The position numbers and the translations under genes were made by a program. A DNA stretch of 64,000 bases from Mustelus asterias. Lineage: Eukaryota. The notes under the pieces were generated by a model, which saw only the letters and a list, made by a program, of their open reading frames with translations, made no database searches and was not told the origin of the DNA. Within the stretch, counting starts at the first letter, position 1; each line of letters opens with the position of its first letter. The stretch covers positions 50,902,001 to 50,966,000 of the forward strand of contig NC_135808.1 in the NCBI RefSeq assembly GCF_964213995.1, in the 5' to 3' direction. This document shows positions 1 through 64,000 of this stretch, piece by piece.

Positions 1-17
1 AGTGGACCCAGCACTGA

Positions 18-1876
18 AGGGCAAAAAGCGGTCACAAAATGTTCTTGGCAGACAGGATTAAGGAGAATCCTAAGTCATTTTATTCATATGTTAGGAACAA
101 AGGAGTTGTCAGGGAAAAAGTCGGACCACTCAGGGACAAAGGAGGGGAATTATGCTTAAAACCCAAGGGAATAGGGGAGATCCTAAATGAATACTTTGCA
201 TCGGAATTCACAAAGGAGAGGGACTTGTTGACTGGGAGTGTCTCAGAGGGAGGTGTTGACCCGTTAAAGAGAATCTCCATTACAAGGGAGGAAGTGTTAG
301 GTTTCTTAGGTAACATTAAAACTGACAAATCCCCAGGGCCTGATGGCATCTATCCTAGACTGCTCAGGGAGACAAGAGATGTAATTGCTGGGCCTCTGAC
401 TGAAATCTTTGTCTCTTCATTGGACACAGGTGAGGTCCCTGAGGATTGGAGGATAGCGAATGTGGTACCGTTATTTAAGAAAGATAGCAGGGATAACCTG
501 GGTAATTATAGGCCAGTGAGCTTGACGTCCGTGGTAGGGAAGTTGTTGGAGAGGATTCTTAGAGACAGGATGTATGCGCATTTAGAACGGAACAATCTCA
601 TTAGTGACAGACAGCATGGTTTTGTAAGAGGGAGGTTGTGCCTTACAAATTTGGTGGAGTTTTTTGAGGAAGTGACAAAAACGGTTGACGAAGGAAGGGC
701 CGTGGATGTCGTCTATATGGATTTCAGTAAGGCAATTGACAAAGTCCCTCATGGCAGGTTGGTTAAGAAGGTTAAGGCTCATGGGATACAAGGAGAGGTG
801 GCTAGATGGGTAGAAAACTGGCTTGGCCATAGGAGACAGAGGGTAACGGTCGAAGGGTCTTTTTCTGGCTGGAGATCTGTGACCAGTGGTGTTCCGCAGG
901 GCTCTGTACTGGGACCTCTGCTATTTGTGATATATATAAATGATTTGGAAGAAGGTGTAACTGGTGTTATCAGCAAGTTTGCGGATGACACGAAGATGGC
1001 TGGACTTGCGGATAGCGAAGAGCATTGTCGGACAATACAGCAGGATATAGATAGGCTGGAAAATTGGGCGGAGAAATGGCAGATGGAATTTAATCCAGAT
1101 AAATGTGAAGTGATGCATTTTGGAAGAACTAATGTAGGGGGGAGTTATACAATAAATGGCAGAGCCATCAAGAGTATAGAAACACAGAGGGACCTAGGTG
1201 TGCAAGTCCACAAATCCTTGAAGGTGGCAGAAGGTGGTGAAGAAGGCATATGGTATGCTTGCCTTTATAGGACAGGGTATAGAGTATAAAAGCTGGAGGC
1301 TGATGATGCAGCTGTATAGAACGCTGGTTAGGCCACATTTGGAGTACTGCGTCCAGTTCTGGTCGCCGCACGACCAGAAGGACGTGGAGGCTTTAGAGAG
1401 AGTGCAGAGAAGGTTTACCAGGATGTTGCCTGGTATGGAGGGTCTTAGCTATGAGGAGAGATTGAATAAACTGGGCTTGTTCTCCTTGGAAAGACGGAGA
1501 ATGAGGGGAGACCTAATAGAGGTGTACAAAATTATGAAGGATCTGGATAGGGTGAACAGTGGGAAGCTTTTTCCCAGGTCGGAGGTGACGATCACGAGGC
1601 GTCACGGGCTCTAGGTGAGAGGGGCGAAGTATAACTCAGATATTTGAGGGATGTTTTTTACACAGAGAGTAGTGGGGGCCTGGAATGCGCTGCCAAGTAG
1701 GGTGGTGGAAGCAGACATGCTGGCATCGTTTAAGACTGACCTGGATAGTCACATGAGCAGTCTGGGAATGGAGGGATACAAACGAATGGTCTAGTTGGAC
1801 CAATGAGCGGCACAGGCTTGGAGGGCCGAAGGGCCTGTTTCCTGTGCTGTACTGTTCTTTGTTCTTTGTTCTTTGA
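18..1876 (+). mobile_element. CR1-clade LINE, 5'-truncated (ORF2 RT region, frameshifted)
   Basis: ORFs 39-1289 and 1234-1614 carry CR1 RT motifs ([42 protein letters not shown]); (TGTTCTT)n 3' tail at ~1853-1876. Confidence 0.93.
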
Positions 1877-1974
1877 TCCCTGAGGCACACCGCTGGCCAC
1901 AGGTATCCAGTTTGAAAACAACCCTCTACAATCACCCTCTAGCTTCTGTCATCAAGCCAATTTTGTATCTCGAA

Positions 1975-3220
1975 GTATTGTGGGGCTGGAGAAGATTCCA
2001 GAGATAGGGAGGGGGAGAGGACAATGGAGGGCTTCACCAGGAGCCAGTGTATGTCATTGAGCACAGGGGGTGATAGGGGAACAGGACTTGGTGTGAGTTC
2101 AGACTGGGACAGCAGAGTTTGGGATGAGCTGATGTGTGCGGAGGGTGGAATGTGGGAGAGCAGCAAGGAGTGTATTGGGATAGTCACGTCTAGTGGGAAT
2201 GAAGGCATGGATGAGGATTTCAGCAGCAGATGGACTGAGAACATGAGGTGGCTCTCATGGAGGAGGTGAGATCAGAGAGGCCTTGAGGGGAGATCAAAGA
2301 GAAAGTAGAGAAGGATGTGAGTTCAGGGCTCGGGCGGGATGGGGGGGGGGGCGGGGGGGCGGGGGTGGATTAGAGGAAGTTCATCCAGATGGGCTAGTGG
2401 AAGGGAGGGACGTGGCAGAGGCAGCTGATTGGATTGTCTCAATCTTAGTCACAAAGACCTCGGTGAGATCCTCACACTTGTTGCTGGAGGTGAGGGGGGA
2501 GGGGACAGGGGAGAGGGGTTTAAGAAGATGGTCTGCAGTTGGGAAAAGAAGCCGGAGCTTATCTTCTCATTCCAGGATGATCCTGGAATAGTCAACAGTT
2601 TTAGCAGATGAGAGTAGGAGCCGGAAGTGTTTGAAGTGCTCCAGCCAGATCAGCCAGTGGATGGATAAACCAGTTGTCCACCAGATCCTTTCAAGTCTGT
2701 GTCCCTGGGATGAAGTGAGTGGAGATGAGGCCGGAGCAGGGGGAACGGCCGGGGGGAGAGGGAATCATGGTTTTATTGGGGATTAGGATATCAAAGGTGG
2801 GGGTGAGGGGGAGCCAATCAGTCCCTGCAGAAATGTTGTGGTGATCGGAGGGCCAGAGACGAGATAGTTGGGATTTGGGAAGTGCGGTTGTAAGTGAATG
2901 GACACAGCTGGAAGAGTTGGGTGAGGGGAAACAAAGGGGTTGCCTCCCCACAGAGCTGGTCTGAGAATCAACTGGCTTCTGGTAAAAAGAAATTTAAGAT
3001 AGATGGGAATTGGAAAGTGCGGATGTAAGTGAATTGGGGAATAGGTTTTTGCAGGGATGGATACAGAAGGGGGTAGGGTTGGGGGTGTGGAAGGGGGATG
3101 TGGCTGGGGAGTGATACAAGGAAGTGATCAGAGATGGTCTTATCTCTGATTGAAACTATGGGAGTAGTGAGACCACGTGAGATGGTTAAGGTCAAGGGGG
3201 AGGTGGTGAATATGGGGTGG
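1975..3220 (-). mobile_element. Degraded L2-like LINE fragment
   Basis: ORF 2968-3195 has the endonuclease C-terminal motif ISDHFLV; strong purine/pyrimidine strand bias typical of L2; many stops. Confidence 0.55.
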
Positions 3221-3569
3221 AGAATTGTGATTGTGATGGTTTAATCCCAGCAACTTTCAGTTTCTTTTCTGTTATCAATCTTGTCACTCAAGAGATTCCA
3301 GATCAAACTGATCATTTTCAAATGAATGATCATTGGCTTTGAATCCAATCTTCTGCAGATGTGTCATTGATTGACAGGCCAAGCAGCCAATCAGGACAAT
3401 CACTTGGTGAAAGGCAGCCAATCAGCTGATGGGGAGGTGGGACATTTCCAAAGCACTCACCAGACAGAAACGGAATATTCTTAATGTTTATTACCTTTTA
3501 CACATTGACATTGACAGAAAAAACAGCCCAGCCAGAGGAAGCTGGAGAAATTCACAGGGAGAATGGAGG

Positions 3570-3575
3570 TTTATT
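3570..3575 (-). terminator. Probable polyadenylation signal of the Ig light-chain mRNA
   Basis: First AATAAA seen on the minus strand after the C stop codon (~430 nt 3' UTR); a second copy at 3487-3492. Confidence 0.6.
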
Positions 3576-4007
3576 AAAACACTTGTGGAGATTTTCTCAA
3601 TAACATGAGAATCCTGTCCCTTTAAACAGTGACTAAAGCTTCAATTGTAACTGCAGGGTGAGCAGGAAGGAGGTCTGGTTTACTGAAGCAGACACTTCAC
3701 AGGGTCACATTATTATTGTACAGCTGACACTCTTCAGCATCTTCCAGAGGTTTTACTTGTTATCACGAGTCTGCACTGTCCCCATCAAACTCTCCCAGAA
3801 CAGTAACAGCACGGGGTTAGATACAGAGTAAAGCTCCCTCTACACTATACCAATAATGTGCTTCAACCCCTGACCCTCAGAAGTGTCTCAGACCCAGTCC
3901 CGAGAAGGAAGAGAGTTGTAATTCAATGCTGATAATGACCTTTGCCCTCCCAGCTCACCCCTGTTCTATTTCAAGTTGTGTCTCCTCTGTGGACTGTCTC
4001 TAACACT

Positions 4008-4336
4008 CTAGGCACATTCTGATCTCCTGACGCTCTTGCTGAGGGGCGAGGAGAGGCTCACGTGGGTGAGGGCACAGGAGAAGCGGGCGTTGGACTCCCA
4101 GTCGGAGCCAGAGAGGGTCAGCAGGCTGCTGACGCTGTAGGTGTTGTCTGAAGCTCGCAGGTAGTTGCTGGTCTGAACCCCGTTGGAAATGGCTGCACCA
4201 TCCTTCTTCCACTTCACCTCCACCTCATCGGGATAGAAGTGATTGGCAAGGCACACCAGGGTGGCAGTGCCCTTGGTCTTGACCTCCTCCGGGGAGGGGG
4301 GCAGCAGGGTCAGCGTGGGTTGTGAATTCTCACGGG
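4008..4336 (-). CDS. IGKC: Ig light-chain constant exon, kappa / type III (NS4-like)
   Basis: Polypyrimidine tract and AG acceptor at 4337-4338; reads (T)RENSQPTLTLLPPSPEEVKTKGTATLVCLANHFYPDEVEVKWKKDG...YSVSSLLTLSGSDWESNARFSCALTH...RSECA*, with both Ig-domain Cys, the Trp and a penultimate interchain Cys; splice phase matches J. Confidence 0.96.
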
Positions 4337-4454
4337 CTGAAAGAGAAGAGAAGGAATTTTAATCACTGCCATTTTCAGGCTTTCAACTTCCCGAATATTA
4401 ACTGGGATCAAATCAGTGTCAATGTTTCAATGTTGCAGAATTCTGAAAATCCAT

Positions 4455-5190
4455 TCGGGGGAACCTTTTGAACCAGTACGGAACAATCCCAACAAGAGAA
4501 GGGGCAGTTTTGGACAGTTTTATAGGCATGTGGAAGGTGTATCAGTGGGTGAGCATTTGGGTAATAGTGATCATAATACAGTTAGATTGGGAGTAGTTTT
4601 GGGAGAAGGGAAAGATTGATCAAGAGTATAAGTTTTAAATTGGGAAAAGGCCGATTTCACAAAACTGGGATTTGCCAAAATGGAGAGGAAACATCGACTT
4701 GAAGGTAAATCAGTGTCAGAGCAGTGGGAGGATATTCGAGCTGGAGATAGAGTTCAGAACAAATATGTTCACACAAAGCAATAGCGTGGGACATTGCAAG
4801 GAGGATAACTAAGGAATGAATAGGGCAGGTTAGAGAGCAACAAGGTAACTTGTGTGCAGAGGGGGAAGGCACAGAGATGGTTCTTAATGAATAATTTACA
4901 TCAGATATCACAAATGAGAGGGACAAAGCTGACATTGTAGTTCAGGAGGAGAGGGATTGTGAAATAATTAATGGGATAATGATAGTGTGGGAGGAGGTAT
5001 TAATGTGTTTATCATCTTTGAAAGTGGAAAAATTCCCAGGCCCGGGTGAAATGTATCCCAGGATGCGAAGGGAAGCACGGGAAGAAATAGCAGAGACTCT
5101 GACCATTATTTCCCAATCCTCTCTGGCTACAGGTGTGGTGTGGGAGGACTGGAGGACGGATAATGCTGTACCATTGTTTAAAATTAAAAG
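4455..5190 (+). mobile_element. Old degraded CR1 fragment
   Basis: HLGNSDHN and KFPGPGEMYPR remnants; inverted paralogue at ~60375-60665. Confidence 0.75.
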
Positions 5191-5646
5191 CTGATGAGAT
5201 CCAAGGGAAAGTGACAAGTTGGATTTCAAATTAGTTCAATGTGGGGGTAAAGGTTTGATTTGAAGCTTGGTTTTAATCTTTTTGCAATGTTACTAAAACA
5301 TCTGTAAAGAAGGTTACTACGAATTCAGCACTGAAATGGTTAATAGTGAGAGTATTTAAAGACACAGTGTCCCTTTAAGAGACTGTGAACCAGTCAGGAA
5401 GCTGGAACTATTGATCAGTCTGTCTGGAGGAAACAGGTTGAGCATCAACAAACCTCAGATCACACGTAGGATGACCGTGACCTTGAAGGTGAAGAAGAAG
5501 CTCCAATCGTGGATGCGGAAGCAGAAGAAGGAGATGCTGATGCGACGGAAGCTAAAAGACTCAAGAAACAGGAAGAAGAGAACTTTATCCCAGAACATTG
5601 CAGCAGACTTGGATCAACATACTTCACACAGGATTCTGATTGGCTG

Positions 5647-8600
5647 TGTGGTGAACCATAGATGGTTACCACTATGGGTGCTTGTACATAAGTTACTCTT
5701 GTTACTGTTGGGGTTAGGGTTGGGGTGTTCCATCTGTTATTACTGTTTATGTCGTACACTCCGTTCGGCTCCGCCTTCTTACAGGAGTATAAAGGTCACT
5801 GCTACTTCCTAGTAGTCTTTAGTCTGGGATAATATTGTTGAGTAGTGTGCTCCTGTTTGTCGTGAATAAAAGCCTTTATTCCCGGGTACGTCCTAGCCTC
5901 CCGTGTGAATCAATCGCGCATCAATTTTATTCACGACAAATACTGAAAATTTTGTTCAAAGAAAATGGAGCAGATGCTAAAGCCCGATCGGCTAACCTTG
6001 GATCCGCGTGCCGCTGGGGCATCGAACACTTTCGACCATTGGTTAACGTGCTTCGAGGATTACGTTGAGGCCTCGGCAGCAGTCCAGTCCGACGCCAACA
6101 GATTGCGGGTCCTCCACGCCAGGGTGAGCGACACTGTATATGCAACAGTTCGCGATTCCCAAAATTATAAAGATGCTATCGAATTGCTCAAGAGGCTGTA
6201 TAACAAACAGCCGAACAAAATTCATGCTCGTCACCTATTAGCCACTCGACGGCGGCAGCCCAGCGAAACTACGGGACAGTACCTGCGCGAACTTCAACAG
6301 CTAGCCAGAGCCTGCAACTGCAAGGAGGTGTCGGCTACTCAATACACCAACGACCTCATTCGGGACGCATTCGTGGCGGGAATCGGCTCATCCTATATTC
6401 GCCTGTGGCTGCTAGAGCAAGGTAACCTGGACCTGGCTAAGACGGTAGAATTGGCCAACGCAATGGAAACAGCCTCCAGAAATCTCGAAACCTACCCCAC
6501 CGACCACGTGGGAACAGCGTGGCAAGCACAGCCGCTGCCTCAGCTGTACTCGGCGGCTCCTCGGAACTGCGCGATGATGCTCCCAACTTCAGACCTGACG
6601 GCTGCGGCAGCTCCTGGAGGCCCACGGTGCTATTTCTGCGGTTTGGCGAAGCATCCTCGCCAAAGATGTCCGGCGGTGTTTTGCTCCGCCTGTGGAAAGA
6701 AAGGGCACTATGCAAAGGTGTGCCGAGCGAAGACCCCTTCCAAGCCCAGCATTGCTGCGTGCGACTCTCCAGGATCCATCTCCTCATCTCCGGCCTCATC
6801 GATGTCTTCAGCCACGTGCGATCCACGGGCGCTGCCATTTCCTATGACGACGACGCTAGCCACATGCGACCTGCGGGTGCCGCCGTTTTCAACATCCTCG
6901 ACCGTGTGCGATTCATGGGCGCAGCCATTTTGGTCGACACCGGCCGCAGGAGACCAGCAGGGGTCCTCGCCATTGGCTATCTCAACTGCCTGCAGTTACG
7001 CTCGGGATCCAACAGTGGCGTCAATCATCCTGGACCAGGCCAAGCCTCACAGACTCGACAAGTCCATGATGGACACAGAGGTAAACGGGCGCCTGGCGCG
7101 TTGCCTGTTTGACAGCGGGAGCACGGAGAGCTTCATCCATCCGGATACAGTAAAACGGTGCGCTCTCCGTGTGCAAACTGTCAGGCAGACAATCTCCATG
7201 GTGTCGAGGTCCCGATCTGTCCTCGTTCTCGGGAGCTGTGTGGTAACTCTAACGGTGCGGGGCACAGTCTACGAGAACTTCAGGCTCCTCGTGTTACTGC
7301 ACCTTTGCGCTCCGGTACCCCTGGGGCTAGATTTTATGGTCCACCTGAGGAGTGTGACCCTGCAGTACGATGGGCCACTCCCTCCTCTTTCAGTGGGAGC
7401 ACAGCAGCCTCCAAATTGTCCAGCGCGCTCCACATGCAGCCTCTCAACACTCACAATTACCCCGCCTTCCCTATTCGAAAATCTCGTACCAGGCTGCAAG
7501 CCCATCGCGACTAAAAGCAGGCGTTACAGCGCTGAGGATCAGATCTTTATTAGATCTGAGGTTCAGCGGCTCCTCAGGGAAGGAGTCATTCAACCTAGCA
7601 CTAGCCCATGGAGAGCACAAGTCGTGGTGGTCAAGACTGGATACAAGGCCAGGATGGTCATAGACTATAGTCAGACCATTAATAGGTACGCGCAGCTGGA
7701 CGCGTACTCTCTCCCGCGCATATCTGACATGGTCAACCAGATTGCGCAGTACCGGGTGTTCTCCACCATCGACTTGAAGTCAGCCTACCACCAGCTCCCC
7801 ATTCGCCCAGAGGACCGCAAATACACGGCCTTTGAGGCGGATGGCCGTCTCTACCACTTTTTAAGAGTCCCTTTCGGTGTCACTAATGGGGTCTCAGTCT
7901 TCCAGCGTGAGATGGACCGAATGGTGGACCAAAGCGGGCTATGGGCTACCTTCCCGTACCTGGACAACGTCACTATCTGCGGCCATGACCAGCAGGACCA
8001 CGACGCCAACCTCCAGACGTTTTTACGCACTGCGTCTCTCCTGAACCTGACCTATAACAAGGAGAAGTGTGTATTCAGCAAGAACCGCCTAGCAATCCTC
8101 GGATACGTGGTGGAAAACGGGGTCATCGGCCCCGATCCAGACCGTATGCGTCCCCTCCTTGAACTTCCCCTACCCACTAGCGTCAAAGCACTGAGAAGAT
8201 GCTTAGGCTTCTTCTTGTACTATGCACAGTGAGTTCCCAATTACGCGGACAAAGCCCGTCCGCTCATAAAGTCTACCTCTTTTCCCCTGACAGCAGAGGC
8301 TCGCTTAGCCTTTGAAGGGATAAAAGCCGACATCGCGAAAGCCACGATGCACGCTGTCGATGACTCCATCCCCTTTCAGGTGGAGAGTGATGCACCTGAT
8401 TTCGCCCTGGCCGCCACACTTAACCATGCGGGCAGGCCTGTCGCCTTTTTCTCTCGCACCCTCCAAAGGCCTGAAATTCGGCACTCCTCTTGGGAGAAAG
8501 AGGCTCAGGCCATTGTGGAGGCCGTACGGCATTGGCGCCATGATTTGGCTGGCAAACGGTTTACCCTGCTCACGGACCAAAGGTCCGTGGCCTTTATGTT

Positions 8601-10261
8601 CAACAACACGTTAAAGGGAAAAATTAAGAATGATAAAATCTTGAGGTGGAGAATCGAACTCTCCACCTCCAACTATGATATCATGTACCGTCCGGGGAAG
8701 CTCAATGAGCCCTCAGATGCCCTGCCGTGTGGAACATGTGCCAGTGTGCAGGAGGACCGGTTACAGCCCCTCCACAATGATCTCTGCCATCCGGGGATCA
8801 CTCGGCTCCATTTTGTAAAGGCTCGGAATCTGCCCTATTCCATAGAGGATGTCAGGTCGATAACTCGAAGCTGCCAGGTCTGTGCAGAGTGCAAGCCGCA
8901 CTTCTACCGGCCTGACAGGGCACACCTCATTAAGGCCACTCGCCCTTTTGAATGACTGAGTGTCGACTTCAAGGGGCCCCTCCCTTCGACGGATCGGAAC
9001 GTGTATTTCCTCAACGTTTTTGACGAATACTCCCGATTCCCCTTTGCCATCCCCTGTTCTGACATGTCCTCTGCCACGGTCATCAAGGCCCTGCGGAGTC
9101 TTTTTACCCTGTTCGGCTACCCCAGTTATATCCACAGTGATAGGCGTTCGTCGTTTATGAGTGACGATTTGAGGCAATACCTGCTCTCTAAGGGAATTGC
9201 CTCAAGTAGGACTACGAGTTACAACCACAGGGGTAACAGACAGGTCGAGAGAGAAAACGCTACAGTCTGGAAGGCTGTTTTACTGGCGCTACGGTCTGGG
9301 GGTCTTCCAGTCACCCGTTGGCAAGAGGTACTTTCTGATGCGCTCCATTCCATCCGGTCCCTCCTGTGTACGGCAACCAACGCTACCCCACATGAGCGGA
9401 TGTTTGTCTTCCCTGGGAAGTCTTCCTCTGGGACCTCACTGCCGTCTTGGTTGACGTACTCAGGACCTGTCCTCCTGCGGCGGCATGTTAGGGCCCGCAA
9501 GTCCGACCCTTTGGTTGAACAGGTCCATCTCCTCCACGCCAACCCTCAATATGCCTATGTGGCATATCCTGACGGGCGAGAGGACACGGTCTCTATCAGA
9601 GATCTGGCGCCTGCAGGGGACCTGGAAAACCCCGTCACTCCCGCACCCCTGGTTAGGATTCCATTGCCCATTCTCTCCCCTCCTGACACGGCACGGGCAG
9701 CATCGGGACCTCCACTTAATGCTCTTACTCCCGTGTGCAGCTTGCCTGAGTCCAGGGGATTGTCGCCATCTCGAGGTCGGCGGTCGGGAGAGGAACTGGA
9801 GGAGTCTGTGGACACCACCTCGGAGAGAGGGTCGTCACCACGGTCACCAGAACCGGCACTGGAGCCAGTACTGCGGAGGTCGCAGAGACAGTGCGGCCCT
9901 CCGATACGGCTGAACTTGTGAACATGTGGACAGTTCGTATTGTTTTCTTACCCCACCGGCCTTTGTTTTTAAAGGAGGGGTGAATGTGGTGAACCATAGA
10001 TGGTTACCAATATGGGTACTTGTACATATGTTACTCTTGTTACTGTTGGGGTTAGGGTTGGGGTGTTCCACCCGTTATTATTGTTTATGTGGTACACTCC
10101 GTTCGGCTCCGCCTTCTTACAGGAGTATAAAGGTCACTGCTACTTCCTAGTAGTCTTTAGTCTGGGATAATATTGTTAAGTAGTGTGCTCCTGTTTGTTG
10201 TGAATAAAAGCCTTTATTCCCGGGTACGTCCCAGCCTCCCGTGTGAATCAATCGCGCATCA
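5647..10261 (+). mobile_element. Full-length Gypsy-type LTR retrotransposon (copy 1) in the J-C intron
   Basis: 277-bp LTRs 5647-5923 and 9985-10261 (TG...CA, about 10 differences); 5-bp TSD GGCTG; PPT AAAGGAGGGG at 9971-9980; order gag-PR-RT-RH-IN. Confidence 0.97.
5965..9921 (+). pseudogene. Single-frame gag-pol polyprotein of LTR copy 1, two premature stops
   Basis: ORFs 5965-8232, 8347-8955 and 9001-9921 share one frame; CCHC knuckles, protease LFDSGS, RT (PFG, YLDN), RNase H, integrase HHCC and DDE; TGA at 8230 and 8953. Confidence 0.9.
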
Positions 10262-10379
10262 GGCTGTCAGTGTAGATGCTTCTAGGTTTCATTTCAAACC
10301 TTACCGCCCAGCACTGGGCTGGAGGGTGTGAGTGTGTGAACAAAGGGTGAGGTTCAGGATCAGGAATCTCCAACCTCAA

Positions 10380-10710
10380 AGACAGAATTACATTTCTATA
10401 GCACCTGTCACCACCTCAGAATGTCCCAAAGTGTTTTACAGCTCATTGTGCACAGCAAGATCCCAGGGAGCAGAGTGAGAATGAACAGATAAGCAGATTT
10501 GTAGTGATGTTGATTGAGGGATAAATATTGACCAGTACATCGGGGTGAACTCCCCTGCTCTTCTTCCAATGGTACCATGGAATCTTTCACACCCCCTGAG
10601 AGGACAGATATCAGTTTGTCTCATCTGAAAGACGGCACCTCTGACAGTGCAGCACTCCTTCGATACTGCCCTGGAGGCTCAGCCTGGATGTCAGGAGTGG
10701 GATTTGAAGC
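10380..10710 (-). mobile_element. Deu-domain SINE (SacSINE1/AmnSINE1-like)
   Basis: Reverse complement contains GAGTGCTGCACTGTCAGAGGTGCCGTCTTTCAGATGAGAC...GAAGAGCAGGGGAGTT...AATATTTATCCCTCAATCAACATCAC and an L2-type GCTATAGAAAT tail; a smaller fragment at ~17865-17940. Confidence 0.75.
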
Positions 10711-10749
10711 ATTTCTTCAAATTTCTGTGGATTCTCTGCTGCTTTCAGT

Positions 10750-11600
10750 TGAATGAAGGGTGCAGGAGGACATGCCAGGAGCAACAGCAGACATACTGAA
10801 AAATGAGGTGTTAACCTGGTGAAGCTACAACACAGGACTGTGTGCCAAACAGCAGAAGCAGCAAGTGATAGACAGAGCTAAACCATCCCACAACCAATGG
10901 ATCAGATCTAAGCTCTGCAGTCCTGCCACATCCAGCCGTGAATGGTGGTGGACAATTAAACAACTCACTGGAGGAGGAGGCTCCACAAATATCCCCATCC
11001 TTAATGATGGAGGAACCCAGAACATCAGTGCAAAAGATAAGGCTGAAGCACTTGCAGCAATCTTCAGCCAGAAGTGCCGAGTGGATGATCCATCTCGACC
11101 TCCTCTGGAGGTCCTGAAGACTTGTGCTCCAGAACTTCCCGCGTCCCTCGCCAAGCTGTTCCAGTACAACTACAACACTGGCATCAATCCAACATTGTGA
11201 TAAATTACCCGGTTATGAACTGTGCACGAAAAACAGGACAAATCCAATCCGCACAATAACCGCCCCATCAGTCTACTCTCGATCATCAGCAATGTGAACT
11301 GAACATATCCAGAGCGATTACCAAGCAGCACTTACTCAGCAATAATCTGCTCACTGACACTCAGTTAGTGTTCCGCCAGGGTCACTCAGCTCCTGACCTC
11401 ATTACAGCCTTGGTTCAAACATGGTCAAAAGAGCTGAACTCCAGAGGTGAGGTGAGAGTGACTGCCCTTGACATCAAGGCAGCATTTGACCGAGTGTGGC
11501 ATCAAGGAGCCCTCGCAAAACTGGAACCCATGGAAATCAGGGGAAAACTCTCCACTGGTTGGAGTTATACCCAGCACAAAGGAAGATGGTTGTTGTTTGG
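10750..11600 (+). mobile_element. Jockey-group LINE fragment (family distinct from the main CR1s)
   Basis: LKTCAPELPASLAKLFQ and FRQGHSAPDL...ALDIKAAFDRVWH motifs; same family as 29935-32710 and 45620-47030. Confidence 0.75.
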
Positions 11601-11890
11601 GGTTTAACTCTACAATCTATATTAATGAGCTGGATGAAGGGAATGAGAGGATTGTAGCTAAATTTGCTGATGATAAAATGAAAGTAGGAATGCAAGTTGT
11701 GAGGAGGATACAAAGTCTGAAAAGGGATAGAGATAGGTTCAGTGAGTGGGAAAACATTGACAGATGAAGTATAATGTGGGAAAATGTGAGGTTGTCCACT
11801 TTGGCAGGAGGATAGAGAAGAATACTAGTTAACTGGAGAGACTCTAACGAGTGATCTAGGTGTCTTTGCATCCAGGAACAGCAAGAAATT

Positions 11891-13844
11891 TGTAGGAAGG
11901 GACTAAAGAAGGAAATTAGGAGAGCCAGAAGGGGTCACGAGAAGGCCCTGGCAGGTAGGATTAAGGAAAACCCTAAGGCGTTCTATAAATATGTGAAGAG
12001 TAAAAGGATGAGACGTGAAGGAATAGGGCCTATAAAAGGTGAAGGCGGGAAAGTCTGTACGGAACCAGTAGAAATGGCAGAGGTGCTCAATGAGTATTTT
12101 GCCTCGGTTTTCACAGAGGAGAAGGACCTGGGTGGATGTACTGTGGGCTTGCGGTGGACTGAAAGGATTGAGTATGTGGACTTTAAGAAAGCGGTTGTGC
12201 TGGAATCTTTGAATGGCATCAAGATAGATAAGTCGCCGGGTCCGGATGGGATGTACCCCAGGTTACTGTGGGAGACGAGGGAAGAGATTGCAGAGCCTCT
12301 GGCGATGATCTTTGCGTCGTCGATGGAGATGGGAGAGGTGCCGGAGGATTGGAGGATTGCGGATGTGGTTCCTAATTTCAAGAAGGGGAATGGGGATAGC
12401 TCAGGAAATTACCGACCGGTGAGTCTAACCTCAGTGGTTGGTAAACTGATGGAGAAGATCCTGAGGGACAGGATATATGAGCATTTAAAGAGGTTTAGTA
12501 TGCTCAAGAATACTCAGCATGGCTTTGTCAAGGGCAGATCGTGCCTTACGAGCCTGGTGGAGTTCTTCGAAAATGTGACTAAACACATTGACGAAGGGAA
12601 AGCGGTAGATGTGGTTTATATGGATTTTAGCAAGGCGTTCGATGAGGTCCCCCATGCAAGGCTTCTAGAAAAAGTGAGAGGGCATGGGATTCAAGGGGCT
12701 GCTGCCCGGTGGATCCAGAACTGGCTTGCCCAAGGGACAGTAAGAAGTCTCACAACACCAGGTTAAACTCCACATCATGATTGCCCAAAGGAGGCAGAGA
12801 GTGTGTATATATGGGTCTTTTTCTAAATGGAGGTCGGTCACCAGTGGTGTGCCCCAGGGATCTGTTCTGGGACCCTTGCTGTTTGTCATTTTCATAAATG
12901 ACCTGGATGAGGAAGCGGAGGGATGGGTTGGTAAGTTTGCCGATGATACGAAGGTTGGTGGGGTTGTGGATAGTCTGGAGGGATGTCAGAAGTTACAGAG
13001 GGACATAGATAGGGTGCAAGACTGGGCGGACAAGTGGCAGATGGACTTCAACCCAGATAAATGCGTCATGGTCCATTTTGGTAGGTCAAATGGGATGAAG
13101 GAGTACAATATAAAGGGAAAGACTCTTAGTACTGTAGAGGATCAGAAGGACCTTGGGGTCCAGGTCCATAGGACTCTAAAATCGGCCCCGCAGGTGGAGG
13201 AGGTGGTTAAGAAGGCGTATGGTGTGCTGGCCTTTATCAATCGAGGGATTGAGTTTAGGAGTCCGGGGTTAATGATGCAGCTATATAAGACCCTCGTCAG
13301 ACCCCACTTGGAGTACTGTGCTCAGTTCTGGTTGCCTCACTATAGGAAGGATGTGGAAAAGATTGAAAGAGTGCAGAGGAGATTTACAAGGATGTTGCCT
13401 GGATTGAGTGGCATGCCGTATGAGGATAGGCTGAGGGAGCTCGGTCTTTTCTCCTTGGAGAGACGAAGGATGAGAGGAGACCTAATAGAGGTGTATAAGA
13501 TGTTGAGAGGCATAGATCGGGTGGACTCTCAGAGGCTTTTTCCCAGGGTGGAAATGTCTGCTACGAGAGGACACAAGTTTAAAGTGCTGGGGGGTAGGTA
13601 CAGGGGAGATGTTAGGGGTAAGTTTTTCACACAGAGGGTGGTGGGCGAGTGGAATCGGCTGCCGTCAGTGGTGGTGGAGGTGAACTCAATAAGGTCTTTT
13701 AAGAGACTCCTGGATGAGTACATGGAGCTTAATAGGTTGGAGGGTCATAGGTAGGTCCAGAAGGTAGGGATGTGTTTGGCACAACTTGTGGGCCGAAGGG
13801 CCTGTTTGTGCTGTAGTTTTTCTATGTTCTATGTTCTATCTTCT
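11891..13844 (+). mobile_element. CR1 LINE, 5'-truncated, young
   Basis: ORF2 pieces 11993-12766 and 12777-13754; (TTCTATG)n tail; TSD AAATT (11886-11890 and 13845-13849); the empty site is visible in the paralogue at ~59530-59545. Confidence 0.95.
12737..12780. mobile_element. 44-bp Penelope terminal fragment inserted in CR1 ORF2
   Basis: Matches ~44058-44088 plus an inverted copy of 44021-44032; flanked by TTGCCCAA(G/A)GG duplication. Confidence 0.75.
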
Positions 13845-14172
13845 AAATTAGGAAGGCAAATGGAATGTTGCTCTTCATTCCAATGAGGATGAGTATAAAA
13901 GTAGGGATGTCTTACTACAGCTGTACAGCACATTGGGAAAATCACACCTGGAATATTGTGGACACTTTTGGTCTCCTTACTTAAAGAAGGATATAGTAGC
14001 ATTGGAAAGAGTTCAGAGGAGGTTCATGAGGCTGATTCCACTGAGTAATGGATTGTCTTATGAGGAAAGCTTGAGCAGGTTGGGCCGATACTCATTGGAG
14101 TAGAACTTATTCCACCACCTCAGCACCAACTTCACCAGGGCAATTAGGGATGGGTAATAAATGCTGGTCTGC

Positions 14173-15072
14173 ATAGAATCACAGAAAATAGGAACAGGAG
14201 GAGGCCATTTGGCCCTTTGAGCCTGTGTCACTATTCATCATGATCATGGCTGATCATCCAATCAGTAGCCAGGTCCTGTCTTCCCCCCCAAATTCTTCGA
14301 TCCCATTCACCCCAAGAGTTAAATCTAACTCCTTCTTGAAAACGTGCAATATTTTGGCCTCAACTGCTTTCTGTGGTAGTGAATTCCACAGGTTTACGCC
14401 TCTCTGGGTGAAGGAATTTCTCCTCACCTCAGTCCTAAAAGATTTACTCCATATCCTCAGACTGTGACCCCTCAAACTGGATGCTCCCAGCACTGGGAAC
14501 ATGCTTCCTGTATCTACCCTGTCTAGTCCTGTTGGAATTTTATAGATTTTTATACGATTCTCCCCTCATTCTTCTGAACTGCACTGAGGGCAGCACGGTG
14601 GCACTGTGGTTAGCACTGCTGCCTCAGAGCAACAGGGACCCAGGTTCGATTCCCGGCTTGGGTCACTGTGTAGAGTTTGGACATTCTCCCCGTGTCTGTG
14701 TGGGTTTCCTCCAGGTGCTCCGGTTTCCTCCCACAGTCCAAAAGGTGTGCAGGTTAGGTGAATTGGCCATGCTAAATTCTCCCTCAATATACCCGAACAG
14801 GCACCGGAATATGGCCACATGGGGATTTTCACAGTGACTTCATTGCAGTACGAATGTAAGCCTACTTGTGACCAATAAATAAATTTTTTAAAAAAATAAT
14901 CTTAACCAACGCAATCTCTCCTCCTACATCAATCCCACTATCGCAGAAATCATTCCAGTAAACCTTTGCTGCACTCCCTCTGTCGCAAAAACATCCTTCC
15001 TCAGATAAGGAGAGTAAAACTGTACACATTATTCCCAGTGTGGCCTCATCAAGGCCCTGTATAACTGCAGAA
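14173..15072 (-). mobile_element. CR1 3'-end fragment interrupted by a SINE
   Basis: RGHSLRI...RRNSFTQRGVNLWNSLP motif in ORF 14254-14502. Confidence 0.8.
14588..14882 (+). mobile_element. tRNA-derived V-SINE
   Basis: A box TGGCACTGTGG, B box GGTTCGATTCCC, conserved core TTCTCCCCGTGTCTG...GGGTTTCCTCC...GGTTTCCTCCCACAGTCCAAA. Confidence 0.88.
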
Positions 15073-15152
15073 AACACAGTAAGAAGTTTAACAACACCAG
15101 GTTAACGTCCAACAGGTTTATTTGGTAGCAAGTGCCACTAGCTTTCGGCAGC
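15073..15152 (-). mobile_element. Penelope terminal fragment with half a hammerhead
   Basis: Matches ~44054-44135; reverse strand reads CCGAAAGCTAGTG. Confidence 0.7.
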
Positions 15153-15458
15153 AGATTCAAAAACCAGGGAGCATAGATTTAATTTCAGAAGCAGAAGATT
15201 TTGAGGGATTGGAGGAAAAACTTTTTCACTCAGAGGCTGTTGGGAATCTGAAACTCACTGCCTGAAAGGGTGGTAGATACAGGAACCCTCACAACATTTA
15301 AGAAGTATTTAGATGAGCATTTGAAATTCCAAAGCATACAAGGCTACGGACCAAGTGCTGGAAAATGGGATTAGAATAGTTGGGTGCTTAATGGCCGGCA
15401 GAGACAGGATGGGCTGAAGGGCCTCTTTCTGTGCTGTAAAGTTCTATGACACTATGAC
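15153..15458 (+). mobile_element. CR1 3'-end fragment
   Basis: TTTTTCACTCAGAGG...GGGCTGAAGGGCCT...TTCTATGAC tail. Confidence 0.7.
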
Positions 15459-15879
15459 TGAATCAAGATGGCCGAGAAGCTAGAGTGACCACCTTCTGGA
15501 AAATTCCGATGTGGATTATATTTGACAGCCTAGACCCAAGAGAAGATGAAATGTCACAGCTGAGAGGTGTCAGGGACTTCTTCAAACAGGAAACAGAAAT
15601 GCAGATAGAAAAAATGCCAAAGACTGAACTTTAATCTGCTGTCGTTACAGAGACAATGGAGACTGATTGTCACATCTCAGCAGACATCCAAAACCCATCT
15701 CCTGTTGAATTATATATCTCAGAATGTGGAAATGGTCTGAGTTCAAAGTAAACTGACTCTGGAGTGAAAGACATGTTTGTTTGTTATCTTTCAGGAAACA
15801 ACAGGGAAATGGGTTAAAAAGCCAACTGCACACCTGAGCTGTGTGTACTGGTGCGGGTGTGACAGAATGTGAGTGGGAC

Positions 15880-16100
15880 ATTCTTCCGGCTGCTCCAGTT
15901 TCCTCCCACAGTCCAAAGGTCTGCAGGTTAGATGGATTGGCCATGCTAAATTACCCCTAGTGTGTTCTTTAGGTGGGTTAGCAATGGTAAATGTGCAGGG
16001 TTACAGGGATAGGGTGGGGAGCCTGGGTAAGAAGCTCTTTCAGAGAGTTGGGACAGATTCGATGGACTGAATAGTCTCCTTCTGCACTGTAGAGATTCAA
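15880..16100 (+). mobile_element. Partial V-SINE with CR1-derived tail (HE1-like)
   Basis: GTTTCCTCCCACAGTCCAAAG core; CCTTCTGCACTGTAG tail. Confidence 0.7.
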
Positions 16101-16134
16101 TGGCTAATAAAGGATTACGTGGACTGTGTAAGGT

Positions 16135-17696
16135 TTCCATGGGATAAAGGGGGAAGTGGCTAGATGGGTGGAGAACTGGCTTGGTCATAGAAGACAGAGG
16201 GTGGTAGTGGAAGGGTCTTTTTCCGGCTGGAGGCCTGTGACTAGTGGAGTACCGCAGGGCTCTGTATTGGGACCTCTGCTGTTTGTGATTTATATAAATG
16301 ATCTGGAAGAAGGAGTAACTGGGGTGATCAGTAAGTTTGCGGACGACACAAAACTGGCAGGACTTGCAGATAGTGAGGAACATTGTCAGAGGCTACAGAA
16401 GGATATAGATAGGCTGGAAATTTGGGCAAGGAAATGGCAGATGGAGTTCAATCCTGATAAATGCGAAGTGATGCATTTTGGTGGGAATAATGTAGGGAGG
16501 AGCTACACGATAAATGGAAGAACCATAAAGGGTGCAGAGACGCAGAGGGACCTGGGTGTGCAAGTCCACAGATCTTTGAAGGTGACGTCACAGGTGGTGA
16601 AGAAGGCATATGGCATGCTTGCCTTTATAGGACGGGGCATAGAGTATAAAAGTTGGGGTCTGATGTTGCAGATGTATAGAACGTTGGTTCGGCCGCATTT
16701 GGAATACTGCGTCCAGTTCTGGTCGCCACACTACCAGAAGGACGTGGAGGCTTTGGAGAGAGTACAGAGGAGGTTTACCAGGATGTTGCCTGGTATGGAG
16801 GGGCTTGGTTATGAGGAGAGATTGGGGAAACTGGGGTTGTTCTCCTTGGAAAGACGGAGGATGAGGGGAGACTTAATAGAGGTGTATAAAATTATGAAAG
16901 GCATAGATAGGGTGAACGGTGGGAAGCTTTTCCCCGGGTCGGTGGTGACGTTCACGAGGGGTCATAGTTTCAAGGTGAAGGGGGGGAGGTTTAACACAGA
17001 TATCAGAAGGACATATTTTACACAGAGGGTCGTGGGGGCCTGGAATGTGTTGCCGGGCAAGGTGGTGGAGGCGGACACACTGGGAACGTTTAAGACTTAT
17101 CTAGACAGCTATATGAACGGAGTGGGAATGGAGGGATACAAAAGAGTGGTTTAGTTTGGACCGGGGAGCGGCGCGGGCTAATTGTTCTTTGTTTCTCGTT
17201 TCAAGGCTTCATTCTATGATCAACTTGCTGGTGCCAGTACAGAGCGAGACTGCGGATAGTTGGGAACCTGTCTCGGGGGCAGGGAATTCATATGGTGTTC
17301 GTGGAAGTGGAAATGAATAGGGTTGGGAAGCATTTTCCGATCAGGGCCAGTGTGATCTCCTGGACTCGTTTCGATCGCCTCAGGGGGTCGGAGAGGAATT
17401 TCCCAGATTTTTTTTCCCCATATTGGCCCTGGGGTTTTCACTCTGGGTTTTCGCCTCTCCCTGGAGATCACATGGTCTGGAATGGGGGGGTGGGGGTGAG
17501 TAAATAGGTTGTAATGAACAAAGCATCATAGCTGTGAGGGACAGCTCGGTGGATAGGATATTGGTATGTAGATAGGCTGGAAGATTGGGCGGGGTTCCTG
17601 GATTCAGGATTCAATCCTGGACCGGGGAGCGGCGCGGGCTTGGAGGGCCGAAGGGCCTGTTCCTGTGCTGTATTGTTCTTTGTTCTTTGTTCTTTG
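16135..17696 (+). mobile_element. CR1 LINE, 5'-truncated, with extended composite 3' UTR
   Basis: ORF 16156-17154 RT C-terminus; duplicated GGACCGGGGAGCGGCGCGGGCT at ~17158 and ~17619; (TGTTCTT)n tail. Confidence 0.93.
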
Positions 17697-18499
17697 GGTG
17701 AAGGGATCCATTTTAAATGAACCTTGTTGTGACCAATCGAGGGCGGGGTTGAATAAAGTCAGGGATCCAGCTGATTACTCCTCACCCAGGAGCAAAACAA
17801 AATTGGGATCCGGTTCAGGAAGTTAACAAATGAGGGACCTTGTCTGAGGACTGGTCACAACATGTACACAGCAAGATCCCACACACAGCAATGAGAACAA
17901 TCAGCATTTTCAGTGATGTTGGATCCGGGATAAATATTGGATTGAACCCGTCCCAGAGAGAAAGTAACTGAGAGTCTCCCCAAAAGCCTGGAACACTGAA
18001 GCCACTGGATTGTGGGCCCTGCTGTAGCTGTTTGTCATCAGAACTTTAGCAAGAGATAAGCAGGGAGTGGAGAGAGCAGAGTGAAAGCTGGGGGAGGTGG
18101 CACCTCGGTGTCTCACTGTGCTGGTGCTGTGATCAGTTATATCAGAGAGTGTGACAGGGAGTCCGACTTCACATCAAACTCTGCCTGTGTGTGTCACACT
18201 GAGACTGACAGGAGTCTAGAGAGTGATTTCACTCCATGCTGCAGGAATGTGAGCACAGTCTGCAAACGTCCAGATCTCCTCCACACGGTGGGTAAAAGCT
18301 GCTTACTTATATCTTGCTGCTTAAAGGGGGGAATGGAAGGAAAGAAATACAGCTGGGCTCCCTGTTCCACACAATGTTCTTCAATCAACCATTTCATTGA
18401 CTGCAGCTTCCTCACCAACACCTTCAACTATTCAGCATTTGTGTTTGAGAAAGTTTCAGCATTGAAAGGGTTAATAACGGAGGATTGGGCTTTACTTAC

Positions 18500-18534
18500 T
18501 CAGTCTGAGTTTGGTTCCTTTACCGAACGTAAGG
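18500..18534 (-). CDS. IGKJ: Ig light-chain J segment (LTFGKGTKLRL)
   Basis: FGXG motif; GTAAGT donor at 18499-18494; phase-1 splice to C gives ACC (Thr); adjacent 23-RSS. Confidence 0.96.
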
Positions 18535-18573
18535 CACACTGACAGCTTCCAGTGCAGGAGCTGTACAAAAACC
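18535..18573 (+). other. J recombination signal sequence, 23-bp spacer
   Basis: Heptamer CACACTG (18535-18541, 6/7 consensus), 23-nt spacer, perfect nonamer ACAAAAACC (18565-18573). Confidence 0.95.
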
Positions 18574-18846
18574 TCTGCTCTCTGCCTCACTCACTCACTC
18601 ACTCATCTCTTCTCTCTCACTCTTTCTCTCTCACTCTTTCTCTCTCTCTGTTTCTCTCAATGTCTCAGTGTTTTGTTGGGAGAGTTGAGAATTCTAATTT
18701 GAGATGATAAATCTTTCAGCTGCCCTTCATATGTGGACATGGAGAGTAAGAGGGAAACTCGAGGCCTTCAGCGAGCGGTGGACACCACAGGGACTGGAGT
18801 GTGTAGTGGACAGTGCAAATAATTTGTCCAGTTTCCTTTCTTGTCT

Positions 18847-19575
18847 TTATTATATATTATATAAAACTGTGGGATGTGTCAGTACAGGAGGTGGGACTGT
18901 GTGTCCATTATTATATATTATATAAAACTGTGGGATGTGTCAGTACAGGAGGTGGGACTGTGTGTCCATTATTATATATTATATAAAACTGTGGGATGTG
19001 TCAGTACAGGAGGTGGGACTGTGTGTCCATTATTATATATTATATAAAACTGTGGGATGTGTCAGTACAGGAGGTGGGACTGTGTGTCCATTATTATATA
19101 TTATATAAAACTGTGGGATGTGTCAGTACAGGAGGTGGTGCTGTGTGTCCATTATTATATATTATATAAAACTGTGGGATGTGTCAGTACAGGAGGTGGG
19201 ACTGTGTGTCCATTATTATATATTATATAAAACTGTGGGATGTGTCAGTACAGGAGGTGGGACTGTGTGTCCATTATTATATATTATATAAAACTGTGGG
19301 ATGTGTCAGTACAGGAGGTGGGACTGTGTGTCCATTATTATATATTATATAAAACTGTGGGATGTGTCAGTACAGGAGGTGGTGCTGTGTGTCCATTATT
19401 ATATATTATATAAAACTGTGGGATGTGTCAGTACAGGAGGTGGGACTGTGTGTCCATTATTATACATTATATAAAACTGTGGGATGTGTCAGTACAGGAG
19501 GTGGTGCTGTGTGTCCATTATTATATATTATATTAAACTGTGGGATGTGTCAGTACAGGAGGTGGTGCTGTGTGT
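18847..19575. repeat. 61-bp minisatellite, ~12 copies, between the V and J RSSs
   Basis: Unit TTATTATATATTATATAAAACTGTGGGATGTGTCAGTACAGGAGGTGG(GA/TG)CTGTGTGTCCA; unit 1 at 18847, unit 12 at 19518. Confidence 0.97.
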
Positions 19576-19580
19576 GTTGG

Positions 19581-19608
19581 GGTTTTTGTAAGGCTCTGTA
19601 TCACTGTG
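19581..19608 (-). other. V recombination signal sequence, 12-bp spacer
   Basis: CACAGTG (19608-19602), 12-nt spacer, ACAAAAACC (19589-19581); perfect consensus, kappa-type V12/J23 arrangement. Confidence 0.97.
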
Positions 19609-19907
19609 TAGAGGGTAGTTTTCACCTTGCTGACAGTAATAATCAGCGACATCCTCATTCTGTACATTGCTGATTTTTAGGGTGAAACTTGTCCCAGATT
19701 GACTCCCGCTGAATCGGTCGGATATTCCTGTGAATCGTGTTGATGCACGATAAATCAGCAGAGCCGGTTTCTGTCCTTCTCGCTGTTGGTACCAATTCAC
19801 GTAACTGCTAACAGATTGACTGGCCGTACAGGTGATGGTGGCGGTCTGCCCCAGGCTCACTGACAGCACCGGGGGAGACTGGGTCATGATGCTGTCTCCA
19901 TTGATAC
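19609..19907 (-). CDS. IGKV: Ig light-chain V exon, kappa / type III (NS4-like)
   Basis: AG acceptor at 19908-19909; [53 protein letters not shown]...[36 protein letters not shown], open frame with conserved Cys, Trp and YYC. Confidence 0.97.
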
Positions 19908-20093
19908 CTGAGGGGTAATAGAGAAACAGAGTGAAGTAAGAACTGTCACAGAAAGACGCTGTACAATGAGATATTGTTGGAGACACTGACTGTTCCTCTC
20001 CTTTCAGCATTTTCCCTTCAATCACAAGTCAGGAGAATTGGATTGAAATGGAGAGCAGGAAAATATTCAAGGTGGAAGGAGAGAGATTTGTAC

Positions 20094-20142
20094 CTGCGAT
20101 GCAGAATGCCAGAGGCCAGAGCAGCTGGATGGCTGAAATCAT
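20094..20142 (-). CDS. IGKV: Ig V leader exon (MISAIQLLWPLAFCIA-G)
   Basis: ACCATG Kozak context; hydrophobic signal peptide; 49 nt, phase 1; GT donor at 20093-20092; 186-nt intron. Confidence 0.92.
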
Positions 20143-20202
20143 GGTGTGTGGTCGTGTCCCTGTGCCTGGTTACTGATAAACTCTCCCTTCACTGGGCTCT
20201 GC

Positions 20203-20281
20203 TTTATAAAGCTGCAGCCTGTCAGAGTCTCACTGCCTGTTCCTCAGTTTGTAAATGGTCTGACCCAGAGAAACCACGTCA
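20203..20281 (-). promoter_or_regulatory. V-gene promoter: TATA box, degenerate octamer, CRE-like site
   Basis: TTTATAAA at 20203-20210; ATTTACAA (6/8 of ATTTGCAT) at 20256-20249; TGACGTGG at 20281-20274. Confidence 0.55.
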
Positions 20282-21307
20282 GCACCTTTCACTTCCTCTT
20301 CTTCTCTCTCCCTCCCTCAGTCTCTGTCCCTCAGTCTCTGTCCCTCAGTCTCTGTCCCTCAGACTGTTTCCTCAGTGTCTGTCTCTCTCACTCTATTGAT
20401 ATCTCTCCCTCACTCACTGTCCCTTTCACTCTCTGAGTAACTGCCCATTATTTTTTTAAATGAAAGCTACTTGCCTGGGGGGAGTGTTCTCATTGTTCAC
20501 CCGGAGCAAGGCTGAGAGGAGCGATTTGTGATACAGTAAAAAGGGTAAGGGAATAACTTTATTTTCATTACTTTATCACGGGGTTTCTTTTTTACCAGTT
20601 TTAGGCAAAAAGCGGAAGTAGGCCGGGCGCGGGGTGACCTGGGAAAAAACATTTTTTAAGCGCGCGGGAGGTTTAAGAAGCAGGCCACACTATCCAGCGG
20701 GCAGCGTTGTAGCGGGCAGCGGAGTGAGAGCTAAAGGGCTTTGGCTCATCGGGCTTAGGCGGAAACAGGCGAGGCAGGTAGGGTTATTTCTTAGTTTGTA
20801 ATAACTTAAACTAGGTAATTATGATGGAGGGTCATGTGATGTGTTGTTTCTGCATGATGTGGGAGCTGGTGGACCCCACTGTGATTCCCAGTGAGCATGT
20901 CTGCAGTAAGTGTTAGTTGCTTGAGGAACTCCGGCTCAGCGTTGATGAGCTGGATTCTGAGCTTCGGACACTGCGATATATCAGGCAGGGGGATAGTTAC
21001 CTGGACACTTTCAGGAGGCAGTCACAGCCCTTAGACTAACTAATTCAGCCGGGGGTCAGGGACAAGAGGGTGTGGCTGCGAGTGAGGCAGGAAGTGGGAT
21101 CCAGAAGGTAGAGTTGCAGGAGCCTCAGTCCCTGAATCTGTACAACAGGTTTGAGATTCTTGCTCCCAGTGTGGACGGGAACGGGGACTGCAAGGAGGAC
21201 GAGCAAACTGCCCATGGCACCGTGGTACAGGGAGCCGTTCAGATGGAGGAGGAAAAAAGAAATGTCGTGGTAATTGGGGATAGTATAGTTAGGGGCATTG
21301 ACACTAT

Positions 21308-21610
21308 CATAGGATTATAGAATCCCTGCGGTGCGGAGGGAGGCCATTCAGCCCATCGAGTTTGCACCGACCACAATCCCACCCAGGCCCTATTCCTGTA
21401 ACCCCACATATTTGCCCTGCTAGTCCCCCTGACACTAGGGGTAAATTTGGCATGGCCAATCAACCTAGCCTGCACAGTTTTGGACTGTGGAGGGAGTCCC
21501 ACACAGACACGGGGAGAGCGTGCGGGCGCCGCACAGACGGTAGCCCGAGGCCGGAGTTGAACCCGGGTCCCTGATGCTGTGAGGTAGCAGTGCTAACCAC
21601 TGTGCCACCT
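21308..21610 (-). mobile_element. HE1-like V-SINE with A-to-G changes on the plus strand
   Basis: Aligns to 39331-39668; about a dozen A>G differences. Confidence 0.85.
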
Positions 21611-22799
21611 TTTGAGGCCTTTTAACGGGCTTCAGCAGGGCTCATGCCAGCTTGGCCACCAGCAGTATTACAGTTCCCAGCCAGGGCCCGCTCATCCAAA
21701 GGAAGGCCTGCTTGTGGTCTTGTGCTGAAAGGTGTGTTTGAGTGGAACTGGGGACAGGATCAGCAGACACTGTCTAATAGCTCACCGTGATGAGATAGTA
21801 AATGGGTCAGAATCTGTGGAATCCTACGCCAATGTAGAACCAGAGAGAAAAGGGAAGAAAACTAGACAGTTTAAGAAAAAATAAAATCACTGACAGATTA
21901 CACTGTTCTTTGGTTTGAGTTGGCAAGAAGAAAAGTAAGTGGAAATTTCTGACCAGCACAATAAGCCAGTATGTAGAAAACTGCGCAACTGTGACTTAGC
22001 TTTAATTTTAATTCTGCATTCTGCACAAATAAGAATTTCTATGTTTATAACTTTCCACAAATCTAAATGGCAGCCTTAATCATGGAATTAAGAGAATTGA
22101 TAGGGATAAACGTGGAACTAGTCTAGAAATCTGATATGATCTCAATATTATTGGTTAGGTAATCCAGCCTAAACAAAGCCTATCCACTGAAAAATGCCTT
22201 TGAAGCTTTTTTTTGTCAAACTGACAGAAATAAGGCTGTTGAAGCAGAAGGCTCACTGTTAAGTTTTGAGAGCTGAAGGGACTAAATTCATAATTTATTA
22301 TACTGCACATTGGTTGGAGTTATTCATGGGACATTGCTCCAATGTCATGCTCAGGAAGCCCACCTCATTCCCAGAGCATGAAACCTGCTGAATTGGGAAG
22401 GTAGACGCAGTGGGTACCAAGGCTCAGGTTGTTGTTCCTGGGTTAGGTGCAGAGGCAGGAGAATTCCCAGCTCCACAAGCCCAACCTTTAAAAATGGCCT
22501 CCTGACCTGGTGTTTGGACCGGTGGGATGGGGGCTGGAATAGGAGTTAGGGGGTGACCGCAGAAGTAGTTAGGTAGGCCTGGTGTGGGTTGGACGACTCA
22601 GACACAGATAAAAAGCAGACCTTAAAAGTCCTATTTGAGAAGTAGGTCGTCCACGATGAAACCCCTGTGCCTCCGAGGGAATGTCGTTGCCTTGGCAAGG
22701 GAGTGTCAAAGTTATAAATGGTGTCCAACTGTTAGCCGATCCTGGAATGGATGGCCCATCATGGACTTTCCCAATGGAAGAATTGTCATTGTTGCTGCC

Positions 22800-23560
22800 T
22801 AATCAACTCTTCTGATCCACTGAAAGCATGGAGTGTGTTCTCAAGACACAGCCATGGAGGTGGCATTGTCTGGCCAATAGAGATATTTTGCAGTCATGTC
22901 GTTAGCTGCCAAGACTCAGTGGATGGATGAATGATGAACAGTGCCATGCTCATTATCCCATCCACTTGCCTTGTTGCCACTCATCTATCAGGATGTGTGT
23001 GCCCACATTGATGACCCTTGCCCAGGTCCCTCACAGCTGCACACTCTCATAGCATAACAGTGTGACTAAGATGGAGTAAACCAGGTTGTCAGTGGTCAGG
23101 GGGAACAACATGCTCCCTTGGAACCACAGCTACAGCTGATACGTCACCAAGCATTTGTGCAGAGCCATTCTTTCCACACACCATTGTCAGTAATCATTGA
23201 TGGCATGGTGAAAATGGTGAGTGCATATAAGCACACAAAAAGTGAATGAGAGAATGGCTCACCACCCTTTACACCTTACATTTTAATCATAGAGTTACAC
23301 ACAAAGGAGAAGTGATGTAAAGGGTGGGTCCAGCCACACCTCATGGACCAAGACCTTCAGTTTCAGGTGCAAAAAGTCCAGAAGAGCAGACCAGTCCTTC
23401 ACCCTGCTGGCCTTCACAATTCCCCTGTAGCAAACTAGAAGCTTATGTTCAAACAGCAGCTGTGCTGAGCACAGCAGGAGAGCTTCAGCACTCATGGATT
23501 CAGTGCAGGAAAAAATTCAATGACCTGCTGTGTTCCAGCAAGGTAAGTAGCCTGGCTCAT
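22800..23560. mobile_element. Degraded Harbinger-like DNA transposon relic
   Basis: Plus-strand Myb/SANT-like HSWIQCRKKFNDLL (~23489-23530) followed by a GTAAGT donor; faint transposase-like remnants on the minus strand ~22980-23175. Confidence 0.45.
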
Positions 23561-23786
23561 CCACACAGAACTCCAAGTGAAGGATCATATCTGTGTGCTC
23601 CAGCTAAGGTGTGAGACATGGCACTTACCTCTGCTTTAGTATTGAGGTGTGTATGTATACACAGCTCACATAAATGCACACAGAACACATGTGAAGAAGC
23701 ACTGTGAAGCACCGCTACAGTGAAGAGCAATATCACTCTATGTCCTATATATCAGGCTAACGTAAATTCATGCTGTCATTGTATAA

Positions 23787-24088
23787 GTTTATTTATCAGT
23801 GTCACAAGTAGGCTTACATTAACACTGCAATGAAATTACTGTGAAAACTCCCTAGTTGCCACACTCCGGCGCCAGTTTGGGTGCACTGAGGGAGAATTTA
23901 GCATGGCCAATGCACCTAACCAGCACATCTTTTGGACTGTGGGGGGAGGCCGGGGCACCCGGGGGAGGCCCGCGCGGGCGTGGGGGGAATGTGCGGACTC
24001 CGCGCGGACGGTGGCCCAGGCTGGGAATCGAGCCCGGGTCTCTGGCGCTGTGAGGCGGCAGTGCTAACCACTGTGCCACTGTGCTGCC
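23787..24088 (-). mobile_element. V-SINE, heavily A-to-G mutated on the plus strand
   Basis: Same subfamily tail as 14588-14882; about 22 A>G in 23940-24060. Confidence 0.9.
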
Positions 24089-24274
24089 TTTGCATTTCAA
24101 AATGGTGACAAACACTGCAGAGATGACCCCGACTGGGTGTCAGCGTGACTGCTACACATCCATCCTGTTAAACAGATGGGCATGGAGATTGCCAGCGTGC
24201 CTGAACAGCTGCCCATGATGATGGCCGTCTGCTGTGCCCACTACTTTGGCTGTGTTTGCATTCCATGTGTCACA

Positions 24275-25698
24275 GGATGTGGTCCCTATATTCAAGAAAG
24301 GGAACAGGGACAGCCCGGGAAATTACCGACCGGTGAGTCTAACCTCAGTGGTTGGTAAGTTGATGGAGAGGATCCTGAGAGACAGGATTTATGATCATCT
24401 AGAGAAGTTTAGTATGATCAAAAGTAGTCAGCAAGGCTTTGTCAGGGGCAGGTCGTGCCTTACGAGCCTGGTTGAGTTCTTTGAAAATGTGACCAAACAC
24501 ATTGACGAAGGAAGAGCGGTGGATGTGGTCTATATGGACTTCAGCAAGGCGTTCGATAAGGTCCCCCATGCAAGACTTCTTGAGAAAGTGAGAGGGCATG
24601 GGATCCAAGGGGCTGTTGCCTTGTGGATCCAGAACTGGCTTGCCTGCAGAAGGCAGAGAGTGGCTGTGGAGGGGTCTTTCTCTGCATGGAGGTCAGTGAC
24701 CAGTGGAGTGCCCCAGGGATCTGTTCTGGGACCCTTGCTGTTTGTCATTTTCATAAATGACCTGGATGAGGAAGTGGAGGGATGGGTTGGTAAGTTTGCT
24801 GACGACATCAAGGTAGGTGGTGTTGTGGATAGTTTGGAGGGATGTCAGAAGTTGCAGCGAGACATAGATAGAATGCAAGACTGGGCGGAGAAGTGGCAGA
24901 TGGACTTCAACCCGGATAAGTGTGTGGTGATCCATTTTGGCAGATCCAATGGGATGAAGCAGCAGTATAATATGAAGGGTACCATTCTTAGCAGTGTAGA
25001 GGATCAGAAGGACCTTGGGGTCCGGGTCCATAGGACTCTTAAATCGGCCTCGCAGGTGGAGGATGCGGTCAAGAAGGCGTACGGCGTACTGGCCTTCATT
25101 AATCGAGGGATTGAGTTTAGGAGTCGGGAGATAATGCTGCAGCTTTATAGGACCCTGGTTAGACCCCACTTGGAGTACTGCGCGCAGTTCTGGTCACCTC
25201 ATTACAGGAAAGATGTTGAAGCCATTGAAAGGGTGCAGAGGAGATTTGCAAGGATGTTGCCTGGATTGGGGGGCATGCCTTATGAGGATAGGTTGAGGGA
25301 GCTTGGTCTCTTCTCCCTGGAGAGACGAAGGATGAGAGGTGACCTGATAGAGGTTTACAAGATGTTGAGAGGTCTGGATAGGGTAGACTCTCAGAGGCTA
25401 TTTCCAAGGGCTGAAATGGTTGCTACGAGAGGACACAGGTTTAAGGTGCTGGGGGGTAGGTACAGAGGAGATGTCAGGGGTAAGTTTTTCACTCAGAGGG
25501 TGGTGGGTGAGTGGAATCGGCTGACGTCGGTGGTGGTGCAGGCAAACTCGTTGGGGTCTTTTAAGAGACTTCTGGATGAGTACATGGGATTTAATGGGAT
25601 TGAGGGCTATAGATAGGCCTAGAGGTGGGGATGTGATCGGCGCAACTTGTGGGCCGAAGGGCCTGTTTGTGCTGTGGCTTTCTATGTTCTATGTTCTA
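24275..25698 (+). mobile_element. CR1 LINE, 5'-truncated, intact ORF2 C-terminal frame
   Basis: ORF 24234-25616 RT motifs; (TTCTATG)n tail. Confidence 0.95.
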
Positions 25699-26114
25699 TG
25701 ACACTGTTCTTCTGTGACCAGGATCGAGAATCCCGAAGGTTGTATTGCCTGCCTGGTGCTCCTGTCCAGGATATCTCATCTGGGCTGCAGAGGAACTTGG
25801 AGTGGGAGGGTAAGAACCCAGTTGTAGTGGTCCACGTAGGTACCAATGACATAGGCAGAACAGGAACAGAGGTTCTGCAGAGGGAGTATGAAAAGCTAGG
25901 AGCCAAACGAAAAAGCAGAACCAACAAGGTAGTGATCTCTGGATTACTACCTGAGCCACAAGCAAATTGGCGCAGGGTCAATAAGATTAAGGAGGCAAAT
26001 GTGTGGCTGAAAGATTGGTGCGGGCGGAATGGGTTTGAATTCATGAGACATTGGCACCAGTATTGGGGAAGATGGGCCCTGTTCCGATGGGATGGTCTTC
26101 ATCTGAATCATGTT

Positions 26115-27748
26115 GGGATTCTGTTACTAAAGAGGTAGTGCTTGGTAGGCTAATGGGACTAAAGATAGACAAGTCCCCAGGCCCGGATGGAATGCATCCC
26201 AGGGTACTGAAAGAAATGGCAGAAGTAATGGCAGATGCGTTAGTTGTAGTTTATCAAAATTCGCTGGACTCTGGGGTAGTGCCGGCTGATTAGAAAGCAG
26301 CTAATGTGACGCCACTGTTCAAAAAAGGAGGTAGACAAAAGGCGGGTAACTACAGGCCGGTTAGCTTAACGTCCGTAGTTGGGAAATTGCTGGAATCCAT
26401 CATTAAAGAAGAAATAGCAGGACACCTGGAGAAAAATGGTTCGATCAAACAGACGCAGCATGGATTCATGAAAGGAAAGTCGTGTTTGACGAATTTACTG
26501 GATTTTTATGAAGATGTAACAAGTGCAGTTGACAGAGGGGAACTAGTGGATGTGGTGTATTTAGATTTCCAGAAGGCGTTCGATAAGGTGCCTCACAAAA
26601 GGTTGCTGCAGAAGATTAGGGTACACGGAGTTGGGGGTAAAGTGTTAGCGTGGATTGAGGATTGGCTATCTAACAGGAAGCAGAGCGTCGGAATAAATGG
26701 GTGCTTTTCTGGTTGGCAGTTGGTGACCAGTGGCGTGCCGCAGGGATCAGTGCTGGGGCCTCAACTGTTCACCACATACATAGACGATCTGGAGGAGGGG
26801 ACCGAGTGTAGGCTAACAAAGTTTGCGCATGACACAAAGATGAGTGGGAAAGTGAATTGCATGGAGGATGCGGAAAGTCTGCAGAGCGATTTGGATAGGC
26901 TAAGTGAGTGGGTGAGGATCTGGCAGATGGAGTATAACGTTGGTAATTGTGAGGTTATCCACTTTGGAAGGAATAATAGTAAAATGGACTATTATTTAAA
27001 TGGTGAAAAATTACAACGTGCTACTGTGCAGAGGGACCTGGGGGTCCTTGTGCATGAATCACAAAAACTCAGTTTGCAGGTGCAGCAGGTGATCAAGAAG
27101 ACAAATGGAATGTTGGCCTTTATCGCGAAGGTGATGGAGTATAAAAGCAGGGAGGTCTTGCTGCAACTGTACAGGGTACTGGTGAGGCCGCAACTGGAGT
27201 ACTGTGTGCAATTTTGGTCCCCTTATTTGCGGAAGGATATATTGGCCTTGGAGGGGATACAGAGAAGGTTCACCAGGTTGATACCGGAGATGAGGGGATT
27301 AGCTTATGAGGAGAGATTGAGTAGATTGGGCCTGTACTCGTTGGAGTTTAGAAGGCTGAGGGGAGATCTTATAGAGACATATAAGATAATGAAGGGGCTG
27401 GACAGGGTAGAGGCAGAGAGATTCTTTCCACTGAGAAAGGAAACAAGAACTAGAGGACACAGCCTCAAAATAAGGGGGAGTCAGTTTGGAACAGAGTTGA
27501 GGAGGAACTTCTTCTCTCAGAGGGGAGTGAATCTCTGGAATTCTCTGCCCATTGAAGCAGTGGAGGCTACCTCGTTAAATATGTTTAAGTCACATGTCGA
27601 TAGATTTCTGATCAATAAGGGAATTAAGGGGAGCGGGCGGGTAAGTGGAACGAAACCACTATCAGATCAGCCATGATCTTATTGAATGGAGGGGCAGACT
27701 CGAGGGGCTAGATGGCCTACTCCTGCTCCTATTTCTTATGTTCTTATA
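26115..27748 (+). mobile_element. CR1 LINE (different subfamily), 5'-truncated
   Basis: ORF 26306-27676 RT; TTCTTATG tail. Confidence 0.93.
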
Positions 27749-27989
27749 TTCTTATTAGTCTCTGCTTCTATCCACCACACTCTCGTTGTCTCCCTTTCTT
27801 GTCCTTCCTGTCTCAGACTCCTTGTTTACTCTCATTCACTCCTTCTTTCTTTCTTCTCATTCTTCCTCCCTCTCTTCCTCTCAGTTTCTCCCTCAATTTA
27901 TCGCATTCTCTTTGTTCCTCTGTATTCTCAGCTCACTCTGCCCCAGAAGAGACACCACCCTCCTGGTATCCACTCTGTCAGTCCCCTCA

Positions 27990-28910
27990 CAATCTGATAT
28001 GATTCAATAAGATCACCTCTCATTCTTCTAAACTCCAATGGGTTCAGGCCCAGCCTGTCCAACTTTTCTTCATAAGATAACCCTTCACCCCAGGAATGTG
28101 TCGAGTGAATCTTCTCTGAACTGCTTCCAACACAATGATATCCTTTTCCAAATAAGGAGACCTAAACTGTACACAGTATTCCAGATGTGGTCTCACCGAG
28201 ACCCTGTACAGCTGCAGTAAAACTTCCCTATTTTTATATTCCATTCTCCTTGTAATAAACACCAACATTCCATTTGTCTTCCTAATCACTTGCTGTAGCT
28301 GCAGACTAACTTGTTGTGATTCATGTCCCAGGACAGCCAGATCCCTCTGTAGCACCGAGTTGTGCAATCTCTCTCCATTTCAATAGTTTACTGCTGTTCT
28401 ATTCTTCCTGCCAAAGTGGACACCTTCACATTTACCCAGGTTATACTCCACATGTTTAGCCACTCACTTCCCCTGTCCCTATCCCTTTGCAGACTCTCTA
28501 CCTCCTTTTGATAACTTACTTTCCCACCTATCTTAGTGTCATTGGGACATGAGCTCCATTCACTCCCTTCATCCAAGTCATTGATATGGATTGTGAATAG
28601 TTGTGGTCCCAGCACTGATTGTTCCAGAACTCCACTAACTACAGCTTCCCAACCCCAAAACAATCATTTATCCCCTCTCTCTGGTTTCTGTTAATTAACC
28701 AATCCTCTATCAATGCTAATATGTTACCCACACACCATCTTCTTACCCACACACCATCGTATCTTGTGTAGTAACATTTGATGTGGCAATTTATCAAATA
28801 CCTTTTCGAATTCCCTGTACATCACAGCGACAAGTTCCCTTTTATCCATTTTGTGACCTCCGCAAAGGTGGACAATGACAAATGCACAACAGAAAGAAAC
28901 TGCTCCACAT
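27990..28910 (-). mobile_element. Old degraded CR1 fragment
   Basis: VRPHLEYCVQF, VLGPQLFTIHINDL and FEKVFDKLPH remnants. Confidence 0.8.
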
Positions 28911-28921
28911 CGACCATGATG

Positions 28922-29117
28922 TCCCACTGGAGCCTCCAATAGGGACCAGTAAACATGGGCCTCCTTCCCACTGGAGCCTCCAATAGGGAGCAGTAAACGT
29001 GGCCTCCTTCCCACTGGAGCCTCCAATAGGGACCAGTAAACATGGGCCTCCTTCCCACTGGAGCCTCCAGTAGGGACCAGTAAACATGGGCCTCCTTCCC
29101 ACTGGAGCCTCCAGTAG
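28922..29117. repeat. 44-bp tandem repeat, ~4.5 copies
   Basis: Unit TCCCACTGGAGCCTCCAATAGGGACCAGTAAACATGGGCCTCCT, starts at 28922, 28966, 29009, 29053, 29097. Confidence 0.92.
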
Positions 29118-29934
29118 CTGAGCTTCAAACTCCACATCCTCTCCATGACGTAAGCCTCTTATTTCCACAACATTGTCTGTCTCTACACTACATCATTCCC
29201 TTAAGTACAGAAACCCTTATCCCTGCATGTCCCGCCTACTAACTCCATTATTCCGATATCCTCACCCAGCTCCCCACATCCATAAACCCCAACTTGTCCC
29301 AAATGCAATGGGTCTGGACCCTCTCTCACACCAACATTATCCCTAACCTTACTGACATATCACCCCTGACCTCAGTGATCTATCGCCCCTGATTTCAGTT
29401 ACCTGTTACTCCTGACCTCACTGACCTGTCACCCCTGACCTCACTGCCCTCCAATTCCCTCCATGGCCTCACTCCTCCCTACCCTGCGTTCCTGCTCCAG
29501 ACTCACATTTCTCCCTCACCTTCCACCTTCTGACTCTGCTCCCCGGCCCATCGCTGCTTCCTTCATCCCACCATTGACAGCAGAGCCTTCAGACGCCCAG
29601 GCCCTGCTCTCTGAGCTCCCACCCTTAATCCCTCCCCCTGTCCAAGTCTTTCTCCCCATCAAACTCCATCCTTTCACCCAAGCCTTCGATCTCTCTTCCT
29701 AAACTACCCCCAGCCCCTCCCCCATTCCTCTTACGCTGCTCTGTGAAACATAATGGGCTATGTTGTACACTAAGGTGCTATATAAATTCAGGTTCTGTGT
29801 GGATTTTGGTTGGGGACAGAATTAGACACAGTGGTGAAGGCTCCTGCAGTCAAATATCCTGCTGACAGGATCCAGACTTTAACAGATCGAATGGGACATT
29901 GTGTAAAGTAGGAATTATTAAAATGTATTCATTG

Positions 29935-32710
29935 ACGGGGTGTGGGTGTCACTGGTTATACCAGCATTTATTGCCCATCCCTAATTGTCCTTGAGAAGGT
30001 GGTGATGAGCTGCCTTCTTGAGCCACTGCAGTCCATGAGGTGTACATACACCCACAGTGCTGTTAGGGAGCGTTTTCAGGATTCTGACCCAGCGACAGTG
30101 CATGAATGGAGATGTATTTCCACGTCAGAATGGCGTGTGGCTTGGAGGGGAATCTCCTGGTGGTGTTGATCCCAGGGATCTCCTACATTTGTCTTTCCAG
30201 ATGATAGTGGTCACGGTATTCGAAGGTGCTGCCTCAGGAACCTTGGTGAGTTCATGCAGGGCATCTTATAGATGGTACACACTGCTGCTGCTGTTCGACA
30301 GTGGTGAAGGGATTTAATGTTTGTGAATGGGTGCCAATCAACTGGGGCTGCTTTGTCCTGGATGGTGTTGAGCTTCTTGAGTGTTGCTGGAGCTCTACTC
30401 ATCCAGACAAGTGGAGAGTATTCCATCACACTCCGGACTTGTGCCTTGTAGATGGTGGACAGGCTTTGGGAGGTCAGGATGTGAGTTACTCACCGCAGGA
30501 TTCCTATCCACTGACCTGCTCTTGTAGCCACAGTATTTATAGGCTGGTCCAGTTGAGTTTCTGGTCAATCATATCCAACAGGATTTTACAGTGGGGGATT
30601 CAGCAATGGTAATGACATTGAATGTCAAGGGGAGATGTTAAAATTCTCTCTTGTTGGAGATGGTGGTTCCGTGGCACTTGTGTGGCACGAATGTTCCTGC
30701 TTCAATATCTGAGGAGTTGTGAATGGTGCTGAGCATTGTGCAATCATCAGTGAACATCCCCACTTCTGAAGGTTATTAATGAAGCAGCTGAAGATGGTTG
30801 TGTCTCAGACACTACCCTGAGGAACTCCTGCAGTGATGTCCCAAGGCAATCTCAGATTGCAATCCGCTAACCACAACCATTTTCTCATCATATTGGGTGG
30901 CATGGTGACACACTCGTTAACACTACTGCCTCACAGCGCCAAGGACCCGGGTTCAATTCCTGGCATGGGTCACTGTCTGTGTGGAGTTTGCATGCTCTCC
31001 CCGTGTCTGCTTGCGTTTCCTCCGGGTGTTCCGGTTTCCTCCCACAGTCCAAAAGACCTGCTGGTTAAATGCATTGGTCATGCTAAATTCTCCCTCAGTG
31101 TACCCGAACAGGCGCCGGAATGCGGTGACTAAGGCATTTTCCTGGTAACTTCATTGCAGTGTTAATGTAAGCCAACTTGTGACACTAATACTGACACTTA
31201 AACTTAAAAGTCCAATAACCACAACCATCTACCTTTGTGCTGGGTGTGACTCCAGCCAGTGGAGAGTTTCCCCCTGATTCCCATGGGCTCCAGTTTTACG
31301 AGGGCTCCTTGATGCCACACTCGGTCAAATGTTGCCTTGATGTCAAGGGCAGTCACTCTCACCTCACCTCTGGAGTTCAGCTCTTTTGTCCATGTTTGAA
31401 CCAAGGCTGTAATGAGGTCAGGAGCTGAGTGATCCTGGCGGAACCCTAACTGTGTGTCACTGAGCAGGTTGTTGCTCGTAAGTGCCGCTTGATAGAACTG
31501 TCAACAATTTAAATCACTTCACTGATGATTCAGAGTGGATTGTTGGGGCGGTAAGAGGCCAGAATAGAATTATCCTGTTTTTTGGTATACAGGACATGTC
31601 TGGGCAATTTTCCACATTGCCGGATAGATGCCAGTGTTGTAGCTGTACTGGAACAGCTTGGCTGGGGGCACGACAAGTTCTGGAGCGCAGGTCTTCAGGA
31701 CTATTGCGGGATTATTGTCAGGAGACAGAGTCATTGCTGAATCCAGTTGCAAATGTATCAGCCTTTTCTTTTCACTGATGGGCTGGGCTCCTCCATCATT
31801 GAAGATGGGGATATTTGCGGAGCCTCCTCCTCCAGTGAGTTGTTTAATTGTCCACCACCATTCACGGCTGGATGTGACAGGACTACAGAGCTTAGATCTG
31901 ATCCATTAGTTGTGGGATGGTTTAGCTCTGTCTATCACTTGCTGCTTCTGCTGTTTGGCACACAGTCCTGTGTTGTAGCTTCACCAGGTTAACACCTCAT
32001 TTTTCAGTTTATTTGCTGTTGCTCCTGCCATGCCCTCCTGCACTCTTCATTGAACCAGGGTTGATCCCCAGGCTGGGTGGTAATGGTAGAGTGGGGGATA
32101 TGCCGGGCCATGAGGTTACAGATTGTGGTTGAGTACAATTCTGCTGCTGCTGATGGCCCACAGTGCCTCATGGATGCCCAGTTTTGAGTTGCTAGATCTG
32201 TTTGAAATCGATCCCATTTAGCACGGTGGCAGTGCCACACAACACGATGGAGGGTATCCTCAATGTGAAGATGGGATTTTATCTCCACAAGGACTGTGCG
32301 GTGGTCACTCCTACCGATACTGTCATGGACAGATGCATCTGCGGCAGGCAGGTTGGTGAGGATGAGGTCAGGTGTTGGTTCCCTCCCCACCTGCCGCAGT
32401 CCCAGTCTAGCAGCTATGTCCTTTAGGACCCGGCCAGCTCGGTGTGTGGTGGTGCTACCGAGTAACTCTTGGTGATGGACATTGAAGTCCCCACCCAGAG
32501 TACACTCTGTGTCCTTGCCACCCTCAGTGCTTCATCCAAGTGCTGTTCAACATGGAGAGAACTGATTCACCAGCTGAGGGGGGTGGGACGGTATGTGGTA
32601 ACCAGAGGAGGTTTCCTTGTCCGTGTTTGACATGTTACCGAGAGACTACATGGAGTCTGGAATGTTGTTGAGGATTCCCAGGATAACTCCCTCCTGACTG
32701 TATCCCACTG
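29935..32710 (-). mobile_element. Jockey-group LINE, degraded, with a V-SINE inserted
   Basis: IGRSDHRTV endonuclease motif, VLKTCAPEL, ALDIKATFDRVWH and MEYSPLVW motifs. Confidence 0.82.
30894..31195 (+). mobile_element. V-SINE
   Basis: B box GGTTCAATTCC and V-domain core. Confidence 0.85.
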
Positions 32711-33239
32711 TGCCTTCTGTGCTGGGAGATTGGAGGTAGTGGACACGGTTCACCATTTTCTCCCGTCTCAGTAACAAACATCCAGCTGCTCTGAGCTCCT
32801 TCTTTCACTTCCTCTGTTGGTTACGTTTCAATCTTCCGATCTGACAGTCTTTGCAGTTATTTTTGACACTGGGGATTTGTGCTGTGGTCTGAATCTCTAA
32901 CAATAACTGTCCAATCAGTGAAAAGAACAGCAGCTCAGAGCAGTCAGGACTGAGGAGCCAGGCTCACTGGGAAACACATTGGGAGGATCAAAGCCATTGG
33001 TCTTCAGCTCCCGATACAAACTCCATCCCTCCCCCTGAGCACTGTCTGCTGCTCAACCAGACTCTCTACAACATTGGCCTCATCTTTGACCCCGATCTGA
33101 CCCCCCAAATCCTCCACGTCACAAAAATTACTCTGCTCCCTCTTTCTTAGATCCAAAGTGGATGTTTTCACATTCTCCACATTGAACTCTATCTTCCATT
33201 GTCTTCAGACCCCATCACAAACTCTGTTCCCTCAACACT

Positions 33240-33690
33240 GACTCCATCCCTTCCCCTTGGAGTGTCTGACTCTGAACCACACACTCCACAGCCATGGTGT
33301 CCTATTTGACCCTGAGATGAGTTTCCCACCACATCATCCACTCCATCACTAAGACCACCTAGTTCCACCTCAGTAACATCACCCGAGTCCCCCCTGCCTC
33401 ACATCATCTGCTGCTGAAAATCTCATCCGTGTCTTTGTTACCTCTGAACGTTACTATTCCAATGCTGTCCTGGCCGACCTCACACCCACCACCCTCCGTT
33501 ATCATCAGCTCACCCAGAACTCTGCAGCCCGGATCTGAACTCACACCAAATCCCGTTCACCCGTCACCCCCTGTGTTCACTGACCTACACTGACCCCCGG
33601 TCCAGCCATGCCCCGATTTTAACATAAACATCCTGCCTCTCAAATCCCTCCCTATCCTGCACCCTCCCTATCTCTGTAACCTCCTCTAAG
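33240..33690 (+). mobile_element. L2 LINE fragment
   Basis: Degenerate AE.LI..FVTS..YYSNAVL motif; related L2 3' remnant at ~29120-29790. Confidence 0.6.
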
Positions 33691-34160
33691 CTGCCTAACT
33701 TAGTGTGCTCAGTAATCTTGGATATGTGTCTCTCTATTCCTTCATCCAAGTCATTGACAAATATAGTGAAAAGCTGAGGCTTCAGCACAGACCCCTGGGG
33801 ACATCACTATTCACAGCTTGCTGATTGGAATACACACACATTATCCCTACTCTCTGTCTCCTATCTCCGAACCAATTCCTTATCTATGGCAAAAGCTTTC
33901 CTCAAATTCCATACGCTTCCATTTTTATTCACAGCCTCTCGTGTGGCACCTACCCGAATGTCTTCTGGAAATGCATAGAAATAACATCCAGAGACATTCC
34001 TTTATCGAACACATTAGTGGCTCATTCACAAATGTAAGCGGCTGAGTTGAACATATCTGACTCTTTTGAAAACCATGTTGACTCTCTCTGATCAGTTCAT
34101 GTTTCTCACTCGTCCTGCCTCTAATAAACATTCCAGTCACATTCCCACAACACACATTAA
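33690..34160 (-). mobile_element. Old CR1 fragment
   Basis: LIRESQHGF and PQLFTIFVNDLDEG remnants. Confidence 0.7.
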
Positions 34161-34944
34161 ACTGAGCTGTTAGTTGTGAATGACTCTAGCAAACAGGTTA
34201 GTATGGACATGAGGGGTTGAATGGCCTCCTCCTGTGTTATAGACCTATCTGAGTCCTTGACTGAAACAAGGAGGTGAACTGGAGGTTAAACAATGAGTTG
34301 AAGGTAGACGGAGTGTTATTAGTGGGTCATGTCCAATGTACATTGTGTCCATCACTCTCTCCAAAAGATGGGGGCAAATTTCCCGAAAAACAATGTGCCG
34401 TTGGGGGTGGGAAAACACGAGACTTCCCCACCGTTTTCTGGGCGTACTCAGTCAGTTGAATTTCCAGCATTTGGTGCTTCACAAAATCCGCCAGGGATTT
34501 ATGCCAGTGGGCGGGGCCTAATCCCACCCGTGGGGCCAGGATCAGCACCCCCACATCCCTGCCTCGCGATGGCTTCCTGAACCTAATTCCCCCCCTCCCC
34601 TGATCACCGGCCCCGACACTCCCACCCCCACCCCCCCTTCCAATCGCCAGCCTCCCGATGGCTTCCCCAACCCACCCCCACCCACCCCTCCAATTGCCGG
34701 CCCCGACACCCCCACTCCCTGATCACCAGCCTCCCAATGGCTTCCTCAACTGGAAGGTTCCTGCTGAAGTCAGCAACAATTCTGGTCCCCCCCCTCCCCA
34801 CACCAGCTTCTGAACAAACATCAGCGATGGAATTGGGGAGAAGCGCAGAAAGAAACTTTAGTAAAAGTCAAACCAGCTTCACAGTCATCGTCATTGCTCG
34901 CGCACTTTGACCCGAGCAAACCATTCGGAATCATTTGTGATGCC

Positions 34945-37900
34945 TGATGCGCTATCAATTAGGCAAAAGACTACTTGTGTGCCAGTACAACTGTAGGCTT
35001 TTATTCATTACAGAATCAGGAGCACATCCCAACAGGTAACCGACCCGAACTGAACAAGGGGGAGGAGACAGCCACCTTTATACTCGGTGACAAGGGGAGG
35101 AGCCGAGCCGGCAGGGGATGTGTCCAGGCATGACAAACACACAACGGTGGTCCAGACAGGACAAAGGCACAACTGAAGTCCACCACATTCACCCCTCCTT
35201 TAAAAAAAACAACACGGGGGTGAAGCGGAAACAATGTCACAAGTCCAGACGAACCGGTGGCTTGATCCGCCGTCGCGATCGTCGTAGTGCAGGTTGCAGA
35301 GTCGTCCGAGCAGAGAGTGGAGTCGGCCCAGGCTCCGCACAGTGAGCGTCGAGAGGAGGCACCAGGTGGTTTGAGGCGGATCCATCCGTCGTCCCGTCCA
35401 GTAGTCGGGTACTGCGTGGCGACGGCTCCGGCGACTCAAGCGAGCTGTACATCGGGGCGAGAGGAGCAAGCAGTGGCCCTGGTGGCGTATGGGGAACAGG
35501 GGGAACTGGGGCTGGGGGGTGGAGGGATGTAGTGGGCTCTGGGCGCACAATATAGGAGACTGGGACTGAAGGGGGGAAGGGCGTAGCGGTCTCTGGGCGC
35601 ACAACACAAGGGACTGGGACAGTGGGGCGGAGGGACGCGGTGGCCTCAGGGGCACCCGCGGGTGCCAAGTCGCGGACAGAGATCGTGTCCTCCCGCCCAT
35701 CAGGGTACGCTACATAAGGCTATTGAGGATTAGCGTGGAGCAATTGGACCTCCTCGACCAAGGGATCTGCCTTATGGGTCCGGACATGCTTCCGAAGCAG
35801 AACGGGCGCCGGGGACATCAGCCAGGCTGGGAGCAAGGTAACTGAGGAGGACTTTCTGGGGAAAGTGAACATCCGCTCGTGAGGGATTGTATTGGTCGCT
35901 GTGCACAAGAGTGATCTAATTGAATGTAATGCGTCCGGGAGGACGTCTTGCCAACGGCTGACTGGAAAGCCCCTAGACTGTAGCGCTAATAGAACAACCT
36001 TCCAGACGGTTGCGTTCTCCCGCTCTACTTGACCATTACCCCTGGGGTTATAGCTAGTGGTGCTGCTGGAGGCAATGCCTTTGGCGAGCAGGTACTGCCG
36101 CAGCTCGTCACTCATGAAAGAGGACCCACGGTCGCTATGAATATAGGGTGGAAAACCGAACAGGGTGAAGAGCTTATTCAGGGTCCGAATCACCGTAGCC
36201 GTGGTCATGTCCGGGCAGGGGAAGGCAAAAGGGAAACGCGAATATTCATCGATGACATTCAGAAAATAAATATTGCGGTCAGAGGAAGGGAGGGGGCCTT
36301 TAAAATCAATGCTGAGGCGCTCAAACGCACGAGTGGCCTTTACAAGGTGCACCCCACCTGGCCGGTAGAACTGCGGTTTGCACTCTGCGCAGACCCTGCA
36401 TTGCCTGGTAATCGTCCGGACTTCCTCGAGGGAGTAGGGCAGGTTATGGGCTTTGACAAAGTGGAAAAATCTGGTGACACCCGGGTGACAGAGATCGTTC
36501 TGGAGGGACTGTAGCTGGTCTAGTTGGGCGCTGGCACATGTTCCACGGGACAGGGTGTCTGGGGGCTCATTGAGCTTCCCAGGCCGGTACATGATGTCAT
36601 ATCTATAGGTGGAGAGCTCAATCCTCCACCGCAAGATCTTGTCATTCTTAATCTTGCCCCTCTGCCTGGTGTTAAACAGGAAGGCAACGGACCGCTGGTC
36701 CGTAATTAAAGTGAACCGTTGGCCCGCAAGGTAATGGTGCCAGTGGCCCGTGCTGGTCCACCATTTGACCCATGGCCCGCTGGAAAACTGAGACCCCATT
36801 GGTGACACCAAAGGGGACTCGGAGGAACTGGTAGAGGCGACCATCCGCCTCAAAGGCAGTATATGGGCGATCCTCCGAGCGGATAGGGAGCTGGGTGGTA
36901 AGCCGATGTTAAATCAATCGTAGAGAAAACCCTATAGTGCGCGATGCGGTTGACTATGTCCGCGATACGGGGAAGAGGGTACGCATCTAGTTGCGTATAC
37001 CTGTTTATGGTCTGGCTGTAGTCAATCACCATGCGGTGTTTCTCCCCCGATTTAACTACGACCACCTGCGCCCTCCAGGGGCTGGTGCTGGCCTGGATAA
37101 TCCCTTCCTTGAGCAAACGTTGTACTTTGGACCGAATGACGGCCCGGTCTTCCGCACTATAGCGCCTACTCTTGGTGGCTATAGGACTGCAATCCGGGGT
37201 GAGATTATCGAATAAAGAGGGGGGGATAATCTTGAGGGTCGAGAGACTGCAGGGGGTGCGCGAGGGGCGCTGCAGTGACGGCTTTTATCGTCTGGACCAG
37301 ACAGAGAGCGGGGGATAAGGGCCGTCATACTGCAGGGTGACGCTCCTATGATGGGTGAGGAAATCTAACCCCAGCAGTACAGCTGCGCAGAGTCGCGGCA
37401 GCACGAGGAGCCGAAAACGCTCGTAGACTGTGCCCTGTACCGTCAGCGTCACCAAACAGCACCCGAGGACCTCCACTGAGTGGGAATCCGAAGCCATGGA
37501 GATGGTCTGGCTCCAGGGCCGCACGGGAAGGGCATATTGACGCACTGTGCGAGGGTGTATAAAACTCTCTGTGTTCCCGCAGTCGAACAGGCAGTTTTCT
37601 GCATGGTCATTTACCTTGATCTCCATTATTGACTTGGAGAGTTGGTGAGGCTGAGATTGGTCCAGACGAATCGATGCAACCGTCGAACCCAGTAAGTATT
37701 CATCTTCGTCCACGTCTGATGATGTCACAGATAAAGTTTCCTGCTCGGCGCATCTTGATGACAGCATCCAAGATGACGGCTCCCGCACATCCGGTGACCG
37801 CATCAAAGATGGCGACTCCCGCACTTCCGGTGACCGCATTAAAGATGGCGATTCGGGTGCAGTCGCCGACTGCATTAAAGATGGCTGCACCCGCGGAACA

Positions 37901-38895
37901 CACATGGTGCCACGAGACTTCGGGATCGGCTTCACCAGGCAGACTTTAACGAAGTGGCCTAGCTTACCGCATCCGGAGCAGATCGCATCCTTCGCCGGGC
38001 AGCGACGCTGAGGGTGCTTGGATAGGCCATAAAAGTAGCATTTGGGCCCCGCTGGAACAGCCGCGCGGTGGAACCGTCGATGGAACGGGATGCGGGGTAG
38101 GCCCCGAGATTGCGAGAGGCCGCTTCTAGCGATTCAGCCATCGTGGCCGTTTTCTGGAGATCCAGGCCATCCTGTTCAAGCAGACGCTGCCGAATGTAAG
38201 TAGACTCAACGCCCGCAACGTAGGCGTCCCAGATCAGGTCCTCCGTGTTCTGAGCTGCTGAAACAGCCTTACAGTCGCAAGCTCGAGCTAGGACCCGCAG
38301 GGCGCGCAGAAATTGGGTGCACGATTCTCCTGGCTGCTGCCTGCGAGTAGCCAGGTGATGTCTGGCGTAGACCACGTTAGGGCTCTTTCAAAACTGCCCT
38401 TTTAAGAGTTCTATCGTGTCCACGTATGTAGTAGCGTCCCGGAAGATACCGTAGACTGCATCGCTTACCCGGGCGCGGAGCACATGGAGCTTAGCGCCGT
38501 CGGAGTCGACGACCGCAGCGGCGTTGATGAAAGCTTCAAAGCAGTCCAGCCAATGGTCAAATTTATCAGAGACTCCGACCTCTTGAGGGTCCAATGTTAA
38601 CTTGTCGAGTTTTAAAAGCTGCTCCATGTCGGTCAAATGTTATGAATAAAATTGATGCACTATCAATCAGGCAAAAGACTACTTGTGTGCCAACACAACT
38701 GTAGGCTTTTATTCATTACAGAACCAGGAGCACATCCCAACAGGTAACCGACCCGAACTGAACAAGGGGGAGGAGACAGCCACCTTTATACTAGGTGACA
38801 AGGGGAGGAGCCGAGCCGGCAGGGGATGTGTCCAGGCATAACAAACACACAACGGTGGTCCAGGCAGGACAAAGGCACAACTGAAGTCCACCACA
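34945..38895 (-). mobile_element. Gypsy-type LTR retrotransposon (copy 2), internally deleted
   Basis: 243-bp LTRs 38653-38895 and 34945-35187; TSD ATGCC/ACGCC; same PPT as copies 1 and 3; gag from ATG 38627, PR LFDCGN, RT truncated and joined to the RNase H end at ~36745, integrase ORF 35720-36853. Confidence 0.95.
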
Positions 38896-38909
38896 ACGCC
38901 TCGCCATAC

Positions 38910-40850
38910 TTTGGCAGGGGGATGGGTTACACTGTAGATGTAAGGTTGGGAGTGAGGTTCAGTCAGATATAGAAGGAAAACTCAGTCAGTCCAGCAGGCA
39001 GAGAAGACTTGGGCATGATGAGGCACAAGGGAGGATTTGAAGGCTAAACTGCATCTATTTTAATACAAGGAGCCTGTCTGGTCAGGCAGATGAACTTAGA
39101 GAGTTGGTCAGCACGTGGAAATATGAGATTGTTGCAGTCACTGAGACATGGTTGAAAGAAGGGCAGGACTGGCAACTCGACACTCCAGGGTACAGAAGTT
39201 CCAGGCGTGATGGGGGTCGGGGGGTGGGGGGGTATGTAAGAGAGGAGGGGACATTGTTTTATTGATTAAAGAGACCAAGCCTGCAGTAATGAGGGAGGAT
39301 GTATTGGAACGCTCTTCAAATGAGGCCATATAGATCATAGAAACCCTACAGTGCAGAAGGAGGCCATTCGGCCCATCGAGTCTGCACCGACCACAATCCC
39401 ACCCAGGCCTTATCCCCATAACCCCACATATTTATCCGCTAATCCCTCTAACCTACGCATCCCAGGATACTAAGGGGCAATTTAGCATGGTCAATGCACC
39501 TAACCTGCACATCTTTGGACTGTGGGAGGAAACTGGAGCACCCGGAGGAAACCCACGCAGACACGGGGAGAATGTGCAAACACCACACAGACAGTGACCC
39601 AAGCCGGGAATCGAACCCAGATCCCTGGAGCTGTGAAGCAGCAGTGCTAACCACTGTGCCACTGTGACGCCGCATATGGGTGGAGCTGAGAAATATAAAG
39701 GGCGATCATTGTGCTGGGATTATACTACAGGCCTCCCAACACTCAGAGGGAGATGGAGGAGCAGATATGTAGCAAATCACAGAGAGAGATGTGAGAGGAA
39801 TAGGTCTGTGGTCGTCGGGGATTTCAACCTCACCAATATTAATGGAATCACCTCAGTGTGAAAGGATTAGACAGGGTGGAATTTTTGAAGTGATTCCAGG
39901 AGAGCTTTCTGTGTCAGTAGATAGATAATCCAACTTGGGATGGCCCGTGCTCGACCTAATCCTCCGGAATGAAGCCGGGCAAGTTGTTGAAGTGTCAGTG
40001 GGTGAGCATTTTGGGGATGGGGAAGGTGGACAAAGCAACGAAAGATGGAATTTAATCCTGATAAGTGTGAGGTGATGCATTTTGGGAGATTTAATAAAGG
40101 TTGGATATACACAATGAACGGTAGGTCCCGAGGGAGAATTGAGGAACAAAGGAACCTTGGTGTACAAGTCCATGGATCCCTGAAGGTGGCAGCACAGGGC
40201 GATAGTGTGGTGAAGAAGGCAATTGGAATGCTTGCCTTCATTAGTCAGGGTTCGAATATGGGAGGAGGGAGGTCTTGGTACAACTTTATAAAACATTGGT
40301 TAGACCACAGATGGAATATTGTGCGCAGTTCTGGTCACCACACTATCGGAAGGATGTGATTGCACTGGCGAGGGTGCAGAGGAGAATCACCGGGATGTTG
40401 CCTGGGATGGAACGTTTCAGCTATGAGGAGAGACTGGACAGACTGGATTTGTTTTCCCTGGAGCAGAGGAGGCTGAGAGGGGATCTGATAGAGGTTTACA
40501 AAATTATGAGAGGTGTTGATAGGATGGATCGTAAGAGACTTTTCCCCATGGCACAGGTGTCTAAGAGGAGAGGGCATAGGTTTAAGGTGAGAAGGAAGTG
40601 GTTTAGAGGAGATCTGAGAAAGAATTTTTCACCCAGAGGGTGGTGGAAATATGGAACGCGCTGCCTGAGAGGGTGGTGGAGGCAGGAACTCTCGCTACAT
40701 TTAAGAAGCATCTGGACAAGCACTTCAATCACCAAGGCACAGTAACTATGGACCAAGTGCTGGTAAATGGGATTAGTATAGATTGGTATTGGATGGTCAG
40801 CATAGACATGGTGGGCCGAAGGGCCTGTTTCTGTGCTGTGTGACTGTATG
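38910..40850 (+). mobile_element. CR1 LINE with large internal deletion
   Basis: Endonuclease N-terminus (CIYFNTRS...VAVTETWL), jump at ~40022 to the RT C-terminus, 3' tail at ~40815-40850. Confidence 0.85.
39331..39668 (-). mobile_element. HE1-like V-SINE, full length
   Basis: tRNA head, V core, CR1-type tail with TCTATGA repeats. Confidence 0.92.
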
Positions 40851-41871
40851 ACGCTATATGGAATGGAGCAATTCTACTCCATAGACTGGCAGATGGGACG
40901 GAGAGGCTAAATTCATTTGCTTTGAGGACTTTGTCAGACGTTGAGAAAATGTACTCACAAATCGACAAAGAAAGCCGAGCAGTTATCTACACAGTGAGGA
41001 ATTTCACCAATACGTCTATGGGCGGCATTTCACCATCGTGTCAGACCGTAAGCCATTGTTGGGGCTTTTCCGGGAGGATAAGCCAGTGCCACCTATTGCC
41101 TCTGCCAGGGGGCAGAGATGGGCATTGCTGCTGGCACTAAACAGCTAAACCTTCCAGCAGAGGCCGGGAACAAGATCTCAAATGCAGATACATTGAGCCG
41201 CCTGCCGCTACCACAGACCATACCGTCACCGCCTGTTCCACAGGAGATAGTATTGGCTCTGCATTATTTGGTCACCCTGCCTGTCTCAGCAGCCCACACT
41301 CAGACGTGGACAGATAGGGAGCCGGTGTTAGCAAAGGGCAAGAAAATGGTACTGACCAGGTGGCACTTGGACAAGGCAGAGCAAATGAAGCTGCATTTAC
41401 AGATACCCTGCATAGATGGGATGTTATTGTGGGGGGGTCTGTGTCAGCGTCCACCCCCTGGGCAATGGCCACTGGTTCAAGAGTCACATGATGCCCATCC
41501 TGGCCAGAGCAGAATGAAAGTGTTGGCCAGAAGTTATGTCTGGTGGCCTGGCATTGACAGAGACATTGAACAAACGGTTGGGCAGTGTGAGAGTTGTCTG
41601 ACTCAGCAAGCGTTACCTCCACCTGTAAACATGCTCCCTTGGGCCATCCATGGTCACGGCTTCATGTATGCTTTGCTGGACAGAGGGGCAGATGTTCCTG
41701 GTGTTAGTCGATGCCCATTCCAAGTGGCTGGACGATCAGCTCATGAGACCCATCACAGCTCCATTTACCATCGATAAACTGAGGCAGATCTTTGTGATCC
41801 ATGGTCTTCCTGAAGCGTTGCTATCAGACAGCGGAGCAGCATTCACGCTGATGAATTTCAGACTTTGGTCA

Positions 41872-42058
41872 AGTAATGAACAAAGCATCGTAGCTGTGGG
41901 GGACAGCTCGGTGGATAGGATATTGGTATGTAGATAGGCTGGAAAATTGGGCGGGGATCCTGGATTCAGGATTCAATCCTGGACCGGGGAGCGGCGCGGG
42001 CTTGGAGGGCCGAAGGGCCTGTTCCTGTGCTGTATTGTTCTTTGTTCTTTGTTCTTTA
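41872..42058 (+). mobile_element. Isolated CR1 3'-tail insertion
   Basis: Near-identical to ~17510-17696; (TGTTCTT)n tail. Confidence 0.85.
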
Positions 42059-43140
42059 ATGACATTTGTCCTGTCAGGTCAGCCCCCGACCATCCTGCCT
42101 CGAATGGGTTGGTGGAGCGAGCCATGCTGACGTTCAAGGCTCCATGAGAAGCAGGTTCATAGGCCGTTCCATTGCGATTGGGCAGTTATTTGCTGTCCTA
42201 CAACACTACACCTCACGCCATCACTGGGGTCATGCCGAGGTCACACCTGCAGAGTTGTTAATGGGTCGGTGCCTGTGTACCTGTTTAGATTTAGTGTCTC
42301 CAAATTTGTCAGGGAGGGTGGAGGCTCGGCAAGCCTCTCAGAAAGAATATCGTGACTCTCAGAAAGGGGACGGATTGTTTAATGATGGCGACCTTGTGTT
42401 GAGAGGGAATTTGGGTGGCGGACCCACCTGGGTACCAGGGAGAGTTGTGGAGAAGACGGGACCAGTCTCATATTTGGGGGAGACACAGGGCCGTTGAGTT
42501 AAGGAGCATGTTGGCCACCTACGCAAGAGAGTAGAGCCAGTTCCAGGAGCTGAGCAAGTGGGCCCTGTATCCAGTTTGTGTGTACCAACCTCTGAACAAG
42601 ACAGTTCCATGTCCATGGTGAGGCCAAGGCAGCCTCTGGCTTGGGTGGGTGAGTCAGAGGAAGGGGCCGTCCAGGGCCGAGCTCCAGAGGTGGTTAGCAC
42701 GTCCACCCCATCAGTGGATCCCGTGTCGATGGCTGCTGAAGAGCCCCTGACAGAGTTGCAGCGTTCCGCAAGGTTCCGGAAATCTCTGGATCAGCTGATG
42801 TTATGAACTGTCTTTCCCTGGTGTCCCTTCTGTAATATTGATGTTTCTCTGCCTATATGTTAACTGTTTTACTTTGTGTTTTATCATAGGGAGTCCAAGA
42901 TGTTACGGGGGAAGGAGTGTGTGAGCCTGGCTCCTTTAAGGGGCAATCCTTCACGGGCCACATGACCTGGCTGGAGCCAATGGAGTGCGAGGGTGTGATC
43001 CTGGGCCAATCGGGAGTGAGGGTGATCATTCCTGGGGCTGGAGGCTTCAGTTGGAGTCAGGATGTTGTTGGGAGTAGACCTGTATCGTTGTGCTGTTAAA
43101 CCCTTCATTGTAAATAGTTCTTCTCATCAATAAAGCCTTT

Positions 43141-43470
43141 AGATCATAGATCATAGAATCTCTACAATGCAGAAGAAGGCCATTCGGCCCATTGAGTCTG
43201 TACCGACCACAATCCCACCCAGAACCTATCCCATAACCCCACATATTTACCCTGCTAATCCCCTAACACTAGGGTCAATTTACCATGGCCAATCCATGTA
43301 ACTTGCACATCTTTGGACTATGGAAGGAAACCGGAGCACCCAGAGGAAACCCACACAGACACGGGGAGAATGTGCAAACTCCACACCGACACTGACCCAA
43401 GCCGAGAATTGAACACAGTTCCCTGGCACTGTGAGGCAGCAGTGCTAACCACTGTGCCACCATGCCGCCC
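43141..43470 (-). mobile_element. HE1-like V-SINE inside the Mag-like LTR
   Basis: Same structure as 39331-39668; another partial copy at ~43675-43858 (+). Confidence 0.88.
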
Positions 43471-44020
43471 AAATTCCACAATCTACCGCGGCAGGATTCA
43501 ATCCCGGGTCCCCAGAACATTAGCTGAGTTTCTGGATTAATAGTCTAGCGATAATACCAGCAGACCATCATCTCCCCTTGAGTTAGTTATTTCCAAATCG
43601 AGTCTCCTCGAGTTATTACAATGAATATCTGTACCATTTTGGATAGCAACAGTCTCTGACAACACTCCAACATTCCAAAGATGTGCGGGTTAGGTTGATT
43701 GGTCAAACTAAATTGACCATTAGTGTCCCAAGATGTGTAGGTTAGAGGGATTAGCAGGGTGAATAAATGATGTTGCGGGGATAGGGGTGGGGTAGGATTG
43801 TTGTCAGTGCAGATTTGATGGACTGATTGGCCTCCTTTTGCTCTGTAGGGATTCTACAAGGTAGAAAGCAATCTTCTGTAAGAGTGCAACAGTGTGTAGG
43901 GGATGTTTGGACTGTCTTGAAAGCCGCTTCAAGATGTTTAAGGGAAACACAATGGCAGAATTGTTACTGATGGGTTTCAGGGTATTACAGTGGCAGATGA
44001 TGTAATGCTGTGATTCAGTA

Positions 44021-45620
44021 CATGATGTGGAGATGCCGGCGTTGGACTGGGGTAAACACAGTAAGACGTCTCACAACACCAGGTTAAAGTCCAACAGGTT
44101 TATTTGGTAGCACAAGCCACACAAGCTTTCGGAGCGCTGCTCCTTCATCGGGTGAGTGAGAATTGTGTTCACAAACAGGGCATATAAAGATACAAACTCA
44201 ATTTACAAAATAATGGTTGGAATGCGAGTCTTTACAGGTAATCAAGTCTTAAAGGTACAGACAATGTGAATGGAGAGAGGGTTAAGCACAGGTTAAAGAG
44301 ATGTGTACTGTCTCCAGCCAGGACAGTTAGTGAGATTTTGCAAGCCCAGGCAAGTCATGGGGTTACAGATAGTGTGACATGAACCCAAGATCCCGGTTGA
44401 GGCCGTCCTCATGTGTGCGGAGCTTGGCTATCAGTCTCTGCTCAGCGACTCTGCGCTGTCGTGTGTCGTGAAGGCCGCCTTGGAGAACGCTTACCCGAAG
44501 ATCAGAGGCCGAATGCCCGTGACCGCTGAAGTGTTCCCCAACAGGAAGAGAACACTCACGCCTGGTGATTGTCAAGCGGTGTTCATTCATCCGCTGTCGT
44601 AGCGTCTGCATAGTCTCGCCAACCGTACCATGCCTCCGGACATCCTTTCCTGCAGTGTATCAGGTAGACAACGTTGGCTGAGTTGCAAAAGTATGTACCG
44701 TGTACCTGGTGGATGGTGTTCTCACGTGAGATGATGGCATCCGTGTCAATGATCCGGCACGTCTTGCAGAGGTTGCTGTGGCAGGGTTGTGTGGTGTCAT
44801 GGTCACTGTTCTCCTGAAGGCTGGGTAGTTTGCTGTGGACAATGGTCTGTTTGAGGTTGTGCGGTTGTTTGAAGGCAAGAAGTGGGGGTGTGGGGTTGGC
44901 CTTGGCGAGATGTTCGTCTTCATCAACGACATGTTGAAGGCTCGAGAGAAGATGTCGTAGCTTCTCCGCTCCGGGGAAGTACTGGACGATGAAGGGTACT
45001 CTGTCCGCCGTCTCCCGTGTTTGTCTTCTGAGGAGGTCGGTGCGGTTTTTCACTGTGGCGCGTCGGAACTGTCGATCGATGAGTCGAGCACCATATCCTG
45101 TTCTTATGAGGGCATCTTTCAGCGTCTGAAGGTGTCTGTTGCGATCCTCCTCATCTGAGCAGATCCTGTGTATAGGGAGGGCTTGTCCATAGGGGATGGC
45201 TTCTTTAACGTGTTTAGGGTGGAAGCTGGAGAAGTGGAGCATCGTGAGGTTATCCGTGGGCTTGTGGTACAGTGAAGTGCTGAGGTGATCGTCCTTAATG
45301 GAGATGCGTGTGTCCAAGAATGCAACCGATTCCGGAGAGTCTGATGGTGGGATGGAACTTGTTGATGTTATCATATAGTTGTTTCAATGGTTGTTCACCA
45401 TGAGTCCAAAGGAAGAAAATGTCATCGATATATCTAGTGTATAGCATCGGTTGAAGGGCCTGTGCGGTGAAGAAGTCTTATTTGAACCTGTGCATGAAGA
45501 TGTTGGCATATTGAGGTGCAAATTTAGTCCCCATGGCTGTTCCGTGTGTCTGGATGAAGAACTGGTTGTTGAAGGTGAAGACCTTGTGGTCCAGGATGAA
45601 GCGGATGAGTTGTAAAATTG
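44021..45620 (-). mobile_element. Penelope-like element (RT plus GIY-YIG endonuclease), 5'-truncated
   Basis: GTAMGTKFAPQYANIFM and RYIDDIFFLW RT motifs (~45410-45545), AFLDTRISI, GIY-YIG region NVVYLIHC...AWY, TLRQRMNEHR...GLN. Confidence 0.92.
44120..44154 (-). ncRNA. Minimal hammerhead ribozyme of the Penelope element (core variant)
   Basis: CAC-CCGAUGA-A-GGAGC agc GCUCC-GAAA-GCUU-GUG; CUGAUGA core reads CCGAUGA. Confidence 0.75.
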
Positions 45621-47030
45621 CACCTGGAGACTGGCAAAAAAATACAGGACAAATCTATTGTGGCCAATTCCCACCTCATCAGTCTACTCTCGATCATAGC
45701 AAAGATGACACATTCTAATATGTCATCGACAGTTCTATCAAACAGCTCTTACTCAGCAATAACCTGCTCACTGACACTCAGTCTGGGTTCTGCCAGGGTC
45801 ACTCAGCTCCTGACCTCATTACAGCCTTGGTTCAAACATGGACAAAAGAGCTGAACTTCAGAGATGAGGGGAGAGTGACTGTCCAAGACATCAAGGCAGC
45901 GTTTGACCAAGTGTAGCTTCAAGGAGCCCTCGCAAAACTGGAGTCAATGGGAATCAGGGGGAAACTCTCCGCTGGTTGGAGTCACACCCAGCACAATGGT
46001 AGATGGTTGTGGTTCTAGGATTTCAATCTGAGATTGCCCCAGGACATCACTGCAGGAGCTCCTCAGGGTAGTGTCCTCAGCCCAACCATCTTCAGCTGCT
46101 TCATCAATGACCTTCCCTCCATCATAAGGTCAGAAGTCGGGATGTTCACTGATGACTGCACAATGCTCAGCACCATTCACAACTCCTCAGATCCTGAAGC
46201 AGTCTATGTCCAAATGCAGCAAGACCTGGACAATATCCAGGCTTGGGGTGACAAGTGGAAAGTAACAATCACACCTTGCAAGTGCCAGGCAAGGACCATC
46301 TCCAACAAGAGAGAATTTTAACATCTCCCCTTGACATTAACTGTCATTATCATCGCTGAATCCCCCACTATCAACATCCTGGTTGTTATGATTGACCAAA
46401 AACTGAACAGCAAAAGTCTTATAAATACTGTGGTTACAAGAGCAGGTCAGTGGTTAGGAATTCTGTGGAGAGCAACTCACCTGATGGCTCCCCAAAGCCT
46501 GCCCACCATCTACAGAGCACAAGTCAGGAGTGTGATGGAATACTCTCGACTTCCCAGGATGAGTGCACCTCCAACAACACTCAAGAAGCTCAACATCATT
46601 CAGGACAAAGCGGCCTCGCTTGATTGATTCCCCTTCCACTAACATTCAATTCCTCCACCACTGTCGAACAGTGGCAGCCGTGTGTACCATCTACAAGATG
46701 CCCTGCATGAACAAACCAAGGTTCCTGAGGCAGCACCTTCCAAACCCACAACCACTACTAACTGGAAAGATGCAGATCCCTGGGAACACAACCACCCGGA
46801 GATTCCCCTCCAAGTCCCTCACCATCCTGACTTGGAAATATAGTGCCATTCCTTCACTGTCGCTGGGTCAAAATCCTGGAACTGCCTCCCTAACAGCACT
46901 GTGGTTGTACCTATATGTCATGGAGTGCAGTGGTTCAAGAAGGCAGCTCACCACCATCTCCTCAGGGTAATTAAGGATGGGCAATAAATGCTGATATAAC
47001 CAGTGACATCAACTTCCCGTAAATGAGGAA
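45620..47030 (+). mobile_element. Jockey-group LINE 3' half
   Basis: GAPQGSVLSP...FTDDCT, QVRSVMEYS; inverted paralogue of ~29935-31700. Confidence 0.82.
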
Positions 47031-47885
47031 ATTATTAATTCAGAGCCTTCACCACTGTCCAATTCTGTCCCCAAACGAAATCCACACAGAACCTGAATTT
47101 ATATAGCACCTTATTGTACAACACAGTCCAAGATTTTTCACAGAGCGGCAGTAAGAGGAATGGGGGAGGGGCTGGGGAGGAAGTTAGGAAGAGAGATTGA
47201 AGACTTAGAACATAGAACATAGAACAGTACAGCACAGAACAGGCCCTTCGGCCCACGATGTTGTGCCGAGCTTTGTCTGAAACCCAAATCAAGCTATTTC
47301 CTCCCTATCATCCCGAAGTACTCCATGTGCCTATCCAATAGCTTCTTAAATGTTCCTAAAGTTTCTGACTCCACTATCACTGCAGGCAGTTCATTCCACA
47401 CCCCAACCACTCTCTGAGTAAAAAACCTACCTCGGACATCCTTCCTATATCTCCCACCATGAACCCTATAGTTATGCCCCCTAGTTACCACTCCATTCAC
47501 CCAAGGAAATAGTCTTTGAACGTTCACTCTATCTATCCCCCTCATCATCTTATAAACCTCTATCAAGTCTCCTCTCAACCTCCTCCGCTCCAAAGAGAAA
47601 AGCCCAAGTTCCCTCAACCTTTCCTCATAAGACCTACCCTCCAAACCAGGCAGCATTCTGGTAAATCTCCTCTGCACTCTTTCCAGTGTCTCCACATACT
47701 TCTTATAGTGAGGTGACCAGAACTGCACACAATATTCCAAATGTGGTCTCACCAAGGTCCTGTACAGTTGCAGCATAACCCCAGGGCTCTTAAACTCAAA
47801 CCCCCTGTTAATGAACGCCAACACACTATAGGCCTTCTTCACGGCTCTATCCACTTGAGTAGCAACCTTCAGAGATCTATGGATA

Positions 47886-48070
47886 TAGAAACATAGAAAC
47901 CCTACAGTGCAGAAGGAGGCCATTCGGCCCATCGAGTCTGCACCGACCACAATCCCACCCAGGCCCTACCCCTACATATTTTACCCGCTAATCCCTCTAA
48001 CCTACGCATCCCAGGACTCTAAGGGACAATTTTTAACCTGGCCAATCAACCTAACCCGCACATCTTTGGA
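47886..48070 (-). mobile_element. Partial HE1-like SINE in CR1 ORF2
   Basis: SINE 3' half interrupts AGAGATCT.TGGATAT|GGACCCCAAG (compare 62345-62370). Confidence 0.85.
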
Positions 48071-49926
48071 CCCCAAGATCTCTCTGTTCCTCCACATTCT
48101 TCAGAACCCTACCTTTGACCCTGTAATCCACATTTAAATTTGTCCTACCAAAATGAATCACCTCGCATTTGTCAGGGTTAAACTCCATTTGCCATTTTTC
48201 AGCCCAGCTCTGCATCCTATCTATATCTCTTTGCAGCTACAACAGCCCTCCACCTCATCCACTACTCCACCAATCTTGGTGTCATCAGCAAATTTACTGA
48301 TCCACCCTTCAGCCCCCTCCTCCAAGTCATTTATAAAAATGACAAATAGCAGAGGACCAAGCACTGATCCCTGTGGCACTCCGCTGGTAACCGGTTTCCA
48401 GTCTGAAAAGTTTCCATCCACCACCACCCTCTGTCTTCTGTTAGATAGCCAGTTACCTATCCAATCGACCAAACTTCCCTCTATCCCACACATCCTTACT
48501 TTCTTCATAAGCCGACCATGGGGGACTTTATCAAACGCCTTACTAAAATTCATGTATATGACATCATCTGCACTACCTTCATCTACATACTTAGTTACCT
48601 CCTCAAAAAATTCTATCAAATTTGTGAGGCAAGACTTGCCCTTCACAAATCCGTGCTGACTATCCCGGATTAAGCTGCATCTTTCTAAATGGTCGTAAAT
48701 CCTATCCCTGAGGACCTTTTCCATCAACTTACCGACCACCGAAATAAGACTAACCGGCCTATAATTACCAGGGTCATTTCTATTCCCTTTCTTAAACAGA
48801 GGAACAACATTCGCCACTCTCCAGTCCTCTGGCACCACCCCCGTGGACAGCGAGGATGCAAAGATCGATGCCAAAGGCTCTGCTATCACATTCCTTGCCT
48901 CCCAAAGACTCCTAGGATATATTTCATCAGGCCCAGGGGACTTATCAACTTTCAGTTTATTCAAAATTGCTAGTACATCTTCCCTCCGAACATCAACTTC
49001 CTCCAGCCTATCAGCCTGTGACACCCTCTCTTCCTCAAAAACATGGCCCCTCTCCTTGGTGAACACCGAAGAAAAGTATTCATTCATCACCTCTCCTATC
49101 TCTTCTGACTCCATGCACAAATTCCCACTGCCGTCCTTGACCGGCCCCAACCTCATCCTGGTCATTCTTTTATTCCTCACATACGAGTAAAAAGCCTTGG
49201 GGTTTTCCTTGATCCGACCCGCCAAGGACTTCTCATGCCCCCTCCTAGCTCTCCTAAGCCCCTTTTTCAGCTCATTTCTTGCTAACTTGTAACCCTCCAT
49301 CGAGCCAACTGAACCTTGTTTTCTCAACCTTACATACGCTTCCTTCTTCCTCTTGACAAGACATTCCACCTCTTTTGTGAACCATGGTTCCCTCACTCGG
49401 CCATTTCCTCTCTGCCTGGCAGGGACGTACCTATCAAGGACACGCAGTATTTGTTCCTTGAAAAAGTTCCACTTTTCATTAGTGCCTTTCCCTGACAATT
49501 TTTGTTCCCATCCTATGCTTCCTAATTCCCGCCTGATTGCATCATAATGACCTCTCCCCCAATTGTAAACTATGCCCTGCCGCATGGCCCTCTCTCTCTC
49601 CATTGCAATAACAAAAGACACCGAATTGTGGTCACTATCTCTAAAGTGCTCTCCCACAACCAAATCCAACACTTGGCCCGGCTCATTTCCCATTACCAAA
49701 TCCAATGTGGCCCCACCTCTTGTCGGCTTATCCACATATTGTGTCAGAAAACCCTCCTGCACACACTGCACAAAAACTGCCCCATCCGAACTATTCGACC
49801 TATAAAGGCTCCAATCAATATTTGGAAAGTTAAAGTCCCCCATGACAACTACCCTGTGACCTCCACACCTATCCATAATCTGCTTAGCAATTTCTTGCTC
49901 CACATCTCTATTACTATTTGGGGGCC

Positions 49927-52900
49927 TGTGGTGAACCATCGTTGGTTACCACTGGGGGTTGTTCTTATGTTACTGTTGGGTTAGGGTGTTGTCACTGTGG
50001 GGGTTGTACTATGTTGTTGGGTTAGGGTGTTTACCTGTTGTAAATGTTATTATGGCACATCCCGGTGGGGCCCCGCCTCCGGAGGAGAGGTATAAGACCC
50101 TCTGCTCCGGCAGGACCCCTTCAGTCTGAACTGGTGTATTGCGTTAGTTAGTTCCATTGTTAGACAATAAAAGCCTTCAATACTGAAGCCTTGTTCCACG
50201 TGCTTGATTGTCGCGCATCAATTTTATTGTCTAACAGAAAACTCTCAGCTGTACAAAAAAAAAGAGTATGGAACAGATCTTGAAACCAGATCGTCTGGCG
50301 TTGGACCCAAGTGCGGTCGGTGCCGCTAACACCTTCGACCACTGGTGGAAGTGTTTCGAAGACTACCTGGCTGCCTCTGTAGCTATTACTACAGACAGCG
50401 ACAAACTCCAAGTCCTCCACGCAAGGGTAAGCGATTCGTGCGGCTCCCACTTACCCGAGGGCCGTCGAGCTCTTGAAGAAACGATACACGAAACCACCCA
50501 ACGAGATACACGCTCGTTACCTCCTCGCTACACGACGTCGGCAGTCGGGCGAAACCATGGAGGACTACGCCAATGAGCTCCTGCAGCTTGCCAGGGGTTG
50601 CGATTGTAAAGACGTATCAGCCGAACAATACATGTACGACCTCGCCCGAGACACGTTCGTAGCAGGGGTAGGGTCCTCGTACATCCGGCTTAAATTACTG
50701 GAAAAGGGGAACCTCGACTTGACCCAAGCGATGGAGATGGCTGAGATGCTGGAAGCGGCGTCGAAAAGCTTGGCGCTGTACCCCGAGGACCACGTGCAGT
50801 CAACGTGGCAGGAGCAAGCTCAAATCCCTCCTCGCCCCGCAAACTCGCGCTCCCAGATCGATCCGACGACGGCGGCAGCTCCAGGCGGCCAGCGATGCTA
50901 TTTTTGCGGTGGGGCCAAGCATCCACGGCAACAGTGTCCGGCAAGAACGGCAATCTGCAGCCAGTGCGGTAAAAAAGGCCACTACGGTAAAGTTTGCAGG
51001 TCGAAGTCCAAAAACGGCAGTGCAGCTTGTAACCCTCCAGAACGGAGACAATCTCCTTCGGCGTCACAGTACCCACGAGGTCCGACCACGTGCGAATCCA
51101 GGACGGCGCCATCGTGGCTGACGGAGGAGGAGGAAGACCACCAGGAGTCGCTGCGTTTGGCGCCCTCGCCCACGTGCGATTCATGGGGGCGGCCATCTTG
51201 GTCCACGACGACTAGGAGCGACCAGCAGGGGTCCTCAGCATCAACATCGGCGGCATGCAGTGACGCCCAGGGGCCAACGGTGGCGTCGATCTCCCTGGAC
51301 CAGACTAAGCACCACAGGCTTGAGAATTCAATGATGGATATCAAGGTAAATGGTCGAACTGTGAATTGTCTGTTTGACAGTGGGAGCACCGAGAGTTTCA
51401 TACACCCTGACACTGCTAAAAGGTGTGGACTCCGGGTTCTCCCTGCCAAGCAGACAATTTCCATGGCATCACGGTCCCGGTCTGTACCGATCCAAGGACG
51501 ATGTATGGTAACTCTAGAGGTACAGGGCACAATTTACGAGCAATACAGGCTCCTTGTGTTACCTCACCTTTGTGCGCCAATTCTCCTCGGACTAAATTTT
51601 ATGGTCCACATGAAGAGTGTGATCCTACAGTACGGTGGGCCACTCCCTTCACTGGCAGTAGGGAATCAGCCGCAGCCTCCAAATTGCCCAAAGCGCCCCG
51701 CATGCAATCTTTCCACTCTGAAAATCACTACACCATCCCTATTTAAGAATCTGGTACCAGGCTGCAAGCCCATCGCTACTAAAAGTAGGCGTTACAGCGC
51801 TGAAGACCGGATCTTTATTAGATCTGAGGTTCAGCGGCTCCTCAAGGAAGGGATCATACAGGCCAGTGCTAGTCCGTGGAGAGCGCAGGTCGTGGTAGTC
51901 AAAAGCGGGAACAAACCTCGGATGGTCATCGACTACAGTCAGACCATTAACCGTTATACGCAGCTGGATGCGTATCCTCTCCCGCGCATTTCTGATATGG
52001 TCAATCAGATTGCGCAGTACCGAGTGTTCTCTACCATAGACCTTAAGTCCGCCTACCATCAACTCCCCATCCGCCCAGAGGACCGACAATATACGGCTTT
52101 TGAGGCGGATGGTCGTCTATACCATTTCCTCAGGGTTCCATTTGGTGTCACCAATGGGGTCTCGGTCTTCCAGCGTGCTATGGACCGAATGGTGGACCAG
52201 AACGGGTTGCGGGCTACCTTCCCGTACCTGGATAACGTCACCATCTGCGGCCATGACCAGCAGGACCATGACACGAATCTCCAACACTTTCTGCGCACCG
52301 CATCTCGCCTGAATCTGACCTATAACAGGGAGAAGTGCGTATTCCGTATGCGCAGGTTAGCCATCCTCGGATACGTGGTGGAAAACGGGGTCATTGGCCC
52401 TGATCCAGACCATATGCGCCCCCTTACTGAACTTCCCTTGCCCGCTAGCACGAAAGCACTGAGGAGATGCCTCGGGTTCTTTTCGTACTATGCGCAGTGG
52501 GTCCCCAACTACGCGGACAAAGCTCGTCCGCTCATCAAGTCCACGACCTTCCCACTTACGCCGGAGGCCCAATTGGCCTTCAAGGCTTTGAAAAGCGACA
52601 TTTCGAAAGCGGTGGATGAATCCATCCCTTTCCAGGTGGAGAGTGATGCATCTGATTTCGCCCTAGCCGCCACACTAAACCAGGCAGGCAGGCCCGTCGC
52701 GTTCTTTTCCCGCACCCTTCAAGGCCCCGAAATTCGGCACTCAGCGGTGGAAAAGGAGGCTCAGGCCATTGTGGAGGCAGTCAGACACTGGCGCCATTAC
52801 CTGGCGGGGAAGCGGTTCACTCTGATCACGGATCAACGATCCGTGGCGTTTATGTTCAGCAACACGCAGAGGGGCAAGATCAAGAACGATAAGATCTTGC

Positions 52901-54574
52901 GGTGGAGAATTGAGCTCTCCACCTATAATTACGATATTATGTATCGTCCAGGGAAGCTCAATAAGCCCTCGGATGCCCTCTCGCGCGGAACATGCGCCAT
53001 CATGCAGGAGGACCGCTTGAAGGCCCTCCACAATGACCTGTGTCATCCTGGAGTCACCAGACTCTACCATTTCGTCAAAGCCCGCAACCTGCCCTACTCG
53101 GTGGAGGATGTCAGGTCAGTGACGAGAAGCTGTCGGATTTGCGCAGAATGCAAACCACACTTTTATCGACCAGACCGGGCACAATTGGTCAAGGCCACTC
53201 GCCCTTTTGAGAGGCTGAGTGTGGATTTTAAGGGCCCCCTTCCCTCAACGGACCGGAACGTCTATTTCCTCAACATAATAGACGAGTACTCCCGGTTCCC
53301 GTTTGTTGTCCCCTGTGCGGACACGTCGACTGCCACCGTCATCAAGGCATTCAGTGAGCTTTTTACCCTGTTCGGGTACCCCTGCTACATTCATAGCGAC
53401 AGGGGCTCGTCGTTCATGAGCAACGACTTGAGGCAATTCCTGCTCTCATTCGGGATTGCCTCTAGTAGAACCACGAGCTACAACCCTAGGGGTAACGGAC
53501 AGGTGGAAAGGGAGAATGCTACAGTCTGGAAGGCTGTCCTACTGGCACTGAAATCCAGGGGCCTTCCAGTCTCCCGTTGGCAGGAGGTCCTTCCAAATGC
53601 GCTCCATTCTATCCGCTCCCTCCTGTGTACGGCAACCAATGCTACTCCCCACGAGAGGATGTTCTCATTCCCTCGGAAGTCGTCCTCGGGGATCTCATTA
53701 CCAGCCTGGTTGACGTACCCAGGACCCGTCCTTCTGCGGCGACATGTGAGGGCTCGCAGGTCCGATCCCTTGGTCGAACCGGTCCAACTCCTCCACGCCA
53801 ACCCTCAGTATGCCTATGTGGCATATCCTGACGGGCGAGAGGACACTGTCTCCATTCGAGACCTGGCGCCCGCAGGGGACGTAGCAACTCCTGTCGCTCC
53901 CATACCCCCTGTCACGAATCCCCTACTACTCATTTCTTCCCCAGACATGGCGCGGTCAGCACCGGGACCAGTGCATAACAGTTCTACTCCCATGTACAGC
54001 TTGCCTGAGACTCGGAGATCGGCACCACCACCGAAGGTTCCAGGATCCCCTGCACCATCGCCTCACCAGGGCCAACCGGCCCGGGAGTCCTTGAGGGGAC
54101 AGCCGGACGTTGTTTTGGAGAGAACGCCACCGCAAGCACCTGCTCCGGTTTCGCTACCGGTGTTGAGGAGATCGCAGCGACGGTGCGGTCCTCCAGACCG
54201 TCTGGACTTGTGAATTTTGTACATATGACCTGTTTTTTTTTTTGTACCCCGCCGGCCTTTGTTTTTAAAGGAGGGGTGAATGTGGTGAACCATCGTTGGT
54301 TACCACTGGGGGTTGTTCTTATGTTACTGTTGGGTTAGGGTGTTGTCACTGTGGGGGTTGTACTATGTTGTTGGGTTAGGGTGTTTACCTGTTGTAAATG
54401 TTATTATGGCACATCCCGGTGGGGCCCCGCCTCCGGAGGAGAGGTATAAGACCCTCTGCTCCGGCAGGACCCCTTCAGTCTGAACTGGTGTATTGTGTTA
54501 GTTAGTTCCATTGTTAGACAATAAAAGCCTTCAATACTGAAGCCTTGTTCCACGTGCTTGATTGTCGCGCATCA
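49927..54574 (+). mobile_element. Full-length Gypsy-type LTR retrotransposon (copy 3), very recent
   Basis: 294-bp LTRs 49927-50220 and 54281-54574 with one difference seen; TSD GGGCC; PPT at ~54267-54276. Confidence 0.97.
50268..54213 (+). pseudogene. gag-pol polyprotein of copy 3, one frameshifting deletion at ~50434
   Basis: ORFs 50268-50576 and 50473-54213 (1246 aa open) with CCHC x2, LFDSGS, YLDN, RNase H (SDAS) and integrase. Confidence 0.92.
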
Positions 54575-56308
54575 GGGCCTATAGTAAACTCCTAACAACG
54601 TGACCGCTCCTTTCCTATTCCTAACCTCAGCCCATATTACCTCTGTAGGCAGATCCCCTTCGAAATGCCTTTCTGCAGCCGTTACACTCTCCTTGATTAA
54701 CAGTGCCACTCCTCCACCTCTTTTACCAGCTACCCTACACTTACTGAAACATCTATACCCCGGAACTTCCAACAACCATTCCTGTCCCTGTTCTACCCAT
54801 GTCTCCGTAATGGCCACAACATCGTAGTCCCAAGTACCAATCCATGCCCCAAGTTCACCTACCTTATTTCGGATGCTCCTTGCATTGAAGTAGACACACT
54901 TCAACCCACCTTCTTGTCTGCTGGTACCCACCTTTGACCATGATACCCTTCCCAGTACCTCACTACACTCACTGACCTCTGGACTACAACTCCTTTTCCC
55001 ATCCCCCTGACAAATTAGTTTAAACCCCCCCGAAGAGCTGTAGCAAATTTCCCTCCCAGGATATTGGTACCCCTCTGGTTCAGGTGCACCCCGTCCTGTT
55101 GGTACAGGTCCCACCTTCCCCAGAAAGTGTTCCAATTATCCACATAGCTGAAACCCTCCCTCCTACACCATCCCTGCATCCATGTGTTTAACTGCACTCT
55201 CTCCCTGTTCCTCAACTCGCTATCCCGTGGCTCCGGCAACATACCAGAGATGACAACCTGTTTTGACCTGGCTCTCAGCTTCCACCCTAGCTCCCTGAAT
55301 TCCTGTTTTAAATCCCCGTCCCCTCTCTTACCTATGTCTTTGGTGCCGACGTGCACCACGACTTGTGACTGTTCCCCCTCCCCCTTTAGAATCCTGAAGA
55401 TACAGTCGGAGATGTCACGGACCCTGGCATCCGGGGGGCAACATACCATCCGTGAGTCTCTCTTGTTGCCACAGGACCTCCTATCTATCCCTCTACCAAA
55501 CGAGTCCCCAATAACTATAGCTCTACCGCTCTCCCCCTTTCCCTTCTGAGCCACAGGGACGGACTCAGCGCTGGCGATCTGGTCACTGCGGTTTACCACT
55601 GGTAGGTCGCCCCCCCTCACCTGTATCCAAAGTGGAATACTTGTTGCTAAGGGGAATGACCACAGGGGATCCCCACACCGACTGCTTCCTCCCAGCCCCT
55701 CTCACTGTCACCCATCTATTTTCATTCCCTGGAGCAACTATATCCCTGAAGCTTGTGTCTATGACCCTCTCTGCCTCCCTGATGACCCTAAACTCATCCA
55801 ACTCCAGCTCCAGCTCCAGAACGCGGTCTTGGAGGAGCTGCAGATGGGTGCACCTCCCACAGGTGTAATCAGCAGGGACACTGACGGTGTCCCTCACCTC
55901 GAACATTCTGCAGGAGGTACATTGCACTGCCTTCACTTCCATCCCCTCCATATAACTTACTGCTACAAAGAAAAATAATTGCTCCAACGGAACACTGAAC
56001 CCTTTTTCCCCTTCCTCAGAGTGCACTGGGAAAGAACAAGGATTCGAAATTTAAGGGTAACAGAATGAATTTAAACCTGTCCTGTGTCGCCCGTTTCCGC
56101 CTAAGCCCTGCAAAGTACTGATTTATACTAAGAACTCAACCTCCCAGAATCCCCTTCAGCTGACGTCACTTCCCTTAATTTAAAACCTTGAAAAAAGCCC
56201 GCGAAACAAACAAGGAATACAACAAATAAATAAATCAGTACTTTGCTTACCCTCAGCACTCCTGCTAAGAAGCTCCCCCTCTCAGTCCTGCTCCAGTCGA
56301 GCAAAGAG

Positions 56309-56885
56309 GACTAGTGGTGTTCCGCAGGGCTCTGCATTGGGACCTCTGCTGTTTGTGATTTATATAAACGATCTGGAAGAAGGTGTAACTGGGGTGATCA
56401 GTAAGTTTGCGGACGACACGAAAATGGCTGGACTTGCAGATAGTGAGGAGCATTGTCAGAGGCTACAGAAGGATATAGATAGGCTGGAAATTTGGGCAAA
56501 GAAATGGCAGATGGAGTTCAATCCAGATAAATGCGAAGTGATGCATTTTGGTAGAACTAACGTAGGGGGGAGCTATACGATAAATGGCAGAACCATAAAG
56601 GGTGTAGATATGCAGAGGGACCTGGGTGTACAAGTCCACAGATCCTTGAAGGTGACGTCACAGGTTAGAAGGTGGTGAAGAAGGTATATGGCATGCTTGA
56701 CTTTCTGGGACGGGGCATAGAGTATAAAAGTTGGGGTCTGATGTTGCAGTTGTATAGAACGTTGATTCGGCCGCATTTGGAATACTGCGTCCAGTTCTGG
56801 TCGCCAGACTACCAGAAGGACATGGAGGCTTTAGAGAGAGTGCAGAGGAGGTTTATCAGGATGTTGCCTGGTATGGAGGAAAGCT
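56309..56885 (+). mobile_element. CR1 RT fragment
   Basis: GVPQGS..GPLLFVIYINDL, KFADDTK. Confidence 0.88.
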
Positions 56886-57288
56886 AAAATGATATAATTG
56901 TTTACTACAATGAGAATTATTACAGGTGTTCAGAGAATATGCTTCAGTTATACATAGCATTGTTGAGGCCAGATCTGATGCACCCTCATTTGTGATTTCC
57001 TGATATAAAGAATGATGCAAATACGTTGGAAGAAGTTTTAAAAAGCTTTGCAAGACTGAAACCAGGAATGTGGGGGTTGTCTTTTGAAGAACTAATGAAC
57101 AGTCTAGGCTTGTATCAATCTGAACCCGGAAGAGTAAAAGGCGACTTGAGTAAAACATGTAAAATCCTGAAGGATATTGACAGAGTGGGCAGCGTCTTTC
57201 CTTCAATGGGAGAACCTAGAAGGAGGGGTGACCCAAGGCCGAAATTGAACCCAGAACCCTGGCGCTGTGAGGCAGCAATGCTACGAAC

Positions 57289-57879
57289 TGAAGTGGGCAA
57301 AAATATACAGATGAGTACACTTTAAAAATGACTGCCTGGCACATAAAGAGTTAACTGGGAGAGAGACCATAAACAGGCACTGACTCTCAGCCCAGACAAC
57401 TACTTGTAAATTAAAACAGGCAGGAATTAGATACTGCAGGAAACCAGTGGAAATAGGGACAGTCCTGGGACAAAAGGGTCCGTTAAAGAGATTAGCCACA
57501 AATGGGAATGGGAATACATAAATGCAGGAAAACCAATTATTATATGAATGAGCCGAAATTAAACCATTGATAGTCACTGACGTAGGAAATGTATCCATTC
57601 ATAGAACAATGCAATGTTAACATGCTTATGTCTGTATCTGTCTGTATTTGTCTATAACGATGTGTTAACGATCGATCACCTACTTGATTACAACGATGTG
57701 ATAATGGCTAAATGTCCGGTCCATCTATTGTGTAAATGGTATAAAGATGGACTGCTCCTATTGTATCATTGAGAGAAGGTTTGCTGCTTGTTAGTGCCTT
57801 GTCTCCACGAAGCTTCGTTAAAATAAAACTGTAGTCTTGAAACCTTCAAGCCTGACTCAGTGGTACATTTCCCACAACA
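57289..57879 (+). mobile_element. Solo LTR (591 bp)
   Basis: TGAAGTGGG...CCCACAACA termini, 4-bp TSD GAAC, TATAAA at ~57740, AATAAA at ~57822; splits a SINE fragment. Confidence 0.75.
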
Positions 57880-58043
57880 GAACTGTGTTAACATGCCACT
57901 CACTTCTAATGTTTTAGAAGTTTTTGAAGTTGAAAGTTTGTTGGTTACTAAATACCTCCGAAAATAATGAAAGCATAACACATTACTTAATTACCCAAAA
58001 TTAATAAACTCCTGACACACACTCACACAATGACCAGAAATGT

Positions 58044-58086
58044 AAAATTAAATTAAATTAAATTAAATTAAATTAATTTAAATTAA
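58044..58086. repeat. (AAATT)n microsatellite
   Basis: About 8 pentamer units. Confidence 0.9.
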
Positions 58087-58425
58087 GGGCGGCACGGTCG
58101 CACAGTGGGTAGCACTGCTGCTTCACAGCTCCAGGGACCTGGGTTCGATTCCCGGCTTGGGTCACTGTCTGTGTGGAGTTTGCACATTCTCCTCGTGTCT
58201 GCGTGGGTTTCCTCCGGGTGCTCCCACAGTCCAAAGATGTGCTGGTTAGGTTGATTGGCCATGCTAAAAATTGCCCCTTAGTCTCCTGAGATGCGTAGGC
58301 TAGAGGGATTAGCGGGTAAATATGTAGGGATATGGGGATAGGGCCTGGGTGGGTTTGTGGTCGGTGCAGACTCGATGGGCCGAATGGCCTCTTTCTGTGC
58401 TGTAGGGTTTCTATGATTTCTATGA
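58087..58425 (+). mobile_element. HE1-like V-SINE
   Basis: GGGCGGCACGG head, B box GGTTCGATTCCC, TTTCTATGA tail. Confidence 0.92.
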
Positions 58426-58692
58426 AATGTCCAGATAAAAGTTAAATCTGTTTTTGTCTTGTCAATGAGTGTGGAGGGTGGGATGTTGAAGCCATTAAGT
58501 TGGGTGATTCTGGGAGAGCTGACTTTGGTATTTTAGCAGACAGTTTGGAGACTCCGAGTTCTGCAAGGTAGCTGGATCCACTTTCCTTTAGATGGTGACA
58601 TCTGCTGAGCTTTCCCCCAGAGACACAGAGAGGTCCTTTGTCTGTTTGTCTTTTGCTGGGGTGACTGGGCTGTCTCTCCTTGTTTCTGTCTG

Positions 58693-60665
58693 ACTCACAT
58701 TCTGTCACACCCGCACCAATACACACAGCTCAGGTGTGCAGTTGGATTTTTAACCCATTTCCCCGTTGTTTCCTGTTTCAATCGGTTAGGATGATATTCG
58801 CTGGAGTTCAGAAGAATGAGAGGGGTCTTATAGAAACCTGTAAAATTCTAACAGGACTAGACAGGGCAGATGCAGGAAGGATGTTCCTGATGGTGGGGGA
58901 GTCCAGGACCAGGGGTCACAGTCTAAGCTTACGGGGTAAACCTTTTTGGAATAGAATGAGGAACAAATCCTTCATCCAGAGAGGGGTCAGCCTGTGGAAT
59001 TTGCTATCACAAAATCAGTTGTGCCCAAAACGTTGTCTGTCTTCAAGAGGGAGTTAGATATCGCTCTTGGGGCAAAGGGGCACAAATGATACGGTGGGAA
59101 GAGGGAATCAGGCCATTGAATTGGATGATCAGCCATGCTCATAATGAATGTCGGTGAAGCAGGCTCAAAGGGCCGAATGGCCTATTCCTGCTGCTATTTT
59201 CTGTGATTCTATGTAGACCAGCATTTATTACCCATCCCTAATTGCCCTGGTGAAGATGGTGCTGAGGTGGTGGAGTAAGTTCTACTCCAATGAGTATCGG
59301 CCCAACCTGCTCAAGCTTTCCTCATAAGACAATCCATTACTCAGTGGAATCAGCCTCGTGAACCTTCTCTGAACTCTTTCCAATGCTACTATATCCTTCC
59401 TCAAGTAAGGAGACCAAAAGTGTCCACAATATTCCTGGTGTGATTTTCCCGATGTGCTGTACAGCTGTAGTAAGACATCCCTACTTTTATACTCATCCTC
59501 ATTGGAATGAAGAGCAACATTCCATTTGTCTTCCTAATTTTTTGCTGTTCCTGGATGCAAAGACACCCAGATCACTCGATAGAATCTCTCCAGTTTACTA
59601 GTATTCTGCTCTATCCTCCTGCCAAAGTGGACAACCTCACATTTTCCCACATTATACTCCATCTTCACCAGGTTAACATCTAATTTTTCAGTATGTCTGC
59701 TGTTGCTCCTGGCATGTCCTCCTGCACTCTTCATTGAACTGAAAGCAGCAGAGAATCCACAGAAACAGACTGATGTTTGTCTGATTTGTCTGTGTGTTTA
59801 TTAGATGTGACTGAGCAGATAGCAAGAGTTTCAGCAGCAACAAAGACATTTCTCTAGTTCACCTCCCACTTTCCGCATCCACTTCCAAAATCCTCATGGG
59901 GAAAGGGCTCAGCACCTGTCAGCGACTGGTTAAATGTCCCCCCTCTAGACTACAGGCTTCCCATAATCTGCTCTCCATCTCTCTCCTGAAGACACTCTCT
60001 CTGGCTGGGGAACAGCTCCACCCTCCCAAGTGGCTTCATCAGAATCCTGTGTGAAGTGTGTTGATCCAAGTCTGCTGCAATGTTCTGGGATAAAGTTCTC
60101 CTGATCTGTGTGTGATCTGTGGTTTGTTGATGCTCAACCTGTTTCCCCCAGACAGACTGAGCAATAGTTCCAGCTTCCTGACTGGTTAACAGTCTCTTAA
60201 AGGAACACTGTGTCTTTAAATACTCTCACTATTAACCATTTCAGTGCTGAATTTGTAGTAACCTTCTTTACAGATGTTTCAGTCACATTGCAAAATGATT
60301 CAAGCAGCTTCAAATCAAACCTTTACTTCCTGACATTGAACTAATTTTAAATCCAACTTGGCATCCCACCAGCTTTTAATTTTAAACAATGGTACAGCAT
60401 TATCCGTCCTCCAGTCCTCCCACACCACACCTGTAGCCAGAGAGGATTGGAAAATAATGGTCAGAGTCTCTGCTATTTCTTCCCGTGCTTCCCTTCGCAT
60501 CCTGGGATACATTTCACCCGGGCCTGGGAATTTCTCCACTTTCAAAGATGATAAACACATTAGTATCTCCTCCCACACTATCATTATCCCATTGATTATT
60601 TCACAATCCCTCCCCTCCTGAACTACAATGTTAGCTTTGTCCCTCTCATTGGTGAAAACTGATAT
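58693..60665 (+). other. Inverted paralogue of the Ig J-C intron
   Basis: Collinear reverse-complement matches to ~15790-15872, 14170-14580, 13845-14170, 11763-11890, 10722-10824 and 4905-5641. Confidence 0.85.
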
Positions 60666-60713
60666 AAATTATTGTTCAATATAAATATACATAAATTATA
60701 TATAAATCATTGT

Positions 60714-63700
60714 TCAACCGGAGCAAGGCAGAGAGGAGCGATTTGTGATACAGTAAAAAGGGAATAATTTTATATTCATTACTTTATCACGGGGTTTTTT
60801 TTTTACCAGTTTAAGGGAAAAGCGGAAGAAGGCCGGGCGCGGGGTGACCTGGGAGAAAAAAAAATTGTTTAGCACGCGGGAGGTTTAAAAAGCAGGTCGC
60901 ACTACCCAGCGGGCAGCGTCGTTAGCGGGCAGCGGAGTGAGCAGGTAGCAGAGTGAGGGCTGAAGGGCTTTGGCTCAACGGGCTTAGGAGGAAACGGACG
61001 AGGCAGGGTAGGTTCATCTCGTAGTTTTACCAGTGGACTTGAAGAAAGGGGAATTATGAGTGAAAGTCCAGTTTGTTGTTCTCGGTGTCGGATGCGGGAG
61101 TTCCTGGAGTCAGCTAGCCTCCCGGACGTCCATATCTGCGCCGGTTGCATCGAACTGCAGATCCGAAGGGACCGCGTTACGGTACTGGAGCCGCGGCTCG
61201 ATGACCTTCGTCTGGTCAGGGAACATGGGGAGCTGATAGATAGGAGTTACAGGCAGGTGGTCACACCGGGGCCAAGGGAGGACGACACGTGGGTCACGGT
61301 TAGGAAGGGGAAAGGTCAGGTACTAGAGAGTACCCCGGTGGCTGTGCCCCTTAAAAATAAGTACTCCTGTTTAAGTACTGTTGGGGGGAGGAGCCTACCT
61401 GGGGGAAGTAACAGTGGGCGTGCCTCCGGCGCAGAGTCCGGCCCGGCAGCACAGAAGGGTAGGGAAAGGGAGGATGAGCAAACTGACCACAGCACCAGGG
61501 TACAGGGAGCCGTCCAAGTGGGGGGAGAAAAAATAAGAAATGTAGTAGAAATTGGGGATAGTACACTTTTGGATGCTGTTGGGAGGGGGACTTAGCAGGG
61601 ATAAGCCATGGTGTACAGGTCACTGGCTCAGAGTCTGTCCTTGTTGCTTAGAAGGGAAGGGGGGAGAGGAGTAGAGGATTAGTACATAGAACATAGAACA
61701 GTACAGCACAGAACAGGCCCTTCGGCCCACGATGTTGTGCCGAGCTTTATCTGAAACCAAGATCAAGCTATCCCACTCCCTATCATCCTGGTGTGCTCCA
61801 TGTGCCTATCCAATAACCGCTTAAATGTTCCTAAAGTGTCTGACTCCACTATCACTGCAGGCAGTCCATTCCACACCCCAACCACTCTCTGCGTAAAGAA
61901 CCTACCTCTGATATCCTTCCTATATCTCCCACCATGAACCCTATAGTTATGCCCCTTGTAATAGCTCCATCCACCCGAGGAAATTGTCTTTGAACGTTCA
62001 CTCTATCTATCCCCTTCATCATTTTATAAACCTCTATTAAGTCTCCCCTCAGCCTCTTCCGCTCCAGAGAGAACAGCCCTAGTTCCCTCAACCTTTCCTC
62101 ATAAGACCTACCCTCCAAACCAGGCAGCATCCTGGTAAATCTCCTCTGCACTCTTTCCAGCGCTTCCACATCCTTCTTGTAGTGAGGTGACCAGAACTGC
62201 ACACAATATTCCAAATGTGGTCTCACCAAGGTCCTGTACAGTTGCAGCATAACCCCACGGCTCTTAAACTCCAACCCCCTGTTAATAAAAGCTAACACAC
62301 TATATGCCTTCTTCACAGCTCTATCCACTTGAGTGGCAACCTTCAGAGATCTGTGGATATGGACCCCAAGATCTCTCTGTTCCTCCACAGTCTTCAGAAC
62401 CCTACCTTTGACCCTGTAATCCACATTTAAATTAGTCCTACCAAAATGAATCACCTCACATTTCTCAGGGTTAAACTCCATTTGCCATTTTTCAGCCCAG
62501 CTTTGCATCCTATCTATGTCTCTTTGCAGACTACAACAGCCCTCCACCTCATCCACTACTCCACCAATCTTGATGTCATCAGCAAATTTACTGATCCACC
62601 CTTCAGCCCCCTCCTCTAAGTCATTAATAAAAATCACAAAGAGCAGAGGACCAAGCACTGATCCCTGTGGCACTCCGCTAGCAACCTGCCTCCAGTCTGA
62701 AAATGTTCCATCCACCACCACCCTCTGTCTTCGATCAGATAGCCAGTTACCTATCCAATCGGCCAACTTTCCCTCTATCCCACACCTCCTTACTTTCATC
62801 ATAAGCCGACCATGGGGGACCTTATCAAACGCCTTACTAAAATCCATGTAAATGACATCAACTGCCCTACCTTCATCAACACACTTAGTTACCTCCTCAA
62901 AAAATTCTATCAAATTTGTGAGGCACGGCTTGTCCTTCACGAATCCGTGTTGACTATCCCGGATTAATCCGCATCTTTCTAAATGGTCGTAAATCCCATC
63001 CCTAAGGACTTTTTCCATCAATTTACCAACCACCGAAGTAAGACTAACCGGTCTATAATTACCAGGGTCATTTCTATTCCCTTTCTTAAACAGAGGAACA
63101 ACATTCGCCACTCTCCAGTCCTCTGGCACCATCCCCGTGGACAGTGAGGACCCAAAGATCAAAGCCAAAGGCTCTGCAATCTCATCCCTTGCCTCCCAAA
63201 GAATCCTAGGATATATTTCATCAGGCCCAGGGGACTTATCGACCTTCAGTTTATTCAAAACTGCCAGTACATCCTCCCTCCGAACATCTATTTCCTCCAG
63301 CCTATTAGCCTGTAACACCTTCTCTTCCTCAAAAACATGGCCCCTTTCCTTGGTGAACACTGAAGAAAAGTATTCATTCATCACCTCGCCTATCTCTACT
63401 GACTCCATACACAAGTTCCCACTACTGTCCTTGACCGGCCCTAACCTCACCCTGGTCATTCTTTTATTCCTCACATAAGAGTAAAAAGCCTTGGGGTTTT
63501 CCTTGATCCGACCCGCCAAGGACTTCTCATGTCCCCTCCTCGCTCTCCTAAGCCCCTTTTTCAGCTCATTCCTTGCTAACTTGTAACCCTCAATCGAGCC
63601 ATCATTGTTTCCTCATCCCTACATAAGCTTCCCTCTTCCTTTTCACAAGACATTCCACCTCTTTTGTGAACCATGGTTCCCTCACTCGGCCATTTCCTCC

Positions 63701-64000
63701 CTGCCTGACAGGGACATACCTATCAAGGACACCCAGTATTTGTTCCTTGAAAAAGTTCCACTTTTCATTAGTGCTTTTCCCTGACAATTTCTGTTCTCAT
63801 CTTATGCCCCCTAATTCTTGCCTAATCGCATCATAATTACCTCTCCCCCAATTGTAAACCTTGCCCTGCCGTACGGCCCTATCCCTCTCCATTGGGGACT
63901 CCATAGTTAAAGGGACGGATAGGAGATTCTGTGGGAACGAGAGAGACTCGCGGTTGGTGTGTTGCCTCCCAGGAGCCCGAGTCCATGATGTCTCGGATCG
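60714..64000 (+). mobile_element. CR1 5' UTR and ORF1, split by an antisense CR1
   Basis: ORF1 61056-61680 (CCSRC...C..C, leucine zipper) resumes near 63890 as IGDSIVKGTDRRFCGNERDSRLVCCLPGA. Confidence 0.85.
61685..63893 (-). mobile_element. CR1 LINE, 5'-truncated, young
   Basis: ORF 61852-63519 RT; (TTCTATG)n tail at ~61685. Confidence 0.95.

Follow-up and report, generated by a model that had tools for sequence, protein, structure and literature searches.

A LINE-type insertion in Mustelus asterias carrying a donor copy with clustered A>G changes likely written in RNA

The window analysed here is a stretch of 64,000 nt from Mustelus asterias (GCF_964213995.1, NC_135808.1:50,902,001-50,966,000, forward strand). 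Within it, an older CR1 is split by a block that joins a truncated young CR1 to 3 kb of other sequence, and two SINEs in that block show clusters of A>G changes. The question is how such a composite was formed and where its A>G changes arose. The reading favored here, with a probability of roughly 0.88, is a LINE-type insertion with a 3 kb copy of a donor locus, in which 40 robust A>G changes were likely written by ADAR in unspliced RNA that a CR1 reverse transcriptase likely copied.

Structure of the insertion

The features are as follows, in window coordinates.

19585..20142, minus strand: Ig light-chain-type V gene with leader, V exon and 12-spacer RSS
20600..27750 (approximate limits), plus strand: host, an older CR1 with an esterase-type ORF1 split by the insert; PF13472 at 25623-26135
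21299..21305, plus strand: left target-site duplication TGACACT, within ORF1 of the older CR1
21306..24281, plus strand: donor copy of G000:C10:87202641-87199665 (minus strand), colinear and unspliced
21306..21610, minus strand: SINE 1, antisense to the copied RNA, hyper-edited, with an 8-nt slip at the head end
21611..23784, plus strand: donor-unique DNA and a degenerate interspersed repeat, not hyper-edited
23785..23879, minus strand: subfamily-specific tail of SINE 2, unedited, without counterpart in the downstream inverted SINEs
23880..24090, minus strand: core of SINE 2, antisense to the RNA, hyper-edited
24276..24281, plus strand: chimera junction with the 6-nt microhomology GATGTG, common to the donor and the CR1 family
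24276..25700, plus strand: young 5'-truncated CR1 with the C-terminal part of the reverse transcriptase (PF00078), 3' UTR and tail
25699..25705, plus strand: right target-site duplication TGACACT

A single insertion at 21306-25698 interrupts the older CR1 and is flanked by a 7-bp duplication. The target site is present once in 11/11 uninterrupted copies of the host CR1, where it is followed by the bases found 3' of 25705; the heptamer is identical in 10 of these copies and has one mismatch in the other. Because the site is single in all 11 peers, the block plus one copy of the duplication is a clean insertion, in agreement with the sequence-only reading, which had described a TGACACT-bounded block splitting a CR1 ORF1. 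The duplication encloses the whole insert, as expected for CR1-type target-primed reverse transcription, and independent insertions with duplications of their own, which that reading had named as the contrary outcome, are not seen. The older CR1 is 88-93% identical to its peers across the 5' part. Host and insert are presumed to be CR1 elements from the type of tail and the esterase ORF1, and Rfam gives no match at 20500-26200.

The insert's CR1 part has a reverse transcriptase frame open for 446 codons, up to its own stop, and a (TTCTATG)n tail at 25680-25700, the final TG being common to tail and duplication. The microsatellite tail, the 5' truncation and the reverse transcriptase frame are those of a CR1-type non-LTR insertion. 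The element differs by 5-14 positions over ~1,415 bp from its family peers, of which 18 of 19 aligned. A source CR1 was not found among these peers: of the five rarer letters in the insert, each peer shares one at most. A TGACA bias 3' of the tails of CR1 peers was discounted because the query included the target-site duplication, which biased the ranking.

Neither insertion junction is bridged by any contig or read among the part of the matches that was listed, and contigs of this kind cannot prove absence. A joint 21305->25713 is present in all four runs but was rejected as an empty allele, since the host CR1 is multi-copy and the summed depths are far above single copy. An artefact of the assembly or library, or a somatic event confined to a single molecule or tissue, would explain why no independent read across the junctions is listed. 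Either is highly improbable: assembly errors do not make an exact duplication, tail priming, a microhomology and the 4-5 private changes of the insert CR1, and there are four donor-verified sibling events (below), some with accumulated non-A>G changes.

The neighboring Ig V gene has its leader ATG at 20142, its V exon at 19908-19612 on the minus strand (PF07686), and an RSS heptamer at 19608 with a 12-nt spacer. The insert lies upstream of it, 1,157 bp from the duplication, as the earlier figure of ~1.2 kb had indicated. As far as tested, the V gene is a bystander.

The donor locus and the A>G changes

The donor that had been predicted exists on another contig (G000:C10, minus strand). It carries A at the edited positions, and it is adjoined by inverted SINEs at C10:87198277-604, 87193926-4221 and 87191728-2033, both again as predicted. 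The first 2,976 bp of the insert differ from it by 93 substitutions, 55 of them A>G, and 2 small indels. A host gene for the donor was not identified by Pfam in the 148 longest of 685 unmasked open frames from 130 kb around it, where two sub-threshold matches (ELK and DDE_Tnp_4) were obtained. The degenerate repeat in the middle of the insert is 68-78% identical to other listed places, and a Myb-like motif at 23321-23611, which we take to be Harbinger-type, has no Pfam match. A processed pseudogene or retrogene was rejected as an explanation: the insert is colinear with the donor, its tail is a microsatellite, and a parent gene was not found.

Two antisense SINEs hold 48 of the 55 A>G changes, 22 in SINE 1 and 26 in the SINE 2 core; at 19 of the 22 sites in SINE 1 both the donor and the column majority have A. 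Eight of the 48 are donor-lineage G>A changes or edits restoring the common letter, and the robust count is therefore 40. At these sites the donor and most SINE copies have A, so G is derived. The rate in the SINEs is 40/137 A vs 7/714 elsewhere (p=2e-27). In 21611..23784, 5 of 643 A are changed to G, and several of the A>G in this region are allelic; the seven A>G outside the SINEs, four of which are common to other samples, are left out of the edit count. Against the column majority, the two SINEs of the insert show 21-23 A>G vs 1-2 in the window's five other near-full-length copies that were scored, which bears out the claim that the plus-strand clusters are peculiar to the insert. The window-only changes in the SINEs amount to 40 A>G vs 1 T>C, i.e. 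one strand only. CpG in the SINEs is roughly doubled by the edits (6 to 13 and 6 to 15), in part allelically. No RNA run holding the stretch was listed, which is uninformative on expression.

The position of the changes follows the capacity for pairing. SINE 2 is edited in its pairable core (21/54 A) vs 0/28 A in its tail (p=3e-5), and this extent matches how far SINE 2 can pair with the inverted SINEs downstream of the donor. There are inverted SINEs near the new site too, at window positions 14575-14886 and 30905-31203; these bear the tail and would have predicted edits in it. One-strand A>G clusters with derived G, limited to stretches that could pair as dsRNA with an inverted repeat close by, are what ADAR hyper-editing leaves. 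Neighboring letters fit the ADAR motif as well, with 5' G depleted (6/36 vs 34/101, p=0.058, borderline in this insert) and 3' G enriched (16/35 vs 24/102, p=0.018, insert alone); pooled with the sibling event on C12, the values are p=0.023 and 0.007, respectively.

A DNA origin of the clusters is very unlikely, whether by ordinary mutation, by CpG decay or APOBEC G>A change on the donor side, or by ADAR action on DNA/RNA hybrids. The common letter is indeed G at the 8 of 48 SINE differences set aside above, and the portion of PMC5389660 used here describes deamination by ADAR of the DNA in hybrids. However, the derived G at 40 sites speaks against it; edits made in the cDNA strand would appear as T>C on the insert strand, hybrid editing would not end at the boundaries of the SINE duplex, and in the C12 event both hairpin arms are changed on one strand. 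An APOBEC DNA-edited retroelement was also rejected, there being 6 G>A vs 55 A>G.

Joining of the donor copy to the CR1

That the assembled donor was not itself the exact template follows from 38 non-A>G substitutions between it and the insert, which are unevenly spread, with 22 in the SINEs and 4 in the middle 1,328 bp. Over 24062-24281, contigs of another sample and of a related organism are much closer to the insert, with 2 and 3 other letters, respectively, against 6 and 10 for the assembled donor. These comparisons point to a second donor allele as template, whose SINE cores and junction would lie outside the contigs compared. In the best-matching run, the unique part shows donor letters only, among the matches listed, a minority of the total.

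About 3 kb of non-CR1 sequence fused to a 5'-truncated CR1 had been proposed; the structure stands, but the fusion lies at 24276-24281 and not at 24275. The shared GATGTG is found in the donor and in 17/19 CR1 peers. Fusion by template switching is the route we lean toward. It had been argued that absence of a CR1 at the donor means a switch; this does not follow, because the copied allele is not the assembled one and the four sibling events are read-throughs. Moreover, divergence between the A and B alleles (up to ~4% locally) exceeds the age of the CR1 (~0.3%), so its absence from the assembly is uninformative.

It is thus possible, if doubtful, that the young CR1 already stood at the junction in an unassembled donor allele, and that a 5' transduction followed, with edited read-through RNA copied from the tail of that CR1. 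In all four siblings whose donor was identified, the 3' LINE or SINE is already in place there, a microhomology at the truncated 5' end is equally expected, and the source allele differs from the assembled one. Against this, donors without a CR1 at the junction are seen in the assembly, in X1 contig 6 and in X4 contig 21 (none being the copied allele), the family of the insert CR1 is very young, which a switch needs, and the elements at the sibling donors look older, at 84-92% to the best copies compared, which are not the genome-wide best.

Inosine-rich RNA can be cleaved, and the edited RNA may have been cut and then joined by ligation to a piece of CR1 RNA ahead of reverse transcription. 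U6/L1 chimeras have been attributed to template switching (PMC4494074) and to RNA ligation, RtcB ligation preceding retrotransposition in the account consulted from PMC6789731. For this insert ligation is very unlikely, in that a 6-nt microhomology at the joint is not needed for it and is improbable by chance. The insert resembles U6/L1-type chimeric retrocopies in having a copy of non-LINE RNA 5' of a truncated LINE, in the same orientation and within one duplication. It differs in its 5' partner, an unspliced, repeat-rich, hyper-edited RNA of 3 kb, in entry at an internal microhomology, and in the CR1 type of its LINE. In U6-type chimeras the captured RNA is joined at its 3' end. This is not what is found here: the presumed duplex partners are situated past the junction, so the RNA was either entered internally or cleaved first.

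In the favored reading, a Pol II transcript would run along the minus strand of the C10 donor to at least 1.1-1.4 kb beyond the copied part. Judging from edit positions, its two antisense SINEs would pair with the inverted SINEs downstream, and ADAR would deaminate ~30% of the paired A. A young CR1, the presumed enzyme behind the structure seen, would prime via its tail at TGACACT in the old CR1 and copy 1.4 kb of CR1. At GATGTG the reverse transcriptase would, somewhat more probably than by another route, switch into the interior of the edited RNA and copy 3 kb, placing C opposite inosine and ending at the far end of SINE 1. In the assembly the product is flanked by the 7-bp duplications, and its edited sites read G. 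The earlier proposal of an edited RNA copied as one unit by LINE machinery, in the sense of the CR1, is well supported and agrees with the A-bearing donor, the adjoining inverted SINEs and the single duplication.

Sibling retrocopies and significance

Four further edited retrocopies with identified donors are found, giving five donor-copy pairs in one genome.

C12 from C3: 35/36 differences A>G, both hairpin arms changed on one strand
C10 from C21: 39/43 differences A>G, inverted partner 0.6 kb upstream
C22 from C5: 24 A>G, mostly within a SINE
C2 from C2: 21 A>G in the first 2.1 kb

In the C12 event, 35/89 A are edited in the predicted duplex vs 0/73 outside. All four siblings are read-throughs from a LINE or SINE resident at the donor, with template switching in 0/4; the tail of this element is read in three, and a CR1 body is adjacent in the fourth. 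A pattern with four fixed A>G is found at 6 places including this insert, and a four-G>A control at 0; the edited sense-strand pattern matches the C12 event only. A donor search for C8:106281151 gives as sole match a related, less edited copy on C4660, which is probably its sibling and not its donor. Other candidate places are C24:27263343 and C2558. Editing followed by retrocopying is recurrent in this genome. It is likely that this shark-like genome has a standing route by which RNA editing enters heritable DNA. Germ-cell nuclear RNAs hyper-edited by ADAR would serve as templates for CR1-type reverse transcriptases, which would either prime at any embedded LINE or SINE tail or reach the RNA by switching, and tens or more fossils of germline editing, each of a single molecule, would remain together with their donors.

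Several known systems resemble parts of this route. One is 5' transduction or read-through retroposition from the 3' tail of an embedded LINE or SINE, as in SVA 5' transductions. The four siblings are like such events in that a resident tail served for copying host RNA that lies upstream of it, but the copied RNA is ADAR-edited, and the assembled donor of the present insert has no CR1 at the junction. Hypermutation by A>G is known in avian retroviral proviruses, and edited plant organelle genes have been retroprocessed. There too edited RNA is reverse-transcribed into DNA, but what is edited is either the genome of a virus in infected cells or, by C-to-U change, an organelle transcript, and not nuclear RNA of the host that a LINE has moved.

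The hyper-editing by ADAR that inverted SINE pairs undergo in RNA (PMC4365171, which gives the motif, and PMC2873906) shares the one-strand A>G clusters, the dependence on a duplex, the 5' G depletion and the 3' G enrichment; what is described there is differences between RNA and genome, whereas here the edited form is genomic DNA and the unedited donor is in the same assembly. The sections used of a study of APOBEC DNA-edited LTR elements in vertebrate genomes (PMC4866542) likewise report a deaminase footprint in genomic retrocopies, seen against source and consensus, but as G>A on the cDNA of LTR elements; that screen excluded non-LTR elements and filtered for G-to-A, not A-to-G. In the literature searched, which covers a minority of the subscription journals, no description of ADAR-edited non-LTR retrocopies was found.

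On Alu evolution, a 2016 review (PMC4982230) says that a role of ADAR editing 'has not yet been determined'. The five donor-copy pairs bear on whether ADAR edits ever return to the genome via retrotransposition. Each pair records the editing of one presumably germline RNA molecule, showing which A was edited, its partner and the neighbor bias, without RNA sequencing. CR1-type machinery depends on its own 3' sequence and for that reason has been taken to yield few host retrocopies (PMC5470649); the pairs show that embedded tails let it copy unspliced host RNA over kilobases. The donor-copy A>G test scales to any assembly. If the present reading is true, this would be a general and so far unscreened source of mutation in vertebrates with 3'-tail-recognising LINEs.

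One insertion in an older CR1

The TGACACT duplication that the sequence-only reading had placed around a block splitting a CR1 ORF1 is present at 21299–21305 and 25699–25705, and searches of the 3.68-Gb assembly bear out the split. The SINEs, CR1s and Ig light-chain V gene of the window (C8:50902001–50966000) suggest a cartilaginous fish. In 11/11 uninterrupted copies of the host CR1 the target site is single and is followed by the sequence found 3′ of 25705. Thus 21306–25705 is one clean insertion in ORF1 of an older CR1, with PF13472 of the host ORF1 downstream. One target site duplication (TSD) pair encloses the whole block, not several independent insertions with their own.

Features in and near the insert
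24276–25700, + strand: CR1, truncated at its 5′ end, RT frame open, ending in a (TTCTATG)n tail
19908–19612 (V exon), leader ATG at 20142: Ig light-chain V gene with 12-spacer RSS

The last two letters of the tail are common to the TSD. The insert CR1 shows 5–14 differences in ~1,415 bases from 18 of 19 family peers (one failed to anchor), with 4–5 changes nearly private; the event is thus young. The 5′ truncation of an unrelated young CR1 copy at C18:1145754 falls within 3 nt of the insert's junction, possibly a truncation hot spot or selection by the query.

The Ig V gene, earlier placed at ~1.2 kb, is 1,157 bp from the insert and points away. The host CR1's 5′ part lies between them, and nothing indicates that the insert affects the gene. 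A 61-bp tandem array (18725–19695, ~99% identical core) starts right after its RSS. Within the insert, a short open frame (23321–23611) ends at a GTAAGT donor-like site and has no Pfam match; its motif is presumably Myb/SANT-like, as in Harbinger elements.

Donor locus and A>G clusters

A genome search with 21615–23760 gave one 99% match outside the window, on the C10 minus strand, so that the expected donor, with A at the edited sites, exists. Window 21306–24281 is colinear with C10:87202641–87199665, from which it differs by 93 substitutions and 2 small indels. Substitution classes include 55 A>G, 11 T>C, 7 C>T and 6 G>A.

Substitutions of the insert relative to the assembled donor (A>G; other)
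21306–21610, SINE 1: 22; 12
21611–22456: 5; 6
22457–23784: 0; 4
23785–23879, SINE 2 tail: 0; 0
23880–24090, SINE 2 core: 26; 10
24091–24281: 2; 6

The plus-strand clusters noticed earlier in both SINEs are thus evident (22 in SINE 1, 26 in the SINE 2 core), and the five SINE copies that were scored elsewhere in the window carry 1–2 A>G each, in keeping with their reported lack of clusters. By column comparison with 38–39 near-full-length SINE copies, 19 + 21 = 40 sites have G in the insert alone, whereas the donor and the majority of copies have A; 8 SINE sites were set aside, G being the common letter among copies. Robust A>G sites are enriched in the SINEs (40/137 A vs 7/714 elsewhere, p = 2e-27). 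Edits are fewer with a 5′ G neighbour (6/36 vs 34/101, p = 0.058) and more frequent with a 3′ G (16/35 vs 24/102, p = 0.018) in the insert alone; pooling with a second retrocopy, the C12 event, brings these values to p = 0.023 and 0.007. PMC4365171 describes the same motif for ADAR, fewer edits after G and more before G. Since the copied strand carries both SINEs in antisense, the template was not a SINE's own transcript; it was probably host read-through RNA.

The inverted SINE sought near the donor is found three times, 1.1, 5.4 and 7.6 kb past the copied part. All have the SINE 2 core without the subfamily-specific tail, and editing respects this boundary (core 21/54 A, tail 0/28, p = 3e-5). 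Upstream, the closest inverted SINEs are 19 and 30 kb distant and make poor partners, since one spans only half of SINE 1 and pairing with the other would include the unedited tail. The RNA therefore likely reached past the junction when edited. A donor with A, SINE-limited A>G and one TSD uphold reverse transcription of an edited, same-sense RNA; we put the probability that editing came first at about 0.9.

Eight nt are missing at the repeated head end of the edited SINE at window 21602 and at C2:64377219 in the C2 sibling, possibly through RT slippage on duplex entry or as allelic losses.

Copied allele and joining of the CR1

The 38 non-A>G substitutions are unevenly spread and too many for an event this young. 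In SINE 2, nine differences are changes of the assembled donor from the common letter, absent from the insert. Public contigs from 4/24 listed sequencing runs were compared with the window. Run X1 has the assembled donor's letters, continuing into the donor flank. A contig of X3 (another sample of X1's organism) has 2 other letters over 24062–24206, where the assembled donor has 6; for X4, from a related organism, the figure over 24063–24281 is 3 against 10 for the assembled donor, and the contig continues 1.1 kb onward. Judged over the stretches compared, the copied allele appears nearer the ancestral state than the assembled one, and allelic differences would explain the excess. The donor apparently exists as two alleles, which differ by up to ~4% towards the ends and by ~0.3% in mid-segment. 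No piece bridging the insert junctions is among the contigs listed for the four runs, which cannot prove absence.

The fusion to CR1 is confirmed, not its exact point at 24275: GATGTG (24276–24281) is common to the donor and 17/19 CR1 peers. Beyond, the assembled donor continues as non-CR1 sequence. CR1's sequence requirement limits host retrocopies (PMC5470649). ADAR-edited donor RNA was very probably reverse transcribed, and CR1 may more likely than not have been joined by template switching. Read-through RNA from a CR1-bearing donor allele is the less likely but real rival: the assembled donor lacks CR1 at the junction, and a switch always gives a CR1 of the youngest family, while the elements resident at the siblings' donors seemed older. 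However, in all four siblings priming took place at a tail already in the donor, and a CR1 so young would not be shared by earlier-diverged alleles. Because the copied allele differs from the assembled one and the siblings are all read-through, the CR1-free assembled donor, which the sequence-only reading would have taken to mean a switch, does not decide for one. Ligation or other routes are improbable. These gradings are judgements, not computed.

Sibling retrocopies

Further A>G-skewed copies came up when the edited SINE 2 core was used as query. The pattern fixing four A>G is found in 6 places including the insert, a four-G>A control in 0. Donor searches for five candidates gave a donor in 4, and for the fifth a related copy only.

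Siblings and their donors
C12:45708271–45707576 from C3:78740592–78741287: 35/36 differences A>G
C10:85227682–85226480 (1,203 bp) from C21:81356389 downward: 39/43 differences A>G, nearly all in SINE
C22:30965893 onward from C5:29663269 onward: 24 A>G, mostly SINE, of ~62 differences in 1.8 kb
C2:64377693–64373312 from C2:10252045–10247590: 21 A>G in the first 2.1 kb

The C12 event is the cleanest: all A>G fall where an inverted SINE pair is predicted to form a hairpin (35/89 A there, 0/73 outside), both arms are changed on one strand, and the copy ends at the sense SINE's tail. Priming was at that tail, with an imperfect ~10-bp TSD. The C21 donor already held both SINE and truncated CR1, copied together, and has a 95% inverted SINE partner 0.6 kb upstream. 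In the C5 donor a CR1 body adjoins the copied part (tail unreadable), and the C2 sibling ends at a CR1 tail found in its donor; with resident CR1, both are edited read-through retrocopies. The C2 sibling is ~4.4 kb long, like the insert. More A>G-skewed SINEs are at C24:27263235–27263533, C8:106280670–106281390 and C2558 ~31300 and ~35100; the last recurs within a ~3.8-kb tandem unit, as though amplification had followed the copying of an edited RNA.

SINE-pair hyper-editing, chimeric retrocopies (PMC4494074, PMC6789731) and the marks left by deaminases in genomic retroelements (PMC4866542, PMC2873906) are known separately. PMC4982230 regards the part played by ADAR in Alu evolution as undetermined, and PMC5224506 found no editing in the testable half of expressed L1 RNA. 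The literature searched, which takes in a minority of subscription journals, contained no description of non-LTR retrocopies that are ADAR-edited and paired with their donors. RNA editing followed by retrocopying is recurrent in this genome.

Follow-up and report, generated by a model that had tools for sequence, protein, structure and literature searches.

The window, meaning the whole 64,000-nucleotide stretch analysed (G000:C8:50902001-50966000, in a 3.68-Gb genome), contains a 4.4-kb insertion at 21306–25698 that is bounded by a 7-bp target-site duplication and consists of a 2976-nt copy of a locus on C10, fused, at 6 nt of microhomology, to the 3′-terminal 1.4 kb of a very young CR1 LINE. 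Two SINEs within the copied segment carry dense A-to-G changes, and we consider it very probable that they record a host RNA that was hyper-edited by ADAR and then written into DNA by a CR1 reverse transcriptase. A first-pass annotation had explained the denser of the two clusters as ADAR hyper-editing of a host transcript that runs antisense to the SINE, a reading now supported by an unedited parent, a 3-kb host segment and an inverted partner that pairs, in prediction, with the edited part. The insertion and its target are composed as follows, in window coordinates.

20485–21305, plus strand: older CR1-type LINE (5′ part) that served as target and was split by the insertion (40 genome copies at 84–93%)
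21299–21305, plus strand: left target-site duplication TGACACT, identical to 25699–25705
21306–24281, plus strand (the presumed RNA sense): captured host segment of 2976 nt, a colinear copy of G000:C10:87202641-87199665 (minus strand)
21306–21609, minus strand (antisense on plus): SINE 1, the first edited SINE, with a tRNA-type head and a CR1-like tail whose end lies at the 5′ junction
21328–21556, plus strand: A>G cluster 1, 18 polarised changes (18/67 A between the first and last change)
21613–23784, plus strand: spacer between the two SINEs, ~99.3% identical to the C10 parent
23785–24090, minus strand (antisense on plus): SINE 2, of a second subfamily with a different 3′ body
23883–24057, plus strand: A>G cluster 2, the finding of the first-pass annotation, with 21 sites at all of which the parent and the majority of other copies have A (23883, 23944, 23948, 23949, 23954, 23963, 23967, 23968, 23972, 23976, 23978, 23980, 23986, 23995, 24004, 24006, 24010, 24014, 24019, 24032, 24057)
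24276–24281, plus strand: junction microhomology GATGTG, common to the host segment and CR1
24282–25698, plus strand: 5′-truncated, very young CR1 LINE with an open reverse transcriptase frame (Pfam RVT_1, E=1.9e-34) and 3′ UTR
25699–25705, plus strand: right copy of the target-site duplication, the first two letters of which overlap the CR1 tail repeat
25706–26135, plus strand: the older CR1 resumes in its ORF1 esterase region (Pfam Lipase_GDSL_2, E=2.2e-9; continuity in relatives)

The older CR1 is uninterrupted across the break point in 11/11 fetched relatives, where it continues into sequence matching the window from 25706 onward. The insertion itself has the anatomy of a template-switch chimera: a single target-site duplication encloses the host segment and CR1 together, a 5′-truncated LINE with an intact tail forms the 3′ end, and the host segment originates from a C10 locus at which no CR1 adjoins it, the match ending there at the GATGTG junction and giving way to unrelated, non-CR1 sequence. 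The same six letters precede the junction position in 9/11 young CR1 copies, and the tail is formed by three TTCTATG repeats (25680–25700) that recur in young copies. Because the CR1 part is 98.9–99.6% identical to ten copies (96.8% to an eleventh), it is young as judged by sequence identity; its 4 differences from the majority of copies are each found in at least one copy. The recent insertion proposed in the first pass is supported, but the unit that inserted was not a SINE; it was a chimeric retrocopy holding both edited SINEs. The changes read A>G on the plus strand, which is also the sense strand of CR1, and going by this strand host RNA and CR1 RNA may have shared one transcriptional orientation.

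The C10 parent was recognised via a genome match (L014) that has both flanks in common with the window. Window 21306–24281 and the parent are 96.3% identical over 2984 columns, with 94 substitutions and 2 gaps, and no other close copy of the unit appeared in any of three part-searches, each of which scored its best 40 candidates. When parent–copy differences are polarised with 299 alignments of other SINE copies, 39 A>G changes fall on the window side, 18 in SINE 1 (21306–21609) and 21 in SINE 2, and the parent has A at every one of these sites; two sites, 21525 and 23888, were excluded from the counts as unpolarised. Seven further apparent A>G differences at SINE sites were dropped as parent-side G>A, since other copies have G there, and those at 24227 and 24252 were not counted as edits, organism B having G at both. 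APOBEC editing of DNA was likewise considered and set aside, window-side G>A amounting to 0 in SINE 2 and 1–2 in SINE 1.

Compared with the parent, 20/33 A between 23940 and 24060 became G and 0/12 T became C, the one other change in this span being a C>T at a CpG (23981); a further A>G lies outside it at 23883. SINE 1 shows 18/82 A changed to G. The spectrum is one-way in both elements, with 21 A>G against 0 T>C in SINE 2 and 18 against 1 in SINE 1. At conserved A in other copies A>G has a background of 142/6144 (2.3%), against which 20/33 has a binomial P of ~1e-24, and among 42 copies of the SINE 2 subfamily the number of A>G relative to the majority is 0–6 in 40, 21 in the target and 17 in the remaining copy, L027. 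The parent’s own SINEs are unedited by the same measure (0 and 4 A>G). The change is thus dense, one-way, on a single strand and from ancestral A, as expected of ADAR. Older CpG are intact in 14/17 cases, and those newly made by the changes, which the first-pass annotation had called largely undecayed, are all intact (13/13).

That annotation had counted ~22 A>G with few other changes. The cluster is real, and against the comparator used then (39516–39660) we find 25 A>G and 6 other differences; the comparator, however, belongs to a different SINE subfamily with a different 3′ body, and the count against the true parent is 20. Two of the sequence comparisons cited at the time, CAAACT and CACACAGA, do contain A>G but were each overcounted by one, G at 23996 / 24002 being already present in the parent. 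A milder second cluster of ~12 changes had also been described; it exists at 21328–21556, with 18 polarised A>G.

The position of the changes follows the predicted pairing of the parent. A sense SINE lies in the parent at C10:87198277-87198606, 1.06 kb beyond the captured 3′ end, with others about +8.4 and +10.6 kb from the start of the unit. The parent’s sense SINE matches window 23881–24088 (83%) and 21314–21614 (77%), and when 1991 nt of the parent are folded in silico, the inverted SINE arms are predicted to pair. Inside the predicted long-range duplex 21/55 A are changed, outside it 0/27 (Fisher p=7.6e-5). The pairing partner has BLAST limits of 23881–24088 and the edits span 23883–24057; the 3′ body of SINE 2 (23785–23880) is without a partner in the predicted duplex and without A>G (0/28 A). 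An inverted SINE within 1.5 kb is common, being found for 18/47 SINE cores in the fetched stretches, and as such a neighbour is not rare, the weight of the argument rests on the match between the boundaries of edits and duplex. Judged by this modelled fold, the edits are confined to a duplex formed with a nearby inverted repeat.

The same boundaries bear on a twin-priming origin, in which an opposite-strand host RNA would be primed at the SINE 1 tail from a second nick and A>G would be made on the cDNA by ADAR or another deaminase. The 5′ junction lies 3 nt inside the end of the SINE 1 tail, a position that twin priming would give too; opposite-orientation, twin-primed snRNA/L1 chimeras are described in PMC4476161, and deamination of dA by ADAR in DNA:RNA hybrids is reported for model substrates in PMC12925331. 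A cDNA:RNA hybrid would cover the whole 3 kb, however, whereas the changes are limited to parts with an inverted partner and spare the unpaired SINE 2 body as well as the spacer, where 6/644 A differ. The left junction shows no complementarity to the target, two further edited copies at C22 and C9 (see below) end in a tail on the A>G strand, and the 5′ end lies within ~8 nt of the predicted duplex edge in the parent, which supplies a second possible reason for its position. We regard twin priming as very unlikely and prefer the copying of an RNA that was already edited.

The nucleotides adjoining the changed A carry a bias as well. A check of this kind, proposed in the first pass, gives a 3′ G preference for this insertion alone (16/35 against 23/101, p=0.016), together with a slight preference for 5′ A or T (19/48 against 20/88, p=0.048), while avoidance of 5′ G is not significant here (7/38 against 32/98, p=0.14) and emerges on pooling. 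Pooled over three events, in which homologous SINE positions repeat and sites are not independent, 5′ G is avoided (14/64 against 70/139, p=1.2e-4) and 3′ G favoured (33/56 against 51/147, p=0.002). These pooled sequence biases match the vertebrate ADAR motif of 5′ G avoidance and 3′ G preference given in PMC5625713, which also reports extensive hyper-editing in brain RNA of the elephant shark. The earlier observation that A after G is spared in GAAA holds in 4/4 cases, and the first A is spared in 13/13 instances of G followed by at least two A; the disfavour of a 5′ G seen in such runs is not absolute, since 6/14 A with a 5′ G are changed in the span 23940–24060.

Dense A>G could in principle also arise by error-prone synthesis of the polymerase eta type, as in antibody hypermutation, or by GC-biased gene conversion. 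Polymerase eta hypermutation concentrates A>G at WA. The insertion adjoins an immunoglobulin V gene (V-set 19588–19887, with a 12-bp-spacer signal) and has the slight 5′ A/T preference given above, both of which would suit such an origin; yet just 41/84 pooled changes are at WA, against 75/203 of the A available, and 29 are at CA. The insertion moreover lies upstream of the V leader, and no such neighbour is known for the C9 and C22 cases. GC-biased conversion predicts T>C as frequent as A>G, whereas 1 and 39 are observed. We consider both processes extremely improbable sources.

Similar copies occur elsewhere in the genome. A scan of the kind suggested in the first pass, with a pattern requiring four of the G, returned 6 places including the window and 0 for a reversed control, and each of the five other matches has a different set of G. 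A pattern for edits on the SINE sense strand gave 0 matches against these 6 antisense ones, a weak comparison in that the patterns differ. Descent from a GC-rich SINE subfamily having these G would account for five other loci matching the pattern, but they differ in the other changed A and belong to both SINE subfamilies. A multi-copy subfamily of this sort had been named in the first pass as the finding that would overturn its reading; the best other genome matches over the span reach 83–86%, and for the window copy, which has a parent with A and common flanks, shared descent of the G is refuted. The probability of this explanation is close to nil.

In six other loci, including L027 (the same locus as L117), we count 8–26 A>G and 0–2 T>C relative to the majority. 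L027 escaped the four-G pattern, and the true number of edited copies is therefore larger; as a rough estimate, there may be tens of them in the genome. Parents were sought for 4/6 other hyper-A>G copies, L114 and L116 being left out, and were found for two and not for the other two of the four searched. C9:65.155 Mb carries a 1.1-kb copy of C15:21.627 Mb. An inverted SINE pair within it has A>G on one and the same strand in both arms (19/34 and 7/38 A); the copy ends at the tail of the sense SINE, and no target duplication was seen around it. For the 2-kb copy at C22:30.966 Mb the parent is C5:29.663 Mb (96.6% identity over 1800 aligned nt); this copy comprises host flank, an antisense SINE in which 20/32 A are changed and, as far as its tail, a dead CR1. 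The copy is embedded in a SINE with a duplication of 5 bp, and its C5 parent has a 94% inverted SINE partner ~1.05 kb upstream. In both copies the terminal tail and the A>G changes share a strand, the edit sets are distinct and ordinary divergence from the parents amounts to a few percent.

The C22 copy (L115:4893) starts 16 nt from the predicted duplex edge in its parent; the C9 copy has its 5′ end ~200 nt from that edge, unlike the window and C22 copies. With distances of ~8 and 16 nt in 2/3 resolved cases, the edges of edited duplexes, as predicted, may set where copies begin. At its 5′ junction the C22 copy has 14 extra letters (L115:4879-4892), and ten of these match the adjacent target flank in reverse complement. 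The spacer of the C15 parent (L125/L126, G000:C15:21.627 Mb) holds a 143-bp CR1 3′ fragment that is missing from the C9 copy and was therefore inserted after copying or on another allele.

The most heavily changed copy seen is L114 (G000:C10:85.227 Mb), with 26 A>G in 190 nt; it abuts, to within a few letters, a 0.9-kb CR1 3′ end whose tail is on the same strand. Similarly, L112 abuts a CR1 3′ end with a same-strand tail, while the tail arrangement of L116 is ambiguous and L117 is without a tail downstream. Same-strand tails thus occur at 5/7 edited loci, in a genome in which such tails are dense. The hyper-A>G SINE of L117 (minus strand, ~4737-5123 on that strand; 17 changes) adjoins an inverted SINE and is flanked by imperfect direct repeats of ~35 bp; a search for a parent of its downstream flank found none.

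Ordinary divergence between the window copy and its parent is uneven. The spacer (21613–23784) differs by 16 substitutions, of which 6 are A>G (unpolarised) and 10 are not, in 2.2 kb, and non-A>G divergence is ~10x higher at both ends (21306–21609, 23885–24281). The non-edit differences of SINE 1 are 6 parent-private and 8–9 copy-side, those of SINE 2 are 13 parent-private against 1 copy-side, and those of the right flank, polarised by organism B, are 7 parent-side against 1 copy-side; in SINE 2 and the right flank together ordinary divergence is nearly all parent-side (20 against 2). A divergent template allele could explain this pattern, as could a later conversion event that took in the spacer and ended at the edited SINEs. 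The unevenness weakens dating and leaves the polarity of the 39 changes intact, because A is present in both the parent and the majority.

Run X3 has the window’s letters at 24097 and 24112, where the assembled C10 differs, and the C10 locus is therefore polymorphic. This polymorphism, and a template that differed from assembled C10 at many non-edit sites near both ends, are what an unassembled C10 allele would lead one to expect, on which the G might already have been present in DNA, for example by RNA-templated repair, and which a retrocopy merely duplicated. A contig of X1, X4 or X10 covering 23976–23980 at 85% likeness would be expected from such an allele and none does so; in addition, the explanation would require an unseen edited allele at each of three separate parents. 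We judge this explanation to have very little probability and hold to editing of the RNA before it was copied.

Across 24 public runs the best word share of the edited stretch is 0.49, equal to that of the C10 parent alone (0.47–0.52), shares under 0.2 not being counted as evidence. No contig of X1, X3, X4 or X10 among the matches listed bridges the 24281/24282 junction, a coverage gap that is not proof of absence, and the edited cluster is absent among the matches listed for X1, X3, X4, X10 and X23, one of these searches having been flooded by other SINE copies. Run X1 agrees with the parent at 23715 and at six positions of the right flank. Either the insertion is polymorphic, or it is specific to a species outside these runs, or it is not real; its retro-insertion anatomy disfavours the last.

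An assembly or polishing artefact, such as edited RNA reads or systematic base-calling error, would be in line with the failure to find the edited copy and junction in the public runs searched, and clusters of a single mismatch type have entered reference genomes, chiefly as G-to-A (PMC2873906). Against it, an error would not yield a 7-bp duplication, a tail, a microhomology junction and the clean split of an older CR1, nor does it fit with the unedited SINEs of the C10 parent or with the different edit sets and ordinary divergence of the C9 and C22 copies. We think such an error highly doubtful.

On the preferred reading, the C10 minus strand would have been transcribed as a long unspliced host RNA with two antisense SINEs and, 1.06 kb on, a sense SINE. 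The inverted SINEs are predicted to pair into long duplexes, in the paired parts of which ADAR would have converted 20–60% of A to inosine. A CR1 particle would have nicked the older CR1 on C8, primed on its own tail and copied 1.4 kb of CR1 RNA, after which the reverse transcriptase may have switched at GATGTG onto the edited host RNA and copied 2976 nt, reading inosine as G. Integration would then have left the TGACACT duplication, which is present at both ends. The event is presumably recent and may be polymorphic. The same route could have operated at C22 and C9, where the host RNA would have ended in its own CR1-type tail, so that no template switch was needed. A Pfam scan for host genes at C10 took in 60 kb and the 100 longest of its 298 unmasked frames, none of which had a match above the cut-off; weak matches to ELK and Fibrillarin fell below it and were set aside.

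If this is true, there is one concrete route from RNA editing to heritable sequence, and it would follow that ADAR hyper-edits RNA in the germ line or the early embryo of a cartilaginous fish. CR1 belongs to the LINEs considered strict as to their 3′ end, and it would here move kilobases of host RNA. A broader proposal, that CR1 reverse transcriptase in sharks has time and again copied ADAR-hyper-edited host RNAs into germ-line DNA and that tens of copy–parent pairs of differing age would make up a dated, single-molecule record of RNA editing in the germ line, seems to us evenly poised between right and wrong. We claim no function for the insertion.

The component processes are already known, namely RNA hyper-editing, LINE chimeras, APOBEC clusters and retroviral ADAR-type clusters. 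ADAR hyper-editing of inverted repeats in animal RNA, as described in PMC5625713, resembles our case in its dense one-way A>G, limited to duplexes of inverted repeats lying within ~2 kb, its avoidance of 5′ G and its preference for 3′ G; there RNA reads are compared with unedited DNA, whereas here the changes are fixed in genomic DNA beside an unedited parent. The U6/L1 template-switch chimeras of PMC4476161 likewise have a cellular RNA at the 5′ end, a 5′-truncated LINE with tail at the 3′ end and one duplication round both, and the same source reports such chimeras with L2 and RTE and one incompletely resolved CR1 case in turkey. The U6/L1 chimeras capture snRNA, in contrast to the 3 kb of unspliced, hyper-edited host sequence captured here with CR1. 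APOBEC-edited LTR retrotransposons (PMC4866542) are alike in being deaminase clusters in genomic copies that are read by comparison of copy, source and consensus, but those are G>A on the cDNA of LTR elements, whereas ours are A>G likely made on RNA and brought in by a non-LTR carrier; the filter of that survey selected for G-to-A and against A-to-G. In A-to-G hyper-edited Rous-associated virus, avian leukosis virus and HTLV-2 (PMC12925331), ADAR-type changes in an inverted-repeat region similarly came through reverse transcription, in that case of viral RNA in infected cells, whereas here host RNA, an insertion in a genome assembly and several loci are concerned.

Whether A-to-I edits reach heritable DNA has been argued mostly from statistics. 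A 2016 review treated the role of ADAR editing in Alu subfamily evolution as one then still to be determined (PMC4982230), and a 2023 paper (PMC10209271) set out contradictory accounts of how A/G variants arise in DNA at edited sites, one of which invokes reverse transcription of the edited RNA. The route described here makes new copies elsewhere and leaves the source unrewritten, and A/G variants at edited genes are therefore not explained by it alone. Our literature search, whose limited coverage makes a prior description possible, found no account of an ADAR-edited host RNA retrocopied into an animal genome together with its parent. What we add is a resolved chain of parent, partner, junction and duplication, and three separate events in which edited copy, unedited parent, pairing partner and enzyme footprint are found within one genome. 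Edited RNA has probably been copied back into DNA, and that DNA is itself probably heritable.

Some further features of the window lie beside or within the insertion. A minus-strand V gene of immunoglobulin light-chain type occupies 19588–20142, with a V-set domain at 19588–19887 (Pfam, E=6.5e-19), a 12-bp-spacer recombination signal at 19608 and a leader exon whose start, read by eye, is at ~20142; the insertion lies ~1.2 kb upstream of this leader. The SINE family may be HE1 / V-SINE of elasmobranchs; ARAGORN and Rfam applied to the SINE heads returned no tRNA or Rfam match. Window ~22420–23785 and 24095–24281 form an old dispersed repeat (69–79% to many copies) that is interrupted by SINE 2, and a short frame in it, which has no Pfam match, bears a possible resemblance to the Myb/SANT-like protein of Harbinger transposons. 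In the spacer, near 22017–22025, is a 7-bp tandem duplication that is absent from the C10 parent. Both of its units hold the same spacer A>G change, which therefore preceded the duplication.
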